Below, piece after piece: positions 1-64,000 of a DNA stretch of 64,000 bases. The notes below the pieces were generated by a model that did no database searches, was not told the origin of the DNA, and worked only from the letters and a program-made list of their open reading frames with translations. The stretch's first letter is position 1, and each line of letters opens with the position of its first letter. The translations under genes were made by a program, and so were the position numbers. Origin of the DNA: Clostridia bacterium. Its GTDB lineage: Bacteria; Bacillota; Clostridia; Christensenellales; CAG-138. The stretch is taken from contig JAVVSK010000005.1 of assembly GCA_036654235.1 (NCBI GenBank), positions 31,650 through 95,649 of the forward strand, read 5' to 3'.

Positions 1-278
1 CAGAATATGGAGTCATAGGCTTTCATGTTTTCTGTTTTTCCAATGACGAAATAACAGCACATTGTAGAAATTTCGCTCCTTTATTCGGGATAGATGAGGA
101 ATGCGCAACGGGTACTAGCAATGCGGCGCTCACTTATTATCTGTATACATTAGACTTAATTGATTCTCATAGTGAATGTTTATTTATGCAGGGTGAAGCG
201 ATGGGCATGCCATCCATAATACAGAGTGTGTTTTTATCTGGTAAAATATTTATTGGTGGAAAAGCGAAAATCTTATAA
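1..278 (+). CDS. PhzF-family isomerase-like protein, C-terminal part (5' end outside window)
   Basis: Frame 3 is open from the window edge to TAA at 276-278. The translation ...CRNFAPLFGIDEECATGTSNAALTYYLY... resembles the FAP-x-GI-x-E-x-x-ATGS block of PhzF/YddE-type proteins. It is absent from the ORF track because it has no start in the window. Confidence 0.55.
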   Translation, partial: EYGVIGFHVFCFSNDEITAHCRNFAPLFGIDEECATGTSNAALTYYLYTLDLIDSHSECLFMQGEAMGMPSIIQSVFLSGKIFIGGKAKIL

Positions 279-335
279 TATAAAAATTACATTGCCGTTG
301 TTTTATTGAGCAAATCAGCGGCAATGTACTATCTA

Positions 336-800
336 TTAGTAACGTTCTTTCATTCTACGTTCTATTTCTCTTTCAACTTCTTTTTCAGCGAGCGAATGTC
401 GCTTATCGTAGAGTTTTTTACCCTTCGCAACGGCAAGCTCCAGTTTTACAAGACCATCTTTCAAATATAGTTGCATAGGTATTAGACTATATCCGTCAGC
501 CTGAGAAAGCGCTGTGAGTTTTCTTATTTCGCTTTTATGCAAAAGAAGCTTCCGCGGGCGAAAAGGATCGCGGTTAAATATATTCCCTTGCTCATAGGGA
601 CTGATATGCATATTGTTAATAAATACTTCGCCCTGTTTAACCTGAGCATATGCATCTTTTAGATTGACTTTACCCGCCCTTATACTTTTAACCTCAGTTC
701 CTATTAAAGCCATTCCGCATTCATATGTATCCTCAATAAAATATTCATGGCGCGCTTTGCGATTTTGCACAAGAGGTTTTATTCCTTTTTTTATAGACAC
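336..800 (-). CDS. smpB: SsrA-binding protein SmpB
   Basis: 154 aa. N-terminal ...[29 protein letters not shown]... and basic C-terminal tail are typical of SmpB. Confidence 0.95.
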
Positions 801-963
801 TTTTGCATCTCCTATAAGCTATTGCTTTGATTTTCGAAACTTTATAAAAACGCAAATTTTAATATCATTATTGTGAGAAGCGTTATTATAAATCTTTTTT
901 CACGAGGCTATTATAAACTTAATTCTATACTGTTACTGTAAAATTCGCAAACATGCCGACGCG

Positions 964-3900
964 TCAAATATTTAAACAGCTTTCCATGTTCTCAAAAAGC
1001 GCCGGCAATGATTTAATGAGCTTCTGCAAATCAGCATTTTTAGAAGTTATAGTAAGCGTTGGTTCGGCAGAATTAAGCATTTGCGCTCCGTCGACAGTTG
1101 AAATAAAATCTAAAAAGTTTTTGAAATTAAACGGCGCATCCGAAGCAAAAATCATAGTCGCAGTGTTTTCAAAAACGCGGAGTGTAACGATATAACATTT
1201 TTGCGCCAATGCCTTTATCAAAGCAACAAGTAAAAGGTTGGTTACAGTCTGTGGTATTTCGCCAAATCGGTCAATAAGCTCATCCTGCACGTCGTAAAGG
1301 CTGTCGTATCCATCGAGCGCCGCAATACGCTTATACATGTTTAATCGCATATCATCATTCTTTATATAAGTGCGCGGAATGAACGCGTCAAAGCCTATTT
1401 CAATCTGTGTCTCTATTTGTGGTTGCAATTTTATGCCCCTGACCTCGTTGACCGCCTCTCCCATGAGCTTACAGTAAAGTTCATAGCCTATGTCAGCCAT
1501 ACGACCGTGTTGTTCGGCACCCAAAAGGTCGCCCGCACCGCGAATTTCAAGGTCGCGCATAGCTATTTTATACCCAGCCCCGAACTCCGTAAATTCGCGG
1601 ATAGCCATAAGCCGTTTTTCTGCTATCTCGGTTAATACCTTATCGCGTTTAAAGGTAAAATATGCGTATCCAAGGCGAGTACTGCGCCCGACGCGACCTT
1701 TAAGCTGATAAAGCTGAGAAAGTCCCATTTTATCCGCGTCATATACGATTATTGTATTTGCGTTTTGAATGTCAAGCCCACTTTCTATTATGGTACTGCA
1801 TAAAAGCACATCATAATTTCCTTCGAGAAACGAAAGCATTGTGCGTTCGAGCTGATGTTCGCCCATTTGTCCATGCGCATAGCATATTCGCGCCTCAGGA
1901 ACAAGCTCAAAAAGATAGTTAGAGAACGTTTCCATATTACGTACTTTATTGTAGACAAAAAAGACCTGTCCTCCACGCGCCATCTCCTTTAAAATCACCT
2001 CACGTATAACGACATCCGAATATTCGATAACGTATGTCTGAACCGGTATACGTTCTTCGGGCGGAGTCTCAATAACGGACATGTCGCGAATATTAATAAG
2101 CGACATATGTAGGGTGCGCGGAATTGGCGTTGCGGAAAGAGTAAGCACGTCTACCTGACTTTTGAAATTTTTTATTTGTTCCTTATGCCCAACGCCGAAA
2201 CGCTGTTCCTCGTCTATAATTAAAAGTCCGAGATCCTTAAATAAAACGTTTTTGCCCAGCAATTTATGTGTTCCAATTATTACATCTATTCGACCGTCCT
2301 TTAGACGTTTTAATATGTTCTCTTGTTCTTTAGGCGTTTTAAAGCGAGAAAGAAACTCAACGCTAACAGGAAATCCGCGATATCGCGCCGAAAGAGTATT
2401 AAAATGTTGTTGAGCTAAAAGAGTAGTGGGAACTAAAAAGGCGACCTGCTTTCCGTCCATAACCGCCTTAAATGCCGCACGTAAAGCGACTTCCGTTTTT
2501 CCATAGCCAACGTCACCGCAAAGAAGCCGATCCATTATATGACTGCTTTCCATGTCTTTTTTAATTTCAGCTATACTCGTCAGTTGATCCGGAGTTTCAT
2601 TATAAGGGAAACTGTTTTCCAGCTCTCCTTGCCAAACTGTATCCTCCGAAAATGCATGTCCCGATAAATTAGCGCGCGCGCCGTATAGCTTTACAAGATC
2701 AAATGCAAGAGACTTAACGCTGGCGCGTGCGCGGCTTACCGTTTTATGCCATTCGGCTGAACCCAACTTAGAAAGCTTAGGGATCTCGTCGTTTCCGCCT
2801 ATATACTTTTGGACGCGATCCAGCTGGTCTGTAGGTAGAAATACTTTATCAGTTGCCGCATATTGTAATTTAATATAGTCTTTTGTTTTTTCTTCGACGG
2901 TCATAGTTTCAACGCCCATGAACCTACCTATGCCATATGTCTCATGAACCACATAATCGCCGAGTTTTAGTTCTGTAAAGGCTAGATTTGGACGCTTCTT
3001 TTGTTTTACCACAGCTGTTTTTGAAGCAACTTCCAAAAACAGCTCGTTTTCGGTTATAACGGCGACATGTATTTCGGGGTATATGAAACCGCGCCCTAAG
3101 CTTTCGCCGATTATGAGAGATTCATGTTTAACTATTTCCCTGGTAAGCATATTGGTTATTGCGAAATTTGGAAGATTAAGTTCCTCAAACATTTTTTGAA
3201 GATGTTCGGCACGCGCTCCCGCATAAACCAAAATTGTGAAGCCAGAGAGACTTAGCGAGGTTATGTCCTCTACCAATGCATTGTTAGACAATGAATAACG
3301 CGGGACAGAGCGCGATTCGAATCTAAAAATACATCTTGTAGAAATTAAAGAGTAGGTTCGCGTAAGCGCAAAAAACATAGCAGTGCGCGGAGAATCAAGC
3401 TTAGAAATAGCCTTTTCACTCGATATAAGAAGTGAAAACATAAAATTTGCATTTTTTTCTTTTTCTACATACGCAAGAACGCTGTCCGAAAATTTTGAAT
3501 ATATTGATTTTTCAAGCTCTTCAACTCGCGCCGGTTCATCGATAAGTATAAGTGCATCAGCTGTAAAATAGTCCACTATCGTAATATCGTCAAGAATGAA
3601 TAGTGGAATGAGGTTCATTATATTATCCGGTATAACACCTGATTTTATTTCGTTAAATTCATCTTCAAAAGCTTTTAAACGTGAAAGCTTAAGTAGCCCA
3701 CGCGCCTTTGACGAAGCATTGAGAGGAAGCTCAGTTGCAGGTGCAATCGTAAGAGACAATATATTTTCTATTGAACGCTGAGTATCCTTATCGAAACTTC
3801 GCATAGTATCTATTTCATCGTCGAAAAATTCTATTCTAAAAGGAGTATCTAAATTTACTGGAAATATATCTATTCTTCCACCGATAAGGCTGACTTCACC

Positions 3901-4203
3901 CTTGTTTTGGCATATTTCCGTTAGCTTATAGCCTATAGAAATAAGATTCGATAAAAGCTCCCTGATATCACATGTATCAGATACCTCAATATGCGTTATT
4001 GCTTGGCGAATAAGCTCTGGTGGAGCCATGCGCTGCATAATCGTTTCAGCGCTTACGACGATAAGCATTTTTTCGCCGCTGACCAGCTTAAGAAGAGTCT
4101 CCATGCGCTTTGAAAATGCGCCTCCTCCTCTTGCATATGTTTTTGCACCTATCAATATATCCCGCGGCGGAAGATGAATTGCCGGTACGCCAAAAAGAGA
4201 CAA
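964..4203 (-). CDS. mfd: Transcription-repair coupling factor Mfd (the conserved frame continues upstream to about 4410)
   Basis: Contains CarD-like region (VVHETYGIGRF), SF2 helicase motifs (GDVGYGKTEVA, DEEQRFG, LSATPIPRT, QLKGRVGRS) and a TRG/D7 C-terminus. The track ORF starts at TTG 4203, but the same frame upstream still encodes Mfd-like N-terminal sequence (see finding). Confidence 0.95.
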   Translation of the reverse strand: MSLFGVPAIHLPPRDILIGAKTYARGGGAFSKRMETLLKLVSGEKMLIVVSAETIMQRMAPPELIRQAITHIEVSDTCDIRELLSNLISIGYKLTEICQNKGEVSLIGGRIDIFPVNLDTPFRIEFFDDEIDTMRSFDKDTQRSIENILSLTIAPATELPLNASSKARGLLKLSRLKAFEDEFNEIKSGVIPDNIMNLIPLFILDDITIVDYFTADALILIDEPARVEELEKSIYSKFSDSVLAYVEKEKNANFMFSLLISSEKAISKLDSPRTAMFFALTRTYSLISTRCIFRFESRSVPRYSLSNNALVEDITSLSLSGFTILVYAGARAEHLQKMFEELNLPNFAITNMLTREIVKHESLIIGESLGRGFIYPEIHVAVITENELFLEVASKTAVVKQKKRPNLAFTELKLGDYVVHETYGIGRFMGVETMTVEEKTKDYIKLQYAATDKVFLPTDQLDRVQKYIGGNDEIPKLSKLGSAEWHKTVSRARASVKSLAFDLVKLYGARANLSGHAFSEDTVWQGELENSFPYNETPDQLTSIAEIKKDMESSHIMDRLLCGDVGYGKTEVALRAAFKAVMDGKQVAFLVPTTLLAQQHFNTLSARYRGFPVSVEFLSRFKTPKEQENILKRLKDGRIDVIIGTHKLLGKNVLFKDLGLLIIDEEQRFGVGHKEQIKNFKSQVDVLTLSATPIPRTLHMSLINIRDMSVIETPPEERIPVQTYVIEYSDVVIREVILKEMARGGQVFFVYNKVRNMETFSNYLFELVPEARICYAHGQMGEHQLERTMLSFLEGNYDVLLCSTIIESGLDIQNANTIIVYDADKMGLSQLYQLKGRVGRSTRLGYAYFTFKRDKVLTEIAEKRLMAIREFTEFGAGYKIAMRDLEIRGAGDLLGAEQHGRMADIGYELYCKLMGEAVNEVRGIKLQPQIETQIEIGFDAFIPRTYIKNDDMRLNMYKRIAALDGYDSLYDVQDELIDRFGEIPQTVTNLLLVALIKALAQKCYIVTLRVFENTATMIFASDAPFNFKNFLDFISTVDGAQMLNSAEPTLTITSKNADLQKLIKSLPALFENMESCLNI

Positions 4204-4393
4204 GTCATCGGCAAGGCGCGCGGAATTAGCCTCGCTTGCAGTAACAAGTAAGGTGCTCGTTGAAGTAAATTCAAATAGAGCGGCAGCAAAATGGGCGATA
4301 TTTGCATCGTTAAGTCCAAATATGGCGGCGCTTCCCTCATTTTTTAAAAGAGATTCCTTTAAACGTAAAAACTCGGGATAATCATTTAAAAGC

Positions 4394-5011
4394 TTAACTA
4401 TCTGGCGTATTCTCGCTCACCTCCGGCTCTGCATTCTTTTTTTGATGAGGTTTTTTATTGAATTTTGCTTGCGCCTCGTTTACGCCATTCCCAATAATAA
4501 GTTCGATCGCGTCTGCCGCGTGATTCAACGCTTCATTTAGGATAATTTTTTCCTCATCGGAGGGTATAGCTAGTACATGCGAAAAAAGTTCACGTCCATC
4601 GGATGCTTTACCGATACCTACGCGAATGCGCGGAAAATCGTCATAACCCAATTGACCAATTACGGAGCGCATACCGTTATGAGTTCCGGCACTGCCTTTT
4701 TCACGGATTCTTATATCACCAATAGCGAGATCAATATCGTCATATACAACGATAAGTTCTCCGTGTTCACATTTATAAAAATTCATAAGATCCATAACGG
4801 AAAAACCGGATAAATTCATAAATGTCTGAGGCTTTGCCAAAATTACCTTTTTAGAAGCGATAAAGCCCTCGCCGCATATGGCGCGGTAATTATTTCGCTT
4901 AATATCAATATTATATTTAGCGGAGAGCAAATCGAGGGTCATAAAACCCATATTGTGACGAGTATAAGCATATTCGCGCCCGGGATTGCCCAATCCAACA
5001 ACTATGTACAT
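4394..5011 (-). CDS. pth: Peptidyl-tRNA hydrolase
   Basis: MYIVVGLGNPGREYAYTRHNMGF... is the canonical Pth N-terminus. ATG at 5011 is preceded by GGAG; the track ORF starts 12 codons earlier. About 20 aa of extra basic/acidic C-terminal tail. Confidence 0.93.
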   Translation of the reverse strand: MYIVVGLGNPGREYAYTRHNMGFMTLDLLSAKYNIDIKRNNYRAICGEGFIASKKVILAKPQTFMNLSGFSVMDLMNFYKCEHGELIVVYDDIDLAIGDIRIREKGSAGTHNGMRSVIGQLGYDDFPRIRVGIGKASDGRELFSHVLAIPSDEEKIILNEALNHAADAIELIIGNGVNEAQAKFNKKPHQKKNAEPEVSENTPDS

Positions 5012-5148
5012 TTTTTTCTCCTTGCTTAAAAACCCGATTAAGCTCAAAGATTATAGAACTATTGGTGTGGCATGTCAAACCGCAAGAAAAAATATTGTAT
5101 ACATCAAATAGAAAAGGATTCTTCTGTAAATTTTTAATGAATAAAGAT

Positions 5149-6027
5149 TTACTTTGTCCCTTCTAAAATTTTCTTCATAAACGTAGCCGTCGAAACAGTT
5201 CCGGGACGATTAAAACGTCCCAATGAAAACAATGAATCTGGAGTTGAAATTGTGCTTATCTTTTCAAAACATGATAAGGTGCATAAAAAGCCAATATCTC
5301 GCATCGCTTTTTCGGAGGCTTCAGAGCTGAAACCGAACGGATATGCAAACGCGGTTGCCTTAACGCCAGATTTCATATATAAAAGCGACTGCATACGCAT
5401 AATATCGTCATTCAAAGCCTTCTTATAATGATCCATGGTTTCCCCTTTTATTATATTGGCACCCTTTCGCGCTCCGTCATTATGATGCATCCCGTAGCTA
5501 TGGTTTTGAAATTCGACGAGTCCGCTTTCGCTCATCAATTTTATATCATTCCATGTTAGGTGCGCATAGCCGGGGTTAAGGTCACCGCTGTCGGTATATA
5601 TATCTGTAAATTCGCCTATAGCGGATATGACTATTTTTATTTTAAGCTCCTGGATTATTGGGAAAATATACGTAAGATTATTATAATAACCGTCATCAAA
5701 TGTTATCATAATCGGCTTTTTCGGGAGCGCCTTTCCATCATAAGCGTAGTCTATAATGTCTTTAACCACAATCGGAGTGTAACCATTATCAAGAAGAAAA
5801 AGCACATCTTCACGAAAAAGGTCGGGACTTATTACGTATTTTCCTATTCGCGCCTTGTCTTTTAAAACACTATGATACATTATTATCGGAAGCTTAACTC
5901 CGACGTTAACCGTAGCCGTCGCAATAGGAATAGTCATGGTATTGGCTATCCATGCAAAGATCAAGAAACAAAGGGATATTGATATAACTATTATTAATAC
6001 ACGCTTAAATTCATTTTTTATTTCCAT
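5149..6027 (-). CDS. Polysaccharide deacetylase (NodB/PgdA-type) with N-terminal TM segment
   Basis: NodB motifs TFDDGYYN and HSYGMH. The start ATG overlaps the upstream stop (TAATG). Confidence 0.8.
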   Translation of the reverse strand: MEIKNEFKRVLIIVISISLCFLIFAWIANTMTIPIATATVNVGVKLPIIMYHSVLKDKARIGKYVISPDLFREDVLFLLDNGYTPIVVKDIIDYAYDGKALPKKPIMITFDDGYYNNLTYIFPIIQELKIKIVISAIGEFTDIYTDSGDLNPGYAHLTWNDIKLMSESGLVEFQNHSYGMHHNDGARKGANIIKGETMDHYKKALNDDIMRMQSLLYMKSGVKATAFAYPFGFSSEASEKAMRDIGFLCTLSCFEKISTISTPDSLFSLGRFNRPGTVSTATFMKKILEGTK

Positions 6028-7055
6028 TAGGTGTCTCCAATTTCACCGGACTTATATTTTCTTACAAATTCTCCGCTGGTATTATTATATTGAACCTCAG
6101 AACAATTCTCCGCAAGCAGTTCAATTATTTCATAAACATCTATCCAAATCTGATTTTCACCATCCTTTTGTGATTCGTCGAAAATAAGTTCAAGACCAAT
6201 GTGAAGGTGAGGACGCTTTAGATTTTCCGTACCCTCGACCTTGCTGCATCCGGTCTTTCCAAGGTAACCTATGCAGTCTCCGGCTTTTACCTTATCGCCA
6301 ACTTTAAGTGTTTTTACATATGGATGACCCTTTCTGAGATGCGCATAGTAATAATAGCGCATATTATCGAAGCTTCGTATGCCGATACGCCATCCGCCGT
6401 ATTCATTCCATCCGAGAGCTTCTATCGTTCCCCCTTCTATCGCGATTATCGGAGTACCCTCCTCACCCATAAGGTCGTTACCCATATGCAAACGATTATA
6501 TCCATATGTGCGCTGATTATGAAAGTCTTGATAATGCGCATAATTATAGCCCTTTGCAATTGGCGAGTATACCGCAAGATCATATACGCTTATAAATTCA
6601 CTTGAACTGCCTTTTTTTCTTTCAACCTCATGCAGCTTTAAGAATTCGGAAAAAATAGCCTCATAGACCGTGCGGTAATACTTAAAGTATCTCATGCCCC
6701 CGGTTAAATTTTTGACGTATGTGCCACCTCTTAATCTATCCGCAAAGGCATCCATCTTTTTTTCGGATGACTTATCAAACTCTCCACCGCATATTGCCGC
6801 GGTGTAAGCCAAAAGGTCTATAAAATCTATATGATTATCCGTACCGTAGGTTTCCTTATCTATCTCTATTGCATGTCTCATGAGAGTTGCGCTCGCTTTG
6901 AAATCTACCCATTTTACAATATTATCTGTGCCTACTTCGGCAAACCTTGCGTACTCCTCAAGCTCCTCAGCATATTTAAATGAAGATGCTATAAACAATG
7001 CCAAGCATACAACTATAAATATACATATAGCAAATAAAAGCAAAACGCGTTTCAA
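6027..7055 (-). CDS. M23-family metallopeptidase, membrane anchored
   Basis: HMGNDL...YAHL...HLHIGLE matches the HxxxD / HxH LytM pattern. TTG start is preceded by AGAGGTG. Confidence 0.8.
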   Translation of the reverse strand: MKRVLLLFAICIFIVVCLALFIASSFKYAEELEEYARFAEVGTDNIVKWVDFKASATLMRHAIEIDKETYGTDNHIDFIDLLAYTAAICGGEFDKSSEKKMDAFADRLRGGTYVKNLTGGMRYFKYYRTVYEAIFSEFLKLHEVERKKGSSSEFISVYDLAVYSPIAKGYNYAHYQDFHNQRTYGYNRLHMGNDLMGEEGTPIIAIEGGTIEALGWNEYGGWRIGIRSFDNMRYYYYAHLRKGHPYVKTLKVGDKVKAGDCIGYLGKTGCSKVEGTENLKRPHLHIGLELIFDESQKDGENQIWIDVYEIIELLAENCSEVQYNNTSGEFVRKYKSGEIGDT

Positions 7056-7132
7056 TCGTATTCACCTCTGTTATTTGTTTCTTTGAAATTCTATTCGCAC
7101 GAAAAAGGATAAAGACTAAAAAACCAATCTGA

Positions 7133-7160
7133 AAATAAAAAAACCCGGATCACCGGGTTT
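7133..7160 (-). terminator. Rho-independent terminator downstream of the histidine kinase gene
   Basis: AAACCCGG-tgat-CCGGGTTT followed by a T-run when read on the minus strand. Confidence 0.65.
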
Positions 7161-7219
7161 AAGAAAAAATACAGGGTAGGGGAAGGGAGCAGCGTTTTTT
7201 ATATTGGATATCAAAAAAA

Positions 7220-8695
7220 TTAAATATCGTTTCCATCTTTCCAACGCGGTTTCAGTTCTACCTGTTTAAGGGTAAAAGTAAACACAGCTCCATTTTCATT
7301 TTTAACGCTTATCATTTGTCCATGAGCGTCTATTATACGTTTGACTATAGCGAGTCCAAGACCGGTTCCTGATGTATGAGACGGAGTATGCGCCTTTTCA
7401 ACCTTATAAAATCTGTCAAAAATGTATGGAATATCATTCTCGCTTATACCGTTGCCAGAATCGCGCACAGATATATAGGCAACTCGTTTTATTGTTTTTA
7501 CGGAGATTTCAAGTTCACCTTTATTATCTGAATACTTTATAGCATTATCTACGAGATTTCTTATTACCTGCGCTATCTGATCGTGATCGGCTAAGACAAA
7601 GACCTGTTCATTCCCAAATATTATTTTGACGTTCAGCTCTTTTTCATTTACACGCGTGATAAAGGTTATGAGGGTACGCCTTATAAGTTCGTTTATGTCG
7701 AAGACAGTTGGCTTAAAAGCGGTTTGCCCGGATTCTATCCGCGCAAGATCCAAGAGCCCATTTACCATAGTAGTCATTCTATTATTTTCGTCTATGACTA
7801 TTTTTAAATATTTGTCAAATTCCGAAACCGGAATAGTCCCGTCCTGCATTGCGACCAGAAAACCTCTCATACTGGTAAGCGGCGAACGAAGCTCATGACT
7901 TACGTTCGAAACGAAGCTTCTGCGCGCTTCTTCAAGGGTATTAAGTCCATCAGCCATAGTATTGAAGCTTTTAGCAAGTGCACCAACCTCGTCCTCACCC
8001 TTATATTCGACTCGTATATCAAACTCGCCCTTTGCGTATCGCGTTACTATGCGCTTCATGTTTGTTATAGGCGTTGTTATGCGGCTCGTAAGGTAGGAAA
8101 CCGCAAGTATCGCAAGTATAATGGCAAGAGTAGCGGAAAGCAAAATATCAAAATATACCTGACGAATTGCCGTATTCGTATCTTCCATGTTTATGCTGAA
8201 AAACAGAGCGCCGGAAGTATTTTCTGCGCTTATTATGGGTCGTGCCAAAGTCATAGTGCTCAAAGAAGATCCGATTGTGCCTTTAAAGAGATTCGTATAG
8301 ATCTCGCCCTCGGCTGTTCCGGTTAGCACTATACGATCGTAATATTTATTTATATTAATATCCGCTATAGGTGCCCATTTTTCTTTTGACTCCTCGTTCA
8401 TTAACACTACGCGCCCCAAAAGTGGATCTATGAAATATGCCTGAATAAGCGCGTCATATTTTCTGGCGATAGTTACAAGCTCATCTTTTGCCACCGCACG
8501 TTTTGCATCATCCATATATTTTTCAACAATAATGGTATGTATTTCTTCAGTTTCGCGCATTAGCTCCGATTCTTTTTGAGAAATATACTGCGTTCGAAAA
8601 ACCGTAGAAACAGTTACGCCGAGCAAAATTAATAAGCTCAGCGTTACACAAAGATATGTAGTCAGCATTTTCGCAAACAGCGATTTATTAAGCAC
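7220..8695 (-). CDS. Sensor histidine kinase (TM-HAMP-HisKA-HATPase_c)
   Basis: H-box SHELRSPLTSM and ATPase boxes (DNAIKYS, DSGNGI, GTGLGLAIV). The track ORF opens at TTG 8728, but GTG at 8695 lies 8 nt after GGGAG and just past the regulator stop. The start is therefore uncertain within about 11 codons. Confidence 0.85.
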   Translation of the reverse strand: MLNKSLFAKMLTTYLCVTLSLLILLGVTVSTVFRTQYISQKESELMRETEEIHTIIVEKYMDDAKRAVAKDELVTIARKYDALIQAYFIDPLLGRVVLMNEESKEKWAPIADININKYYDRIVLTGTAEGEIYTNLFKGTIGSSLSTMTLARPIISAENTSGALFFSINMEDTNTAIRQVYFDILLSATLAIILAILAVSYLTSRITTPITNMKRIVTRYAKGEFDIRVEYKGEDEVGALAKSFNTMADGLNTLEEARRSFVSNVSHELRSPLTSMRGFLVAMQDGTIPVSEFDKYLKIVIDENNRMTTMVNGLLDLARIESGQTAFKPTVFDINELIRRTLITFITRVNEKELNVKIIFGNEQVFVLADHDQIAQVIRNLVDNAIKYSDNKGELEISVKTIKRVAYISVRDSGNGISENDIPYIFDRFYKVEKAHTPSHTSGTGLGLAIVKRIIDAHGQMISVKNENGAVFTFTLKQVELKPRWKDGNDI

Positions 8696-8699
8696 TTTT

Positions 8700-9389
8700 T
8701 TAACTCCCAATAACGAATCTATAACCAACGCCCCAAACAGTTTTTATCATCTGCGCATAATCGGGACCTATTTTTTCACGTATGCGTTTTATATGAACAT
8801 CTACCGTTCGCGAATCCCCGTAATAATCAAAGCCCCAAACCTGTTCCAAAAGCTGTTCACGCGTAAAAACTTTACCCACGCTTGTTGCAAGATAGTAGAG
8901 CAGCTCAATCTCCTTAGGAGTCATCTCTATTGCCTGTCCATCTATCGTAACCGAGTAGTTTTCAAGAGAAATATAAAGGGAATCTATAGTGACGCTCTGA
9001 GTGTCGGTTATATCCGTTACAACAGTGCGCCGCAAAACCGCGTTTATCCGTGCAATAAGCTCTTTTGCGTCAAATGGCTTTACCATATAGTCGTCAGCGC
9101 CAAGATTTAGCCCCTGAATTCTATCCATCGTATCGCCTTTAGCTGTCAGCATTATAACGGGAGTATCTGAAAGCTTTCGAAGCTCGGTTAAAACAGCACG
9201 ACCATCCATACCTGGCAACATAACATCTAAAACAACGAGACATGGTTCACAGCTCATATATGCATCTACGACCATATCGCCGCGTTCGCATGTTAAAACA
9301 TTAAAACCCTCTTTTTTTAGATACATAGTCAGTATTGTCAATATGTTCTTATCGTCGTCTACTACAAGTATGGTATTGTCATTATCCAT
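8700..9389 (-). CDS. OmpR/PhoB-family response regulator
   Basis: Receiver domain (VVDDD..., VLDVMLPGMDG, MLTAKG) plus a winged-helix C-terminus (...VWGVGYRF). Confidence 0.9.
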   Translation of the reverse strand: MDNDNTILVVDDDKNILTILTMYLKKEGFNVLTCERGDMVVDAYMSCEPCLVVLDVMLPGMDGRAVLTELRKLSDTPVIMLTAKGDTMDRIQGLNLGADDYMVKPFDAKELIARINAVLRRTVVTDITDTQSVTIDSLYISLENYSVTIDGQAIEMTPKEIELLYYLATSVGKVFTREQLLEQVWGFDYYGDSRTVDVHIKRIREKIGPDYAQMIKTVWGVGYRFVIGS

Positions 9390-9405
9390 AAATAAAGTTC
9401 ATCTC

Positions 9406-10152
9406 CTAATCGCGAAAATTGTCCGGCGGAAGAGACAGATTATCCCACATTCTATATTTATCCGTATCCACAATTGCATTCATAATTCGCTTATCCGCAT
9501 CGGGAACTATCGTTGAAAGGTGCGAAATCAAGTGCTTCATATCCTCGCGCTTTGTCTTCCCGGCAATAGGACAATTCGCGGGGAGTACGGGAAGATCAAG
9601 CTTTCGTACCATTGAAAGTGCATTTTTTTCGGGTAAAAACACAAGAGGACGAATTATAGCAATGTTTTTTCTATTGAGATACGTTATAGGTCCGAAAGTA
9701 TTTAGTCTACTTTCAAATAATAAACTAAGAAAAAACGTCTCTATAACGTCTTCACGGTTATGCCCTAAAGCGACAAGGTTGCACCCATGCTCAACGGCAA
9801 AGTTATTGAGCGCCCCGCGCCTAAGCTTTGCACACATTGCGCATGGATTTTTATCCCCTCTTATATTGAAAACAAGATCCCCTATATTCGTTTTAACTAC
9901 GTCAAAAGGTACGTCTATGTTTCGCGCAAACTCGCTTATTCGCTCCGTATCCTGAGGAACAAGACCAAGATCAAGCATAACGCCGCGTACAGTGTATGGC
10001 TTTTTACAGAACCGCTGATAGAGCTTCAATGCATACATTAAAAGCAAGCTATCCTTACCGCCGCTAACGCCAATACATATATTATCCCCGGGATTTATCA
10101 TATTAAATCGCTCGTCAGCACGCCGTATGCAGCCTAAAACCTGTTTCATCAT
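9406..10152 (-). CDS. PP-loop ATPase, tRNA 2-thiocytidine synthetase (TtcA)-like
   Basis: SGGKDS PP-loop and CAMCAKLRR / ANCP cysteine motifs. Directly abuts the glyQS stop. Confidence 0.72.
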   Translation of the reverse strand: MMKQVLGCIRRADERFNMINPGDNICIGVSGGKDSLLLMYALKLYQRFCKKPYTVRGVMLDLGLVPQDTERISEFARNIDVPFDVVKTNIGDLVFNIRGDKNPCAMCAKLRRGALNNFAVEHGCNLVALGHNREDVIETFFLSLLFESRLNTFGPITYLNRKNIAIIRPLVFLPEKNALSMVRKLDLPVLPANCPIAGKTKREDMKHLISHLSTIVPDADKRIMNAIVDTDKYRMWDNLSLPPDNFRD

Positions 10153-11541
10153 TTAAAATTCCAATTTGTCTTCAATATAGCTTTTAAGAGCGTCAATTTT
10201 AAGGCGAATTTGAGCCATTGTATCTCTATCTCTGACAGTTACCGTTCCGTCTTCAATGGTATCAAAGTCAATAGTTATGCACATAGGCGTACCTATCTCA
10301 TCCTGCCTTCTATAGCGCTTACCTATAGCGCCGGTTTCATCAAAGTCTACCATAAAATATTTCGAAAGCTCGGAGACAATATCGCGCGCCTTATCCGATA
10401 GTTTTTTCTGAAGAGGCAATATTGCCGCCTTATACGGAGCTAGAGCCGGATGTAGGCGTAAAACGTTTCTTATATCTCCGCCTTCCAAGGTTTCTTCGTC
10501 GTAAGCGTCGCATAAGAAAGCGAGAGCAACCCTATCTGCGCCGAGAGAAGGTTCAATACAATACGGAACGTACTTCTCGTTCGTAAAGGGATCTTGATAT
10601 TCGAAGCTTATACCTGAATGCTTCGAATGTGACTTCAAATCGAAATCGGTTCTACTGGATATTCCCCAAAGTTCACCCCAACCGAAGGGATATAAAAACT
10701 CAACATCGGTCGTACCGTTTGAATAGTGAGAAAGTTCCTTTTGTTCATGTTCGCGAAGTTTAATTTTTTCAGGATTCATTCCGAGATTTAATAAAAATTG
10801 CTTACAAAAAGCTTTCCAATACTCGTACCATTTAAGATCGGTTCCGGGTTCGCAAAAAAATTCAAGTTCCATCTGTTCAAATTCACGCGTTCTGAACGTA
10901 AAATTACCCGGAGTTATTTCGTTTCTAAAAGTTTTACCAATCTGAGCTATACCAAACGGAATTTTCCGCCGCGTAGTCCGCTGAACGTTTTTAAAGTTTA
11001 CAAATATTCCCTGAGCCGTTTCGGGGCGAAGATATAATTCACTTGCCGTATCTTCGTTTACGCCCTGAAATGTTTTAAACATCATATTAAATTTCCGTAT
11101 AGACGTAAAATTGCGTTTTCCGCACTCGGGGCAGCAAATCTCATTTTCCGCTATATAAGCCATCATTTCATCGTTGCTCCATCCGTCCGGATGTATCTCT
11201 ATAGAGTTGGAATTTGCGTAGTTCTCTATAAGCTTATCGGCACGAAAACGCGCCTTGCATTCTTTGCAGTCCATCAAAGGATCATTAAAGTTTCCGACAT
11301 GTCCGGACGCGACCCATGTTTCAGGGTTCATTAAAATAGCGGCATCCATACCTACATTATACGGGTTTTCCTGAACGAATTTTTTCCACCACGCCTTTTT
11401 AACGTTGTTTTTGAACTCAACTCCGAGAGGACCATAGTCCCAAGTATTGGCTAAGCCGCCGTATATCTCGCTCCCGGCGAATATAAAGCCTCTGTTTTTG
11501 CAGAGGGCAACAATTTTATCCATCGAAAAACTTTTTTCCAT
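10153..11541 (-). CDS. glyQS: Glycine--tRNA ligase (homodimeric GlyQS type)
   Basis: [34 protein letters not shown]... is the canonical class-II GlyRS N-terminus. ATG 11541 is preceded by TGGAGA; the track ORF is 8 codons longer. Confidence 0.95.
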
Positions 11542-11581
11542 TCTAAGCAATCTCCATATTAACACATAAAGTTTATTTACT

Positions 11582-11610
11582 ATATTACCAAGTCACGGCG
11601 TTCTTGTCAA
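11582..11610 (-). promoter_or_regulatory. Sigma-A-type promoter for glyQS
   Basis: TTGACA, 17 nt spacer, TAATAT on the minus strand, about 40 nt upstream of the start codon. Confidence 0.45.
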
Positions 11611-11810
11611 TTTGCGTGAAAAATCCGGTGTAAGGGTATCATAGGTTCAATAGTCTTTTTTGTTGATCCCTTCCAAAAAATCCGCCAAGTAGGGAATGAA
11701 ATTAGTCTTTTTTGTGAAAGAAAGGAAAATCGCTTGACGGAAAGGAGAGTTTGCGTTACCATAGGCTAAGGTTTAAGATACCAATATTTTGATAAGGTAG
11801 GTTTTTTCTG

Positions 11811-12131
11811 ATGGGAGAAGGGATAACCAATTTCTTTAATTCTTATGGGTCGATTATTATAATGGTGGTTGTCATGGTTGCATTATTTGCGCTTATGATA
11901 ATCCCTCAACGTAAACGCGATAAGAAAGTTAAAGAAATGCTTGCCGCCATTAAACCCGGCGACAGAGTTCGTACAATAGGCGGACTATATGGAACGGTCA
12001 CTTCGGTTCGTGACGATGTTATAACTATGTCTGTCGGTCCCGATAAGGTGAGACTTGTATTTGCGCGCGGAGCTATAGCCACTATTGAAGATTCACCGAT
12101 TGAAAATACGATCGAAGAAGGCATTAAATAA
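11811..12131 (+). CDS. yajC: Preprotein translocase subunit YajC
   Basis: Single TM followed by PQRKRDKKVKEMLAAIKPGDRVRTIGGLYGTV, the YajC signature. Confidence 0.85.
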   Translation: MGEGITNFFNSYGSIIIMVVVMVALFALMIIPQRKRDKKVKEMLAAIKPGDRVRTIGGLYGTVTSVRDDVITMSVGPDKVRLVFARGAIATIEDSPIENTIEEGIK

Positions 12132-12160
12132 AACAGTTAAGGCATCTTGCCTCTGTTTTA
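12132..12160 (+). terminator. Rho-independent terminator after yajC
   Basis: AACAG-tta-AGGCA-tct-TGCCT-CTGTT followed by TTTT. Confidence 0.55.
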
Positions 12161-12302
12161 CTTCAATTTTATTTTTTAAACAAGTGTAAGTACAAAAAAT
12201 TTAAGGCATCCGCCTAAATTTACAACCAAATTAAATCGGCGTTTTTACAGCGTCGATTTTGTTATGCTAATTTTTTACAAAAAAGAAAAAGGGAGTTTAA
12301 TT

Positions 12303-13331
12303 ATGGGTTCAAAGATTTGGAAGGTTGTAAATAGATACTCTAAAAAGTGGTTTATAAACGGAATGAGTGCGATGGCTTTAGGCCTTTTCGCGTCTCTAAT
12401 AATCGGTCTTATTCTGACGCAGATAAGTAAGATCCCGGGACTTTCGTTCCTAGCTGAAATTACTAAGGTTATCGGAGCAGCGTCACCCGTTGTTGGGTCC
12501 GCTATGGGCGTTGCAATAGCATATGCGCTTAAAGCCAGCCCTCTTGTTATATTCTCATGTTGTGCATGTGGAGCATGCGGGTATGCTGCAGGCGGTCCCG
12601 TTGGAGCTTATGTTGCCGCGATAGCTGGTACTGAAATAGGTATGCTGATTTCAAAAAAAACCAAGCTCGATATTATTTTAACGCCCATGGTAACTATAGT
12701 TGCCGGCGGTGGTTTAGGACTTTTAACAGGCCCGGCTCTCTCGTCATTTATGTCCTTTTTAGGTGGCGTTATAAACGATGCAACTGTTTTAGCACCAATA
12801 CCTATGGGAATTATAATAGCGGTTTTAGTCGGTCTTGCCTTAACCGCCCCGATAAGCTCAGCTGCCCTTTGCATAATGATCGGTATATCGGGAATTGCGG
12901 CCGGCGCTGCAACTGTCGGTTGTTGTGCTCAGATGGTTGGTTTTGCCGTTATGAGTTATCAGTCAAACAAGATAGGCGCTTCACTTTCCATAGGACTTGG
13001 AACTTCTATGCTTCAGTTTGCCAATATTTTACGACGACCTGCGATCTGGATTCCGCCGACTCTTTCCGCAGCAATTTTAGGACCTATAGCTACAACTGTG
13101 CTAAAAATGACAAACACACCAGAAGGTGCCGGAATGGGTACGTCGGGTCTCGTCGGTCAGTTTGGAACATTCGCTTCTATGAGTCCAACTACCGATTGGT
13201 GGATAATATTGATCGAAATAGCTGTTATGCAGGTTATACTCCCCGCATTGCTTACCTTTGGATTTTATATTTTATTTAAAAAGCTAAAATGGTTTACCGA
13301 TGAGGATCTTATTTTAAACCGTATGGATTAA
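12303..13331 (+). CDS. Polytopic membrane protein, PTS EIIC-like (PTS_EIIC_2-type) permease
   Basis: Gly/Ala-rich multi-TM protein resembling the stand-alone EIIC-like family. ATG 12303 is preceded by AAGGGAG. Confidence 0.6.
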   Translation: MGSKIWKVVNRYSKKWFINGMSAMALGLFASLIIGLILTQISKIPGLSFLAEITKVIGAASPVVGSAMGVAIAYALKASPLVIFSCCACGACGYAAGGPVGAYVAAIAGTEIGMLISKKTKLDIILTPMVTIVAGGGLGLLTGPALSSFMSFLGGVINDATVLAPIPMGIIIAVLVGLALTAPISSAALCIMIGISGIAAGAATVGCCAQMVGFAVMSYQSNKIGASLSIGLGTSMLQFANILRRPAIWIPPTLSAAILGPIATTVLKMTNTPEGAGMGTSGLVGQFGTFASMSPTTDWWIILIEIAVMQVILPALLTFGFYILFKKLKWFTDEDLILNRMD

Positions 13332-13365
13332 TAACCGTTGATAAGGTAATTAAGAAAGGATTTTC

Positions 13366-14136
13366 ATGCGAAGCGAAAGCGAAATGAAAAGACTGATACT
13401 GAACTATGCAAGCGACGAGAGCGTAGCTCTCGTCGCAATGAATGGTTCAAGAGTAGATAAATACACAAAAAAAGACATATATCAGGACTATGATATTGTA
13501 TTTGTTGTAGACGATGTTGATTATTTCGTCAATAAAAAAGACGAATGGCTAAGTGGTTTCGGAAAACGAGTAATTATGCAGGAGCCTCTGCCAAACACAC
13601 CGAAAAACGCAACAAAGCCATGGCACATATTTTTAATGCAGTTTGCGGATGGAAACCGTATAGACCTTTTACTGGTTCCTATAGAAGATCTAGATACATA
13701 CTTATCGGCTGACAGCCTTACACGTATCATTTTAGATAAGCGTGGGCTTGTAAAAAATAAGCCGCCTGAAAGCGATAGTGATTATTGGGTGAAAAAGCCA
13801 ATCACTAGTGAATTTAATAGTTGTATAAATGAATTTTATTGGATGTCGATATTTGGTGCAGATACAGGATTTATAATGAGCGCAGGTAAGTTTTATAAGC
13901 GTTTAACCGAATATTTATCTGAGGAGGAATTAAAAAAGCTCATGAAAACATATTCATTGGAATCTACATCTGATCAAATCGATGCTCTGTTTTCCGGGTT
14001 GGATTTGTTTTATAAATTAGCGCTTACGGTTGCCGAGAAATTAGGCTTTGAATTTCCAAATTCCGAAGCTATAGACGTTCCGAAATACATATTTGAACGT
14101 ATTCAGCCAAAAAGCCGACAAATATCGGGCGATTAA
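13366..14136 (+). CDS. Aminoglycoside 6-adenylyltransferase (ANT(6)/AadK)-like nucleotidyltransferase, short variant
   Basis: MRSESEMKRLILNYASDESVALVAMNGSRVDK...QDYDIVFVV...GNRIDLLLVP...EFNSCINEFYW resembles AadK-type proteins. At 256 aa it is shorter than I expect for the family. Confidence 0.6.
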   Translation: MRSESEMKRLILNYASDESVALVAMNGSRVDKYTKKDIYQDYDIVFVVDDVDYFVNKKDEWLSGFGKRVIMQEPLPNTPKNATKPWHIFLMQFADGNRIDLLLVPIEDLDTYLSADSLTRIILDKRGLVKNKPPESDSDYWVKKPITSEFNSCINEFYWMSIFGADTGFIMSAGKFYKRLTEYLSEEELKKLMKTYSLESTSDQIDALFSGLDLFYKLALTVAEKLGFEFPNSEAIDVPKYIFERIQPKSRQISGD

Positions 14137-14148
14137 CCGATATTTGTC
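14108..14148 (-). terminator. Terminator for the recombinase gene, overlapping the 3' end of the convergent ANT(6)-like gene
   Basis: Perfect 12-bp stem GACAAATATCGG / CCGATATTTGTC (14117-14128 / 14137-14148), followed on the minus strand by GGCTTTTT. Confidence 0.5.
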
Positions 14149-14182
14149 AAGGCTTCGATTGACTCTACAATATATTAAAATT

Positions 14183-15244
14183 TCAATCTTTTTTTTCATC
14201 GTCATCGCGAAGCTTTATAACGCTTGCTGCAAAACGTCTTCTGTCCTGAGATAGAGCGGCGTAATGTTTTTTTGTTGTATTTACGTCTTTGTGTCCTAGA
14301 CAATCGGCAACAAGGTATATATCTCCTGTTTCGCGGTACAACATAGTTCCATAGGTACTTCTAAGTTTATGCGGAGATATTGATTTTTGTGGTACGGCAA
14401 CAGCTGCATATTTTTTAACTATGTTTTCGACAGCGCGCACTGTTAGCCGCTTCATCTGAGACGATAAAAAAAGCGCTCCTTCATATCCCGGCAGCGGATT
14501 TTGTGATTCGCGAATTTCAATATAGTTTAAAAGAGCAGTTCGCGTTTCAGAGCCAAATACGAGAGTGTCTTTATTTCCGCCCTTTCTCGTTATTGAAAAC
14601 TCATTTGAAAAAAAGTTAAGATCGTCCGTATTTAGGCCAACAAGCTCGCTGATTCGGATTCCGGTACCCAAAAACAGGGTAAGTATCGCCATATCCCGTA
14701 TCTTAGCTTTTTCATGAAGCTTTTTTTGATGCATCGTCATACCGAGACCGGTTTCACATGCATCAAGCAGCCGCGCTACCTCGTCCGGCTCAAGGCGAAC
14801 GATAGGTTTATCGTGAAGCTTTGGGGGATCTACAAATGTAGGAACGGTAGATAAAAGTTGTCCTTTTTTATAAAAATACTTAAAAAAAGCGCGAATTGTG
14901 GATAATTTCCTCGCCTTCGTGCTTTCGTTGTTAACAAATTCCTCCCCATTTCTCTCGTAGTAAGAAAGGTATTCTATAAATATCTCAATTTCGGTACTCG
15001 TAATTGAATCAAGGTCGGAAAGAGTTATACTTTCTATGTTTTTATTTAAAAAACGCGGAAGTCTATTAATTAGAAAATTAAAGAAAATTCTAAGATCGGT
15101 AGCATACTCAAAGCGCGTAAGCACAGAAGTCGTACTTTCACGCGCACGAAAATAATCGGCACAGTATGGAGGGAATCCCTTAAGCATTTCCCTGATTTTT
15201 TTCGTATAAATCTTATGGCGCGTCGCCGTATAATCGTTATCCAT
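14183..15244 (-). CDS. Site-specific tyrosine recombinase (XerC/XerD-like)
   Basis: SAM-like N-domain. Catalytic region has RISEL, HKLRSTYGT, GHKDVNTTKKHY (R..H-x-x-R..Y pattern). Confidence 0.85.
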   Translation of the reverse strand: MDNDYTATRHKIYTKKIREMLKGFPPYCADYFRARESTTSVLTRFEYATDLRIFFNFLINRLPRFLNKNIESITLSDLDSITSTEIEIFIEYLSYYERNGEEFVNNESTKARKLSTIRAFFKYFYKKGQLLSTVPTFVDPPKLHDKPIVRLEPDEVARLLDACETGLGMTMHQKKLHEKAKIRDMAILTLFLGTGIRISELVGLNTDDLNFFSNEFSITRKGGNKDTLVFGSETRTALLNYIEIRESQNPLPGYEGALFLSSQMKRLTVRAVENIVKKYAAVAVPQKSISPHKLRSTYGTMLYRETGDIYLVADCLGHKDVNTTKKHYAALSQDRRRFAASVIKLRDDDEKKD

Positions 15245-15401
15245 TGCTAAACGCCTCTTTTTTTATATTTATCACTATATCTATTTTATCATTGATTCTA
15301 AAATTTCGCAAAGATAAACTATTAATTCAATACACAGAGCTCGTTCGACAAGCATACTTATTATTTTGCAAAAATAGATTATCTTCTTAATTATAATATA
15401 T

Positions 15402-15430
15402 TTGACAAAAGTAATAATGACTTTTATAAT
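15402..15430 (+). promoter_or_regulatory. Sigma-A-type promoter for the YpsA-like gene
   Basis: TTGACA, 17 nt spacer, TATAAT, 36 nt upstream of ATG 15467. Confidence 0.5.
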
Positions 15431-15466
15431 AGATGTTGATTGGAATTTATAAAAAGGTGATGGATA

Positions 15467-16003
15467 ATGAAAAATATAACATGTTCTTTCGCAGGTTACC
15501 GTCCCCAAAAACTCTCAATTTTATATGATGAGCTTAGCTCTCCTTGCGTTCTATTAAAACGAAGACTTAAATCTGAAATTGAAAGAATGATTGAAAATAA
15601 TAACGTCGCTACCTTTATAAGTGGAATGGCTATGGGAATTGATCTTATTGCCGCTGAAATCGTCCTAATAGTAAAAAAAGAGCGCCCTTATGATGATATT
15701 CGTCTTGTAACCGCTATACCCTTTGAGGGTCAGGATGATTCCTGGTGCGGTGAATATAGAAAACGCTATCGTCATGTACTTGATATGGCTGATGAGCAAG
15801 TTATAATAAGCGAATATTATACCAGAGCCTGCATGTATGAGCGTAATCGTTATATGGTGGATAATTCTGACTATATAATAGCGGTTTTTGACGGTAAGTC
15901 GGGGGGAACTAAATACACCCTTGATTATGCTATTAAGAGAGGCGTTGGAAGCGTAGTTATAGACCCTCGCGATTTTCTTTTTTTCGATCGTCTTGTAGTT
16001 TAG
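15467..16003 (+). CDS. SLOG-superfamily protein, DUF1273 / YpsA-like
   Basis: FAGYRPQKL...FISGMAMGIDLIAAEIVL...IPFEGQDDSW...RNRYMVDNSDYIIAVFDG..GGTKYT matches the YpsA/DUF1273 pattern. Confidence 0.7.
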   Translation: MKNITCSFAGYRPQKLSILYDELSSPCVLLKRRLKSEIERMIENNNVATFISGMAMGIDLIAAEIVLIVKKERPYDDIRLVTAIPFEGQDDSWCGEYRKRYRHVLDMADEQVIISEYYTRACMYERNRYMVDNSDYIIAVFDGKSGGTKYTLDYAIKRGVGSVVIDPRDFLFFDRLVV

Positions 16004-16152
16004 TAATTTAAAACAAGTAGTGAAAAGTCTCCTTAAGGGTTTTATAAAAAATATATGGTATCCTTATCTAATTTTGGGGTATGACGCTTTTAAATCTGCA
16101 CCCTATGCTGTATAATTATTAATAATAATATTTATTTTTGGAGGAGAGAAAT

Positions 16153-17664
16153 ATGGAACTGGATTCTTTGATAACTCATTTTCGCGACGTAACTACTAAG
16201 TCGCGTGCCTATTCTCATGCTATGGCTGCGTTGTATTACGACGCGCAGACGGTTGCTCCTAAAAACTCAGTTATAGGATTATCGAAAACGATGGGGATGC
16301 TTTCGGAATTAGATTATAATTTAACCGTAAATAAAGAAATGATGGATTGTATTGCAACGTTGCATGAACATATTGAAGAACTTCAAGATCCCGTTTTAAA
16401 GCGCGAAGTTGAGCTTAAATATAAGCAAATAAATCGCATGAGCAAGCTTTCCGTTGAAGATGTGGTTGAATTTTCAAAGTTGCAGGCAGAGGCTGAATCC
16501 GTTTGGGAACAAGCTAAAAACGCCAATGATTATTCGATGTTTGAGCCGTACCTTGCGCGTATAGTTGAAACGGCTATTCGTTTTATTAAAATTACAGATC
16601 CGGACAAGGATCCGTATGAAGCTATGTTAAATGACTATGAGGAGGGTTTAAAAACAGAGTTTTTAGATCAGTTTTTCGCTCTCATTCGAGATAGAATCGC
16701 TGTTCTTTTAAAGAAAGTCCAAAATAGCAAAACGGTTATCGATGATAGCTTTTTAAAGCTCAATTACCCCGTCGAAAAGCAGCGCGAGCTTTCAGACTAC
16801 CTTATGAAGATAATGTCTATAAACAGGGATGATTGCATTATTGGCGAAGTTGAACATCCCTTTACTACCTCTAACAATAAACACGATGTCCGCATAACAA
16901 CACACTACCATGAGGATAACATGGTAAGCTCAATGTATAGCGTTATTCATGAGGGTGGTCACGCGCTATATGAACTGAATACCGGTGATAATCTTCGCGA
17001 TTCGTTTTTAGCATCCGGCACCAGCATGGCGGCGCACGAATCACAATCCCGTTTTTATGAAAACATAATCGGAAGATCAAAAGAATTTGTAGAGCTTATA
17101 TTCCCTAAACTGAAGGAACTTTTCCCCGAACAGCTCAATGGCGTTACTCCATATATGTTTTATCTTGCAATAAATAAAACGGAGCCGAGTCTTATCCGAA
17201 CCGAAGCAGATGAACTTACATATTCTTTACATATAATGATTCGCTATGAGCTTGAAAAACGTTTAATAGCCGGCACATTGCTTGTCAAAGATCTTCCTAT
17301 GGAATGGAATAAAATGTATAAAGAATATCTTGGCGTAGACGTTCCTGATTTTAAACATGGTGTTTTGCAGGATTCACATTGGGCGGGAACTCTTATTGGA
17401 TATTTCCCGTCATACGCTATAGGCAGCGCATATTCGGCTCAGATGCTTAACACTATGCAGCATAACTTCAACGTTTTTGACGAGGTTAAGAATAATAGAC
17501 TGAGCCGCATAGTTGAGTTTATGACAGATAAAATGTATAAACACGGTATGCTCCTTAAGGCTTGCGATGTCGTTGAGACGGTCTGCAACGAAAAATTCGA
17601 CCCATCGTATTACATTGATTATCTCGAAAAAAAGTATACAGATATATATAATCTTAAGAGTTGA
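16153..17664 (+). CDS. M32 carboxypeptidase (Taq-type)
   Basis: HEGGHALYE zinc motif, HESQSRFYEN, and IRTEADELTY. ATG 16153 follows GGAGGAG. Confidence 0.88.
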   Translation: MELDSLITHFRDVTTKSRAYSHAMAALYYDAQTVAPKNSVIGLSKTMGMLSELDYNLTVNKEMMDCIATLHEHIEELQDPVLKREVELKYKQINRMSKLSVEDVVEFSKLQAEAESVWEQAKNANDYSMFEPYLARIVETAIRFIKITDPDKDPYEAMLNDYEEGLKTEFLDQFFALIRDRIAVLLKKVQNSKTVIDDSFLKLNYPVEKQRELSDYLMKIMSINRDDCIIGEVEHPFTTSNNKHDVRITTHYHEDNMVSSMYSVIHEGGHALYELNTGDNLRDSFLASGTSMAAHESQSRFYENIIGRSKEFVELIFPKLKELFPEQLNGVTPYMFYLAINKTEPSLIRTEADELTYSLHIMIRYELEKRLIAGTLLVKDLPMEWNKMYKEYLGVDVPDFKHGVLQDSHWAGTLIGYFPSYAIGSAYSAQMLNTMQHNFNVFDEVKNNRLSRIVEFMTDKMYKHGMLLKACDVVETVCNEKFDPSYYIDYLEKKYTDIYNLKS

Positions 17665-17711
17665 GCTCAGCTCTGAGGGCTAAAAAGCAATGAACAAAAG
17701 CTTGGACTATA

Positions 17712-17750
17712 ATATAATCCGCCCACTGTTAACAGTGGGCGGATTATATT
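17712..17750. terminator. Bidirectional terminator between convergent genes
   Basis: Perfect palindrome ATAATCCGCCCACTG-ttaa-CAGTGGGCGGATTAT. Confidence 0.7.
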
Positions 17751-17768
17751 AGTCCTGTTTCCGACTTT

Positions 17769-18896
17769 TCATTCATTTTGTAAATCATGCATTAACTTAT
17801 ATGGATTTACAAACTTTCCGTCGGGCGAGATTATTGATATGTGAAGATGATTGGCGTCACTGTTGCCCGTTGAGCCAATATTCCCTATTACGTCTCCGGT
17901 AGCTACTGTATCCCCAACTTTAACGTGCCTTGTCAATTCTAACATATGGTAATAATGATACTCATATCCGAACGAATCGGTGATTATAACAAAATTTCCG
18001 GGTATATTTCCATAACCTATCGCCGTAACAATTCCCGGACTAATGCTTAGTATATCAGTTCCCTGATCGGCCTTTATATCGGTCCCCATATGCTTTCTCG
18101 TATTATTTGAACGCGTATCACACCATGAGTCATGAAACGAATAATAGTGATCTTTAAGAGGAAAATGTAAGGTTTTCATAACGTTGCTCGGAAATGAATA
18201 TACATTATCTATAGACTCATTGCCATAATCATCATACACCGAGGTAAGATAAGCATAAGTAAATCTTATGTCTATATATTTTCCAAAATCCCCATTTGAA
18301 TAAATATTTGCAAAATCAACTATATCGTAAGGTTTTATAGTTATAATCAATTTTCGAACATTTGATTCTTGAATATTAAAAGATATATTTAAAAGGGCTA
18401 AAAATTCAACTTTATCGTTGATGAAGGGTAAGGTAGAGGCAAGAAATTGGAATGATGGATAAGATATATGAAAGTCCCTGTCAAGATCATTTTTTTGTTC
18501 CGCCAGATATGAATAAACTGCATTTACAGCAGTATCAATAGAAGACTGCACAAGAGCAGCCTTTAATATATATCTATTTATATTTATAGTCATATTTTGG
18601 GCAAAATCATAGCCATATTTTAGTGACCAGTTGTTAACAATGAAGAGGGAAGAGTCAAAATTATCAAAAAAAATAGGATAAAGTTCATCATATAGTTCAT
18701 TTTCGGGGGGATAAGGCATTGTTGGCGCTAATGTCGGATTAAGGTATGAATCATTATTACTGTCGAGCCTTAGTGCAGTAAATATTTCGCATCCGGAAAG
18801 CAGTGCTAAAAATGTAAATAAAGCCAAACATAAGGCAGATATTTTTAAATAAAATCCATCTTTCAATTTCATTTTGATATTATAGCATATTTTCAT
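17769..18896 (-). CDS. M23-family peptidase, probable lipoprotein
   Basis: C-terminal HMGTDI...HHMLE...HLHISI LytM motifs and lipobox LLSGC. The start is ambiguous (TTG 18911, ATG 18896, ATG 18872); none has a good RBS. Confidence 0.75.
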   Translation of the reverse strand: MKICYNIKMKLKDGFYLKISALCLALFTFLALLSGCEIFTALRLDSNNDSYLNPTLAPTMPYPPENELYDELYPIFFDNFDSSLFIVNNWSLKYGYDFAQNMTININRYILKAALVQSSIDTAVNAVYSYLAEQKNDLDRDFHISYPSFQFLASTLPFINDKVEFLALLNISFNIQESNVRKLIITIKPYDIVDFANIYSNGDFGKYIDIRFTYAYLTSVYDDYGNESIDNVYSFPSNVMKTLHFPLKDHYYSFHDSWCDTRSNNTRKHMGTDIKADQGTDILSISPGIVTAIGYGNIPGNFVIITDSFGYEYHYYHMLELTRHVKVGDTVATGDVIGNIGSTGNSDANHLHISIISPDGKFVNPYKLMHDLQNE

Positions 18897-18999
18897 TCTG
18901 ACAACAAACAAAATTTAATCTTTATTACTTCCAATATTGGCTTTAAAGTGGAAGTTAGTATGAATAATTATATATCATTGTTGAGATGGGGGGAGTTCC

Positions 19000-19051
19000 T
19001 TCGTCTATATTTATTCGTAAAACACAAGTTTTACGAATAAATATAGACGAA
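19000..19051. repeat. Perfect 24-bp inverted repeat with 4-nt loop
   Basis: TTCGTCTATATTTATTCGTAAAAC-acaa-GTTTTACGAATAAATATAGACGAA, read directly from the sequence. Confidence 0.9.
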
Positions 19052-19418
19052 AATCATTCTCAAAAGCTTTTAAATTTAAAATACGCTTGTTCTTGTTTGT
19101 TTTATTAAAGCAACTTTATACAATCTCAGGTAAGCTTAAGCTTCCCTTAATTAAATTTCGCTTAAGCTTTATTTTAAACCAGTTTTCCATTATTCCAACG
19201 TTAATATCTAAAATCTATCCTCAATAGTGCGCTTTCTTTGTTCGTATTATTATATATAATTTTTATCCGGCAACAAAAATATTCCAGCTTCTTGCTTCTT
19301 CTAAGTATTGCTTTTACTCTCATTTATAAGTTGAATTTACAGCGTTTGCATTTTAAATATATCATATTCTATATTTCATTGTTTCATGGTAATGAACAGC
19401 AGCTTTTTACAAAATCCA

Positions 19419-20015
19419 TTATCCGTCTTTTAGAATGCCACCCAAGACGCATGCGTCCAACATTTCCAAAATGCAGATATAAAGCTCTGGCATTGCACGT
19501 TTTACATGTTCTACGCGCTTCAGCACCATATTCTTAGTTACATCGCCCTGTTTCCATGTATAGCCGTCGGTGCTGACATTAAGCAAAAACGGTTCCAATC
19601 TATCTACCGATGCGGCGTACAAAGCGTCCTTAGTTTCAGCTTTGTCAAATTCTTCCCAGAGTGCGCGAATTTCGGAATTTTGATCGTTAGGCAAAATAGA
19701 AAACAGCTTATCGGCAGCCGCACTTTCTCGTTTTCTCTTTGAACGGTTTCCTGCTTTGTCATAACAAAACGTATCTCCCGCATAAACCTCAACGAGATCA
19801 TGTACGAGAAGCATCTTCAAAACATGCGTAATGTCGATAGTCTCAACAGCATATTCCTCAAGCAGCATAGCCATTACGGCTATATGCCACGAATGCTCGG
19901 CATCGTTTTCGCGGTGACTCTTATCAATTACGATATTGCGCCTCAATATATTTTTCATTTTATCAATCTCGATTATAAATTCGAGCTGACGATTTGCACG
20001 TTCTCTATTAAACAT
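19419..20015 (-). CDS. HD-domain phosphohydrolase (YfbR-like 5'-deoxynucleotidase family)
   Basis: ENDAEHSWHIAVMA...LLVHDLVEVYAGD is the HD_3-type metal-binding pattern. Confidence 0.78.
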   Translation of the reverse strand: MFNRERANRQLEFIIEIDKMKNILRRNIVIDKSHRENDAEHSWHIAVMAMLLEEYAVETIDITHVLKMLLVHDLVEVYAGDTFCYDKAGNRSKRKRESAAADKLFSILPNDQNSEIRALWEEFDKAETKDALYAASVDRLEPFLLNVSTDGYTWKQGDVTKNMVLKRVEHVKRAMPELYICILEMLDACVLGGILKDG

Positions 20016-20118
20016 ATTGCCCCCTAAATTTCTATAAAGTTGCCAAAGTCATAAGAATATCACGCTACGATTTTGAAACAGGATTGAGCCGTTTCGGGTT
20101 GAATTTTACCTTTAAGTT

Positions 20119-20156
20119 AAAAAAATGTCGAGATTAAATATCTCGACATTTTTTAT
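20119..20156. terminator. Terminator ending the tRNA/6S RNA operon (symmetric, A-run/T-run on both sides)
   Basis: AAAAAATGTCGAGAT-taaat-ATCTCGACATTTTTT. Confidence 0.7.
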
Positions 20157-20163
20157 TAAACGA

Positions 20164-20237
20164 TGGCTGCGGAACTAAGATTCGAACTTAGACAATACGA
20201 GTCAGAGTCGTAGGTGCTACCATTACACAATTCCGCA
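20164..20237 (-). tRNA. tRNA-Gln (anticodon CUG), CCA encoded
   Basis: Hand-folded cloverleaf. Acceptor UGCGGAA/UUCCGCA (U1:A72, typical of bacterial tRNA-Gln). Anticodon stem UACGA/UCGUA with loop CU-CUG-AC. T-arm CUAAG-UUCGAAU-CUUAG. Ends with discriminator G plus CCA. Confidence 0.9.
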
Positions 20238-20239
20238 AA

Positions 20240-20414
20240 AAAGATCCCGAGATGCCGTTTGCCCCTAAATAACACCCGCCTCTCGGCAGGTGGGTGCGCT
20301 GTGACGGCTGCTGCTTACTTGAGTCTGAGACCAAATGGCTTTCACTCGACCAACCCGCGCTCCCGATGTTACTTTGTGGGTTTATAAAAAGGACATAACG
20401 CACACCACAGGATT
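20240..20414 (-). ncRNA. ssrS: Probable 6S RNA (SsrS)
   Basis: GC-rich 175-nt spacer between the two tRNAs. The 5' end (AAAUCCUGUGGUGUGCGUUAUGUCC) pairs with the 3' end (GGGGCAAACGGCAUCUCGGGAU). Inside is an A/U-rich unpaired 5' bubble strand and a 3'-side hairpin CACCUGCC-GAGA-GGCGGGUG (20273-20292). Several blocks resemble E. coli 6S as I recall it (CGGCAUCUCGG; GCGG(G)UUGGU(C)GAG; ACC(C)ACAA(A)G). Confidence 0.7.
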
Positions 20415-20415
20415 T

Positions 20416-20492
20416 TGGTGGGATTAATTGGAATCGAACCAACGACCTCTACGATGTCAACGTAGCGCTCTAACCAGCTGAGCTATAACCCC
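20416..20492 (-). tRNA. tRNA-Val (anticodon GAC), CCA encoded
   Basis: Hand-folded: GGGGUUA-UA-GCUC-AGCUGGUUA-GAGC-G-CUACG-UUGACAU-CGUAG-AGGUC-GUUGG-UUCGAUU-CCAAU-UAAUCCC-A-CCA. Confidence 0.92.
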
Positions 20493-20516
20493 GTGCAAAA
20501 ATTCCTTACGGATATT

Positions 20517-20544
20517 ATTATACACATGATTTCTGATTTTGCAA
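20517..20544 (-). promoter_or_regulatory. Sigma-A-type promoter for the tRNA-Val/6S/tRNA-Gln operon
   Basis: TTGCAA, 16 nt spacer, TATAAT on the minus strand, about 25 nt upstream of the tRNA-Val 5' end. Confidence 0.5.
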
Positions 20545-20806
20545 GCTTTTTTTCAATAAAAACGCCCGGAATCTATATACAATGAAATTGTCCGGATCTA
20601 TCTTGCCTTTTAAATTGCGCTATTCTATACAATCTATAATATCGCGGCCATTCCATCTCTATGTTTTTACCATTATTCTTGCTTCTTCACTGAACTAATA
20701 GGAAAATTTCATAATCTCAATTTAGAAGCCATTTTTTTGATTTCATTTTAGCAAGATTTTGTGGTATACTTAGAGGAAATCTTTAATTGCGGTTTTGGAG
20801 GAAATA

Positions 20807-22840
20807 GTGGCGGACGAATTCAAACTGATTAGCGAATATTCGCCAACCGGCGATCAACCCAAAGCTATAGAGGGCTTGGTCGATGGGTATCTTAACGGTA
20901 AAAAACGGGAGGTACTTCTCGGAGTAACCGGATCGGGAAAAACTTTTACTATGGCAAATGTCATTCAAAAGCTTCAACGTCCAACTCTCATAATTGCGCA
21001 TAATAAAACTCTCGCGGCTCAGCTATGCTCTGAATTTCGCGAATTTTTCCCCGACTCGGCAGTAGAATATTTTGTATCATACTATGATTATTATCAGCCC
21101 GAAGCTTACATAGCTTCCTCGGACACTTATATAGAAAAAGTATCTTCGATAAACGAGGAAATAGACCGATTGAGGCATAGTGCAACTTGCGCCCTGAACG
21201 AAAGAAAAGACGTAATAATAGTTTCGTCTGTTTCTTGTATATATGCCCTTGGAAATCCTGAAGAATATATCCGAATGAGTATTTCTATTAGAAAAGGTAC
21301 TAAAATAGATCGCGATGTCCTTATGCGCCGCCTAGTTGATATACAGTATCAAAGAAACGATATAGATTTCTCAAGAGGAAATTTTAGGGCACGGGGGGAC
21401 GTTTTAGAAGTGTTTCCGATGAACTTTAAAGAGAAGGCTCTTAGAATAGAATTTTTCGGGGACGAGATAGAGCGAATATCCGAAATTCACCTTGTAACGG
21501 GTAAAACTCTTCTTGAGCTTTCTCACGCAATAATTTTTCCGGCGACGCATTACGCGGTGGCGCATGATAAGCTGACCGAGGTACTTTCCGTTATAGAGAA
21601 GGATTTAAAAATAAGGTTGGACGAACTGACGAGAGCGCATAAGCTTCTCGAAGCACAGCGCCTTGAACAGCGAACGGTTTTCGATATGGAAATGATATCT
21701 GAAATTGGCTATTGTCAGGGAATAGAAAACTACAGTAGATATTTTGATGGGCGAAGCCCGGGGCAGCCTCCTTTTACGCTAATGGACTATTTCCCTAAAA
21801 ACTTCCTATTGATGATAGACGAATCACATGTAACGCTTCCTCAAATTCGCGGTATGTTCAACGGAGATGCAGCTAGAAAGCACGAACTTGTAGAATATGG
21901 GTTTAGGCTTCCCTCCGCATATGATAACCGTCCTTTAAAATTCGATGAATTTGATGCGCGCATTAATAAGCTCTTGTGCGTAAGCGCAACTCCGTCTGAA
22001 TATGAACTTGGACAAGCAGAATGTATAGTAGAACAGATAATAAGACCAACCGGACTTATCGATCCCGAAATAATAGTAAAGCCCGTTATAGGTCAGGTAG
22101 ACGATCTTATGGAAGAAATAAAAAAGACGACAGCAAATGGATTTAGAGTTCTCGTAACAACACTTACGAAGCGCATGGCGGAGGATCTGACCGAATATCT
22201 TGATAGATTTGAATTTCGAGTTCGGTATATGCATTCTGAAATTCAGACGATGGAGCGAACGGAAATACTTCGCGATCTTCGTCTCGGGGAATTTGACGTT
22301 CTTATCGGCATAAACCTTCTAAGGGAGGGACTCGATCTTCCGGAGGTCGGTCTTGTTGCGATTCTCGATGCGGATAAGGAGGGCTTCTTACGATCTTCAA
22401 CCTCGCTCATACAGATTGTTGGGCGCGCTGCAAGAAATGTAAATGGACGCGTTGTTATGTATGCCGATCATATAACGAATTCTATGGATATAGCGATAAA
22501 CGAAACCAACCGCCGCCGTAAAATACAAGCGGAGTACAATAGAGCAAACGATATAACTCCAACTAGTATCCATAAAGAAATTCGAAATGTGCTTGAAATA
22601 AGTAAAAAGAGCAACAATAACTATAACGATACTTCTTCCGCTGAGCGCGCGCAAAGAATAGAAATTTTGCGCGACGAGATGAAAAAAGCAGCTGCCGAGC
22701 TTGAATTTGAAACGGCCGCAAAACTCAGAGACGAACTTTTTGATCTCACCGGTGAAAGAAACGTCGAAAAACAGTATGCCGCGCCTGGAACGGTCGGCAG
22801 TAAAAGGAACGCAAGGGAAAGGACAAGAAAATCGCACTAA
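20807..22840 (+). CDS. uvrB: Excinuclease ABC subunit B
   Basis: [17 protein letters not shown]...[10 protein letters not shown]..., helicase motifs, and a C-terminal UVR domain ([12 protein letters not shown]). GTG 20807 lies 5 nt after GGAGG; the track ORF starts 4 codons earlier at TTG. Confidence 0.95.
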
Positions 22841-22868
22841 CGCGAATCTTTTGATAATTTTATAAAAT

Positions 22869-25700
22869 ATGAAGGAATCACTGATTATAACGGGTGCACG
22901 TGAGCATAATTTAAAAAACGTAAATTTAACCGTGCCGCGTAACGAATTTGTTGTATTTACTGGGCTGTCCGGATCCGGAAAATCATCTTTGGCGTTTGAT
23001 ACTATCTATGCTGAAGGTCAAAGGCGTTATGTTGAGTCGCTCTCGTCTTATGCGCGACAATTTTTAGGTCAGATGGATAAGCCGGATGTCGATAAGATAG
23101 AGGGGCTTTCTCCGGCAATTTCAATAGACCAAAAGAGTACATCTAATAATCCGCGCTCAACAGTAGGAACTGTGACCGAAATCCATGACTATTTGCGCCT
23201 TTTATACGCGCGAATCGGGAAGCCGCATTGTTATAAGTGCGGTCGCCCTATTGAACGTCAGAGTATAGATCAGGTTATGGATAGAGTAAAGGCTCTCGGC
23301 GTTGGAACGCGTATTCAAATAGTTGCTCCTCTAATCCGTGCGAGAAAAGGTGAGCATACCCGCTTGCTTGACGAAATTAGGAAAGATGGCTATGTTCGCG
23401 TTATAATTGACGGTGTTATCTACGATATAGACGATCTTCCGACTCTCGATAAAAAAGTTAAGCATACAATAGATGTTGTCGTCGACCGAATAGTTTTAAA
23501 AGAAAATGCGGATAGTCGACTTAACGACTCTTTAGAGACTGCTTTTTCTTACGGACATGGTTTAGCTAAAGTGATTTTGGCCGACGAAGGTAAAGAACTT
23601 TTGTTTTCTCAAAATTATGCTTGTACCGAATGCGGTATAAGCGTTGAAGAACTTACGCCGCGTATGTTTTCTTTCAACAATCCATATGGTGCCTGCAAAA
23701 CCTGCTCCGGTCTCGGAATACTTTTGACAATAGATCCCGACCTTATTTTAAACGATAAACTATCCCTGAATGAAGGAGCTGTTTCGGCATCAGGCTGGCA
23801 AAGCGGTAAAGAAAATAGCATAGCACACATGTATTTTAAGGCACTCTCTAGCTTTTATGATTTTTCTCTTGATATTCCCGTCTGCAAGCTCGATAAAAGT
23901 ATTCGCGATATGATTTTATATGGTAATAATAATGAGAAGATAACTGTTGAATATACAAAGGACTACGGGAACGGAACTTTTCAAGCCAGCTTTGAGGGAA
24001 TTATCCCTAATATAAAAAGACGACACGAAGAAACGCAGTCGGAAGATATGAAGCGCACATATGAAAGCCTTATGACCGAAACTCCATGTCCCGATTGTCA
24101 CGGGAAACGACTTCGTCCCGAAAGTCTCGCCGTTACCGTAGGTGGCTTATCTATTGCCGATATTTCAGAAATGCCTATTGTCAAGGCGCGTGATTTTTTA
24201 AACACAATTGAACTTACGCCGTCCGAAAAAATAATTGCTTCTCAAATTTTTAAAGAGCTGAATTCAAGATTCGGTTTTTTAATAAATGTAGGTCTTGACT
24301 ATCTTACGCTATCGCGCTCGGCAACGTCGCTCTCCGGCGGCGAAGCTCAGCGAATACGATTGGCTACGCAAATTGGTTCCGGGCTTGTCGGAGTTTTATA
24401 TATTTTGGACGAACCCAGTATTGGACTTCATCAGCGCGACAACTCGCGACTTTTAAAGACACTGAAAAATATGCGCGACCTTGGTAATACCCTAATAGTT
24501 GTCGAACATGACGAGGAAACAATGCGTGAAGCGGACTTTATAGTTGACATGGGTCCGGGCGCGGGAGCACATGGTGGAAATGTTGTCGCAGCGGGGACTT
24601 TAGACGATATAATGGCATGCGATGAATCTATAACCGGTCAGTTTTTGACAGGAAAGCGTAAAATCAATATTCCTCAGATACGGAGAAGCTGCGGCGGACG
24701 TTATTTATCGGTACGCGGCGCGCGAGCTCACAATTTAAAAAACATAGATATTGATATACCTCTTGGCATCTTTACCTGCATAACCGGGGTTTCAGGCTCG
24801 GGAAAGTCAAGTCTGGTAAATGAGATAATAAAAAAAACTTTGCTCCGCGATCTTAACCGCGCAAAAACGCGACCCGGTCAATGTGATAAAATAACGGGGC
24901 TGAATCACCTGGATAAAATCATAGATATTGACCAGAGCCCAATAGGCAGAACACCTAGGAGTAATCCCGCTACATATACAGGTCTTTTTGATATGATACG
25001 CGAGGTTTTCGCGATGACTCCCGATGCTAAGATGCGCGGATATGGAAATGGAAGATTCAGCTTTAACGTAAAGGGTGGGCGCTGCGAAACCTGCCATGGC
25101 GACGGAATACTTAAAATCGAAATGCACTTTTTACCGGATGTCTATGTTCCTTGCGATGTATGTGGGGGAAAACGCTATAATAGGGAAACGCTTGAGGTTC
25201 GTTACAAGGGAAAGAACATAGCGGACGTTCTTAATATGACCGTTGATGAAGCGCTAAAGTTTTTTGCTCCGCTTCCAAAGTTAAAGCGTAAACTTGAAAC
25301 GCTCTATGATGTCGGTCTTTCCTATGTAAAACTCGGTCAACCGTCGACAACTCTCTCTGGAGGCGAAGCGCAAAGAGTAAAACTTGCTACAGAACTTTCT
25401 CGAAAGGATACCGGAAAGACACTCTACGTTCTTGATGAACCAACGACCGGGCTTCATGTTGCTGACGTTGAAAAGCTTCTCTCTATACTTCAAAGACTTT
25501 GTGACGGAGGAAGCTCCGTTCTCGTTATCGAACATAATCTTGATGTTATAAAGACAGCGGATTATATAATAGACCTTGGACCAGAGGGCGGAGACCGAGG
25601 AGGTGAAATAGTAGCTATTGGAACACCCGAGGAAGTCGCATTGTGTGAAAGTAGCTATACCGGGCAATATTTAAAGCGGATATTGTCCGAGAATCTATAA
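22869..25700 (+). CDS. uvrA: Excinuclease ABC subunit A
   Basis: GAREHNLKN...[14 protein letters not shown], two ABC modules (LSGGEAQR x2), and zinc-finger cysteines. Confidence 0.97.
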
Positions 25701-25790
25701 TTTTTGGAATCCTCGCTAAATATAACCGAGAGTAATAAGTAAATCGAAATAAAACTGTCGCCCGGCGGCAAATCGCAGGAGGTATATTAA

Positions 25791-26588
25791 ATGGATATGT
25801 CAATGGAAAAGTGGTATGAGGCATCGTCAAAGCGCTTTTCGGTACGCAAATATAAATCGGAGCCGCGCCGCGAGGATATCGAATCATTAAAGGAATTCGC
25901 AAGCGAAATCAGTACCGATTCAGTGCGTATCGAAATTGGCAGCAGCGATAAGGTATTTGCCTCGAGACTATTGGGAAGCGGAAAAATAAAGGGAACGACG
26001 TATTTTGCCGCGTTTATATCCGAAGAAGGAAAAACCATGGAAATCGGGTACATCGGAGAGATATTTATGCTTGAGTGCGTTGCGCGAAACATAGGCACGT
26101 GTTGGCTCGGCGTGTCTTTTAGGATGGGCGCAGCACAAGAGGCGATTGATCTGTCCGATGAGGAAGGAATAGTTTGCATAACTCCTTTAGGTATATCCGA
26201 CGAACCGTTTAAGCTTCGAACACGCCGAACTATGACGGATTTAACGGGGCTTTCCGTTCAGGACTTCGTTAAGCTCCCACGGCATATACAATCCGCCTTT
26301 GAATGCGCAAGGCGCGCACCTTCCGCTATTAACGCTCAGCCTTGGAGTTTTAAATCGGACGGAGATACATTTTCCGTAATCAAAACATCAAACAATTTAG
26401 GCTATGGAGATCTTGACTGCGGAATTGCTATGCTACATGCTGAAATAGGCGCGGCGCATCATTCCGTAGTTGGTGAATGGGATCTTACGGATGAAAAAGA
26501 ATCGGTATTCATTCCTTATACCGATGTAGAATCTGAAAACGAAGTTTCTATTCCTGAGAAAATTGAGAATTTTGAGGATAAAATGTAA
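25791..26588 (+). CDS. Nitroreductase-family protein with acidic C-terminal tail
   Basis: RFSVRKY...ARRAPSAINAQPW... is a nitroreductase-like fold signature. GGAGG lies 8 nt upstream of the ATG. Confidence 0.65.
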   Translation: MDMSMEKWYEASSKRFSVRKYKSEPRREDIESLKEFASEISTDSVRIEIGSSDKVFASRLLGSGKIKGTTYFAAFISEEGKTMEIGYIGEIFMLECVARNIGTCWLGVSFRMGAAQEAIDLSDEEGIVCITPLGISDEPFKLRTRRTMTDLTGLSVQDFVKLPRHIQSAFECARRAPSAINAQPWSFKSDGDTFSVIKTSNNLGYGDLDCGIAMLHAEIGAAHHSVVGEWDLTDEKESVFIPYTDVESENEVSIPEKIENFEDKM

Positions 26589-26669
26589 ATTTGTCGCTAT
26601 CGGCTTGTTTGAAGCCGAGACAGAAGGTATAATCATAATAAAGTTTAAGAAAGGTTAGACGCTAAAATT

Positions 26670-27512
26670 ATGAAGGGGCTTTTTAAAAACAAACCCATAT
26701 TTATAACGATAATTGCATTAGTGCTCTTAGGGGTTATAGCCTTCGTTTCCGCGGGGGATCGCGCTGTTTCCTTCGTTGAAAGCGCTGTTTCAACTATTTT
26801 TAATCCTATACAAACCTTCGCTTCCTCTGCGTCAAACGCTATAGTAAGCTTCTTTCAGAACCTCTTTAATACGACGGATGCAGATAAAGAAAATGAGCAG
26901 CTTAAAATAAAGTTAGCTCAACTTGAAGCGGAACTGAACGATATGGAAGCCACTAAGCAGGAAAATGAACGTCTGCGCGACCTTTTAAACTATCCTGATA
27001 TAAGCAAAACGCCTGATAAAGTTACGGCGCGCGTAATAGGAAAAAGTTCGGGCATATGGTTTTCAACCTTTACGCTGAACGTCGGGCGAAATCAAGGAAT
27101 CTCAGAAAATATGCCTGTACTAAATGGTCTGGGCCTTGTCGGTCGTGTGACCGACGTTAGCGCTACAACCTGTAAGGTCATCTCTATAATTGATACATCG
27201 TCAAATGTAAGCGTACTTGTCGAAAGAACGCGCGAAAACGGATTTGTGCGCGGAGTACTACAAACGGGAGGCGGCGGAAATAAACTTGAACTTTATTATT
27301 TGCATATAAACGCAGACCTTGTTCCCGGCGATAAAATTTTAACGACAGAATACGGTGGAGTATTCCCTAAGGGAATACTTATAGGTACGGTTAAAGAAGT
27401 TATGCGCGTTACAGACGATGCTAATCAGGTAAACGCAATTATAACTCCCTCGGTAGACTTTTTACGTCTTGAGGAGGTAACCATATTGCTTACCGGAGGA
27501 GAAGCAGACTGA
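26670..27512 (+). CDS. mreC: Rod shape-determining protein MreC
   Basis: N-terminal TM, coiled coil (ENEQLKIKLAQLEAELNDME), and C-terminal beta domains (GLVGRVTDV...FPKGILIGTV). Confidence 0.85.
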   Translation: MKGLFKNKPIFITIIALVLLGVIAFVSAGDRAVSFVESAVSTIFNPIQTFASSASNAIVSFFQNLFNTTDADKENEQLKIKLAQLEAELNDMEATKQENERLRDLLNYPDISKTPDKVTARVIGKSSGIWFSTFTLNVGRNQGISENMPVLNGLGLVGRVTDVSATTCKVISIIDTSSNVSVLVERTRENGFVRGVLQTGGGGNKLELYYLHINADLVPGDKILTTEYGGVFPKGILIGTVKEVMRVTDDANQVNAIITPSVDFLRLEEVTILLTGGEAD

Positions 27513-28042
27513 TGCAAAAAGCAAGTGTTTCTGTAGTTATAGCGCTGCTTATTGGAATTTTTTTAGATTCGGTGTTTTTTAACACAGTGAATATCGTCGG
27601 AATACGCCCGGACGCGCTACTCGCTATAATCGTATCTATAGGCTTCATGCTGGGTGGTTGGCGTACTGCCCTAATAGGTTGTATCACCGGACTTACCGTC
27701 GACGTTATGTTTTATAAGATAGTCGGTATAAACGCTGCGCTATATATGCTGTCAGGAATGCTGGCGGGAGTTTTTCATAGAAAATTTTATGCTGATAATA
27801 TAATAGTTCCCGCTATAGTCGCCGCAATTTTATCTTTTTGTAAAGAGACTTTCTATGCCCTTTTTACACTTATTCGCGGAGCCGAATTTTCTCTCCCGCT
27901 TATATTTATCACTTATATATTGCCCTGCGCTGTTTTAACGGGACTTTTTTGTTTACTCGTTCATCTTGCTATGCGCCCACTATTAAAAAAGTACAGTAAA
28001 AAAGTGGCGGAAAGGGATCTTGAAAGGAATCGCTTATTATGA
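27512..28042 (+). CDS. mreD: Rod shape-determining protein MreD
   Basis: Small polytopic membrane protein. Its start overlaps the mreC stop (ATGA), the canonical mreCD arrangement. Confidence 0.7.
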   Translation: MQKASVSVVIALLIGIFLDSVFFNTVNIVGIRPDALLAIIVSIGFMLGGWRTALIGCITGLTVDVMFYKIVGINAALYMLSGMLAGVFHRKFYADNIIVPAIVAAILSFCKETFYALFTLIRGAEFSLPLIFITYILPCAVLTGLFCLLVHLAMRPLLKKYSKKVAERDLERNRLL

Positions 28043-30570
28043 AAACCCTAAAACTTCGTTTTTCAATAATGGCTCTTGTCGCGCTTATTTTAATGGTAGC
28101 TCTCATCTTCCAACTTGGTTCGCTTACCCTTGCTAAAGGCTCTGAGCTTTCGGTTCAGGCTGATGAGCGCATGACGCGAACAACGGTTTTAAAAGGTACC
28201 CGCGGACGCATACTAGATAGAAACGGAGTAGTTCTGGCTTACAGCGAAACCTGCTATAATGTTGAATTTTTGCGCGACGCAAATAAGCGCTCAAATTACG
28301 ACAGTGCCGTTTATACCGAGGCTCTTTTAAGGGCTATAGACATAATTGAAGCCGGAGGCGGAACAATTATAAACACCTCGTATATTCAAATGAATGAAAA
28401 CGACGAGTTGTATTATGAATGGGGAGTTGAAAACGAAGAATCCATATCCTCCCGATATTATAACTTCTGTTCGGCGATGGGTTTTTACGTAACGGAGGAA
28501 ATCTCAAAAGATAGATCAGCGTGGAAAACGCCCGAGAGCGCATATCTTGATATGTGTAAAAGTTGGCTTATCCCCTCTGAACTCCCTTTTGAAAAAGCGG
28601 TAAAGCTTATATCGATAAGACAAGAGGTTAACCTAAACAACTATCGTGCATATCAACCCATAACTATAGCTTATAACGTCAGTATGCAGGTTGTTGCCGA
28701 AATAGAACTGCACTCTGCCGAGCTTCCCGGACTCCAAACGAACGAGAGTACGACGCGCATATATCCCTGTGGCGAAACAGCGGCGCATATCGTCGGCTAT
28801 CTTCAGCGCAATCCAACGCCCGAAATGATTAAAGATAAGGGCTATAGCAATGACGATTATGTTGGTATATCCGGCGTTGAAGCGACTATGGAAGATGTTT
28901 TAACCGGCGCATCTAAAGATCATCATGGGTATCGCGTCATAAAAGTAAATCGAAACGGAAGCGAAATAAACGAAATATCTGTAACTCCGCCGACGGATGG
29001 TGATGACGTTATGCTTACTATAGACGTTCCGCTTCAACGCGTTTCAGATCAGGCTTTAAAGGATATCATAGCCTATATTCATCAAAAGGAAGAAGAAAAA
29101 ATTAATAAAGATGAAAATCACACCTATACATATACCGACTCAGAAGGGAACATTGTAAAAAAGGATATAAAGCTTGCAGAAACAGGAGCAATAGCCGTTG
29201 TAAACGTAAATACGGGCGAGCTTCTCGCTTCCTCTTCCTACCCCTCTTACGATCCAAATTGGTTTATACAGGGGCTTACGGACGATCAATATGAAATGCT
29301 TATGGGGAAAAAAGCCGAAGAAACTACGCCGATGAGAAACAAGGTTGTTTCAGCGCGCCTTGCCTATGGATCTATATTTAAAATGGTAACCGGTTTTGCG
29401 GGTCTTATGGAAAATAAAATTACTCTTGATGAAACAATTAGCGATGAATCACCCTATATACTTTACTATGATAAGGATAACAAACCTATAACGAAGGGCG
29501 CACCGTCATGCTGGGTACCTAATCCGGCCGATCATGCTAATCAGACTATCGTTGATGCTATCAAGAACTCATGTAACTATTATTTTTGCGAGGTTGCCCA
29601 TCGACTCGGTATCGATCTTCTTAACGAATGGGCGGGTAACTTTGGTTTAACCGAAAAAACGAATATAGAAACTACGGGAGAGGCCGTCGGGATTATAGGC
29701 GGTCAGAAAATTTGGTTCGATAATACTCTTCCGCTCGATGAACAAAAGACATCAATGCCCCGCTATATATATAATAATCTTCGTTCTATGCTTGTTCGAT
29801 ATCTAAAATCTTACATGGCGGGAACGAACGTTAACGAAGACTCAAACGAAATTAAAAACTGCGCACTTGAACTTTTAAAACTGCAAGATGGCGATGTTTC
29901 CGGAAAAGGCGCGGATGTCCGTCGAATAATGAATGAATATTTGGCGATTCCCGAAGGAATTATCTCGCGCCAAACATGGGTAAGCGAAATTCTCTCTCAA
30001 CTGGTCGAGCTGCAATGGAAGGAATCTCAGACAATAAGAGCGGGATTCGGGCAAGGTTCATCCCTCGTTACGCCTATCGCTGTTGCTAGATATGTTGCTG
30101 CTCTTGCAAATCGCGGGACAGTATATGATATTCATGTTATAGACAGAATGCTTGATCCGTCCGGAAACATTATAAAAGAGATTACCCCAACCGTTCATAA
30201 GCGTATAGATGCTCCTAAAGAATATTGGGATGCTATTCATGAGGGACTAAAGGCGGTTGTTTCGCCGGAGGACTTTGGTACTGCTGCTAAAGCATTTACT
30301 CCCGGTTGGAAATACATAAGCAATATAAGCGGAAAAACCGGTACCGCACAGATAGGAACGGTTGCTAAAATTGATATACAGAATACATCGTGGTTTGTAA
30401 CGTATACGCCGCGAGAAAATGCGGAAATAGCCGTCGTCGTTTGTATCCCATATGGATTATCGGGAACATCAAGCGCAGGAGCTATAGAGGATATTGTAAC
30501 CTACTATTATTCGAGAAAAGAAGCCTCAGCGCCTGAAAATTTAATAGATATAAATGGTATTGCTCCATAA
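28039..30570 (+). CDS. mrdA: Penicillin-binding protein 2 (class B transpeptidase), long form
   Basis: TM, PBP dimerisation domain, and transpeptidase motifs (GSIFK = SxxK, SCN = SxN, KTGT). Follows mreCD. Confidence 0.85.
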   Translation: MKTLKLRFSIMALVALILMVALIFQLGSLTLAKGSELSVQADERMTRTTVLKGTRGRILDRNGVVLAYSETCYNVEFLRDANKRSNYDSAVYTEALLRAIDIIEAGGGTIINTSYIQMNENDELYYEWGVENEESISSRYYNFCSAMGFYVTEEISKDRSAWKTPESAYLDMCKSWLIPSELPFEKAVKLISIRQEVNLNNYRAYQPITIAYNVSMQVVAEIELHSAELPGLQTNESTTRIYPCGETAAHIVGYLQRNPTPEMIKDKGYSNDDYVGISGVEATMEDVLTGASKDHHGYRVIKVNRNGSEINEISVTPPTDGDDVMLTIDVPLQRVSDQALKDIIAYIHQKEEEKINKDENHTYTYTDSEGNIVKKDIKLAETGAIAVVNVNTGELLASSSYPSYDPNWFIQGLTDDQYEMLMGKKAEETTPMRNKVVSARLAYGSIFKMVTGFAGLMENKITLDETISDESPYILYYDKDNKPITKGAPSCWVPNPADHANQTIVDAIKNSCNYYFCEVAHRLGIDLLNEWAGNFGLTEKTNIETTGEAVGIIGGQKIWFDNTLPLDEQKTSMPRYIYNNLRSMLVRYLKSYMAGTNVNEDSNEIKNCALELLKLQDGDVSGKGADVRRIMNEYLAIPEGIISRQTWVSEILSQLVELQWKESQTIRAGFGQGSSLVTPIAVARYVAALANRGTVYDIHVIDRMLDPSGNIIKEITPTVHKRIDAPKEYWDAIHEGLKAVVSPEDFGTAAKAFTPGWKYISNISGKTGTAQIGTVAKIDIQNTSWFVTYTPRENAEIAVVVCIPYGLSGTSSAGAIEDIVTYYYSRKEASAPENLIDINGIAP

Positions 30571-30659
30571 ATTAATTTTAAAAAAATTAACCCGTCCATT
30601 GGTACGGCGGTTTTTAAGCATTCAAGTATTTAAAATTCAATAACAAAGGCGGTATTTTA

Positions 30660-30935
30660 ATGACATTGACAGAAGAAAAAGAATGGCTGGATCAAAAGTT
30701 GGCATTCTTGTTTTCGGACAACAATATTGATAACCGCCTTTCCGTCTTAACTTACGCTTATTTTGACACTCATAATAATGGCGTTATCAGTGCAATGAAA
30801 TGGCGCGCCGGATTTGAACCGGATTCGCCGCGTATTAAACTTTTTCGAAGAAAATTCGCTTTAAAGGATGATATTTCGCGCGCCATAGATGTTTACGAAG
30901 AAATAATTTCCTTAAATGAAGACGATGAACTATAA
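30660..30935 (+). CDS. Hypothetical small acidic protein (91 aa)
   Basis: ORF only. Followed by the palindrome AAAGTGAC-attaat-GTCACTTT (30937-30958). No family recognised. Confidence 0.4.
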   Translation: MTLTEEKEWLDQKLAFLFSDNNIDNRLSVLTYAYFDTHNNGVISAMKWRAGFEPDSPRIKLFRRKFALKDDISRAIDVYEEIISLNEDDEL

Positions 30936-31025
30936 AAAAGTGACATTAATGTCACTTTAGTGTCCTCGTAACAGACAACTCTGGCACGATATTAGATCAC
31001 ACTATCTAAAGCCATATGAGGTAAT

Positions 31026-32183
31026 ATGAAACGGGTAATATTGATAATTTTAGACGGAGTTGGAATAGGTGCGCTTCCGGATGCCGCCGCGTTTTCGGAC
31101 GAGGGAGCGCACACTCTTTTTACGGTTTTGTCAAGTGAACCACAGCTTCATCTTGAAACGATGTGTTCCCTCGGTCTTGCCAAAATAAGCGGTTCTCGAA
31201 TTGAGTCGTCAACTCAAGTGCGAAACGGGGCTATGTTCGGGCGTGCTGCAGAGCAAAGTGCTGGGAAAGATACGGTTTCCGGGCATTTCGAGATTATGGG
31301 TTGTATAAACAAGAGACCGTTTAAAACCTTTCCGAATGGCTTTCCCCGTGATTTTTTAGATGAATTTGAAAAAAAAATAGACACGAAAACTTTAGGAAAC
31401 GAGGTCGCTTCCGGAACGGAAATAATAGAGCGACTTGGAGATAAACATATGCAAACCGGCTTTCCGATAGTTTACACCTCTGCTGATAGCGTTTTTCAAA
31501 TTGCTATGCATGAAGAAATAATTTCGCTCAAAAGGCAATATGAAATATCAAAAATCGCCCGTGAAATGCTGATTGGCGATATGCTGACCTGTCGTGTTAT
31601 AATGCGCCCATTTTCGGGAAAAAATGGCAAATATATGCGCACGGCAAATCGACGCGACTTTGCTATTCCCCCACCCTATGAAACGGTACTTGACGCGCTA
31701 ACCGAAAAAGGATATAAAACCTGCGCGATAGGTAAAATAGAAGATATTTTTTCGGGACACGGAATAAGCTTTAGCGACCATACTACTAACAATGCAGACG
31801 GCATAGACGCAATATTGAAATATATGGAGAACGGAAACTTTGATTTTATATTCGCTAATTTAGTTGATTTTGATATGCTTTATGGACATAGGAACGATCC
31901 GCATGGCTTCGCTTTAGCGCTTTCCTACTTTGATGAAAAGCTAAAAAAAATACTTAATATCATGACGGTCGACGACCTTTTGATAATAACCGCTGATCAT
32001 GGATGCGATCCAACACCTAAAACGACGGATCATACACGCGAATATATCCCAATACTGACTTACCGTAAAACATCGGAATTTGCTGTTTGTTTGCCGGATT
32101 CTCCAACATACGCAGATATAGGAGCATCGGCATATAAATATCTTACGGGTGCAAATTTCCCAATAGGCAAATCTTTTTTATAA
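31026..32183 (+). CDS. deoB: Phosphopentomutase
   Basis: VILIILDGVGIGALPDA...SGHFEIMG...TADHGCDPT are metalloenzyme motifs of DeoB. Confidence 0.9.
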   Translation: MKRVILIILDGVGIGALPDAAAFSDEGAHTLFTVLSSEPQLHLETMCSLGLAKISGSRIESSTQVRNGAMFGRAAEQSAGKDTVSGHFEIMGCINKRPFKTFPNGFPRDFLDEFEKKIDTKTLGNEVASGTEIIERLGDKHMQTGFPIVYTSADSVFQIAMHEEIISLKRQYEISKIAREMLIGDMLTCRVIMRPFSGKNGKYMRTANRRDFAIPPPYETVLDALTEKGYKTCAIGKIEDIFSGHGISFSDHTTNNADGIDAILKYMENGNFDFIFANLVDFDMLYGHRNDPHGFALALSYFDEKLKKILNIMTVDDLLIITADHGCDPTPKTTDHTREYIPILTYRKTSEFAVCLPDSPTYADIGASAYKYLTGANFPIGKSFL

Positions 32184-32312
32184 TAACAATACATGAATAA
32201 AGCATAGCAATCAAGTTAAACCGTATTTGGTTACTATGCTTATTCCAATATAAAACAACACCTAGAACGGTTCTATATTTTCCCAACTTGTATTAGCTGG
32301 ATCGGTTCAAAG

Positions 32313-33023
32313 TCATTTATAGTCTTTTCCCATAAATAATTCTATTTCTTCATGTGTCAAAAAGCGCCATTCGCCGGCGCGAAGACCGCTTAGCCGAAGT
32401 TTGCCAATAGCGACACGCCTAAGTCGCAATGTTCTATGACCAACAGCATCCATCATTCGACGTACCTGACGATTTCGTCCTTCTCGTATCGTTATATAAA
32501 GAGCCGTTCTTCCTTCCTTTATATAGGAAATTTCAACCGTTGCCGGTAATGTCATTCCGTCGTCTAGCATAACCCCCGCTCTTAGTTTTTCACATTCTGA
32601 ACGCAAAAGATCGCCCTCAATAAGAGCCTTATAGGTTTTTTCAATCTGATAGCGCGGATGCATTAGTTTATTCGCAAATTCACCGTCGTTCGTAAAGAGT
32701 AAAAGACCCTCCGAATTATAATCCAACCTCCCGACATTATAGAGACGATATGGCAATTCAGTAAAAAATTCAGAAGTGTTTCGCCGTCCCTCAGGATCTC
32801 CATTGCTAGAAATAACACCCATGGGTTTATTTAGCATTATAACTACGAGTTCTTCTTGTCTCTTAAGTATAGTCCCATCAAACTCGACTATATCAGATTC
32901 CTCAACGCTGCTACCTATAGAAGCGATTACGCCGTTAACTCGAACGAGACCGCTTTCAATGTATTCTTCGCATTTTCTTCGGGAGGCAACGCCCGCCTCT
33001 GCCATAAACTTTTGTAATCTCAT
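32313..33023 (-). CDS. RsuA/RluB-family pseudouridine synthase (S4 domain + catalytic domain)
   Basis: MRLQKFMAEAGVASRRKCEEYI (S4 domain) and NVGRLDYNSEGLLLFTNDG (catalytic Asp motif). The track ORF is 12 codons longer. Confidence 0.85.
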   Translation of the reverse strand: MRLQKFMAEAGVASRRKCEEYIESGLVRVNGVIASIGSSVEESDIVEFDGTILKRQEELVVIMLNKPMGVISSNGDPEGRRNTSEFFTELPYRLYNVGRLDYNSEGLLLFTNDGEFANKLMHPRYQIEKTYKALIEGDLLRSECEKLRAGVMLDDGMTLPATVEISYIKEGRTALYITIREGRNRQVRRMMDAVGHRTLRLRRVAIGKLRLSGLRAGEWRFLTHEEIELFMGKDYK

Positions 33024-33161
33024 AAACCAACTTTCGCCGATTCGCAGCATATAGCGCAAATCGGCATTTTCATTTTATTTTTATGCATTTTTTAAGTCGG
33101 AAGCAATAACTTAATTCTTAATAAATCTGTTTTCAGATTTTAAAAAAATGGGTATTATCTA

Positions 33162-34280
33162 CTATACCCAAAGTTCGAACATTTTTTTGATATAATATTC
33201 AAACGTGAACGGCAAAACGTCTTCATTGGCAACAAGGTCAGCCTCCGCTATCAGGTTATTTCCCTCGTACAATGAAAGCTTCCCCAAAACGTCGCCCTTT
33301 TTAACAGGGGCGGTTATTTTGCTTTGTATATTGATATCCGAACGAAGCTCGATCCCGTTCTCTTTCTTTACGGGTATTATTATATCGCTTTTTGACGATA
33401 ATTCCAACACCTTTTTTTCGCTTCCGATTACCTGTGTCCGCGCAATTGTCGTTCCGTTGCGCACTAAGGTATATAAGCTATAATTTTCAAACCCATAATC
33501 AAGTATCTTTATGGCATCTGGAAACATATCTGGACAGTTTAAAACCACGCCGATTATAGTCATACCGTCACGTGTTGCGGAAAATACGAGGCATTTCCCG
33601 GCTTGCAGAGTGTAACCCGTTTTTACGCCGTTCGCACCTTCATATTCGAAGAGAAGCTTGTTTTTATTTTGCATAGTTCGCGCAATCTCTCCCGTTGTAG
33701 CAGTATAATATTTTGTGGATATGATTTCGTTGAATTTATCGTATTCCATAGCCTTTGCTGTTATAAGTGCGAAATCATATGCTGTAGTATAATGCTTCTC
33801 TGAGGGAAGTCCGTTGGCGTTTGAAAAATTAGTGTTCAGGGCACCAATAGCTTTTGCTTCCTCGTTCATAAGCGTGGCGAATTTTTCAACGTTCCCCGAA
33901 ATATGACATGCTATTGCGACAGCCGCGTCGTTTCCTGAACGCAGTAAAAGACCATATAGTAGGTCGTTTAAACTTATGCGCTCGTTCTTTTTAAGGTATA
34001 TGCTCGATCCTTCGATACCATATGCCTCGTCCGCCGTCGTAACAATAGAATCCGTATTTCCATATTTAAGTGCGACATAGGCGGTCATTATTTTTGTCGT
34101 ACTTGCCATAGGGAGTTCTGTATGCGCAGATTTATAATATAAAACCTTGCGTGTATTTGCTTCTATCAGTACGGCAGACTGAGCGGTTACAGTTAGTTCG
34201 TTCTTAACAGCGTAAGCTTGCGGCATTGACATAAATAAAAAAAACAGAGCCAATGCCGTGCTCATCATAGCGCGGCGCAT
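33162..34280 (-). CDS. D-alanyl-D-alanine carboxypeptidase (S11, DacB/DacF-like)
   Basis: Signal peptide, then ASTTKIMT (SxxK), RSGND (SxN) and KTGYT (KTG). Confidence 0.88.
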   Translation of the reverse strand: MRRAMMSTALALFFLFMSMPQAYAVKNELTVTAQSAVLIEANTRKVLYYKSAHTELPMASTTKIMTAYVALKYGNTDSIVTTADEAYGIEGSSIYLKKNERISLNDLLYGLLLRSGNDAAVAIACHISGNVEKFATLMNEEAKAIGALNTNFSNANGLPSEKHYTTAYDFALITAKAMEYDKFNEIISTKYYTATTGEIARTMQNKNKLLFEYEGANGVKTGYTLQAGKCLVFSATRDGMTIIGVVLNCPDMFPDAIKILDYGFENYSLYTLVRNGTTIARTQVIGSEKKVLELSSKSDIIIPVKKENGIELRSDINIQSKITAPVKKGDVLGKLSLYEGNNLIAEADLVANEDVLPFTFEYYIKKMFELWV

Positions 34281-34281
34281 C

Positions 34282-34686
34282 TCAGTTTACCCTTTCGGAC
34301 TTTTTAGGACGCGAAAAGCTTGCCAACAATGTTGGAAGCTGTTCTATAATCCTGTCGAAGCTGCAATCGTAATGCGCGGGGATAACGTTTACAACTCCGT
34401 TATTCACGTATAGGAACGCCTGTGGTGTAAGGCTCATACCCGCAACGGCGGTTCCCGCGAACGGAAAACGCGCGTCTTGCGCATCTTCATTCTTTCCGCT
34501 CTCTTTAACCGGAGCCGCCGTCCCATATTCGCCGCCGCCGGACAAAAATCCAAGGCTAACTTTACTGACCGGAAGTATCATTGTTTCGCCGCTGGTTTTT
34601 ATTGGGGCTCCGACGATAGTGTTTACATCAACCATTTCTTTGATTTGTTCAATGCTGGACTTCATAAGATTTTCTATCGGATGCAT
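34282..34686 (-). CDS. ytfJ: Sporulation protein YtfJ (GerW family)
   Basis: ...VDVNTIVGAPIKTSGETMILPVSKVSLGFLSGGGEY... is the typical YtfJ/GerW core. Confidence 0.8.
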   Translation of the reverse strand: MHPIENLMKSSIEQIKEMVDVNTIVGAPIKTSGETMILPVSKVSLGFLSGGGEYGTAAPVKESGKNEDAQDARFPFAGTAVAGMSLTPQAFLYVNNGVVNVIPAHYDCSFDRIIEQLPTLLASFSRPKKSERVN

Positions 34687-35215
34687 TTGTTTTTCTCCCT
34701 TTTATAAATGATGTTATCACGTTTCCAATAATATGCGTAGGAAAGATTGTAAATATTCCTTCCATATTTAAACAAAAAATATTTTTTGTAAAGCTCGGGC
34801 GCACTATCGCCTTTGCATTGCAATCATAATATATCATTATTAGGTTATCAATAAAAATTTTAATTATTCCGGCAAGAAAAACCGTTTTAAAGGCATCGTC
34901 GCAAACTCCAACCGCGCCACAAACGAAAATCTTATTTAGCTTGAGCCATGATTTAATCGGCAAAAGTGATATCTTTTTTTGTTTTATTTTAAAAAGATCA
35001 TCTAGCGTGAATATTTTTACTTCAGCACCATTTCGTTTTACACGTGCCAAAAAAAATTCATTTCCGATTTTATAGTAAAGTTTAAAACGTAGAGTTATGC
35101 CTAAAATTTTCAAATTAATACGCGAAACATTGCCAAACAGCTTTAAGCTAAGGCTGATTTTTTTCGGGAAAAGTATTAAAATTATAATTATTGCGATTAT
35201 TACGGCAGCTTTCAT
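34649..35215 (-). CDS. DUF2953 / YtfI-like membrane protein
   Basis: N-terminal TM. Sits immediately upstream of, and overlaps, ytfJ, as in ytfI-ytfJ pairs. The sequence-level call is weak. Confidence 0.5.
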   Translation of the reverse strand: MKAAVIIAIIIILILFPKKISLSLKLFGNVSRINLKILGITLRFKLYYKIGNEFFLARVKRNGAEVKIFTLDDLFKIKQKKISLLPIKSWLKLNKIFVCGAVGVCDDAFKTVFLAGIIKIFIDNLIMIYYDCNAKAIVRPSFTKNIFCLNMEGIFTIFPTHIIGNVITSFIKGRKTNASDRKSYEVQH

Positions 35216-35270
35216 GCTTACAATTATTGACGCATTAAGAATAAGTAAACAATAAACTTTACGGAATAAC

Positions 35271-35299
35271 TTGCTTTTTATGTAATAATATGGTAAAAT
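35271..35299 (+). promoter_or_regulatory. Sigma-A-type promoter (extended -10) for aqpZ
   Basis: TTGCTT, 17 nt spacer ending in TGg, TAAAAT. A 9-bp hairpin GATTTGATA/TATCAAATC follows in the leader. Confidence 0.5.
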
Positions 35300-35356
35300 G
35301 ACATATGGATTTGATAGGAATTATATCAAATCAAATAATAAAAGGTGGTAAAGTAA

Positions 35357-36061
35357 ATGAAAAAGTATTTGGCTGAATTTATCGGCACTTTTGTGTTAGT
35401 CGTTTTTGGCTGCGGTTCGGCGGTTGCCGCTAATACGCTCCTTGGAACGACATCGTTTTCGTCTCCACTTGCGCTGTCAACGCTATTGATAGCTTTTGCG
35501 TTCGGACTTACGATTATAGCTATGGCATATTCTATAGGCAATATTTCAGGTTGTCATGTCAATCCCGCCGTCTCCCTAGCTATGCTTATAAACGGCAAGC
35601 TATCTATAATGGATTTTATAGGTTACATAATTGCGCAGTTTGCGGGTGGTATAGCCGGTGCCGGACTTTTGACTTATTTATTTGGAAGTAACGCTGCATT
35701 GGGGGCAAACGGCTTTGGTGCGCTATCGGCTCTCGGTATTGACATGTGGCAGGCTATAGTTGTCGAAATTGTTCTTACCTTTGTTTTTGTAATAACGATT
35801 TTAGGTGTCACATCAAAAACCGAAAATACACCTACCTGTGGTTTAGTTATCGGCTTCACTCTCACCCTAGTTCACATTTTGGGTATTCCATTTACCGGAA
35901 CATCTGTCAATCCGGCACGCAGCTTCGGACCTGCCCTGCTTTCTGGCGGTCAATCTTTAAGTCAGGTTTGGGTATTCATACTTGCGCCGCTTTTCGGAGC
36001 AGCTCTCGCGGCATTTTGTTATAAATTTTTATCATCGAAAAAAGCAGCTAAGAAAGTTTAA
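35357..36061 (+). CDS. aqpZ: Aquaporin Z (MIP family channel)
   Basis: Two NPA boxes (HVNPAVS, SVNPARS) and six TM segments. Confidence 0.9.
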   Translation: MKKYLAEFIGTFVLVVFGCGSAVAANTLLGTTSFSSPLALSTLLIAFAFGLTIIAMAYSIGNISGCHVNPAVSLAMLINGKLSIMDFIGYIIAQFAGGIAGAGLLTYLFGSNAALGANGFGALSALGIDMWQAIVVEIVLTFVFVITILGVTSKTENTPTCGLVIGFTLTLVHILGIPFTGTSVNPARSFGPALLSGGQSLSQVWVFILAPLFGAALAAFCYKFLSSKKAAKKV

Positions 36062-36116
36062 TAGACCTCAACCGTATTCCAATTTTTAGAAAGCATAATT
36101 AAGTTAACAAATCAAG

Positions 36117-36160
36117 AAGGCTTGTTGTTGATAAATAACTGACGACAAGCCTTTTAGTTT
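36117..36160 (+). terminator. Rho-independent terminator after aqpZ
   Basis: AAGGCTTGTTGT...ACGACAAGCCTT stem followed by TTAGTTTT. Confidence 0.65.
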
Positions 36161-36697
36161 TATGTTTTACTGTCTATCAAATAAAATAATTTGTATTTAT
36201 CGCTATGCAATGCGAGATATTTGATGTATTCCTGTAGATTGCATAAATTTTCACTTGAAAGCTATACATGTTTCAAAGAAAGCAATATTAAATTGGATAA
36301 GCTCTTGAATCAATTAAAAAATTGCCGTATAATGTTAGGTATTGTTTTATCGGTATGGAAACTGTTTACTTTGGGATCGTTGTAATTGAGATTGGGAAAA
36401 TGATACTATAGAATAAAGTTAAAGCGTTATTTAAATAATGCATATAAATAGATTGGATTAAAATCTTATCTAACAATTTTAATATATTTTCTAATTATTC
36501 TAGAAATTAACTTATAGATAAGGCATTTAAGCCAAAAATGGATTATAATAAACGTCGGTAGGAAAATGTAAAATATAATCTGCCATACGGGTATTGACGA
36601 CAACCGTACGTCTATCTGAAAACTGCTCCTCCAACCTTCCGGTAAAATTAGTGACGCCTTTTGTCATAGGTCTTCGCTAATATCGACGACCTAGGGA

Positions 36698-36727
36698 TTG
36701 ACATAATGGCTACTAAGACGGTATTAT
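36698..36727 (+). promoter_or_regulatory. Sigma-A-type promoter for the fnl/cap operon
   Basis: TTGACA, 18 nt spacer, TATTAT, about 30 nt upstream of ATG 36759 (RBS GGGAG). Confidence 0.45.
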
Positions 36728-36758
36728 CTTAAAACCTTGTACATTAGGGAGAATTTAT

Positions 36759-37805
36759 ATGAATAATTTTTCAAATAAAACACTACTAATCACCGGCGGC
36801 ACCGGTTCATTCGGCAACGCAATATTAAACCGTTTTTTAGCCACCAATATTGCCGAAATCCGAATTTTTAGTCGCGATGAAAAAAAACAAGACGATATGC
36901 GCCATGAATTTCAGGCGAATATGCCTAATGCATCTGATAAAATTAAGTTTTTTATAGGAGACGTTCGTGACTTAGCCTCTGTAAAAAACGCAATACATGA
37001 CGTTGACTATATATTCCATGCGGCGGCGCTGAAGCAAGTACCCTCTTGTGAATTTTTCCCAATTGAGGCTGTTAAAACCAATGTGTTGGGCACTGATAAC
37101 GTGCTCACTGCCGCTATTGACGAGGGCGTTAAGACTGTCATTTGCCTTTCAACTGATAAGGCTGCATATCCAGTAAACGCTATGGGAACGAGTAAAGCGA
37201 TGATGGAAAAGGTAATCGTTGCAAAAAGTCGTACTGTTTTGCCTAATAAAACGAAAATCTGCTGTACACGCTATGGCAATGTAATGTGCAGTCGTGGTTC
37301 TGTCATTCCTCTTTGGATAGATCAGATTAAAGCCGCCAAACCCATAACAATTACCGAGCCAAAAATGACACGTTTCATAATGTCCCTTGATGAAGCTGTT
37401 GATCTTGTTTTATTCGCATTTGAAAATGGGACGAGCGGAGATATACTTGTTCAGAAAGCTCCGGCTTGCACAATCGGTATTCTTGCACAGGCGGTAAAAG
37501 AACTTTTTCATTCTAATGACGATATTAAAGTCATAGGTATTCGTCACGGAGAGAAGATGTATGAAACGCTTTTAACTAACGAAGAATGTGCGCACGCAAC
37601 GGATATGGGCAATTTTTACCGTGTTCCCTGCGATAAGCGCGATTTAAATTATGATAAGTTCTTCAATAATGGGGATATCGAAAGAAATACGCTTACTGAG
37701 TTTAATTCAAATAATACTGATTTGCTGAGTGTTGAGCAGGTTAAGGAGAAACTTTGTACGCTTCGGTATATTCGAGACGAAATTGCAGCTTGGGAGAGTA
37801 AATAA
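36759..37805 (+). CDS. fnlA: UDP-N-acetylglucosamine 4,6-dehydratase/5-epimerase (FnlA / Cap5E / WbjB type)
   Basis: LLITGGTGSFGNA...IRIFSRDEKKQDDMR...FHAAALKQVPSCEFFP.EAVKTN...STDKAAYPVNAMG.SKAMMEK is near-collinear with S. aureus Cap5E as I recall it. Confidence 0.92.
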   Translation: MNNFSNKTLLITGGTGSFGNAILNRFLATNIAEIRIFSRDEKKQDDMRHEFQANMPNASDKIKFFIGDVRDLASVKNAIHDVDYIFHAAALKQVPSCEFFPIEAVKTNVLGTDNVLTAAIDEGVKTVICLSTDKAAYPVNAMGTSKAMMEKVIVAKSRTVLPNKTKICCTRYGNVMCSRGSVIPLWIDQIKAAKPITITEPKMTRFIMSLDEAVDLVLFAFENGTSGDILVQKAPACTIGILAQAVKELFHSNDDIKVIGIRHGEKMYETLLTNEECAHATDMGNFYRVPCDKRDLNYDKFFNNGDIERNTLTEFNSNNTDLLSVEQVKEKLCTLRYIRDEIAAWESK

Positions 37806-37806
37806 G

Positions 37807-38982
37807 ATGAAAATTCTAGTAACAGGATCAAAAGGCTTCGTTGGTAAAAACTTTTGTGCAACGCTAAATAATATAAAAGATGGAAAAGATAAGAGCTATA
37901 CCCTGGAATCAAATCTGACAATATATGAATATGATTTGGATACAGATCCCTCATTACTGGATGAGTTTTGCCGCGATTGTGATTTTGTTTTCCATCTCGC
38001 GGGAGTAAATCGTCCAAAAGATCAATCGGAGTTTATGACTGGCAACTTCGGTTTTACCTCGACTTTGCTCAATACATTAAAAGAACATAAAAATAAAGCT
38101 CCGGTTCTGATAACCTCGTCGATTCAGGCGGCTCTGGATAATCCTTATGGACAATCCAAAAAAGCCGGCGAAGATTTAATGCTTACTTATAGTAAGGAAA
38201 CTGGCGCTCCTATATTTATCTATCGTTTTCCTAACGTTTTCGGAAAATGGTGCAGACCGAATTATAACTCTGCCGTTGCAACTTTCTGCAATAATATTGC
38301 TAACGATATACCAATTACGGTCAATGATCGAAGCATAAACATGACGTTGGTTTACATTGATGATGTTATCGCGGAATTGATTGCCGCACTAAAAGGCGAG
38401 GCGAATAAAGTCGGAGAATACTTCAAAATCCCTGTTGAATATAAAGCCACTCTCGGCGAAATAGTCGATTTACTATATAGTTTCAAAGCAAGCCGAACTG
38501 TTGAGGGGAGTGGGAAACTTTCTATTCCTAATATGCGCGATGGGTTTTCTAAAAAGCTTTATGCTACTTATTTATCATACCTGCCTACCGATGCGTTCGC
38601 TTATGATTTAAAAATGAACTGCGATATGCGCGGCAGCTTTACCGAAATAATTCGTACAATCGACCGAGGGCAATTTTCCGTTAACGTTTCAAGACCCGGA
38701 ATAACAAAAGGTAACCACTGGCACAATACTAAAAATGAAAAATTTGTTGTCGTAAGTGGAAAAGGCGTAATTCGTTTCCGAAAGATTGGGATTGACGAAA
38801 ACGGCGAAAAACATCCGGTAATAGAGTATTTTGTAGACGGTGAGCATATTAAAGTCGTTGATATTCCGACAGGATATACACATAATATTGAGAATCTCGG
38901 CGAACATGATATGGTAACATTCATGTGGTGCAACGAATGCTTTGACCCGGAAAAACCGGATACATTTTTTGAGGAGGTCTAA
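37807..38982 (+). CDS. fnlB: UDP-2-acetamido-2,6-dideoxy-hexulose reductase/epimerase (FnlB / Cap5F / WbjC type; SDR + cupin)
   Basis: MKILVTGSKGFVGKN Rossmann N-terminus and C-terminal cupin (GNHWHNTKNEKF). ATG 37807 lies 1 nt after the fnlA stop; the track ORF starts 26 codons earlier inside fnlA. Confidence 0.88.
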   Translation: MKILVTGSKGFVGKNFCATLNNIKDGKDKSYTLESNLTIYEYDLDTDPSLLDEFCRDCDFVFHLAGVNRPKDQSEFMTGNFGFTSTLLNTLKEHKNKAPVLITSSIQAALDNPYGQSKKAGEDLMLTYSKETGAPIFIYRFPNVFGKWCRPNYNSAVATFCNNIANDIPITVNDRSINMTLVYIDDVIAELIAALKGEANKVGEYFKIPVEYKATLGEIVDLLYSFKASRTVEGSGKLSIPNMRDGFSKKLYATYLSYLPTDAFAYDLKMNCDMRGSFTEIIRTIDRGQFSVNVSRPGITKGNHWHNTKNEKFVVVSGKGVIRFRKIGIDENGEKHPVIEYFVDGEHIKVVDIPTGYTHNIENLGEHDMVTFMWCNECFDPEKPDTFFEEV

Positions 38983-38984
38983 AA

Positions 38985-40127
38985 ATGTCAAAGTTAAAAT
39001 TGATGACTATAGTAGGAACGCGTCCGGAGATAATTCGCCTTGCTGCCGTTATAAAAAAATGCGATATATATTTTGAACAAATTTTAGTCCATACAGGTCA
39101 AAATTATGATTATGAGCTTAACCAAGTTTTTTTTGACGATCTCGGACTACGCGCTCCAAACTTTTTCCTTGATGCGGTAGGCTCCGACTTAGGTGAAACA
39201 ATAGGCAATATTATAGCAAAAGCATATAAACTGCTCTCGGATCAAAAGCCGGATGCTCTTCTTATCTTAGGTGATACAAATTCATGCCTTTCGGCGATTT
39301 CAGCAAAGAGACTGCATATACCAATTTTTCACATGGAAGCCGGGAATCGTTGTTTTGACGAATGCCTGCCCGAAGAGACAAATCGCCGAATTGTTGACCA
39401 TATTGCCGACATAAATATGTGCTACAGTGAACATGCGCGGCGTTATTTGAATTCGGAGGGAACGGCTAAAGAGCGAACCTATGTCACCGGTTCGCCAATG
39501 GCTGAGGTGTTGCAAGCTAATTTTGAGCAGATTGAAGCGTCTGACGTTCTAACACGTTTAGGGCTGAAAAAAAGAAAATACATTCTCTTGTCCGCACATC
39601 GCGAAGAAAATATTGATACTGAAAAAAACTTTTTCTCACTAATGAATGCTATAAACGCAATGGCTGAAAAATATGATATGCCAATACTTTATTCTTGCCA
39701 CCCTCGGAGTGCAAGCTATATAGAAAAACGTGGTTTTATTTTTGATAGGCGAGTTATCCAAAATAAACCACTTGGATTTCACGACTATAATAAATTGCAA
39801 ATGAATGCCTATGCTGTCGTATCCGATAGCGGAACTTTACCTGAGGAAAGCAGCTATTTTTTATCGGTTGGAAATCCAATACCGGCGGTTTGTATTCGTA
39901 CGTCAACAGAACGCCCGGAAGCCCTCGATAAGGGGAACTTCATAATTGCCGGCATAACGACTGAACAGGTTTTAAAGGCTGTCGATACGGCTGTTGCAAT
40001 GAACAATAATAAGGATTATGGCATTCCCGTACCTAACTATATGGATGAAAACGTCAGCACAAAGGTTGTAAAAATTATCCAAAGCTATACGGGAATAGTA
40101 AATAAAATGGTTTGGAGAAAAGATTGA
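38985..40127 (+). CDS. fnlC: UDP-N-acetylglucosamine 2-epimerase, non-hydrolysing (FnlC / Cap5G / WbjD type)
   Basis: MTIVGTRPEIIRL...HTGQNYDYELN...GDTNS...HMEAGNRCFD...PEE.NRR are WecB-family motifs. Confidence 0.9.
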   Translation: MSKLKLMTIVGTRPEIIRLAAVIKKCDIYFEQILVHTGQNYDYELNQVFFDDLGLRAPNFFLDAVGSDLGETIGNIIAKAYKLLSDQKPDALLILGDTNSCLSAISAKRLHIPIFHMEAGNRCFDECLPEETNRRIVDHIADINMCYSEHARRYLNSEGTAKERTYVTGSPMAEVLQANFEQIEASDVLTRLGLKKRKYILLSAHREENIDTEKNFFSLMNAINAMAEKYDMPILYSCHPRSASYIEKRGFIFDRRVIQNKPLGFHDYNKLQMNAYAVVSDSGTLPEESSYFLSVGNPIPAVCIRTSTERPEALDKGNFIIAGITTEQVLKAVDTAVAMNNNKDYGIPVPNYMDENVSTKVVKIIQSYTGIVNKMVWRKD

Positions 40128-40149
40128 AAAAATATTTCTATGGGTTTTT

Positions 40150-40402
40150 ACAATCTCATTTAGGGGCTTGATTGTTTTCTCCGCATAACAAACGCCGGAA
40201 TCGGCTAAATTTAACTGAATGATTAAGGAGACGATGCTGGAAAGTGTACCGTCTTATTATAAGTTACCGCCGGAAGAGCAGGAGGGAATCCAAAGCTTTA
40301 CTTTTTTCGTATTTTTACTTTTATTATTGTAATAGCTATTTGCATCGTCTATGCGGTAACCGACAAACTGCATCAGGGAATTTTTTCGGAAGGCAGAGCT
40401 TA
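40150..40402 (+). pseudogene. VanZ-like gene remnant, disrupted by stops and frameshifts
   Basis: Fragments in different frames: ...LIVFSA*QTPESAKFN*, MLESVPSYYKLPPEEQEGIQSFTFFVFLLLLL*, and IAICIVYAVTDKLHQGIFSEGRA*. The last resembles the VanZ YA-x-x-DE-x-HQ-x-F-x-x-GR motif. Confidence 0.45.
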
Positions 40403-40821
40403 GAAAAATGAAAAAAGATTTTTATCTATGGAAAGTGAAAAAACATCAGACACAAAACTTAAATTGCTCCCCCAATAACTATGCGTTTTCAAACAGATCT
40501 GAAAACAACCGACGTAAAAGCTATTCTGCCTACGTTCAAATCTTTTCCCCACTTTATTTTTGTGTATTTGCCAAAATTTATGATACAGCTTTCACAACCT
40601 TCTTGTTCACTTTGGCAGCATCATATTTTCCAGCAGGATATGCGCAAAATTAGTTTTATATGCCCAACGACTGAACCTTATAGCGCTATTGTCTCCGCTA
40701 ATGATAACGCCGACAACTTAGCAAAATCCAGGCAAATCATTAGGAATTCTTAAAAATAAAAAATCAACCTTATCCAAGGAACGGTTATCCCTTTTTTATG
40801 CCCATTTTTTGATCTTTTCGA

Positions 40822-40851
40822 TTGCTTTTATCCATGAAATAATACTATAAT
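40822..40851 (+). promoter_or_regulatory. Sigma-A-type promoter upstream of nadK
   Basis: TTGCTT, 18 nt spacer, TATAAT. Confidence 0.4.
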
Positions 40852-40884
40852 AGGTAGAATGAATGTTTTGCATTTATTAACTTG

Positions 40885-40993
40885 GATTGCTTTGTGCTAT
40901 ACTTTGCCGACGCTAATGAGAATGAGTAGAGTGGGGTGTTTTGTGTTTATGGGCTTAGATTGCTTTGCGCTATACTTTGCCGACGCTAATGAG
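40885..40993 (+). repeat. Two 36-nt direct repeats (1 mismatch), 73 bp apart, at the nadK 5' end
   Basis: GATTGCTTTG(T/C)GCTATACTTTGCCGACGCTAATGAG at 40885-40920 and 40958-40993. Confidence 0.9.
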
Positions 40994-41770
40994 GGCGTTT
41001 TCCCGGGAGTTGTATCTGTTGTTGACGTTGCTGTCAGATGTGGATTTATACCTGTGGCGAACGAAAAGCTTAGAAAGCGAATTCCCGACCCTCGAATTCT
41101 CGCCTTAGAAACCAATAATCCAAGCTTTGTTGTTGCCATAGGCGGTGATGGAACTATTTTGAACGCCGCAACGGATAAAGCACTTTTTAATCTTCCCATA
41201 CTCGGCGTGAATAAAGGGCGTCTGGGCTTTTTAACTGAAGTTGAATTGTTCGAATTTAAAGACGCATTGATCGCTATAAAGGAAAAAAGATTTTCGACAA
41301 AAGGTCGCATGATGCTCTCATGCGAGCTTCCCGATGGAACTATGCTAACCTGTCTTAACGACATGATAGTCTATAAAAATAATTTTACGGGAGTTACATA
41401 TATAGAGGTCAATATAGACGGCGAATTTGTCGGGAAGATATCTTGCGACGGACTTATTATTGGAACCCCTACCGGAGCTACCGCATATTCGCTTTCCGCC
41501 GGTGGTCCTATAATTGCTTCCAATTATGAAGCTATACTTATAACGCCGATTTGTCCGCACACGCTTTCAATTCGCCCCATCGTCACCTCACCTAACGCTA
41601 AGGTTGAGCTCGTCGTAAGCGCGAACGCCTTACTCTCTGCCGACGGAGCGGAGGGCTTACCACTCAATAAATCGGAACACATTATCATAGAAAGATTTGA
41701 ATCAAAGCGAGATTTTATTGTTCTTAAAGAGCGCAATTTGTATGAGCTTATTAAGGCAAAGTTGACATAA
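40949..41770 (+). CDS. nadK: NAD kinase
   Basis: VVAIGGDGTILNAA, GVNKGRLGFLTE, PTGATAYSLSAGGPI. ATG 40949 gives a family-typical length. The track ORF (from 40859) adds 30 codons that read through repeat copy 1 in a different frame. Confidence 0.85.
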   Translation: MGLDCFALYFADANEGVFPGVVSVVDVAVRCGFIPVANEKLRKRIPDPRILALETNNPSFVVAIGGDGTILNAATDKALFNLPILGVNKGRLGFLTEVELFEFKDALIAIKEKRFSTKGRMMLSCELPDGTMLTCLNDMIVYKNNFTGVTYIEVNIDGEFVGKISCDGLIIGTPTGATAYSLSAGGPIIASNYEAILITPICPHTLSIRPIVTSPNAKVELVVSANALLSADGAEGLPLNKSEHIIIERFESKRDFIVLKERNLYELIKAKLT

Positions 41771-41784
41771 ACGAGGAGAGAAGA

Positions 41785-42234
41785 ATGAAAGCAGCAAGAC
41801 ATGCAATGATTTACAAGCTTATAGAACAAAACGAGATTGAAACGCAGGAGGATCTTCTGGAGTTATTAATAGAAAACGGTTTTAACGTAACTCAAGCGAC
41901 TGTTTCACGAGATATAAAAGAGCTAAAGCTAGTAAAAGCAATGTCCAAAGATGGAACAAATTATAGATATTCAACGGTTGAAACGGATGATACTTTGAGG
42001 CGCGAACTTTTGTTGCAGCTTTTAAGAAGCTCCGTTATTTCTACTGATGTTGCCGGCAATACGGTAGTTTTAAAAACTATTTACGGCGCGGCGGGCGTAG
42101 TTGCTGAAGGCTTGGATTCATTGCGTTGGGAAGATATAGTAGGTACGGTTGCCGGAATAAATACTATATTCGTTGCCGTTCGAACGCCCAACGTAGCCCA
42201 TGAACTCGTTGAAAAAATTAGAAAGCTCATATAG
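41785..42234 (+). CDS. argR: Arginine repressor
   Basis: RHAMIYKLIEQNEIETQEDLLELLIENGFNVTQATVSRDIKEL (winged helix) and C-terminal GTVAG.NTIFV oligomerisation motif. Confidence 0.92.
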   Translation: MKAARHAMIYKLIEQNEIETQEDLLELLIENGFNVTQATVSRDIKELKLVKAMSKDGTNYRYSTVETDDTLRRELLLQLLRSSVISTDVAGNTVVLKTIYGAAGVVAEGLDSLRWEDIVGTVAGINTIFVAVRTPNVAHELVEKIRKLI

Positions 42235-42250
42235 AGCGCTTTGAAATAAT

Positions 42251-43909
42251 ATGCTTGTACGTTTGTTTGCTGAAAATATTGCGCTTATAGACAGCCTAGA
42301 GGTTGAGTTTGATAAAAGCTTCAATTGCCTTACGGGTGAGACCGGCGCGGGAAAATCCATAATAATTGGAGCTTTAAACCTCGCCCTCGGCGAAAGATTT
42401 AGAAGTGAACATATAAAGTTTGGGAAAGCCAAAGCACGCGTTGAACTTTTATTTGACGTGTCTAATGATAAAACTGTTTTAAAAAGACTCAATGAGCTTG
42501 AAATAGACGTTGAAAGCGGCGAGCTATATATATCGCGTGATTTTTCTAGATCCGGTAAAAGTATTTCAAGATTGAACGGAGAAATCGTTACACTGGCTGC
42601 CTTAAAATCGATATCCGACTTACTTGTTGATGTTCATGGGCAACATGAACATCAATCTTTACTACAAAAGGACAATCATATTGGATTTTTAGACGCTTTT
42701 TCTCACACTGAAACGGCCGAACTTAAAAGAAACGTCGCTCAAGCTGCAGAAAAATGCGAAAAGCTTAGCGTCGCTATGCATAGCGGTTTTATTTCAGAAG
42801 CCGAACGCGCACGCCGAATAGATATGCTTACTTATCAAATTGAAGAAATAAGCCGTGCAAAATTAAAATCAGACGATGAGGATAAACTCAACCGCGAGTT
42901 AGCTCTATTGAGTAATGCGGAAAAAATTAATACCGCGCTAAACTCTGCGTATAACGCGATTTCAATAGACATGGGCGCTAAAGAGCTGTTATCCGTCGCA
43001 ATGAATGACCTTTCTTCAATCTCAGCTTATGATCCCGAATATGATGATCTTTATAATAAACTTTCCGAGGCTTATTATACGCTTGAAGAAATATCCTATT
43101 CTATTTCAAATATAAAGGACAATGTTTTATTCGACGAAAAACGTTTAAACGTAATTGAACGTCGTTTAGACCTTATTACGGGCTTGAAAAAGAAATATGG
43201 CGCTACTCTTAATGAGGTAATAGCGTTTTTTGATAATTTAAAAATTGAGCTTACGGAACTAAAAAATGGTGAGGAAACGCGCCTTAGATTTCAAACTGCC
43301 CTTGAAGAATCAAAAGATAAATATTATTTCTTAGCGGACCAGCTCAGTGCAATGCGAAAAAGTACGGCTATTGAGTTTTCCGAGTCCGTTATGAAGGAGC
43401 TTAGCGACCTTGGGCTAAGTGGCGCACAATTTTCAGTACGTTTCATTGAAGGGAAAAAAATCATAGCCGCAAACGGATATGACGACGTTGAGTTTTTTAT
43501 TTCAACTAATCGCGGGGATCCTGAAAAACCTCTCGCGAAAGTTGCGTCTGGCGGCGAGGTTTCTCGTATAATGTTAGCGCTAAAGTCTATTATGGCTGAA
43601 AAAGATTCTATATCGACGATGATTTTTGACGAAATAGATACCGGCATAAGTGGCAAAATAGCAACGATTGTTGGAAATAAAATGAAAAACATATCAAAGA
43701 CGCACCAATTAATAGTTATAACGCATCTTCCGCAAATAGCGGCAAAAGCAAAGGCGCATTTTCTCGTTGAAAAACATGATGGCGAAGCCGTAAGTACAAC
43801 TCTCAGAAAACTAGCGCTTGAGGAAAGATACATTGAAATCGCACGAATAATGGGCGGAGAGGATTCAATGTCCGCTAGAGCGCATGCTAGGGAACTTATT
43901 GAAAATTAA
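42251..43909 (+). CDS. recN: DNA repair protein RecN
   Basis: LTGETGAGKSII Walker A, coiled-coil middle, ASGGEVSRIMLALK signature, and IFDEIDTGISG Walker B. Confidence 0.93.
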   Translation: MLVRLFAENIALIDSLEVEFDKSFNCLTGETGAGKSIIIGALNLALGERFRSEHIKFGKAKARVELLFDVSNDKTVLKRLNELEIDVESGELYISRDFSRSGKSISRLNGEIVTLAALKSISDLLVDVHGQHEHQSLLQKDNHIGFLDAFSHTETAELKRNVAQAAEKCEKLSVAMHSGFISEAERARRIDMLTYQIEEISRAKLKSDDEDKLNRELALLSNAEKINTALNSAYNAISIDMGAKELLSVAMNDLSSISAYDPEYDDLYNKLSEAYYTLEEISYSISNIKDNVLFDEKRLNVIERRLDLITGLKKKYGATLNEVIAFFDNLKIELTELKNGEETRLRFQTALEESKDKYYFLADQLSAMRKSTAIEFSESVMKELSDLGLSGAQFSVRFIEGKKIIAANGYDDVEFFISTNRGDPEKPLAKVASGGEVSRIMLALKSIMAEKDSISTMIFDEIDTGISGKIATIVGNKMKNISKTHQLIVITHLPQIAAKAKAHFLVEKHDGEAVSTTLRKLALEERYIEIARIMGGEDSMSARAHARELIEN

Positions 43910-43960
43910 AATAAGGCATATATAAAATAGTGTGCGACTCCCCTACCCTATTATGAAGTT

Positions 43961-43997
43961 AACTCTCTGAAGCTTTCGGCTTCAGAGAGTTTTTTTA
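43961..43997 (+). terminator. Rho-independent terminator after recN
   Basis: AACTCTCTGAAGC-tttcg-GCTTCAGAGAGTT followed by TTTTT. Confidence 0.75.
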
Positions 43998-44113
43998 TTG
44001 TGCGTTTAAACAAAAAACATAACTGTATTAATGGGAATGAGATTATGCCAAATTTGCAATTTTAACTGATGTTTTTTGCATTATAACATTTTTTATTATA
44101 TTTTGACAAATAT

Positions 44114-45139
44114 TTATTCAAAATTTATATTAGCTATTAGCATGTCATCTGAAAATTCAAACCTCAATAGCTTTGCAAAAAACCTATTTTTAACATTAGT
44201 ATCCCTTCTCAAAATTCCTGCACAAACACCAGATTGTTCAGTTATTGGCGACTTTACAATACTAAATTCTCCAAACATCGTTCTTATTTCTTCAACGTCA
44301 GCGTCTCTAAGATTGGAAGTCAAAAATGATAACGCCTCATCATCTCTCCTATCTCGCACTGCCTCGCAAAACGCTATAGCGAGACTCTTTTCGTCCTCCG
44401 GTTGTTTTCTCTGATGCGTATAAAATCCATTTTCTTTGCAGAAAATTTCAAACTTTTTATCGTCAAATTTATACTTTGTTATCTCCTCATGACCTACTAT
44501 TGAATCTAATTTTCTGGTTGTATATGGATTTGCATCCATGAATCCGACGCTATCGCCGCATTCGTCAAAGAGAGTGTTAAGGTCGAGGTCAAAAATAATC
44601 ATGCGCTCACCTAGCTCACACTTTACCTTTACTACACAAAATAGTTTTTTCCCATTTGTCATAGTTTCCATCGTACCATCTGTAAAGTTGCCAATTGCGC
44701 GCCCAAACAATTGAATACCGTTTTCTTCCATAAGTATTCTAAGCCCATTGTCATAGTAAAGTGTAAATACTCGGTTTTCAGATTTTACCTCAATACTCTC
44801 TATTACGCATGGATATTGCAATATAGTAAACGGTGAAATTACGCCAACACTTATATATAACTCGATTATTCCCCCTTGCCATTCTGTCACTATTACATCG
44901 TCGGGCATATCACCCTGAATAGCGCCGTCTTTTAAGGATATTTTTCGTGTTACGGAATAATAGAGCTTATCAGGATTGTTTTTTAACGGTATTACCGATA
45001 TATAGTACTCTCCATCCGACGAGAGTGGGTGAGCTAAATAGCTTTTATCCGTGACCTCGCCTATCATTCTCCCATTAATCTCGACGACACATGTCACATT
45101 TGATGTTATCAAAAAAAGCGGCACCGGCACGTCTATCAA
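44114..45139 (-). CDS. Hypothetical cytoplasmic protein (341 aa), co-directional with feoA
   Basis: Long ORF. TTG start lies 8 nt after GGAGG. No TM segment or motif I recognise. Confidence 0.55.
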   Translation of the reverse strand: MIDVPVPLFLITSNVTCVVEINGRMIGEVTDKSYLAHPLSSDGEYYISVIPLKNNPDKLYYSVTRKISLKDGAIQGDMPDDVIVTEWQGGIIELYISVGVISPFTILQYPCVIESIEVKSENRVFTLYYDNGLRILMEENGIQLFGRAIGNFTDGTMETMTNGKKLFCVVKVKCELGERMIIFDLDLNTLFDECGDSVGFMDANPYTTRKLDSIVGHEEITKYKFDDKKFEIFCKENGFYTHQRKQPEDEKSLAIAFCEAVRDRRDDEALSFLTSNLRDADVEEIRTMFGEFSIVKSPITEQSGVCAGILRRDTNVKNRFFAKLLRFEFSDDMLIANINFE

Positions 45140-45192
45140 ATTTATTGCCTCCTTAGTTTACTACGACTTTATCTTTCTATCTATATGCTCAT

Positions 45193-45417
45193 TCACTCAA
45201 GTAATATCACATTTTGAGCATCCTCTTTTCTAATTGCAATTAAAGCGCCCCTAACCATGAACGCCGACATGCTTTCCCCGCAGCCCTTTAATATACAGCT
45301 TACGTTTGTTCCTGATATAAGCCCGATTTCAAATAGCCTACGACGCATAGTTCCGATAGATAGGATCGCTTTGACATCTCCGTCTTCGCCTATATTTAAA
45401 TCGTAGAGTGTTCTCAT
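45193..45417 (-). CDS. feoA: FeoA-family protein
   Basis: MRTLYDLNIGEDGDVKAI...RRRLFEIGLISGTNVSCI...IAIRKEDAQNVIL is an SH3-like FeoA pattern. ATG 45417 follows GAGGTGG; the track ORF is 19 codons longer. Confidence 0.8.
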   Translation of the reverse strand: MRTLYDLNIGEDGDVKAILSIGTMRRRLFEIGLISGTNVSCILKGCGESMSAFMVRGALIAIRKEDAQNVILLE

Positions 45418-45693
45418 AAATCCACCTCGCTGCAATATTATTCTTCGACAACATTTTCTGTTCATAAGCAGCATATAAATTAAAAAGCTAAAAGAAAAAG
45501 GTGAGGTAAATTTCTCACATTATCTTTTTAAGCTGTCGACAATTTATTAATATGTGAGATTAAAAGATTTTGATTTAGTGATGATTGATATTTAAGTAAT
45601 CTTAGCACGAGTTAAATAAAGAATGCTTTGATTTCTTGGTTCAACATACGCTTGCTTTTTATTTGTTACTTAAATAAACGGAGGTCAATGCAA

Positions 45694-47760
45694 ATGAAAT
45701 TACCTGAAAAAAACTTAAAGGTTGCCATTTCGGGGAATCCGAACGTAGGTAAAAGTACTTTTTTTAACGCATTGACCGGAATGCGGCAACATACGGGAAA
45801 TTGGCCGGGAAAGACTGTAGAAAGCGCCGTTGGTTATTTTAAATGCAAATCCGCTTCTTTCGAAGTTATTGACCTCCCGGGAACTTATTCCCTAATGTCT
45901 CATTCTGATGAGGAAGAGGTTGCGCGCGACTGCATCTGCTTTGACGCATTAGACGGTGTCGCCGTTATCTGCGATTCTACGGTGCTTGAACGCAATCTTA
46001 TTTTAGTTCTCCAAATACTTGAAATACGCGCGGACGCTGTAATTGCTCTAAACCTCATGGACGAAGCTAAAAAGAAAAATATTACAATAGATATCGAAAA
46101 GCTCTCCGCTACTTTAGGTACTAGTGTAATCCCCTGCACAGCGCGAAGTAAAAAGGGTCTCGATGAATTTGTTTGTGCGCTTTTTGAGGAAACTACGAAA
46201 AAAACGCCGAAAAGGATAATTATCGACTATGGAAATGCTATTGAAAGTGCACTTATACCTCTCGAAAAATATGTTTCAAGAAAACTTAGACACGATATAA
46301 ACGCGCGTTTTATCGCGCTAAAGCTCCTTGAAAACGACTATACAATGAACAAAACCATAGCAAATCGGACAGGGCTACTCTTTGATGCGGAACTAAAATC
46401 GGTGCTTGACTCGGCAAACAATATTTTGATTGAAAATAATATAGATTCGGATACCTTCAAAGAACTGGTAACGTCGACAATAGTTAAAAGAGCCGAAGAA
46501 ATAGCAAAGACTTGTTCATGCACACCGATAAATCGAAAGAATGAAAGAGATAGAAAGCTCGATAAAATTTTGACAGATAAAAAAACCGGAATCCCAATAA
46601 TGCTTCTTCTTCTGCTTTTCATACTGTTTTTAACACTTACAGGAGCTAACTATTTCTCAGGAATATTGAGCGACGGGCTGTTCTTTATAGAAGACAGGCT
46701 CTATGATTTGTTAGTCAGTATAAATGCGCCCGAATGGCTAACGGGTATATTAATCTTAGGTCTTGTTAGAACGCTTTTTTGGGTTATCTCGGTTATGCTC
46801 CCACCAATGGCCATATTTTTCCCACTTTTTACCCTGCTCGAGGATTTCGGGTATCTTCCGCGCGTCGCCTTTAATCTCGATATGTTTTTCAAAAGGTGCA
46901 GTGCCTGCGGAAAACAGGCTCTCTCAATGTGCATGGGGCTGGGCTGCAATGCTGCCGGTGTTATAGGCTGCCGCATAATAGACAGTCCACGAGAAAAGTT
47001 GATAGCAATAATAACGAACAATTTCATGCCATGTAATGGCAGATTCCCTGCATATATAACTATAATCTCGATATTTTTTGTAGGCGCGGCTGCTGGTATG
47101 CTAAGTTCGCTGCTTTCGGCAATGTTCTTGGCGCTAATAATCATCATAGGCATTTTTGCCACTTTTTTAGTTTCGTTTTTGCTTTCAAAAACACTTCTAA
47201 AGGGAGTTCCTTCATCGTTTACGCTTGAGCTTCCACCATACCGCGCACCTGAAATAGGTAAAGTCATAGTGCGCTCGATTTTCGATAGGACGCTCTTTGT
47301 TTTGGGTCGTGCTGTTATCGTCGCCGCGCCTATTGGAATAGTTATTTGGCTCATGGCAAATATAACGGTAGACGGTGGCAACCTAATTTCGATAGTTGCG
47401 AAATTTCTTGATCCTGTAGGAAAATTCATAGGGCTGGATGGTGTTATTCTGCTCGCTTTTATTCTTGCTTTTCCCGCCAATGAAATCGTAATTCCAATAG
47501 TTATAATGAGCTACATTCAAAGCGGTACTATGCTTGAGCTGGGGTCTATATATGAAATGAAAGCTCTGTTTTTAAGCTTCGGATGGACTTGGAAAACAGC
47601 CGTATGCTTTATTCTTTTTTCTTTGCTGCATTTTCCTTGTTCAACTACACTTTTAACAATAAAAAAAGAGACGGGCAGTTTAAAATGGACATTAGCGGCA
47701 TTTCTTATTCCAACGGCTTTAGGAGTTTTTACATGTGCCCTAGTCGCGCATATATTATAG
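45694..47760 (+). CDS. feoB: Ferrous iron transporter FeoB
   Basis: G-domain GNPNVGKST, DLPGTYSL, NLMD, plus a polytopic C-terminal domain. ATG 45694 (or 45688) follows GGAGG. Confidence 0.93.
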   Translation: MKLPEKNLKVAISGNPNVGKSTFFNALTGMRQHTGNWPGKTVESAVGYFKCKSASFEVIDLPGTYSLMSHSDEEEVARDCICFDALDGVAVICDSTVLERNLILVLQILEIRADAVIALNLMDEAKKKNITIDIEKLSATLGTSVIPCTARSKKGLDEFVCALFEETTKKTPKRIIIDYGNAIESALIPLEKYVSRKLRHDINARFIALKLLENDYTMNKTIANRTGLLFDAELKSVLDSANNILIENNIDSDTFKELVTSTIVKRAEEIAKTCSCTPINRKNERDRKLDKILTDKKTGIPIMLLLLLFILFLTLTGANYFSGILSDGLFFIEDRLYDLLVSINAPEWLTGILILGLVRTLFWVISVMLPPMAIFFPLFTLLEDFGYLPRVAFNLDMFFKRCSACGKQALSMCMGLGCNAAGVIGCRIIDSPREKLIAIITNNFMPCNGRFPAYITIISIFFVGAAAGMLSSLLSAMFLALIIIIGIFATFLVSFLLSKTLLKGVPSSFTLELPPYRAPEIGKVIVRSIFDRTLFVLGRAVIVAAPIGIVIWLMANITVDGGNLISIVAKFLDPVGKFIGLDGVILLAFILAFPANEIVIPIVIMSYIQSGTMLELGSIYEMKALFLSFGWTWKTAVCFILFSLLHFPCSTTLLTIKKETGSLKWTLAAFLIPTALGVFTCALVAHIL

Positions 47761-47767
47761 GCAAAAA

Positions 47768-47837
47768 TAAAAAACGCGCGACACATTCTTCATCTAAAAA
47801 ACCAATGATAAAGAACACATCGCGCGCAATTTTTTTA
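47768..47837. terminator. Long imperfect hairpin between convergent feoB and glyA
   Basis: A-run, CGCGCGA (47775-47781), inner TTCTTcATC/GATaAAGAA, TCGCGCG (47820-47826), T-run. Confidence 0.55.
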
Positions 47838-47842
47838 TTTAA

Positions 47843-49081
47843 TTATTCGTACAATGGGTGTTTTTTTGTCATGTTAATTACTGCTTCTTTAACAGCGGGA
47901 ATAGCCTCCTCGCCATCGTTGACTATTTTCGTTATAAGCTTCGCAATCTCAACCATTTCGTTTTCTTTAAAACCGCGGGTTGTAAGAGCCGGAGTTCCTA
48001 TCCTTATTCCGCTAGTAATAAAAGGACTGCGCGTTTCAAATGGTATTGTATTTTTATTTACGGTTATGTTTGCGCGAACCAAAAGATTTTCAACCTCTTT
48101 ACCGGTACGCCCGGAACTTGTAAGGTCAACAAGCATAAGATGGTTATCCGTACCGCCGGAAACTATACGCATTCCGCTTTCAACGAGAGCCGCGGCAAGA
48201 ACCTGTGCATTCTTCAAAACCTGTTTTTGATATTCTTTAAATTCCGGTTGTAAGGCTTCTTTAAAACAAACAGCCTTAGCGGCGATTATATGCATTAGTG
48301 GACCGCCCTGTGTGCCCGGGAAAATGCCCTTATCTATGTCTTTGGCTAGAGTCTCCTTGCAAAGTATAAGTCCTCCGCGAGGTCCTCTGAGCGTCTTATG
48401 GGTCGTCGTAGTTACGACATCAGCATAGGGAACGGGACTCATATGAAGTCCAGCGGCGACGAGACCGGCGATATGCGCCATGTCAACCATGAAATATGCG
48501 CCTACTTCCTTGGCAATCTCACTAATTTTTTCAAAGTCTATCTTTCTCGGATAGGCACTTGCCCCCGCAACTATCATCTTTGGCTTGTTTTCTAAAGCCA
48601 GATCTCTAAGTGTATCATAATCAATTTTTTCATCTTTTTCGCTCACGCCATAGGGCACAAAATTAAAATATTTACCCGACATGTTTACGGGGCTACCATG
48701 AGTTAAATGACCGCCATGGCTGAGATTCATGCCTAAAACCGTATCTCCCGGTTGAAGTAGCGCAAAATATACAGATAGATTTGCCTGAGCACCGCTATGC
48801 GGCTGAACATTAGCATGCTCAGCACCGAAAAGCTCTTTCGCCCTATCCCTAGCTATATTTTCAACTATATCTACACATTCACATCCGCCATAATACCTTT
48901 TTTTAGGATAACCCTCTGCGTATTTATTTGTTAAATGACTGCCCATCGCCGCCATAACAGCCTCCGAAACAAAGTTTTCGGACGCAATAAGCTCTAGGTG
49001 AGTGCGCTGACGATTAAGCTCTGCCTCCATCGCGGCAGTAATTTCAGGGTCTACCTTCCTGATAACGTCAAATTGAATCAT
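47843..49081 (-). CDS. glyA: Serine hydroxymethyltransferase
   Basis: [17 protein letters not shown], the PLP site [14 protein letters not shown], and more. ATG 49081 follows GGAG; the track ORF is 12 codons longer. Confidence 0.96.
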
Positions 49082-49140
49082 TTTTAAACTCCATTCCCGC
49101 CGCTTATTTTGCGGCAAATTTATTCTTGCAAAACATCGTG

Positions 49141-49169
49141 ATTATAGTACGTGAGCGTAAATTTTGCAA
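49141..49169 (-). promoter_or_regulatory. Sigma-A-type promoter for glyA
   Basis: TTGCAA, 17 nt spacer, TATAAT on the minus strand, overlapping the right arm of a 10-bp inverted repeat GTGAGCGTAA/TTACGCTCAC. Confidence 0.55.
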
Positions 49170-49233
49170 GCAACAAGACTGCTCAATATTACGCTCACAA
49201 AAAAGCCATTGCTTTTTATCCTATCATTATATT

Positions 49234-52200
49234 TTAGGAGAAATATTTTACCCCCGATAGGAAAATAGAGGTATCATAATTTCCCGGAACATTAGTATAT
49301 AATCCGTCAGAATACCTTTCAGTATGACCCATTTTGCCAAGTATTCTACCGTCAAGAGAGGTTATTCCTTCGATTGCGGAAAAAGACCCAGCGGGGTTAA
49401 AGTCCGGATTCATAGACGGATTTCCATCAAGATCTACGTATTGCGTCGCAATTTGACCGTGCTTTACGAGTTTATTGAATATGCTTTTCTCGCAGACGAA
49501 GCGTCCCTCCCCATGCGAAATTGGGACACTAAAAACATCTCCGACATTGAGCGCGGAAAACCAGGGCGAAAGTACCGATGCAACGCGAGTTCTTACGATA
49601 CGGCTTTGATGCCTTCCTATTTTATTAAAAGTCAGGGTAGGCGCATCTTCTTCTGTCTCTCTAATTTCGCCATATGGAAGCAGTCCCAACTTAATTAAAG
49701 TCTGGAATCCATTACATATTCCTAAAATTAATCCGTCGCGTGCATTTAAAAGTTCATTTACAGCATCTCTTAGACGCGCTTCCCTAAATGTCGCCGCTAT
49801 AAACTTTCCTGATCCATCCGGCTCGTCTCCGGCTGAAAATCCGCCCGGAAGCATCAATATTTCAGCAGAGGCCAACTTTTTCTTCAGTTCTAATATACTG
49901 GCTTCTATATCGCTTTTTTTAGTATTACGAATTACAACGGTTTCAACTCTGGCACCTGCTCTCAAAAATGCATTTTCACTTTCAACTTCACAGTTTGTGC
50001 CCGGAAAAACAGGAATTACAACCCTGGGTTTAGCGTATGAGACAGTAGGACTAACGATAGAACGTTTTTTAAATGAAAGAGTAGTAATATCCTCCACATC
50101 CGAATATGGCTTAACGGGAAAAACAGATTCCAACGGCTCATTGTAAGCATCTAACGCTTCGCTTAACGTAAAAACAATATCGCCATTCACCCGTATATCC
50201 GCGTCATCGGTCAATTGACCGATCTGTTTTGCTCCGAGTTCAATTAATTCAAAAGGCATCGGCTGTTCACCCGATAATTCAAACATTACACCTTGATGCT
50301 CGGTATTAAATAGATTTTCATTACCGATTAGGTTAACTCCTATATTGTTTCCGAAGGTCGACTTAGCTATTGCGGTCGCTAAAGGCTCGGCTCCAAGTGA
50401 ATAAGCGGAAAGTATCTTCTTAGCTGAAATAGAAGCTGTAATAGTATGGCAGAGCTTTAAGACAGCCGCGAAGTTAACAACTCCATCCGCGTCTACCGGA
50501 AGACGTACAAGATAGAGTGCATTTCCCGCACGTTTAAATTCGCAGGAGATGACGTTTCGCATATCCGTCGGAGTAACTGCAAAGCTAACAAGAGTAGGCG
50601 GTACGTTTATATCAAGGAAAGTTCCGCTCATTGAATCTTTTCCTCCGATAGAGGCAATATTAAGATTTATTTGCGCAAGATATGCGCCAAGTAGCGCTGA
50701 AAAAGGCTTACTCCAGCGACTTTCATCCGTATAAAGCTTTTCAAAATATTCTTGGAAAGTAAGGCGCGCCTCGCCTATATCTCCACCCGCACAAGCTGTT
50801 TTAATTATAGATTCGACAACTGCAAAAATCGCTCCCAAAAACGGGCTTTTTGTCGAAATTTCAGGATCAAAGCCAAATGTTGTTATACTTCCCGTATTCG
50901 TCGTACCATATCTAAGCGGGAGACGCGCCGCCATACTTTGAATAGGAGTTAGCTGACGCACCCCTGCAAAAGGCATGAGTACGGTATAAGCGCCGATCGT
51001 TGAATCGAATCTTTCAACCAATCCACGTTGAGACGATGATTTAATATCCTTCAAAGATAACAGCCATTTTTCCTTTAACAAACCCGAATTCGTCTCTGCT
51101 TTTTCATCGCAAATTCGCGCGTTAACCCTTATATTTTGCTCACCTAAAACGCCGTTGGTATCTAAAAATTCGCGAGATAGCTCAACTATCTTTTTCCCGC
51201 GCCAAAGCATCGTCATCATTGCGTCATCCGTAACGGCGGCAATCTCGGTACATTCAAGATTTTCAAGCTCCGCAAGCTCCTTGAATTTTAAAACATTTTC
51301 CTTCGAAACTACGACCGCCATACGCTCCTGTGACTCTGAAATAGCTATTTCTGTTCCATCAAGACCGTCGTACTTTTTACGAACCTTATCCAAATCTATT
51401 AAAAGCCCATCTGCAAGTTCGCCAACAGCAACAGAAACTCCACCCGCTCCGAAATCATTACAGCACTTTATAAGCTTAGCCGCCGTTTCGTTTCTAAACA
51501 ATCTTTGGATTTTGCGTTCAGTCAATGGGTTTCCTTTTTGTACCTCCGCTCCGCAGTTGAGGATTGAGTCCTCAGTATGCGCCTTTGATGATCCGGTCGC
51601 CCCTCCGCAACCATCGCGCCCTGTTCTTCCGCCAACCAATAATACGGCATCTCCAGGAATAGGCTTTTCTCTGACCACGTTTTCTTTTTTAGCGGCGGCT
51701 ATAACAACGCCTATTTCCATTCGCTTAGCGACGTAGCCCTTATGATAAAACTCATGAACACAGCCCGTCGCCAATCCTATTTGATTTCCGTATGAGCTGT
51801 AGCCGTTGGCAGCTCCCGTTGTAATCGCCCTTTGCGGGAGCTTTCCTTTTATCGTATCCGAAAAAGAGGTTCTCGGGTCGCCCGCACCCGTTATACGCAT
51901 AGCCTGATGAACATAAGCTCGTCCCGAAAGCGGATCGCGGATTGCTCCTCCTAAACAGGTCGCCGCACCGCCAAAAGGTTCAATCTCTGTCGGATGATTA
52001 TGCGTTTCGTTTTTAAACATCAATAGGTAAGGTTCTTTTTTCCCATCCACATCCGCTTGAACCTCAATTGAACATGCGTTTATTTCTTCCGAAATATCGA
52101 GGTTATTTAGTACTTTTCGCGATTTTAAAAGCTTACCCGGTACTGTCGCTATATCCATGAGGCAAATAGGCTTCCTTTTGATTTTTTCTCCGTAAAGCTC

Positions 52201-52980
52201 CTCACGATCGCGAAGGTATCCTAAATATACGGACTTTATTCTATCGTTCAATCCACCTTTTTCAAAGCAGACATCTTTTATTCGCGTCAAAAAAGTCGTA
52301 TGCCTGCAATGATCCGACCAATATGTATCTATTACCTTTATCTCAGTAACCGTTGGTTCGCGCCCTATGCTTTTAAAATATTCGCCTACGAACATAGCAT
52401 CGTCTATAGACATGGCAAGACCCATTCTTTTTATAAGCTCTCGCATATTGGCAACAGAGAAATAGGCAAATCCCGTTATGCTTTCAACGTCTTTAGGCGT
52501 TTCAGCCTCCATAGTTAGGGTCAGTTTTTCTTCGAGAGTACCCGTACGCGCTTCAACCGGGTTTATCAGATAACTTTTAATAAGCTCAAATTCTCCTTCG
52601 CTTATCTCCCCATATAATGCGAATACGGTTGAGCATCGTACAATCGGCATCGCTCCCGCGGCTATCATTTTTATACACTGTTCCGCCGAATCTGCGCGCT
52701 GATCATATTGACCGGGCAAAAGCTCGCGCGCAAAAACTAAACTCTCTCCGAACTCTGGAATATCATAAACTTCGTCTGCATTTGGCTCTGAAAATACATA
52801 TTTAACCGCCATATCAAATTCAGCGTCCGTAAGATTTGTGACGTCGTACCTATGAAAAATTCTAACGCAATTTAGCGTCTGTATATTGAGCTGTGTCTTT
52901 ATGTCGTTTAACAGTGCTTTTGCGCTTACGTCGAATCCAGCTCTCTTTTCAACGTATATCCGCCTTATTTTCTCTATCAT
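49234..52980 (-). CDS. purL: Phosphoribosylformylglycinamidine synthase, single-chain large form
   Basis: 1248 aa. FGAM synthetase core (ETHNHPTEIEPFGGAATC) fused to a C-terminal glutaminase (GICNGFQ...HGEGRF). Confidence 0.95.
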   Translation of the reverse strand: MIEKIRRIYVEKRAGFDVSAKALLNDIKTQLNIQTLNCVRIFHRYDVTNLTDAEFDMAVKYVFSEPNADEVYDIPEFGESLVFARELLPGQYDQRADSAEQCIKMIAAGAMPIVRCSTVFALYGEISEGEFELIKSYLINPVEARTGTLEEKLTLTMEAETPKDVESITGFAYFSVANMRELIKRMGLAMSIDDAMFVGEYFKSIGREPTVTEIKVIDTYWSDHCRHTTFLTRIKDVCFEKGGLNDRIKSVYLGYLRDREELYGEKIKRKPICLMDIATVPGKLLKSRKVLNNLDISEEINACSIEVQADVDGKKEPYLLMFKNETHNHPTEIEPFGGAATCLGGAIRDPLSGRAYVHQAMRITGAGDPRTSFSDTIKGKLPQRAITTGAANGYSSYGNQIGLATGCVHEFYHKGYVAKRMEIGVVIAAAKKENVVREKPIPGDAVLLVGGRTGRDGCGGATGSSKAHTEDSILNCGAEVQKGNPLTERKIQRLFRNETAAKLIKCCNDFGAGGVSVAVGELADGLLIDLDKVRKKYDGLDGTEIAISESQERMAVVVSKENVLKFKELAELENLECTEIAAVTDDAMMTMLWRGKKIVELSREFLDTNGVLGEQNIRVNARICDEKAETNSGLLKEKWLLSLKDIKSSSQRGLVERFDSTIGAYTVLMPFAGVRQLTPIQSMAARLPLRYGTTNTGSITTFGFDPEISTKSPFLGAIFAVVESIIKTACAGGDIGEARLTFQEYFEKLYTDESRWSKPFSALLGAYLAQINLNIASIGGKDSMSGTFLDINVPPTLVSFAVTPTDMRNVISCEFKRAGNALYLVRLPVDADGVVNFAAVLKLCHTITASISAKKILSAYSLGAEPLATAIAKSTFGNNIGVNLIGNENLFNTEHQGVMFELSGEQPMPFELIELGAKQIGQLTDDADIRVNGDIVFTLSEALDAYNEPLESVFPVKPYSDVEDITTLSFKKRSIVSPTVSYAKPRVVIPVFPGTNCEVESENAFLRAGARVETVVIRNTKKSDIEASILELKKKLASAEILMLPGGFSAGDEPDGSGKFIAATFREARLRDAVNELLNARDGLILGICNGFQTLIKLGLLPYGEIRETEEDAPTLTFNKIGRHQSRIVRTRVASVLSPWFSALNVGDVFSVPISHGEGRFVCEKSIFNKLVKHGQIATQYVDLDGNPSMNPDFNPAGSFSAIEGITSLDGRILGKMGHTERYSDGLYTNVPGNYDTSIFLSGVKYFS

Positions 52981-53029
52981 TTAATCCTCCCGGAATAATC
53001 ATCGTGCCATAAATTCATTTATTTAAGCA

Positions 53030-54286
53030 TTACACGCGCCTACCACCTATGTCGCGTCTATAGTCCGCACCACAAAACGAAACAAGAGGAACGAGAGAAT
53101 ATGCGTCTTTAACCGCATCCTCAATCGTAGCTCCAAAACCCAAAATATTAAACACACGTCCACCTCCTGTACAAAGTATATTCCCTTGCATCTTTGTACC
53201 CGCATGAATAAGGCGTTCTTTCGGCATTTTTTCATCTATGGTTATTGGCTTATTGAGCTCGTATTCATCTGGATAGCCGTCACTTACAATAGCAACCGTC
53301 GCCGCTGCGCCATCCTTTATCTTTAAACCAATCTTATCTATAGTTCCATTTGAAGATGCCATCATAAGCTCAAGAAGATCGTTTTCAATTAGAGGAAGAA
53401 CGACTTGCGTCTCAGGATCTCCAAAGCGCGCGTTAAACTCTAAAACATAGACTCCGCGCGAAGTTATCATGAGTCCTGCGTAGAGAACTCCCGAAAATGG
53501 GCAACCCATCGCCTCCATTTCCCGCACTATAGGTAAAATTACCTCGTTTAAAACCTTAATTTTAAGCTCAGGCGTGAACATTGGACTTGGAGAAAACGCA
53601 CCCATACCACCTGTATTTTTACCTAAGTCACCGTCAAAGCGTCTCTTATGATCCTGAGCCGAAGGCATCATTATAGCATTTTTCCCATCAACAAAGCACA
53701 TTACCGATATTTCGGTGCCAATTAAAAATTCTTCAATCAAAATCGACTGCCCCGCATTGCCGAAAACCTTATCGCTCATCATACTGTCGACCGCCGTATA
53801 AGCTTCTTCGATAGAATTCGCTATCAAAACGCCCTTACCCTTAGCAAGACCATCCGCCTTTATAACAACAGGGGCTTTTATCTCGTCGATATAGATTTTC
53901 GCAGAAACCGCGTCCGAAAAAATACCCGCCCTTGCGGTTAAAACTCCACATTTTTCCATAAGACGTTTAGAAAAAATCTTACTTGACTCTATCCTTGCCG
54001 CTGCCTGTGTCGGTCCAAACGTAGCTATACCTAACGAGTTTAGCGCGTCAACCATTCCAAGCGCCAATGGATCGTCGGGAGTAACCACGACATAATCAAC
54101 TTTTTCGTCCAGCGCAAGGCGCACCATTTTAGGAATATCTGTAGCGGATACTTTAAAACACTTCGCATCGGTAGCTATTCCTGCGTTACCCGGTGCGCAA
54201 ATAAGTGAATCTACCTCAGGCGACTGTTTAAGTTTTCTAATTATAGCGTGTTCTCTGCCTCCGCCCCCTACAATAAGTATCTTCAA
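53030..54286 (-). CDS. purD: Phosphoribosylamine--glycine ligase
   Basis: (M)KILIVGGGGREHAI. TTG 54286 lies 6 nt after GGAGG; the track ORF is 8 codons longer. Confidence 0.95.
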   Translation of the reverse strand: MKILIVGGGGREHAIIRKLKQSPEVDSLICAPGNAGIATDAKCFKVSATDIPKMVRLALDEKVDYVVVTPDDPLALGMVDALNSLGIATFGPTQAAARIESSKIFSKRLMEKCGVLTARAGIFSDAVSAKIYIDEIKAPVVIKADGLAKGKGVLIANSIEEAYTAVDSMMSDKVFGNAGQSILIEEFLIGTEISVMCFVDGKNAIMMPSAQDHKRRFDGDLGKNTGGMGAFSPSPMFTPELKIKVLNEVILPIVREMEAMGCPFSGVLYAGLMITSRGVYVLEFNARFGDPETQVVLPLIENDLLELMMASSNGTIDKIGLKIKDGAAATVAIVSDGYPDEYELNKPITIDEKMPKERLIHAGTKMQGNILCTGGGRVFNILGFGATIEDAVKDAYSLVPLVSFCGADYRRDIGGRRV

Positions 54287-54359
54287 AAGAAACCTCCGTT
54301 TTCCAAACAATCAATTATTAATAGTTTTTTATTCAGTTTTGAACCTTGAAAATTATATA

Positions 54360-55898
54360 TCAGGAATGCTTAAAATGCCTCATTCCGGTATATAAAAGCG
54401 CAAGTCCAAGTTCATCGCATGCGTCTACCGTTTGTTGATCGTTATTTGAGCCACCCGGATGAATAACTGCCGTTACCCCAGCCTTTGCCGCCGCGCGAAC
54501 GCAATCGTCAAATGGGAAAAACGCGTCGGAGGCCATACATGATCCTTTGACCATCTCTCCAGCATGCTCTATCGCTTGTTCGACTGACCAAATTCTATTC
54601 ACCTGACCAACGCCTATTCCAACCGAATGCCCGTCTTTTGCCAATACTATTGCATTTGATTTGACATGCTTTACTATTTTCCAAGCGAATTCAAGGTCTT
54701 GCAATTCTTTATCTGTTGGTTTCCGTTTTGATATAAGTCGAAGCTCTCCCGAAAACAGTTTATCGTCCCGTTCCTGAACTAAAAGACCTCCGCTGGTGCG
54801 TTTAAAGTCAAAACCGGAACGGTGAAGTCCGTTTAAAAGAGATGGAAGCTTTAAAAGCCTTATGTTCTTTTTCTTTGAAAGTATAGAAAGTGCTTCATCG
54901 CTGTAATCCGGAGCTATTATTATCTCAAGAAAAATTTTACTCATCTTAGCTGCTGTTTCCGCGTCTAGCCTTGTATTCGTCGCGATTATTCCGCCATAAA
55001 TCGACGTTGGATCGCACTCATACGCCTTGTCCCATGAAACGCTAAGAGTATCGGCGCTACCAACGCCACAAGGATTAGAATGCTTTACGGCAATGACCGT
55101 TGTCTCTTTAAACTCGCTTAGCAATTCAATAGCGCCGTTTGCATCGCTTATATTATTATAAGAAAGCTCCTTACCATGCAGCTGTTCCATTCCTTCGAGA
55201 GTACCTTCCGTATCTAAAAGCTGTTGATAGTAGCACGCCTTTTGATGTGGATTTTCACCGTATCTAAGCTCCTGTTTAAACTCGAAAGGCAGCGTTATAA
55301 GATCGGGAAACTCAATGCCTACCTGTTTCGCCATATAATCCGCAATAAGCGCATCGTAGGCAGCTGTATGCGCAAAAACTTTATACGCAAGGTACTTCCT
55401 TGTTTCAAACGTCGTATTTCCGTTTTCGCGAATTTCTTTTAATACGCGTTCATAGTCCTTCGGATCTACCAAAACGGTAACATCCCTATGATTTTTTGCG
55501 GCTGCTCTAAGCATTGTAGGCCCGCCTATATCAATATTCTCAATCGCTTCTTCATATGTACAATCCGGCTTTTTTATAGTCTCCTTAAAAGGATAAAGGT
55601 TGATTATCGCAATATCTATAGGGGAAATGCCCAAGTCTTTTATCGTCTTCATATGTTCGGCATTTTCTCGCATAGCTAAAAGTCCGCCATGAATCTTAGG
55701 ATGGAGAGTTTTAACTCTCCCATCGAGACATTCGGGAAAATCCGTAACATCGCTTACGTTGGCGACGTTTAAGCCGTTTGCTTTAAGTAAAGATGCCGTC
55801 CCTCCGGTAGATAAAACGGTATATCCAAGTGATTCTATCTCTCTCGCAATCTCAATTATCCCCGTCTTATCAGATACAGAAATCAGTGCATATTTCAT
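54360..55898 (-). CDS. purH: Bifunctional AICAR transformylase / IMP cyclohydrolase
   Basis: [10 protein letters not shown]...GGTA..L...[10 protein letters not shown] and a C-terminal AICARFT domain. Confidence 0.96.
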
Positions 55899-56524
55899 AC
55901 ATTATCCTCCAAAATTTTAACTCTCCTACCCTCGACGATAAGACGATCAGCGCAAAAAAGCCGCACGGCTTTGGGAAGAAGAATGTGTTCCAACTTCAAA
56001 ACCTTGGCTTGCAGCGTTTGAGGTGTATCATTATCTAAAACCTCAATAGATTTTTGTAGTATTATAGGACCCGTATCCATATCTCCGTCGATAAAATGAA
56101 CTGTACAACCGGAAACTTTAGCGCCGAAAGCAATAACCGCCTCGTGAACATACGTTCCATAAAGTCCCTTTCCGCAAAAAGATGGTATCAGAGACGGGTG
56201 TATATTCATTATACGATTGTGATAAGCTGAAACAGTATTTTGTCCAAGTTGAAGGAGGCAACCGGCGAGTACTAAAAGATCAATGCGATACTCAGCCAAC
56301 AGACCAAGTATCGCTTTATCCATCGCTTCGTAACTTTCAAAACCCTTACGGTTTATATACTCGGCATGTATTCCATGCTCAGCGGCGCGGACAAAAGAAT
56401 ATGCTTTTTTTCGGTTTCCTATAAATAAAACTATTTCGCCATTGATCTTCTTATCTTCCACCGCATCTATAAGCGATTGAAAATCAGTACCGCCTCCGCT
56501 TGCAAATACGGCTATCCGTTTCAT
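55895..56524 (-). CDS. purN: Phosphoribosylglycinamide formyltransferase
   Basis: [15 protein letters not shown]...[10 protein letters not shown]...GCTVHF.D...D.GPII. Confidence 0.93.
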
Positions 56525-57543
56525 ATCAACACCGCTGATTTTTCGCCCTCAATAACTCGACCAATAACTTCAGCCGTTTGACCGAATTCGCTCAATGCTT
56601 CAATTATCGCATCTGCGTCGGCAGAATTTACAGCCAAAGTCATACCAATACCCATATTAAATGTATTGTAGGCAGAATCTGTCGAAAGTTTTCCTAAATT
56701 AACAACATAGTCGAAAATAGGCGGTATTTTCCGGGAACTTATCTTTATCTCGGCACATTGTCCATCTTTTAGCATACGCGGTATATTTTCATAGAACCCG
56801 CCGCCCGTTATATGCGCTATACCATGAATAGAAAAGCGCTTCAATAATGAAAGCACAGGTTTTACATAAAGCATAGTTGGGGTTAAAAGAGCCAAACCGA
56901 TCCTGCCTATACCCGGTATTTCTTTCAAGAGCGCTTCTTTATCATCTCCGATTAGCTTTCTTATAAGAGAAAACCCATTTGAATGGAAGCCCGACGAATG
57001 TATTCCTATTATCGCGTCTCCTATCTTAACCTTACTTCCGTCAATTATATTTTTCTTATCGACTATTCCGACGGCAAATCCGGCGACATCGTATTCCCCT
57101 CTGCTATAAAAACCAGGCATCTCGGCGGTTTCTCCGCCGATAAGCGCGCATCCAGACTCAAAGCAACCGTTCGAAACACCCTTTACTATCTGCGCCGCTT
57201 GCTCTGGTAAGAGCTTTCCGACGGCAATATAATCTAAAAATAATAGCGGCGTTGCCCCCTGACAAACTATATCGTTTACGCACATGGCGACCGCATCTAT
57301 ACCGATCGTATCGTGCTTATCGAGAGAAAAGGCAAGCTTTAACTTCGTCCCAACTCCATCCGTTCCCGCAACGAGAACAGGTTCTTCTATACCCATGCCC
57401 GCGATAGAAAATAGACCGCCAAAACTTCCTATGTCTGAGATTACTCTTTCACTATAAGTGTGCTTTACATGTTCCTTTATTCGGGATACGGTTTCGTAGC
57501 CCGCTTCAATATCTACTCCGGCATCTTTATAATCAATAGCCAT
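56521..57543 (-). CDS. purM: Phosphoribosylformylglycinamidine cyclo-ligase (AIR synthetase)
   Basis: YKDAGVDI..G...GTDGVGTKL...DAVAMCVNDI...GGETAEMPG. Confidence 0.95.
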   Translation of the reverse strand: MAIDYKDAGVDIEAGYETVSRIKEHVKHTYSERVISDIGSFGGLFSIAGMGIEEPVLVAGTDGVGTKLKLAFSLDKHDTIGIDAVAMCVNDIVCQGATPLLFLDYIAVGKLLPEQAAQIVKGVSNGCFESGCALIGGETAEMPGFYSRGEYDVAGFAVGIVDKKNIIDGSKVKIGDAIIGIHSSGFHSNGFSLIRKLIGDDKEALLKEIPGIGRIGLALLTPTMLYVKPVLSLLKRFSIHGIAHITGGGFYENIPRMLKDGQCAEIKISSRKIPPIFDYVVNLGKLSTDSAYNTFNMGIGMTLAVNSADADAIIEALSEFGQTAEVIGRVIEGEKSAVLI

Positions 57544-57551
57544 ACTCCACC

Positions 57552-58259
57552 TTAACCTAAAACTCTGCGCATCATCTCCGCATATGCATCCTCAACACCG
57601 CCCATATCCCTACGAAAACGATCTTTGTCGAGTTTTTCATGCGTTGTGCTGTCCCAGAAACGGCAGGTATCGGGCGAAATTTCGTCTGCAAGAATGATTT
57701 CTCCATTATAACGACCGAACTCAAGCTTAAAGTCAACGAGGTCAATATTCATGTTTTTGAAAAAGCCCTTCATGAAACGATTGGCTTCAAAAGCAAAATT
57801 GGCTATCTTCTTCATTTCGTCCTCTGTCGCAAGCCCTATAGCTTTGATATGATAATCGTTTATCATTGGATCACCAAGTGCATCGTCTTTATATGAATAT
57901 TCGAGAACCGTAGATTTAAGCGTGGTTCCCTCGGCAAGACCTAGACGCTTACTTAATGAGCCTGCCACAATATTTCTTACAACGACCTCGACCTTTACTA
58001 TCTCAACGCGCTTTACTAGAGTTCTTCTTTCGGACAGTTCCTCAACATAATGCGTCGGAATACCGAACTCTTCCAGCTTTTGGAACATGAAGTTGCTCAT
58101 TCTGTTATTGACTATGCCCTTGCCTATTATCGTACCCTTTTTAAGACCATTGAAGGCTGTTGCATCGTCTTTATAGTCTACTATAACGAGATTTGGATCG
58201 TCCGTTGCATATACTTTTTTAGCCTTACCTTCATAAATCTGTTCTGCTTGATTTACCAT
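57552..58259 (-). CDS. purC: SAICAR synthetase
   Basis: [10 protein letters not shown]...[16 protein letters not shown]...[12 protein letters not shown]. Confidence 0.95.
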
Positions 58260-58264
58260 AAAAA

Positions 58265-58744
58265 TTACCTCATGCTTTCATCGGCTTCAAGAACCGTTTT
58301 TTTCATTTTAATTCTTTCGTTTTCTAAAATAGACTGAGCTTCCCTATCCTCAATAGACAACATTTGCAGTGCTAAAATCGCTGCATTTTCGGCAGCGTTT
58401 GTACCTACCGTAGCAACGGGCATCCCCGAAGGCATCATAACCATAGACAGGAGCGAGTCAAGCCCATCCATAAACGACGACTTAATCGGTAGTCCGATAA
58501 CGGGAATAGTAGTAAGGGCGGCAATACATCCGGGAAGAGCCGCAGCCTTTCCGGCCGCCGCTATTATAACGCCGATATCGAATTCTCGCGCGCCTTTTGC
58601 AAATTCAGCAACCTCTTCCGGAGTTCTATGAGCCGATAAAACCCTAACAACAGGAATTTGCCCATAACCTTCAAGCTTTTTTATGGCAGGATCAACTATC
58701 GGATAATCCGATTTACTACCCATAACTATCGCAATTTTTTTCAA
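58265..58744 (-). CDS. purE: 5-(carboxyamino)imidazole ribonucleotide mutase
   Basis: [12 protein letters not shown]...SAHRTP...[12 protein letters not shown] start lies 6 nt after AAGGAGGAG. Confidence 0.95.
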
Positions 58745-58782
58745 AAATTTCTCCTCCTTACGCGAAAACTATTATCCGACTC

Positions 58783-58811
58783 ATTCTACCACTATTTCCG
58801 CATTTCATCAA
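58783..58811 (-). promoter_or_regulatory. Sigma-A-type promoter (extended -10) for the pur operon
   Basis: TTGATG, 17 nt spacer ending in TGg, TAGAAT on the minus strand. Leaves only about a 35-40 nt leader. Confidence 0.5.
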
Positions 58812-59449
58812 GAAAAAATTTATATACAGCTTTACTCCAAACATCATAATGGATTAGGAAAAAGCGAATTGAATTTACCGGCAATTAAATAGATTACCGA
58901 TAAAAAGGCTTTAAAATCATGATAAAAGCTTTCCATTTCACAGCTTTTATTATGCTTTTTAACTTACATTTGTTAATTTAAAAATTAAAATATTCAAATT
59001 CGCCACTTCATTCATAATTATCGGATTCTATCTGATTAGAAACTAAAAAAGATTTGTAAAAAATACAAAAAATAAAAGCATTATAGATTTTTCAAAAAAA
59101 GGAACTCTTGGAATACCATATTTATAGGCATCTCAGGAGTTTTTATTTCGTTCAATATTTAAAGATGGGAGTATGCCTCTTGAAAGTCATTATATAAGCC
59201 TGTATACACGCGACAACAAAATTTGCTTTTTTTATTAAGTAAAGGCAAAGGGGACACTATGATTTTCAAAAAAGCCAAATAATTATCTGAATGCATTTAT
59301 AATTTATAAATAGGATTATTCAGAATTATATATATTATGGAAGAATAACGGACAATCCGCGCTTGTAACCGTACAAGATTTAACGGTTTATAGTTGCGTC
59401 TCCGATTTTTCTCTTTTTTTAGTCTCTACTCCAAGGAGACTTATAGAAA

Positions 59450-60541
59450 TTATTTTCCAAGAAGGTCAGTCTTTAACTGTTTTATAAATAGTTTTATATT
59501 TTTTTTATTCATAATATAATAAACTTTATTACCGTTTACCATGGATGTTATAAGACCGGCATTATATAGTTTAGCCATATGCTGTGATATAGTAGGAGTG
59601 GAAAGATTAAATTTATTCGATAATTCTTGTCCATATGCCGAATGTTTTCCAAGATAAGAAAGTATTTCATATTTACTTTTATCCGCTAAAATTTTCATGG
59701 TTTGCGGCATTATAGTAGCAAATCTCTCACTGTCTTTTATTAATCTAATAACGTTATATAAAACGCCAATATAGAGATCGTTTTTAAGCGGCTCTTTATA
59801 TGCAGAGGGATTGTATAAAACCGCGCAATTATATCCGAATATATATGGATATACGGTTGTTTCCGACTTAGAAGGATACTTTGCATTAATGTCCGATTGA
59901 ACAAGGGAATTTCCATCAAAAGACTGCGGCGTTATCATTTCAAAGTTTTTAATAGCCGATGCATAAATATTTTCATTTTCAATTATAATATCGATAGCTG
60001 GGCGCATAAGAGAAAATAATTCTTCAACGCGGCTTTCAAAATTAGCATGAAGATCTGCAAGACTCCATTTTATCTCTGCAGAGAAGCTAAGCCGCCCGAT
60101 AAACTTTAAATATTCATCCGCTGTTACTAATTCCGGATTATTATATTTTTTCATTTCTTCAGGTGCAAGGAAAAGCATAATATCATATCGCATCTCTTGA
60201 GGCGTCATGTTTTTAACTGAATCTTCAATTTCTTTAAGATTGAAATCGTTTTTTGGGGACGGCATAGGAAGTATTAAAGAGGCTAAGGTTGGTTCCGAAA
60301 GGTGAATGAGTTTTCTTTCAAAACCAAAAAAATAATAAATATGCCTATCTGTAAATTCGATTTTTTTATTCATCTGCGTTTCAAGCTCTAAAACCGGAAT
60401 CATTTTTTCGTATAACTTTTCCGCTTCATGACTATTGTTTGCAATAAGCTGCTCCGAATATTCTTTAACCGTACATTTATTTGCGCGTCTTAAAAAATAA
60501 GACATTGCTTCCAGCAATGGATTGACTTTATATATAACCAT
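59450..60541 (-). CDS. Long ArsR/SmtB-type winged-helix regulator (about 290-aa N-terminal domain of unknown function + C-terminal HTH)
   Basis: The C-terminus ILADKSKYEILSYLGKHSAYGQELSNKFNLSTPTISQHMAKLYNAGLI...GNKVYY is an ArsR-family HTH. ATG 60541 lies 6 nt after GGAGGG; the track ORF is 12 codons longer. Confidence 0.7.
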   Translation of the reverse strand: MVIYKVNPLLEAMSYFLRRANKCTVKEYSEQLIANNSHEAEKLYEKMIPVLELETQMNKKIEFTDRHIYYFFGFERKLIHLSEPTLASLILPMPSPKNDFNLKEIEDSVKNMTPQEMRYDIMLFLAPEEMKKYNNPELVTADEYLKFIGRLSFSAEIKWSLADLHANFESRVEELFSLMRPAIDIIIENENIYASAIKNFEMITPQSFDGNSLVQSDINAKYPSKSETTVYPYIFGYNCAVLYNPSAYKEPLKNDLYIGVLYNVIRLIKDSERFATIMPQTMKILADKSKYEILSYLGKHSAYGQELSNKFNLSTPTISQHMAKLYNAGLITSMVNGNKVYYIMNKKNIKLFIKQLKTDLLGK

Positions 60542-60725
60542 ATCTTTCCCTCCTAAATTGGAAATCGTTTTTGCCAATTTTTAAAAATATACTCGCATTA
60601 TTTAATCGTGTTTATTCATTCTTAATAATTAAAAAATCATAAAATAAATTTCCACTTTGATTTAATAATAGCTTATTTTTGACAATTCGTCAATGCTATT
60701 TTTATTTTTTTTATTTTTAAAACGC

Positions 60726-60754
60726 TTGACATAATTGGCGCTTAATGCTACAGT
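60726..60754 (+). promoter_or_regulatory. Sigma-A-type promoter for the surface-protein gene
   Basis: TTGACA, 17 nt spacer, TACAGT. The palindrome TTGAC-aattc-GTCAA lies about 35 nt further upstream. Confidence 0.4.
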
Positions 60755-60819
60755 TTATTTGATGATCAGCAAACAAATTGTATGTTGAATACAAAATTAA
60801 AAAAATGGAGGAAAAAATT

Positions 60820-63800
60820 ATGAAAAAAATGTTATCGATGCTAATGTTGCTATGCTTGGTTCTACAAATCATTCAACCGGCTTTTGCTGCGTTGCCACAA
60901 GATGCTCAAAAGAACAAAACTATGCAAAGTATTACGTTAAGCAAAAACGGTGGGCGAGTATGTGCGGCCTCTGATGCTGCAAATCTTATGCAAAGGGAGC
61001 CCGATGCGCCGAAAGTTTCTGAAAATAATTCGGAAGCGAAGGATTTTCCAACTATGTTTGCCTTTGAAGAATCCGGGCTTTATTGGGAAACTATTAAAAC
61101 GTGGATAAGCTTTTCAGCGGGGAATCCGGCGATAGTGGAAATAAAGTCGCCGCCTACTGATGATGTTTATGCTTCGGAATATTTCGATGGAACATTGTAT
61201 GGCGTTGTTAAAAAAGACCTTGAAGACGGTTCTCATTATTATTTCGGAACAATAGACACTGAAACTTATGTCTTTACTTCTATTGTTGAAACAGAGCTTA
61301 CTCAGGAAATGGCATACGATTATTCAACGAACACGATGTTTGCGGTTTGTATGCAAAAATTGGTTACCGTAGATTTAACTACCGGTGCATTCACGGAAGT
61401 AGGAACGGTAGCTATGCAGGATACTCCGATAGCTCTTGCTATAACAACAGAAGGTCTTATGTATGCTGTAGAAATTCTTTCCGGAGATTTTTACAGTATA
61501 GATAAGACGAGTGGAGCTGCAACGTTAATAGGTAATACCGGATATAGACCTGACTTTATTCAAAGCGCAACTTTCGATCATTCTTCACAGACAATGTATT
61601 ATGCGCTTTATGATCCTTCTTTCGTAGGACGCCTTTGCGCTATGGATCTCAATACAGGAAGAGCGCGCGTAATCAACGTTATTGACGAGCGAGGTGCCGC
61701 CGAAGCAACGGGTCTTCATATTCGTATCCCTAAAAACAGCGCTGTCGTTCCGGAAAAAGTTCCGGTAACAGGAATCGAAGTTAATTCTGAAAATGCAAAA
61801 ATCATTCTCGGAAAAACTTTTAATTATGATGTAACCGTTTATCCGACGGATGCGTATGTTAACAGAACCGTTTCATGGACTTCTAGCAATCAAAGCGCCG
61901 TGACTATCAGCGCATCGGGACTAATGAGTGCCGTTGGATTAGGTGTTTCAACGATCAGCGTAACAAGTGAAGACGGGTCATTCACAAAGAGTTGGGAAAT
62001 TACAGTTATTTCACAAGAAGACTCCATAAATTATGTTAACGAAGCGGCAAGTTCGGATAAGGAAGTTCTCTCGTTTACGAATCATGAAGAGTATCCCTTT
62101 GAAATAGCTATTGAAGACGGTCGTTATTGCGTAAGCAACACTAATGAATTTACCCATCAAGAAGCAACGATTTTTTCTCTTGAACTTGATGTTGTTGGCG
62201 GAAGCAAGGTCAATTTCGACTGGAAAACCGATCTCGGATATGGCTACGGAGATGAATTCTTATTTAAACCTATTGAGCCGGACGGACATTTTTGGAACGG
62301 CAACTTCTTATGGGGCTCAACATCTTGGAATAGTGGTGAATATTATTTTCCTAGGACTGGAAAATATACGTTAACTTGGGAATATGAAAACTTAACAGCT
62401 CCTCCTGCTTTCGGATATACGAGTAAAGTTTATATAGATAATGTTCGGGTAACGATGGCGGAAGGCGTTCCGGCAACAGCTCTTGAGGTTTTAGATCAGC
62501 ATAATTATCTTTATATTGGAGATGATGGTCGTTTAAATCCGATCTTTGTTCCTGATAACGCCGAATTTTCAAATGTCTTATACACGTCCTCCGATCCAAA
62601 CATCGCGAACGTAGATGAACATGGTGCGATATTAGCAACAGGCGCCGGAGAAACTTCGATAGAAGCACGAATCGAAGGAACGGATTTAGTCGCTTTCTCA
62701 GAAATTCATGTTCAGGAAAAAGTTGACTGTATACCATATTCAGAACTGGATTACAGCGCAACGATAGGCACAGGCACTTATATTTCGCGTATCGGTAAAT
62801 GTACATCAACTCGCGCAATACTTCCCGTTTCTGAACTTGAAAGTTTTAGTGGTAAAGAAGCTTATTGTTTAGGATTCTCAACCGAACTTAACAAAGAGGC
62901 AGGTTATCAAATAGCTTTTAGCGCCTCCGGAAACAACGCAATGTCTGCACTTTTTATAATGAATGAGAATTTTGAAGTTATAGGAACTCTTACATGGGCA
63001 GAAATGCGTTTCTTGGCACCCGCCGATGGAACTTACTATTTCCTTCTTGCCTCTTTGGATGAAGGTTGGGATCCGGCAGCCACCGTTCAACTTGATATAA
63101 CAGAATCAAAATATATTCATGTTGACGGACTTTCCTTTGAAGCGGATTCTACGGTTGCAACGGTAGATCGAATTGCAAGTACGCCCGAATATACAATTAC
63201 TCCTAACGATGCCGAAAATAAAAACGTTATTTTCTCAAGTTCGGATGAAAATATTTTTAAAGTTGATGAAAAGACCGGAAATATATGGGGCGTTTCGGAA
63301 GGAACGGCAACTTTTACAATTACTTCTGAAGACGGCGGCTTTACGGATACAATCGAAGTTACCGTAAAAAATGCGGCACCCATTGAAGATGACGGAAAGC
63401 TCTATGCTTATAAAGCAATATATGCTTATGGCCTCGGTCAGACATCCGGTTTTGTAAGTATTGATAAAGAAGATCCGAGTATTTTCACGGTTGAAGGTTT
63501 TACCGATACGGAATCTATTCCTAACGGAACATACTATAATGGAATTATATATGCTTTTGAAGGATATCATCCCATTCTCGCAGCTCCTGTTTATGAAGCA
63601 TTTGATGCCGTTACCTTTGAACTTATTACGATGGCTCCTATTCAAAACTTCAATAAGCTCGGCAATATGACCATTGATTATACGACTAAAACCACTTTTA
63701 TAACATATATTGACTTTGAAATAGATTTTGGTATGTGCAAACTCGGGACAGTGGATTTATTAACCGGTAATGTAACACCTGTTGCACAAACGCTCAATGC

Positions 63801-64000
63801 AGCAGAAGAAAACATTACTTTCATTTCAATAACCTGTGATAATGACGGAGTATTATATGGGCTTTCAAATTTAGGCGGTTTTTATAGGATAGATAAAGAG
63901 AATGGTGCTTGCGAATTAGTTAAACAATATGAGGGTTATCAATTTGCAAATCACGCGTCAACCATGGTATATGACGCAAATGATGACGTTATTTATCAAG
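60820..64000 (+). CDS. Large secreted/cell-surface protein with three Big_2 (bacterial Ig-like) domains, beta-propeller-like repeat modules, and jelly-roll/PPC-like modules; 3' end outside window
   Basis: ATG 60820 lies 8 nt after GGAGG. I translated 1060 codons to the window edge without meeting a stop. Signal peptide MKKMLSMLMLLCLVLQIIQPAFA. Big_2-like segments lie at about 61760-62013, 62467-62718 and 63115-63372 (e.g. VSWTSSNQSAVTISASGLMSAVGLGVSTISVTSEDG). Absent from the ORF track because no stop falls in the window. Confidence 0.8.
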   Translation, partial: MKKMLSMLMLLCLVLQIIQPAFAALPQDAQKNKTMQSITLSKNGGRVCAASDAANLMQREPDAPKVSENNSEAKDFPTMFAFEESGLYWETIKTWISFSAGNPAIVEIKSPPTDDVYASEYFDGTLYGVVKKDLEDGSHYYFGTIDTETYVFTSIVETELTQEMAYDYSTNTMFAVCMQKLVTVDLTTGAFTEVGTVAMQDTPIALAITTEGLMYAVEILSGDFYSIDKTSGAATLIGNTGYRPDFIQSATFDHSSQTMYYALYDPSFVGRLCAMDLNTGRARVINVIDERGAAEATGLHIRIPKNSAVVPEKVPVTGIEVNSENAKIILGKTFNYDVTVYPTDAYVNRTVSWTSSNQSAVTISASGLMSAVGLGVSTISVTSEDGSFTKSWEITVISQEDSINYVNEAASSDKEVLSFTNHEEYPFEIAIEDGRYCVSNTNEFTHQEATIFSLELDVVGGSKVNFDWKTDLGYGYGDEFLFKPIEPDGHFWNGNFLWGSTSWNSGEYYFPRTGKYTLTWEYENLTAPPAFGYTSKVYIDNVRVTMAEGVPATALEVLDQHNYLYIGDDGRLNPIFVPDNAEFSNVLYTSSDPNIANVDEHGAILATGAGETSIEARIEGTDLVAFSEIHVQEKVDCIPYSELDYSATIGTGTYISRIGKCTSTRAILPVSELESFSGKEAYCLGFSTELNKEAGYQIAFSASGNNAMSALFIMNENFEVIGTLTWAEMRFLAPADGTYYFLLASLDEGWDPAATVQLDITESKYIHVDGLSFEADSTVATVDRIASTPEYTITPNDAENKNVIFSSSDENIFKVDEKTGNIWGVSEGTATFTITSEDGGFTDTIEVTVKNAAPIEDDGKLYAYKAIYAYGLGQTSGFVSIDKEDPSIFTVEGFTDTESIPNGTYYNGIIYAFEGYHPILAAPVYEAFDAVTFELITMAPIQNFNKLGNMTIDYTTKTTFITYIDFEIDFGMCKLGTVDLLTGNVTPVAQTLNAAEENITFISITCDNDGVLYGLSNLGGFYRIDKENGACELVKQYEGYQFANHASTMVYDANDDVIYQ

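Follow-up and report, generated by a model that had tools for sequence, protein, structure and literature searches.

In the usual description, 6S RNA is encoded by a gene standing on its own, builds up in stationary phase and dampens sigma-70/sigma-A transcription. Other non-tRNA RNAs are known to have ends made by the tRNA machinery, for instance the E. coli 3'ETS-leuZ sponge RNA, and 4.5S RNA and tmRNA, which are matured by RNase P. The two 6S RNAs of B. subtilis, 6S-1 and 6S-2, come from stand-alone genes, and RNase J1 and RNase PH carry out their maturation (PMC10578484). S. pneumoniae D39 was found to produce a transcript that spans ssrS and tRNA-Lys1, and no transcription start site separates the two genes (PMC6212727); the ssrS-tRNA-Lys arrangement has been noted across the Streptococcaceae (PMC8414754; bioRxiv 10.1101/2021.11.16.468913). 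In animal mitochondria, flanking tRNAs act as nuclease recognition sites that release non-tRNA RNA, a principle termed tRNA punctuation (PMC9525292).

The locus considered here lies in a window of 64,000 nucleotides, the whole stretch of DNA that was analysed, from an uncultured Clostridia bacterium represented by a MAG. Between positions 20544 and 20113 on the minus strand, the order is a sigma-A-type promoter, tRNA-Val(GAC), a 178-nt G+C-rich segment, tRNA-Gln(CUG) and an intrinsic terminator, and all of the elements that the preliminary description of this DNA had named are present:

20539-20544, minus strand: -35 hexamer TTGCAA of the operon promoter (consensus scan)
20517-20522, minus strand: -10 hexamer TATAAT, 24 nt upstream of tRNA-Val (consensus scan)
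20416-20492, minus strand: tRNA-Val(GAC) with encoded CCA (ARAGORN; Rfam tRNA, 70.2 bits)
20238-20415, minus strand: 6S RNA (SsrS) gene, 178 nt (Rfam RF00013; homologues in the same context)
20164-20237, minus strand: tRNA-Gln(CUG) with encoded CCA (ARAGORN; Rfam tRNA, 58.3 bits)
20113-20154, minus strand: intrinsic terminator, a 15-bp hairpin followed by U7 (fold of -18.4 kcal/mol, z = -6.27)

The stretch 20238-20415 is likely to be a true 6S RNA gene that forms the middle cistron of a tRNA-Val(GAC)-6S-tRNA-Gln(CUG) stable-RNA operon, is co-transcribed with the tRNAs and is released by tRNA processing. The direct support consists of covariance-model membership, a covarying 6S fold, the gene order, the short junctions, a promoter-like site, a terminator and the conservation of the unit.

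A probable 6S RNA had been proposed here from the letters of the DNA, with the RF00013 covariance model named as the check. The model aligns from end to end (positions 1-187 of 187) with 20240-20416 on the minus strand and scores 56.5 bits where the gathering threshold is 46.4 (E = 1.5e-8), and no rival Rfam family was found for the segment at E <= 0.05; the proposal therefore held. No second 6S was found in the window by the Rfam scan. The score is only about 10 bits over the threshold and the z-score of the single-sequence fold is modest (-2.5), and both were counted against the assignment. The segment contains 51.7% G+C, compared with 39.9% for the window, and is homologous to at least 18 Rfam-confirmed 6S genes in the same tRNA context. 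Additionally, the sequence blocks that had been likened to E. coli SsrS are real: CGGCATCTCGG is shared exactly with E. coli ssrS, and E. coli also carries ACCACAAG and GCGGTTGGTGAG. Elsewhere in the window, a sub-threshold mir-374 match at 17700-17765 was rejected as a true family match; it is a hairpin between convergent genes.

The fold was assessed in 19 homologous sequences by an RNAalifold consensus and by pair counts. The consensus has 31 pairs, which are 93.7% paired compared with about 48% in slid controls, and 13 of them show compensatory changes; none of 500 shuffles reached the observed values. The shape is the rod of a 6S RNA, with a closing helix, a large central bubble (columns 30-55 unpaired) and an internal helix, and it has both a hairpin-forming 3' bubble strand and a conserved bubble sequence. 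Its parts are as follows:

20402-20412, minus strand: outer closing helix, 5' strand (helix 1; partner 20245-20255), 97.9% paired in the 19 sequences
20389-20395, minus strand: inner closing helix, 5' strand (helix 2; partner 20260-20266), compensatory changes in 7 of 7 pairs
20365-20388, minus strand: central bubble, 5' strand, UUUAUAAACCCACAAAGUAACAUC, unpaired in the consensus structure
20357-20364, minus strand: internal helix, 5' strand, GGGAGCGC (helix 3; partner 20292-20299), 93.9% paired, three compensatory pairs
20274-20291, minus strand: 3'-bubble hairpin ACCUGCC-GAGA-GGCGGGU (helix 4), 95.5% paired, also flagged by the terminator scan, with a weak T-run
20245-20255, minus strand: outer closing helix, 3' strand (helix 1), within CGGCAUCUCGGGA, with the block common to E. 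coli ssrS

Three features pointed out beforehand recur in this consensus: the pairing of the segment's ends, which amounts to 10 + 7 bp (20412-20402 with 20245-20255, and 20395-20389 with 20260-20266), the unpaired 5' bubble strand, and the GAGA-loop hairpin of the 3' bubble strand (20291-20274). The core of the bubble, AAACCCAC, is nearly invariant, and the search pattern made no demand for it. By alignment with U44 of E. coli, synthesis of the product RNA (pRNA) is predicted to start in the U-run of 20365-20388 and to read back into the closing helix. The long closing helix puts the 3' end of tRNA-Val beside the 5' end of tRNA-Gln, like rRNA processing stems, and together with the modest Rfam score this would suit a structured inter-tRNA spacer or processing stem that is 6S-like by chance or descent and is degraded after tRNA release. 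Such a spacer is nevertheless highly improbable. The conserved parts are specific to 6S (the unpaired bubble strand, the GGGAG/CCCACCU internal helix and the 3'-bubble hairpin), relatives reach 80.8 bits on RF00013, and members of the same subfamily at loci L159 and L188 stand alone with their own promoter and terminator, which argues for a function independent of the tRNAs.

The 6S gene and the two tRNA genes adjoin on the same strand, with neither a promoter nor a terminator between them. The 3' end of tRNA-Val is ...CCCACCA, and its junction with 6S reads ...AATCCCACCA/AAATCCTG; the distance from the CCA to the 6S helix is 0-4 nt, and that from the 6S helix to tRNA-Gln is 7 nt. The single promoter-to-terminator unit proposed in the preliminary description is supported by internal junctions that have no room or signal for a promoter and by the retention of the whole unit in relatives. 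The operon promoter, TTGCAA-16-TATAAT (20544-20517, minus strand), agrees with the consensus at 10 of 12 positions, a match that alone is not above chance (four promoter-like sites were found, compared with 3.3 expected). It gains weight from the related operons: of the 18 that have upstream sequence, 15 carry a TTGnnn-16/17-TATAAT-type site 9-35 nt ahead of the first tRNA. The terminator reads AAAAAAUGUCGAGAU-AUUUA-AUCUCGACAUUUUUUU, and 16 of 19 operons have an equivalent hairpin and T-run behind their last tRNA. An internal terminator-like match at 20292-20273 was discarded, as it is the conserved 6S 3'-bubble hairpin and its T-run is poor. An assembly artefact is ruled out by the presence of the operon in two independent MAG assemblies (GCA_036655175.1 and GCA_036649295.1).

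A promoter of the 6S gene could in principle be hidden within tRNA-Val, in which case 6S would be a primary transcript and its link to the tRNAs positional only. A perfect -35 hexamer, TTGACA, does occur in the anticodon loop of tRNA-Val(GAC), and separate promoters exist for neighbouring genes in some relatives (L081/L074; L159/L188/L130). However, the hexamer found 17 nt past the anticodon loop is TCGATT, which is without the essential A at position 2 and so provides no usable -10. The consensus scan found no promoter-like site between the operon promoter and the terminator; inside tRNA-Val no site reaches 9/12, and none of at least 10/12 lies upstream of 6S in the 19 operons (leaving aside the site before the first tRNA). 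The linker between tRNA and 6S is also only 2-16 nt in all loci, and a hidden promoter is very unlikely.

Relatives of the unit were sought in species-representative genomes with a tRNA-anchored scan, which required the T-arm of an upstream tRNA and therefore yields no frequency. In at least 18 further Clostridia loci, all from separate GTDB species representatives, a 6S confirmed by Rfam (48.9-80.8 bits) starts 2-16 nt after a tRNA, and among the matches listed 14 of the 18 carry the Val(GAC)-6S-Gln(CUG) unit. The taxon labels of the matches are Oscillospiraceae, Christensenellaceae, Eubacteriales and 'Clostridia bacterium'. Fusions to other tRNAs include tRNA-Leu(GAG)-6S in at least five Bacillaceae, Pro(UGG)-6S in a Lachnospiraceae MAG, Arg-6S-Phe and Arg-6S-His. 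Most of the at least 119 matches of the genome scan were discarded, being either chance matches or conserved coding sequence (probably tuf) that follows tRNA-Thr(GGT); no 6S was found at scan loci L057 and L032. Synteny anchored on uvrB was also rejected as a way of finding relatives: the nearest UvrB is about 71% identical, and loci L003-L006 have neither 6S nor tRNAs beside uvrB. The related 6S sequences are 39-70% identical to that of the window, and six window proteins gave no match to 29 related RNA loci in tblastn searches. The protein genes on either side are unrelated between the loci. Therefore, the RNA unit has persisted while its surroundings changed.

As a tRNA-blind control, metagenomes were scanned for 6S alone. 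All ten of the closest 6S relatives among the matches listed have tRNA-Gln(CUG) downstream; tRNA-Val(GAC) lies upstream in six of these ten, and in a seventh the sequence ends there. Among the other 110 metagenome matches listed, one (L185) is fused to tRNAs and five more have a tRNA 64-250 nt away. Some loci are decoupled: a strong TTGACT-17-TATAAT site lies between 6S and tRNA-Gln in L081 and L074, a terminator and a new promoter occupy the same place in L159 and L188, and the 6S of L130 has its own promoter. Thus, tRNA coupling is not obligatory in the clade.

For the locus in the window, RNA polymerase would start upstream of tRNA-Val and make one precursor holding all three RNAs. A cut by RNase P at the 5' end of tRNA-Gln would set the 3' end of 6S, leaving a tail ...GGGAUCUUUUU-3' that 3' exonucleases may trim. 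On the other side, cleavage at the encoded CCA of tRNA-Val or immediately behind it would give 6S a 5'-monophosphate end 0-4 nt before the closing helix. By analogy with other 6S RNAs, the freed molecule would mimic an open promoter, occupy the sigma-A RNA polymerase holoenzyme, and be expelled when that enzyme transcribes the bubble into a short product RNA. Since 6S is without a promoter of its own, its rate of synthesis would be set by the tRNA promoter, and a coupling of 6S dosage to growth-rate control may be proposed.

The preliminary description had assigned the 6S ends to RNase P and to RNase Z-type tRNA processing. The RNase P side is retained as probable, but the RNase Z-type 5' side is doubtful, because tRNA-Val encodes its CCA, as it does in all Val-6S relatives. 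CCA inhibits Bacillus-type RNase Z more than 1000-fold with Mg2+, while the Thermotoga enzyme cuts right after CCA (PMC7479834). The enzyme of the 5' cut is therefore uncertain, and the candidates are a CCA-tolerant RNase Z, as in Thermotoga, or a different endonuclease whose cut is followed by 5' trimming of the RNase J type, as seen with B. subtilis 6S-1. A tRNA without CCA upstream of 6S, the substrate of a Bacillus-type RNase Z, is found neither in the window nor among the Val-6S relatives; it is present at the tRNA-Leu(GAG)-6S loci of Bacillaceae and at the tRNA-Pro-6S locus L022.

The RNA could also be a true 6S with ends set by enzymes other than those of tRNA maturation, for instance by RNase III acting on an extended closing helix, for which B. 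subtilis scRNA is a precedent, or by RNase Y/J alone. The encoded CCA speaks against classical RNase Z, nucleotides A1-A4 and the 3' U-run could lengthen the closing helix nearly to both tRNAs, and maturation by RNase J1 and RNase PH is the route taken by both B. subtilis 6S RNAs (PMC10578484). Yet RNase P must cut the 5' end of tRNA-Gln anyway for a functional tRNA, and this cut lies 7 nt from the last 6S pair. Furthermore, the U at position -1 of tRNA-Gln is present here and kept in 11 of 15 related junctions, and the upstream tRNAs without CCA in Bacillaceae and L022, 0-7 nt from 6S, are ideal RNase Z substrates. Ends made independently of the tRNA enzymes are unlikely.

The chances are evenly balanced for a wider proposal, namely that a broad gut/rumen group of Clostridia has no source of 6S other than the central gene of a tRNA-Val/tRNA-Gln operon, that RNase P and a CCA-tolerant 3' tRNA endonuclease release the RNA with a 5' monophosphate, that the activity of the tRNA promoter governs its synthesis, and that a 6S-tRNA promoter link has been selected repeatedly in Bacillota. 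The repeated selection is suggested by the independent Leu(GAG)-6S, Pro(UGG)-6S, Arg-6S-Phe and Arg-6S-His fusions. If 6S is made only within a tRNA precursor, its synthesis would track the tRNA promoter, high in fast growth and off under stringent conditions, and only the stability of the RNA could account for its accumulation in stationary phase. RNase P and the 3' tRNA endonuclease would determine both ends of the RNA and the monophosphate at its 5' end, a group that affects the decay of 6S-1 in B. subtilis (PMC10578484). Anything that delays tRNA maturation, be it a mutation or a stress, would also shift the pool of this polymerase regulator. The compact and conserved Val-6S-Gln unit is a substrate for studying how a CCA-encoding tRNA is separated from a structured RNA a few nucleotides on, and it provides a useful annotation rule for genomes of uncultured Clostridia.

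The arrangement had initially been regarded as not described for ssrS. This does not apply to co-transcription as such, as ssrS-tRNA-Lys co-transcripts are known in Streptococcus, but it stands for a 6S that lies downstream of a tRNA and has tRNAs on both sides: no mention was found in the searchable literature, a body that leaves the main comparative 6S surveys outside its reach, and the papers on B. methanolicus and C. difficile ModT contain nothing relevant to a tRNA-flanked 6S.

Compared with canonical 6S (RF00013; E. coli ssrS, and 6S-1 and 6S-2 of B. subtilis), the RNA is similar in length (about 180 nt), in its closing helix, large central bubble, internal helix and 3'-bubble hairpin, and in the blocks common with E. 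coli, including CGGCAUCUCGG. In contrast, the model genes have their own promoters, with E. coli ssrS heading the ssrS-fau pair (fau formerly ygfA), whereas 6S is here a promoterless internal cistron with predicted ends that coincide with tRNA processing sites. Of the other RNAs with ends made by the tRNA machinery, neither 3'ETS-leuZ nor 4.5S RNA nor tmRNA is a 6S, and 3'ETS-leuZ is generally known as a by-product spacer, not a conserved structured gene. Mitochondrial tRNA punctuation is organelle-wide and releases mRNAs and rRNAs, as opposed to one regulatory RNA in a three-gene operon; the likeness is one of mechanism, not of family. The Streptococcaceae ssrS-tRNA-Lys pair is similar in having 6S and a tRNA on one transcript, which is predicted here from the sequence. 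There, however, 6S comes first, with its own promoter downstream of rarA, and only the tRNA relies on processing. In the window, tRNA-Val lies between the promoter and 6S, so that 6S is not promoter-proximal with its own start site and would be excised on both sides, and the partners are Val(GAC) and Gln(CUG). The Val-6S-Gln unit would therefore function as the Streptococcus operon does, although its genes are arranged differently.

The preliminary description had proposed, from the sequence, a probable 6S RNA between two tRNA genes in a single operon, and ARAGORN, Rfam, a promoter scan and hairpin folding recover its parts in the order described:

20544..20517, minus strand: promoter-like site TTGCAA-16-TATAAT of the sigma-70/sigma-A type (consensus scan)
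20492-20416, minus strand: tRNA-Val(GAC) (ARAGORN; Rfam tRNA, 70.2 bits)
20415-20238, minus strand: 6S segment of 178 nt, between the two tRNAs
20237-20164, minus strand: tRNA-Gln(CUG) (ARAGORN; Rfam tRNA, 58.3 bits)
3' of tRNA-Gln, minus strand: terminator, a 15-bp hairpin with a U7 tail (-18.4 kcal/mol, z = -6.3 versus shuffles)

The Rfam 6S family (RF00013) matches positions 20416-20240 (minus strand) over its full model (1-187 of 187) with 56.5 bits and E = 1.5e-8, above the gathering score of 46.4, and a permissive Rfam scan of the whole window (E <= 0.05) returned neither a rival family on this segment nor a second 6S RNA. The segment has a G+C content of 51.7%, versus a window average of 39.9%, and folds as a single sequence into a rod with paired ends (-61.6 kcal/mol, z = -2.5). 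The resemblances to E. coli SsrS named in the preliminary description hold up: when the segment is aligned with MG1655 ssrS, CGGCATCTCGG is identical in both RNAs, and E. coli ACCACAAG and GCGGTTGGTGAG align where the window has ACCCACAAAG and GCGGGTTGGTCGAG. The original observation is confirmed and its core interpretation supported. A 6S RNA is in itself ordinary and nearly universal.

Both tRNAs have encoded CCA ends. The operon is flanked by an HD-domain hydrolase downstream and a divergent uvrB-uvrA pair upstream, and its presence in each of two independent assemblies (GCA_036655175.1, GCA_036649295.1) rules out a chimera of assembly. The promoter match is not significant alone (four promoter-like sites in the window scan versus 3.3 expected) and takes its weight from the recurrence of such a site in related operons. 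An 84-aa ORF in the ORF list (20188-20442, minus strand) falls entirely on tRNA-Val, 6S and tRNA-Gln; it is spurious and almost certainly not a gene. The anticodon loop of tRNA-Val(GAC) holds a perfect -35 hexamer, TTGACA (20455-20460, minus strand), which is treated as coincidence because the sequence at 17 nt (TCGATT) offers no usable -10. Elsewhere in the window, a 353-aa ORF (14183-15244, minus strand) resembles a tyrosine recombinase in its C-terminal motifs (HKLRST...GH...Y) and adjoins a YpsA/SLOG-family protein (15467-16003, plus strand). The genes for an M32 carboxypeptidase and an M23 peptidase converge on a hairpin at 17700-17765, which probably terminates transcription in both directions; its sub-threshold mir-374 match (31 bits versus a gathering score of 54) is probably due to chance.

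After a 100% match in a 'Clostridia bacterium' MAG, the next-best homologues of the window UvrB are ~71% identical. Neither 6S nor tRNA adjoins uvrB at the loci of these 70-71% relatives, and protein synteny is therefore unusable for finding relatives of the operon. A tRNA-anchored pattern (tRNA T-arm, 115-145 nt, CCCACCT, 20-45 nt, ACGGCA), run on one genome per GTDB species, matched at least 119 loci, most of them chance matches or conserved coding sequence. At least 18 Clostridia-type loci have an Rfam-confirmed 6S RNA directly after a tRNA (48.9-80.8 bits), and a nineteenth runs off the end of the stored stretch. Relatives do keep the tRNA-6S-tRNA arrangement, a point the preliminary description had raised: among the matches listed, 14 of the 18 have tRNA-Val(GAC)-6S-tRNA-Gln(CUG) as in the window, followed in four of these 14 by tRNA-Glu. 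Their records are labelled Oscillospiraceae, Eubacteriales, Firmicutes, Candidatus Allochristensenella, Candidatus Scybalosoma or just Clostridia. Variants (Lnnn denotes related loci from the genome scan or metagenome contigs) are Val-6S-terminator (L047), Arg(ACG)-6S-Phe (L075) and, in a Lachnospiraceae MAG, Pro(UGG)-6S (L022). No homologues of six window proteins were found in 29 related loci, and the related 6S sequences are only 39-70% identical to that of the window; therefore, the RNA unit has been kept through deep divergence while its surroundings were rearranged. Judged by sequence, the three-gene unit is conserved across many uncultured Clostridia, with analogues in other Bacillota.

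At one locus of a Christensenellaceae MAG (L049:575-1695), the tRNA-Gln after 6S is split in the anticodon loop by ~720 nt, within which lie a promoter-like site and, on the minus strand, a hydrophobic ORF of 160 aa (808-1290). Behind this insert the 6S 3' half occurs a second time (1519-1624), together with an intact tRNA-Gln, a pattern resembling an insertion that duplicated its target.

At least five Bacillaceae genomes (Ectobacillus, Mesobacillus and Bacillus, including Bacillus sp. V3B) also have a 6S RNA of 68.8-96.8 bits behind a tRNA. It starts 0-3 nt after a tRNA-Leu(GAG) without CCA (ARAGORN) in three of the five, and immediately after an Rfam tRNA match in the other two. Such 0-3 nt junctions occur in a Bacillus locus (L083:4190-5440), where tRNA-Ser, tmRNA, tRNA-Thr, tRNA-Leu(GAG), 6S (81.9 bits), SRP RNA and tRNA-Ser share one strand, and in Ectobacillus funiculus (L028:3350-4760), with tRNA-Leu(GAG), 6S, SRP RNA and eight tRNAs on one strand.

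An alignment of 19 sequences (196 columns) gave an RNAalifold consensus with classic 6S architecture: a 10-bp outer and a 7-bp inner closing helix, an unpaired 5' bubble strand (consensus UUAUAAACCCACAGAUU.ACAUC), a 7-bp internal helix, a variable apical part and a 7-bp 3'-bubble hairpin. Standard pairs fill 93.7% of cells on this structure, versus 46-51% with partners slid by 1-3 columns; 13 pairs show changes on both sides, and 0 of 500 shuffles reached the observed value on each of five measures. CCCACCT and ACGGCA are invariant by design of the search pattern, and CCUG, AAACC.AC and GGGAG lie outside its requirements. The E. coli product RNA (pRNA) starts at U44, which falls 8 nt upstream of ACCACAAG on the MG1655 alignment; by analogy, the window pRNA is predicted to start in the U-run around 20389 and to copy the inner closing helix.

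In all 19 loci, 2-16 nt (median ~5-7) separate the upstream tRNA from the CCUG at which the 6S closing helix begins, and a linker of this length leaves no room for a promoter. Spacing on the other side, between 6S and the next tRNA, is more variable (2 to 40 nt); the window and 11 of 15 relatives have a U at position -1 of tRNA-Gln. Of the 18 operons for which upstream sequence is available, 15 carry a TTGnnn-16/17-TATAAT site 9-35 nt before the first tRNA, and 16 of 19 end with a hairpin and T-run behind the last one. The sole strong internal promoter-like site among the 19 operons is a near-consensus TTGACT-17-TATAAT in the 37-nt 6S-to-tRNA-Gln spacer of L081 and L074, where it extends into the 3' end of 6S; in both genomes, transcription of tRNA-Gln/tRNA-Glu without 6S is probably possible as well.

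Of the 19 known loci, a control pattern specifying 6S only (CCTGNGRTGT ... CCCACCTG ... ACGGCA) finds 16, and it matches none of ~100 unrelated loci. In metagenome contigs it matched at least 120 loci, which were ranked by similarity to a profile of the 19 sequences. The best 10 of these (94-126 bits) all have tRNA-Gln(CUG) downstream; tRNA-Val(GAC) is upstream in six, and the sequence ends there in one more. The other 110 matches listed belong to 6S genes from different lineages, and a single one is fused to tRNAs (L185, Arg(CCG)-6S-His-Thr). This tRNA-blind ranking makes the link to tRNA-Gln(CUG), and mostly also to tRNA-Val(GAC), a property of this 6S subfamily; it does not stem from the search design and, among the matches listed, is not shared by 6S genes at large. 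The 6S of L130, although still fused to tRNA-Gln, is preceded by a promoter of its own, L159 and L188 have a terminator and a TTGACA-17-TATAAT promoter between 6S and tRNA-Gln, and L194 has the order tRNA-Pro, terminator, promoter, 6S, a split counterpart of the fused Pro-6S of L022. By their layout, these four are decoupled forms of the same tRNA-6S neighbourhood. Rfam confirms 6S in 10 of 12 metagenome loci checked. Two Val(GAC)-spacer-Gln(CUG) units, L144 and L220, stay below the Rfam threshold despite subfamily-profile scores of 116 and 113 bits; Rfam alone would therefore under-annotate this subfamily. Another Val-6S-Gln operon, that of L200, is followed on the same strand by an Rfam match to Gut-1 RNA (L200:974-1044; RF01706; 54.7 bits versus a gathering score of 50), at a distance of 43 nt from tRNA-Gln.

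For transcription and processing, we infer a single transcript that would start upstream of tRNA-Val and end at the terminator. The preliminary description had attributed the 6S ends to tRNA processing by RNase P and an RNase Z-type activity; the RNase P part is plausible and the RNase Z step doubtful. RNase P would cut at the 5' end of tRNA-Gln, because this is needed for a working tRNA, and would set a 6S 3' end ...GGGAUCUUUUU, 7 nt past the final base pair. Trimming of this tail by 3' exonucleases could follow, as in B. subtilis 6S RNAs (PMC10578484). For the 5' end, cleavage would fall at the tRNA-Val CCA or immediately behind it. An RNase Z step is doubtful here because encoded CCA strongly inhibits the Bacillus-type enzyme (~1500-fold with Mg2+), although Thermotoga RNase Z cleaves immediately after CCA (PMC7479834). 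Either an RNase Z that tolerates CCA or a different endonuclease combined with RNase J-type 5' trimming could generate the 5' end of 6S. Behind upstream tRNAs without CCA (Bacillaceae Leu(GAG), Pro in L022), classical RNase Z would free 6S directly.

The arrangement had also been thought undescribed. This holds for tRNA-6S-tRNA units in the full-text literature searched, with an earlier mention possible in the main comparative 6S papers, but not for co-transcription of 6S with a tRNA, for which a partial precedent exists in Streptococcaceae. S. pneumoniae D39 makes a joint ssrS/tRNA-Lys1 transcript with no start site between the genes (PMC6212727), and the ssrS-tRNA arrangement has been noted across the family (PMC8414754; also an S. 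mutans preprint). The window operon would share this co-transcription, as its sequence suggests. However, 6S is the promoter-proximal gene in Streptococcaceae, where excision is needed for the tRNA alone, whereas in the window 6S lies behind a tRNA, has no start site of its own, and would need excision on both sides, the same logic as mitochondrial tRNA punctuation.
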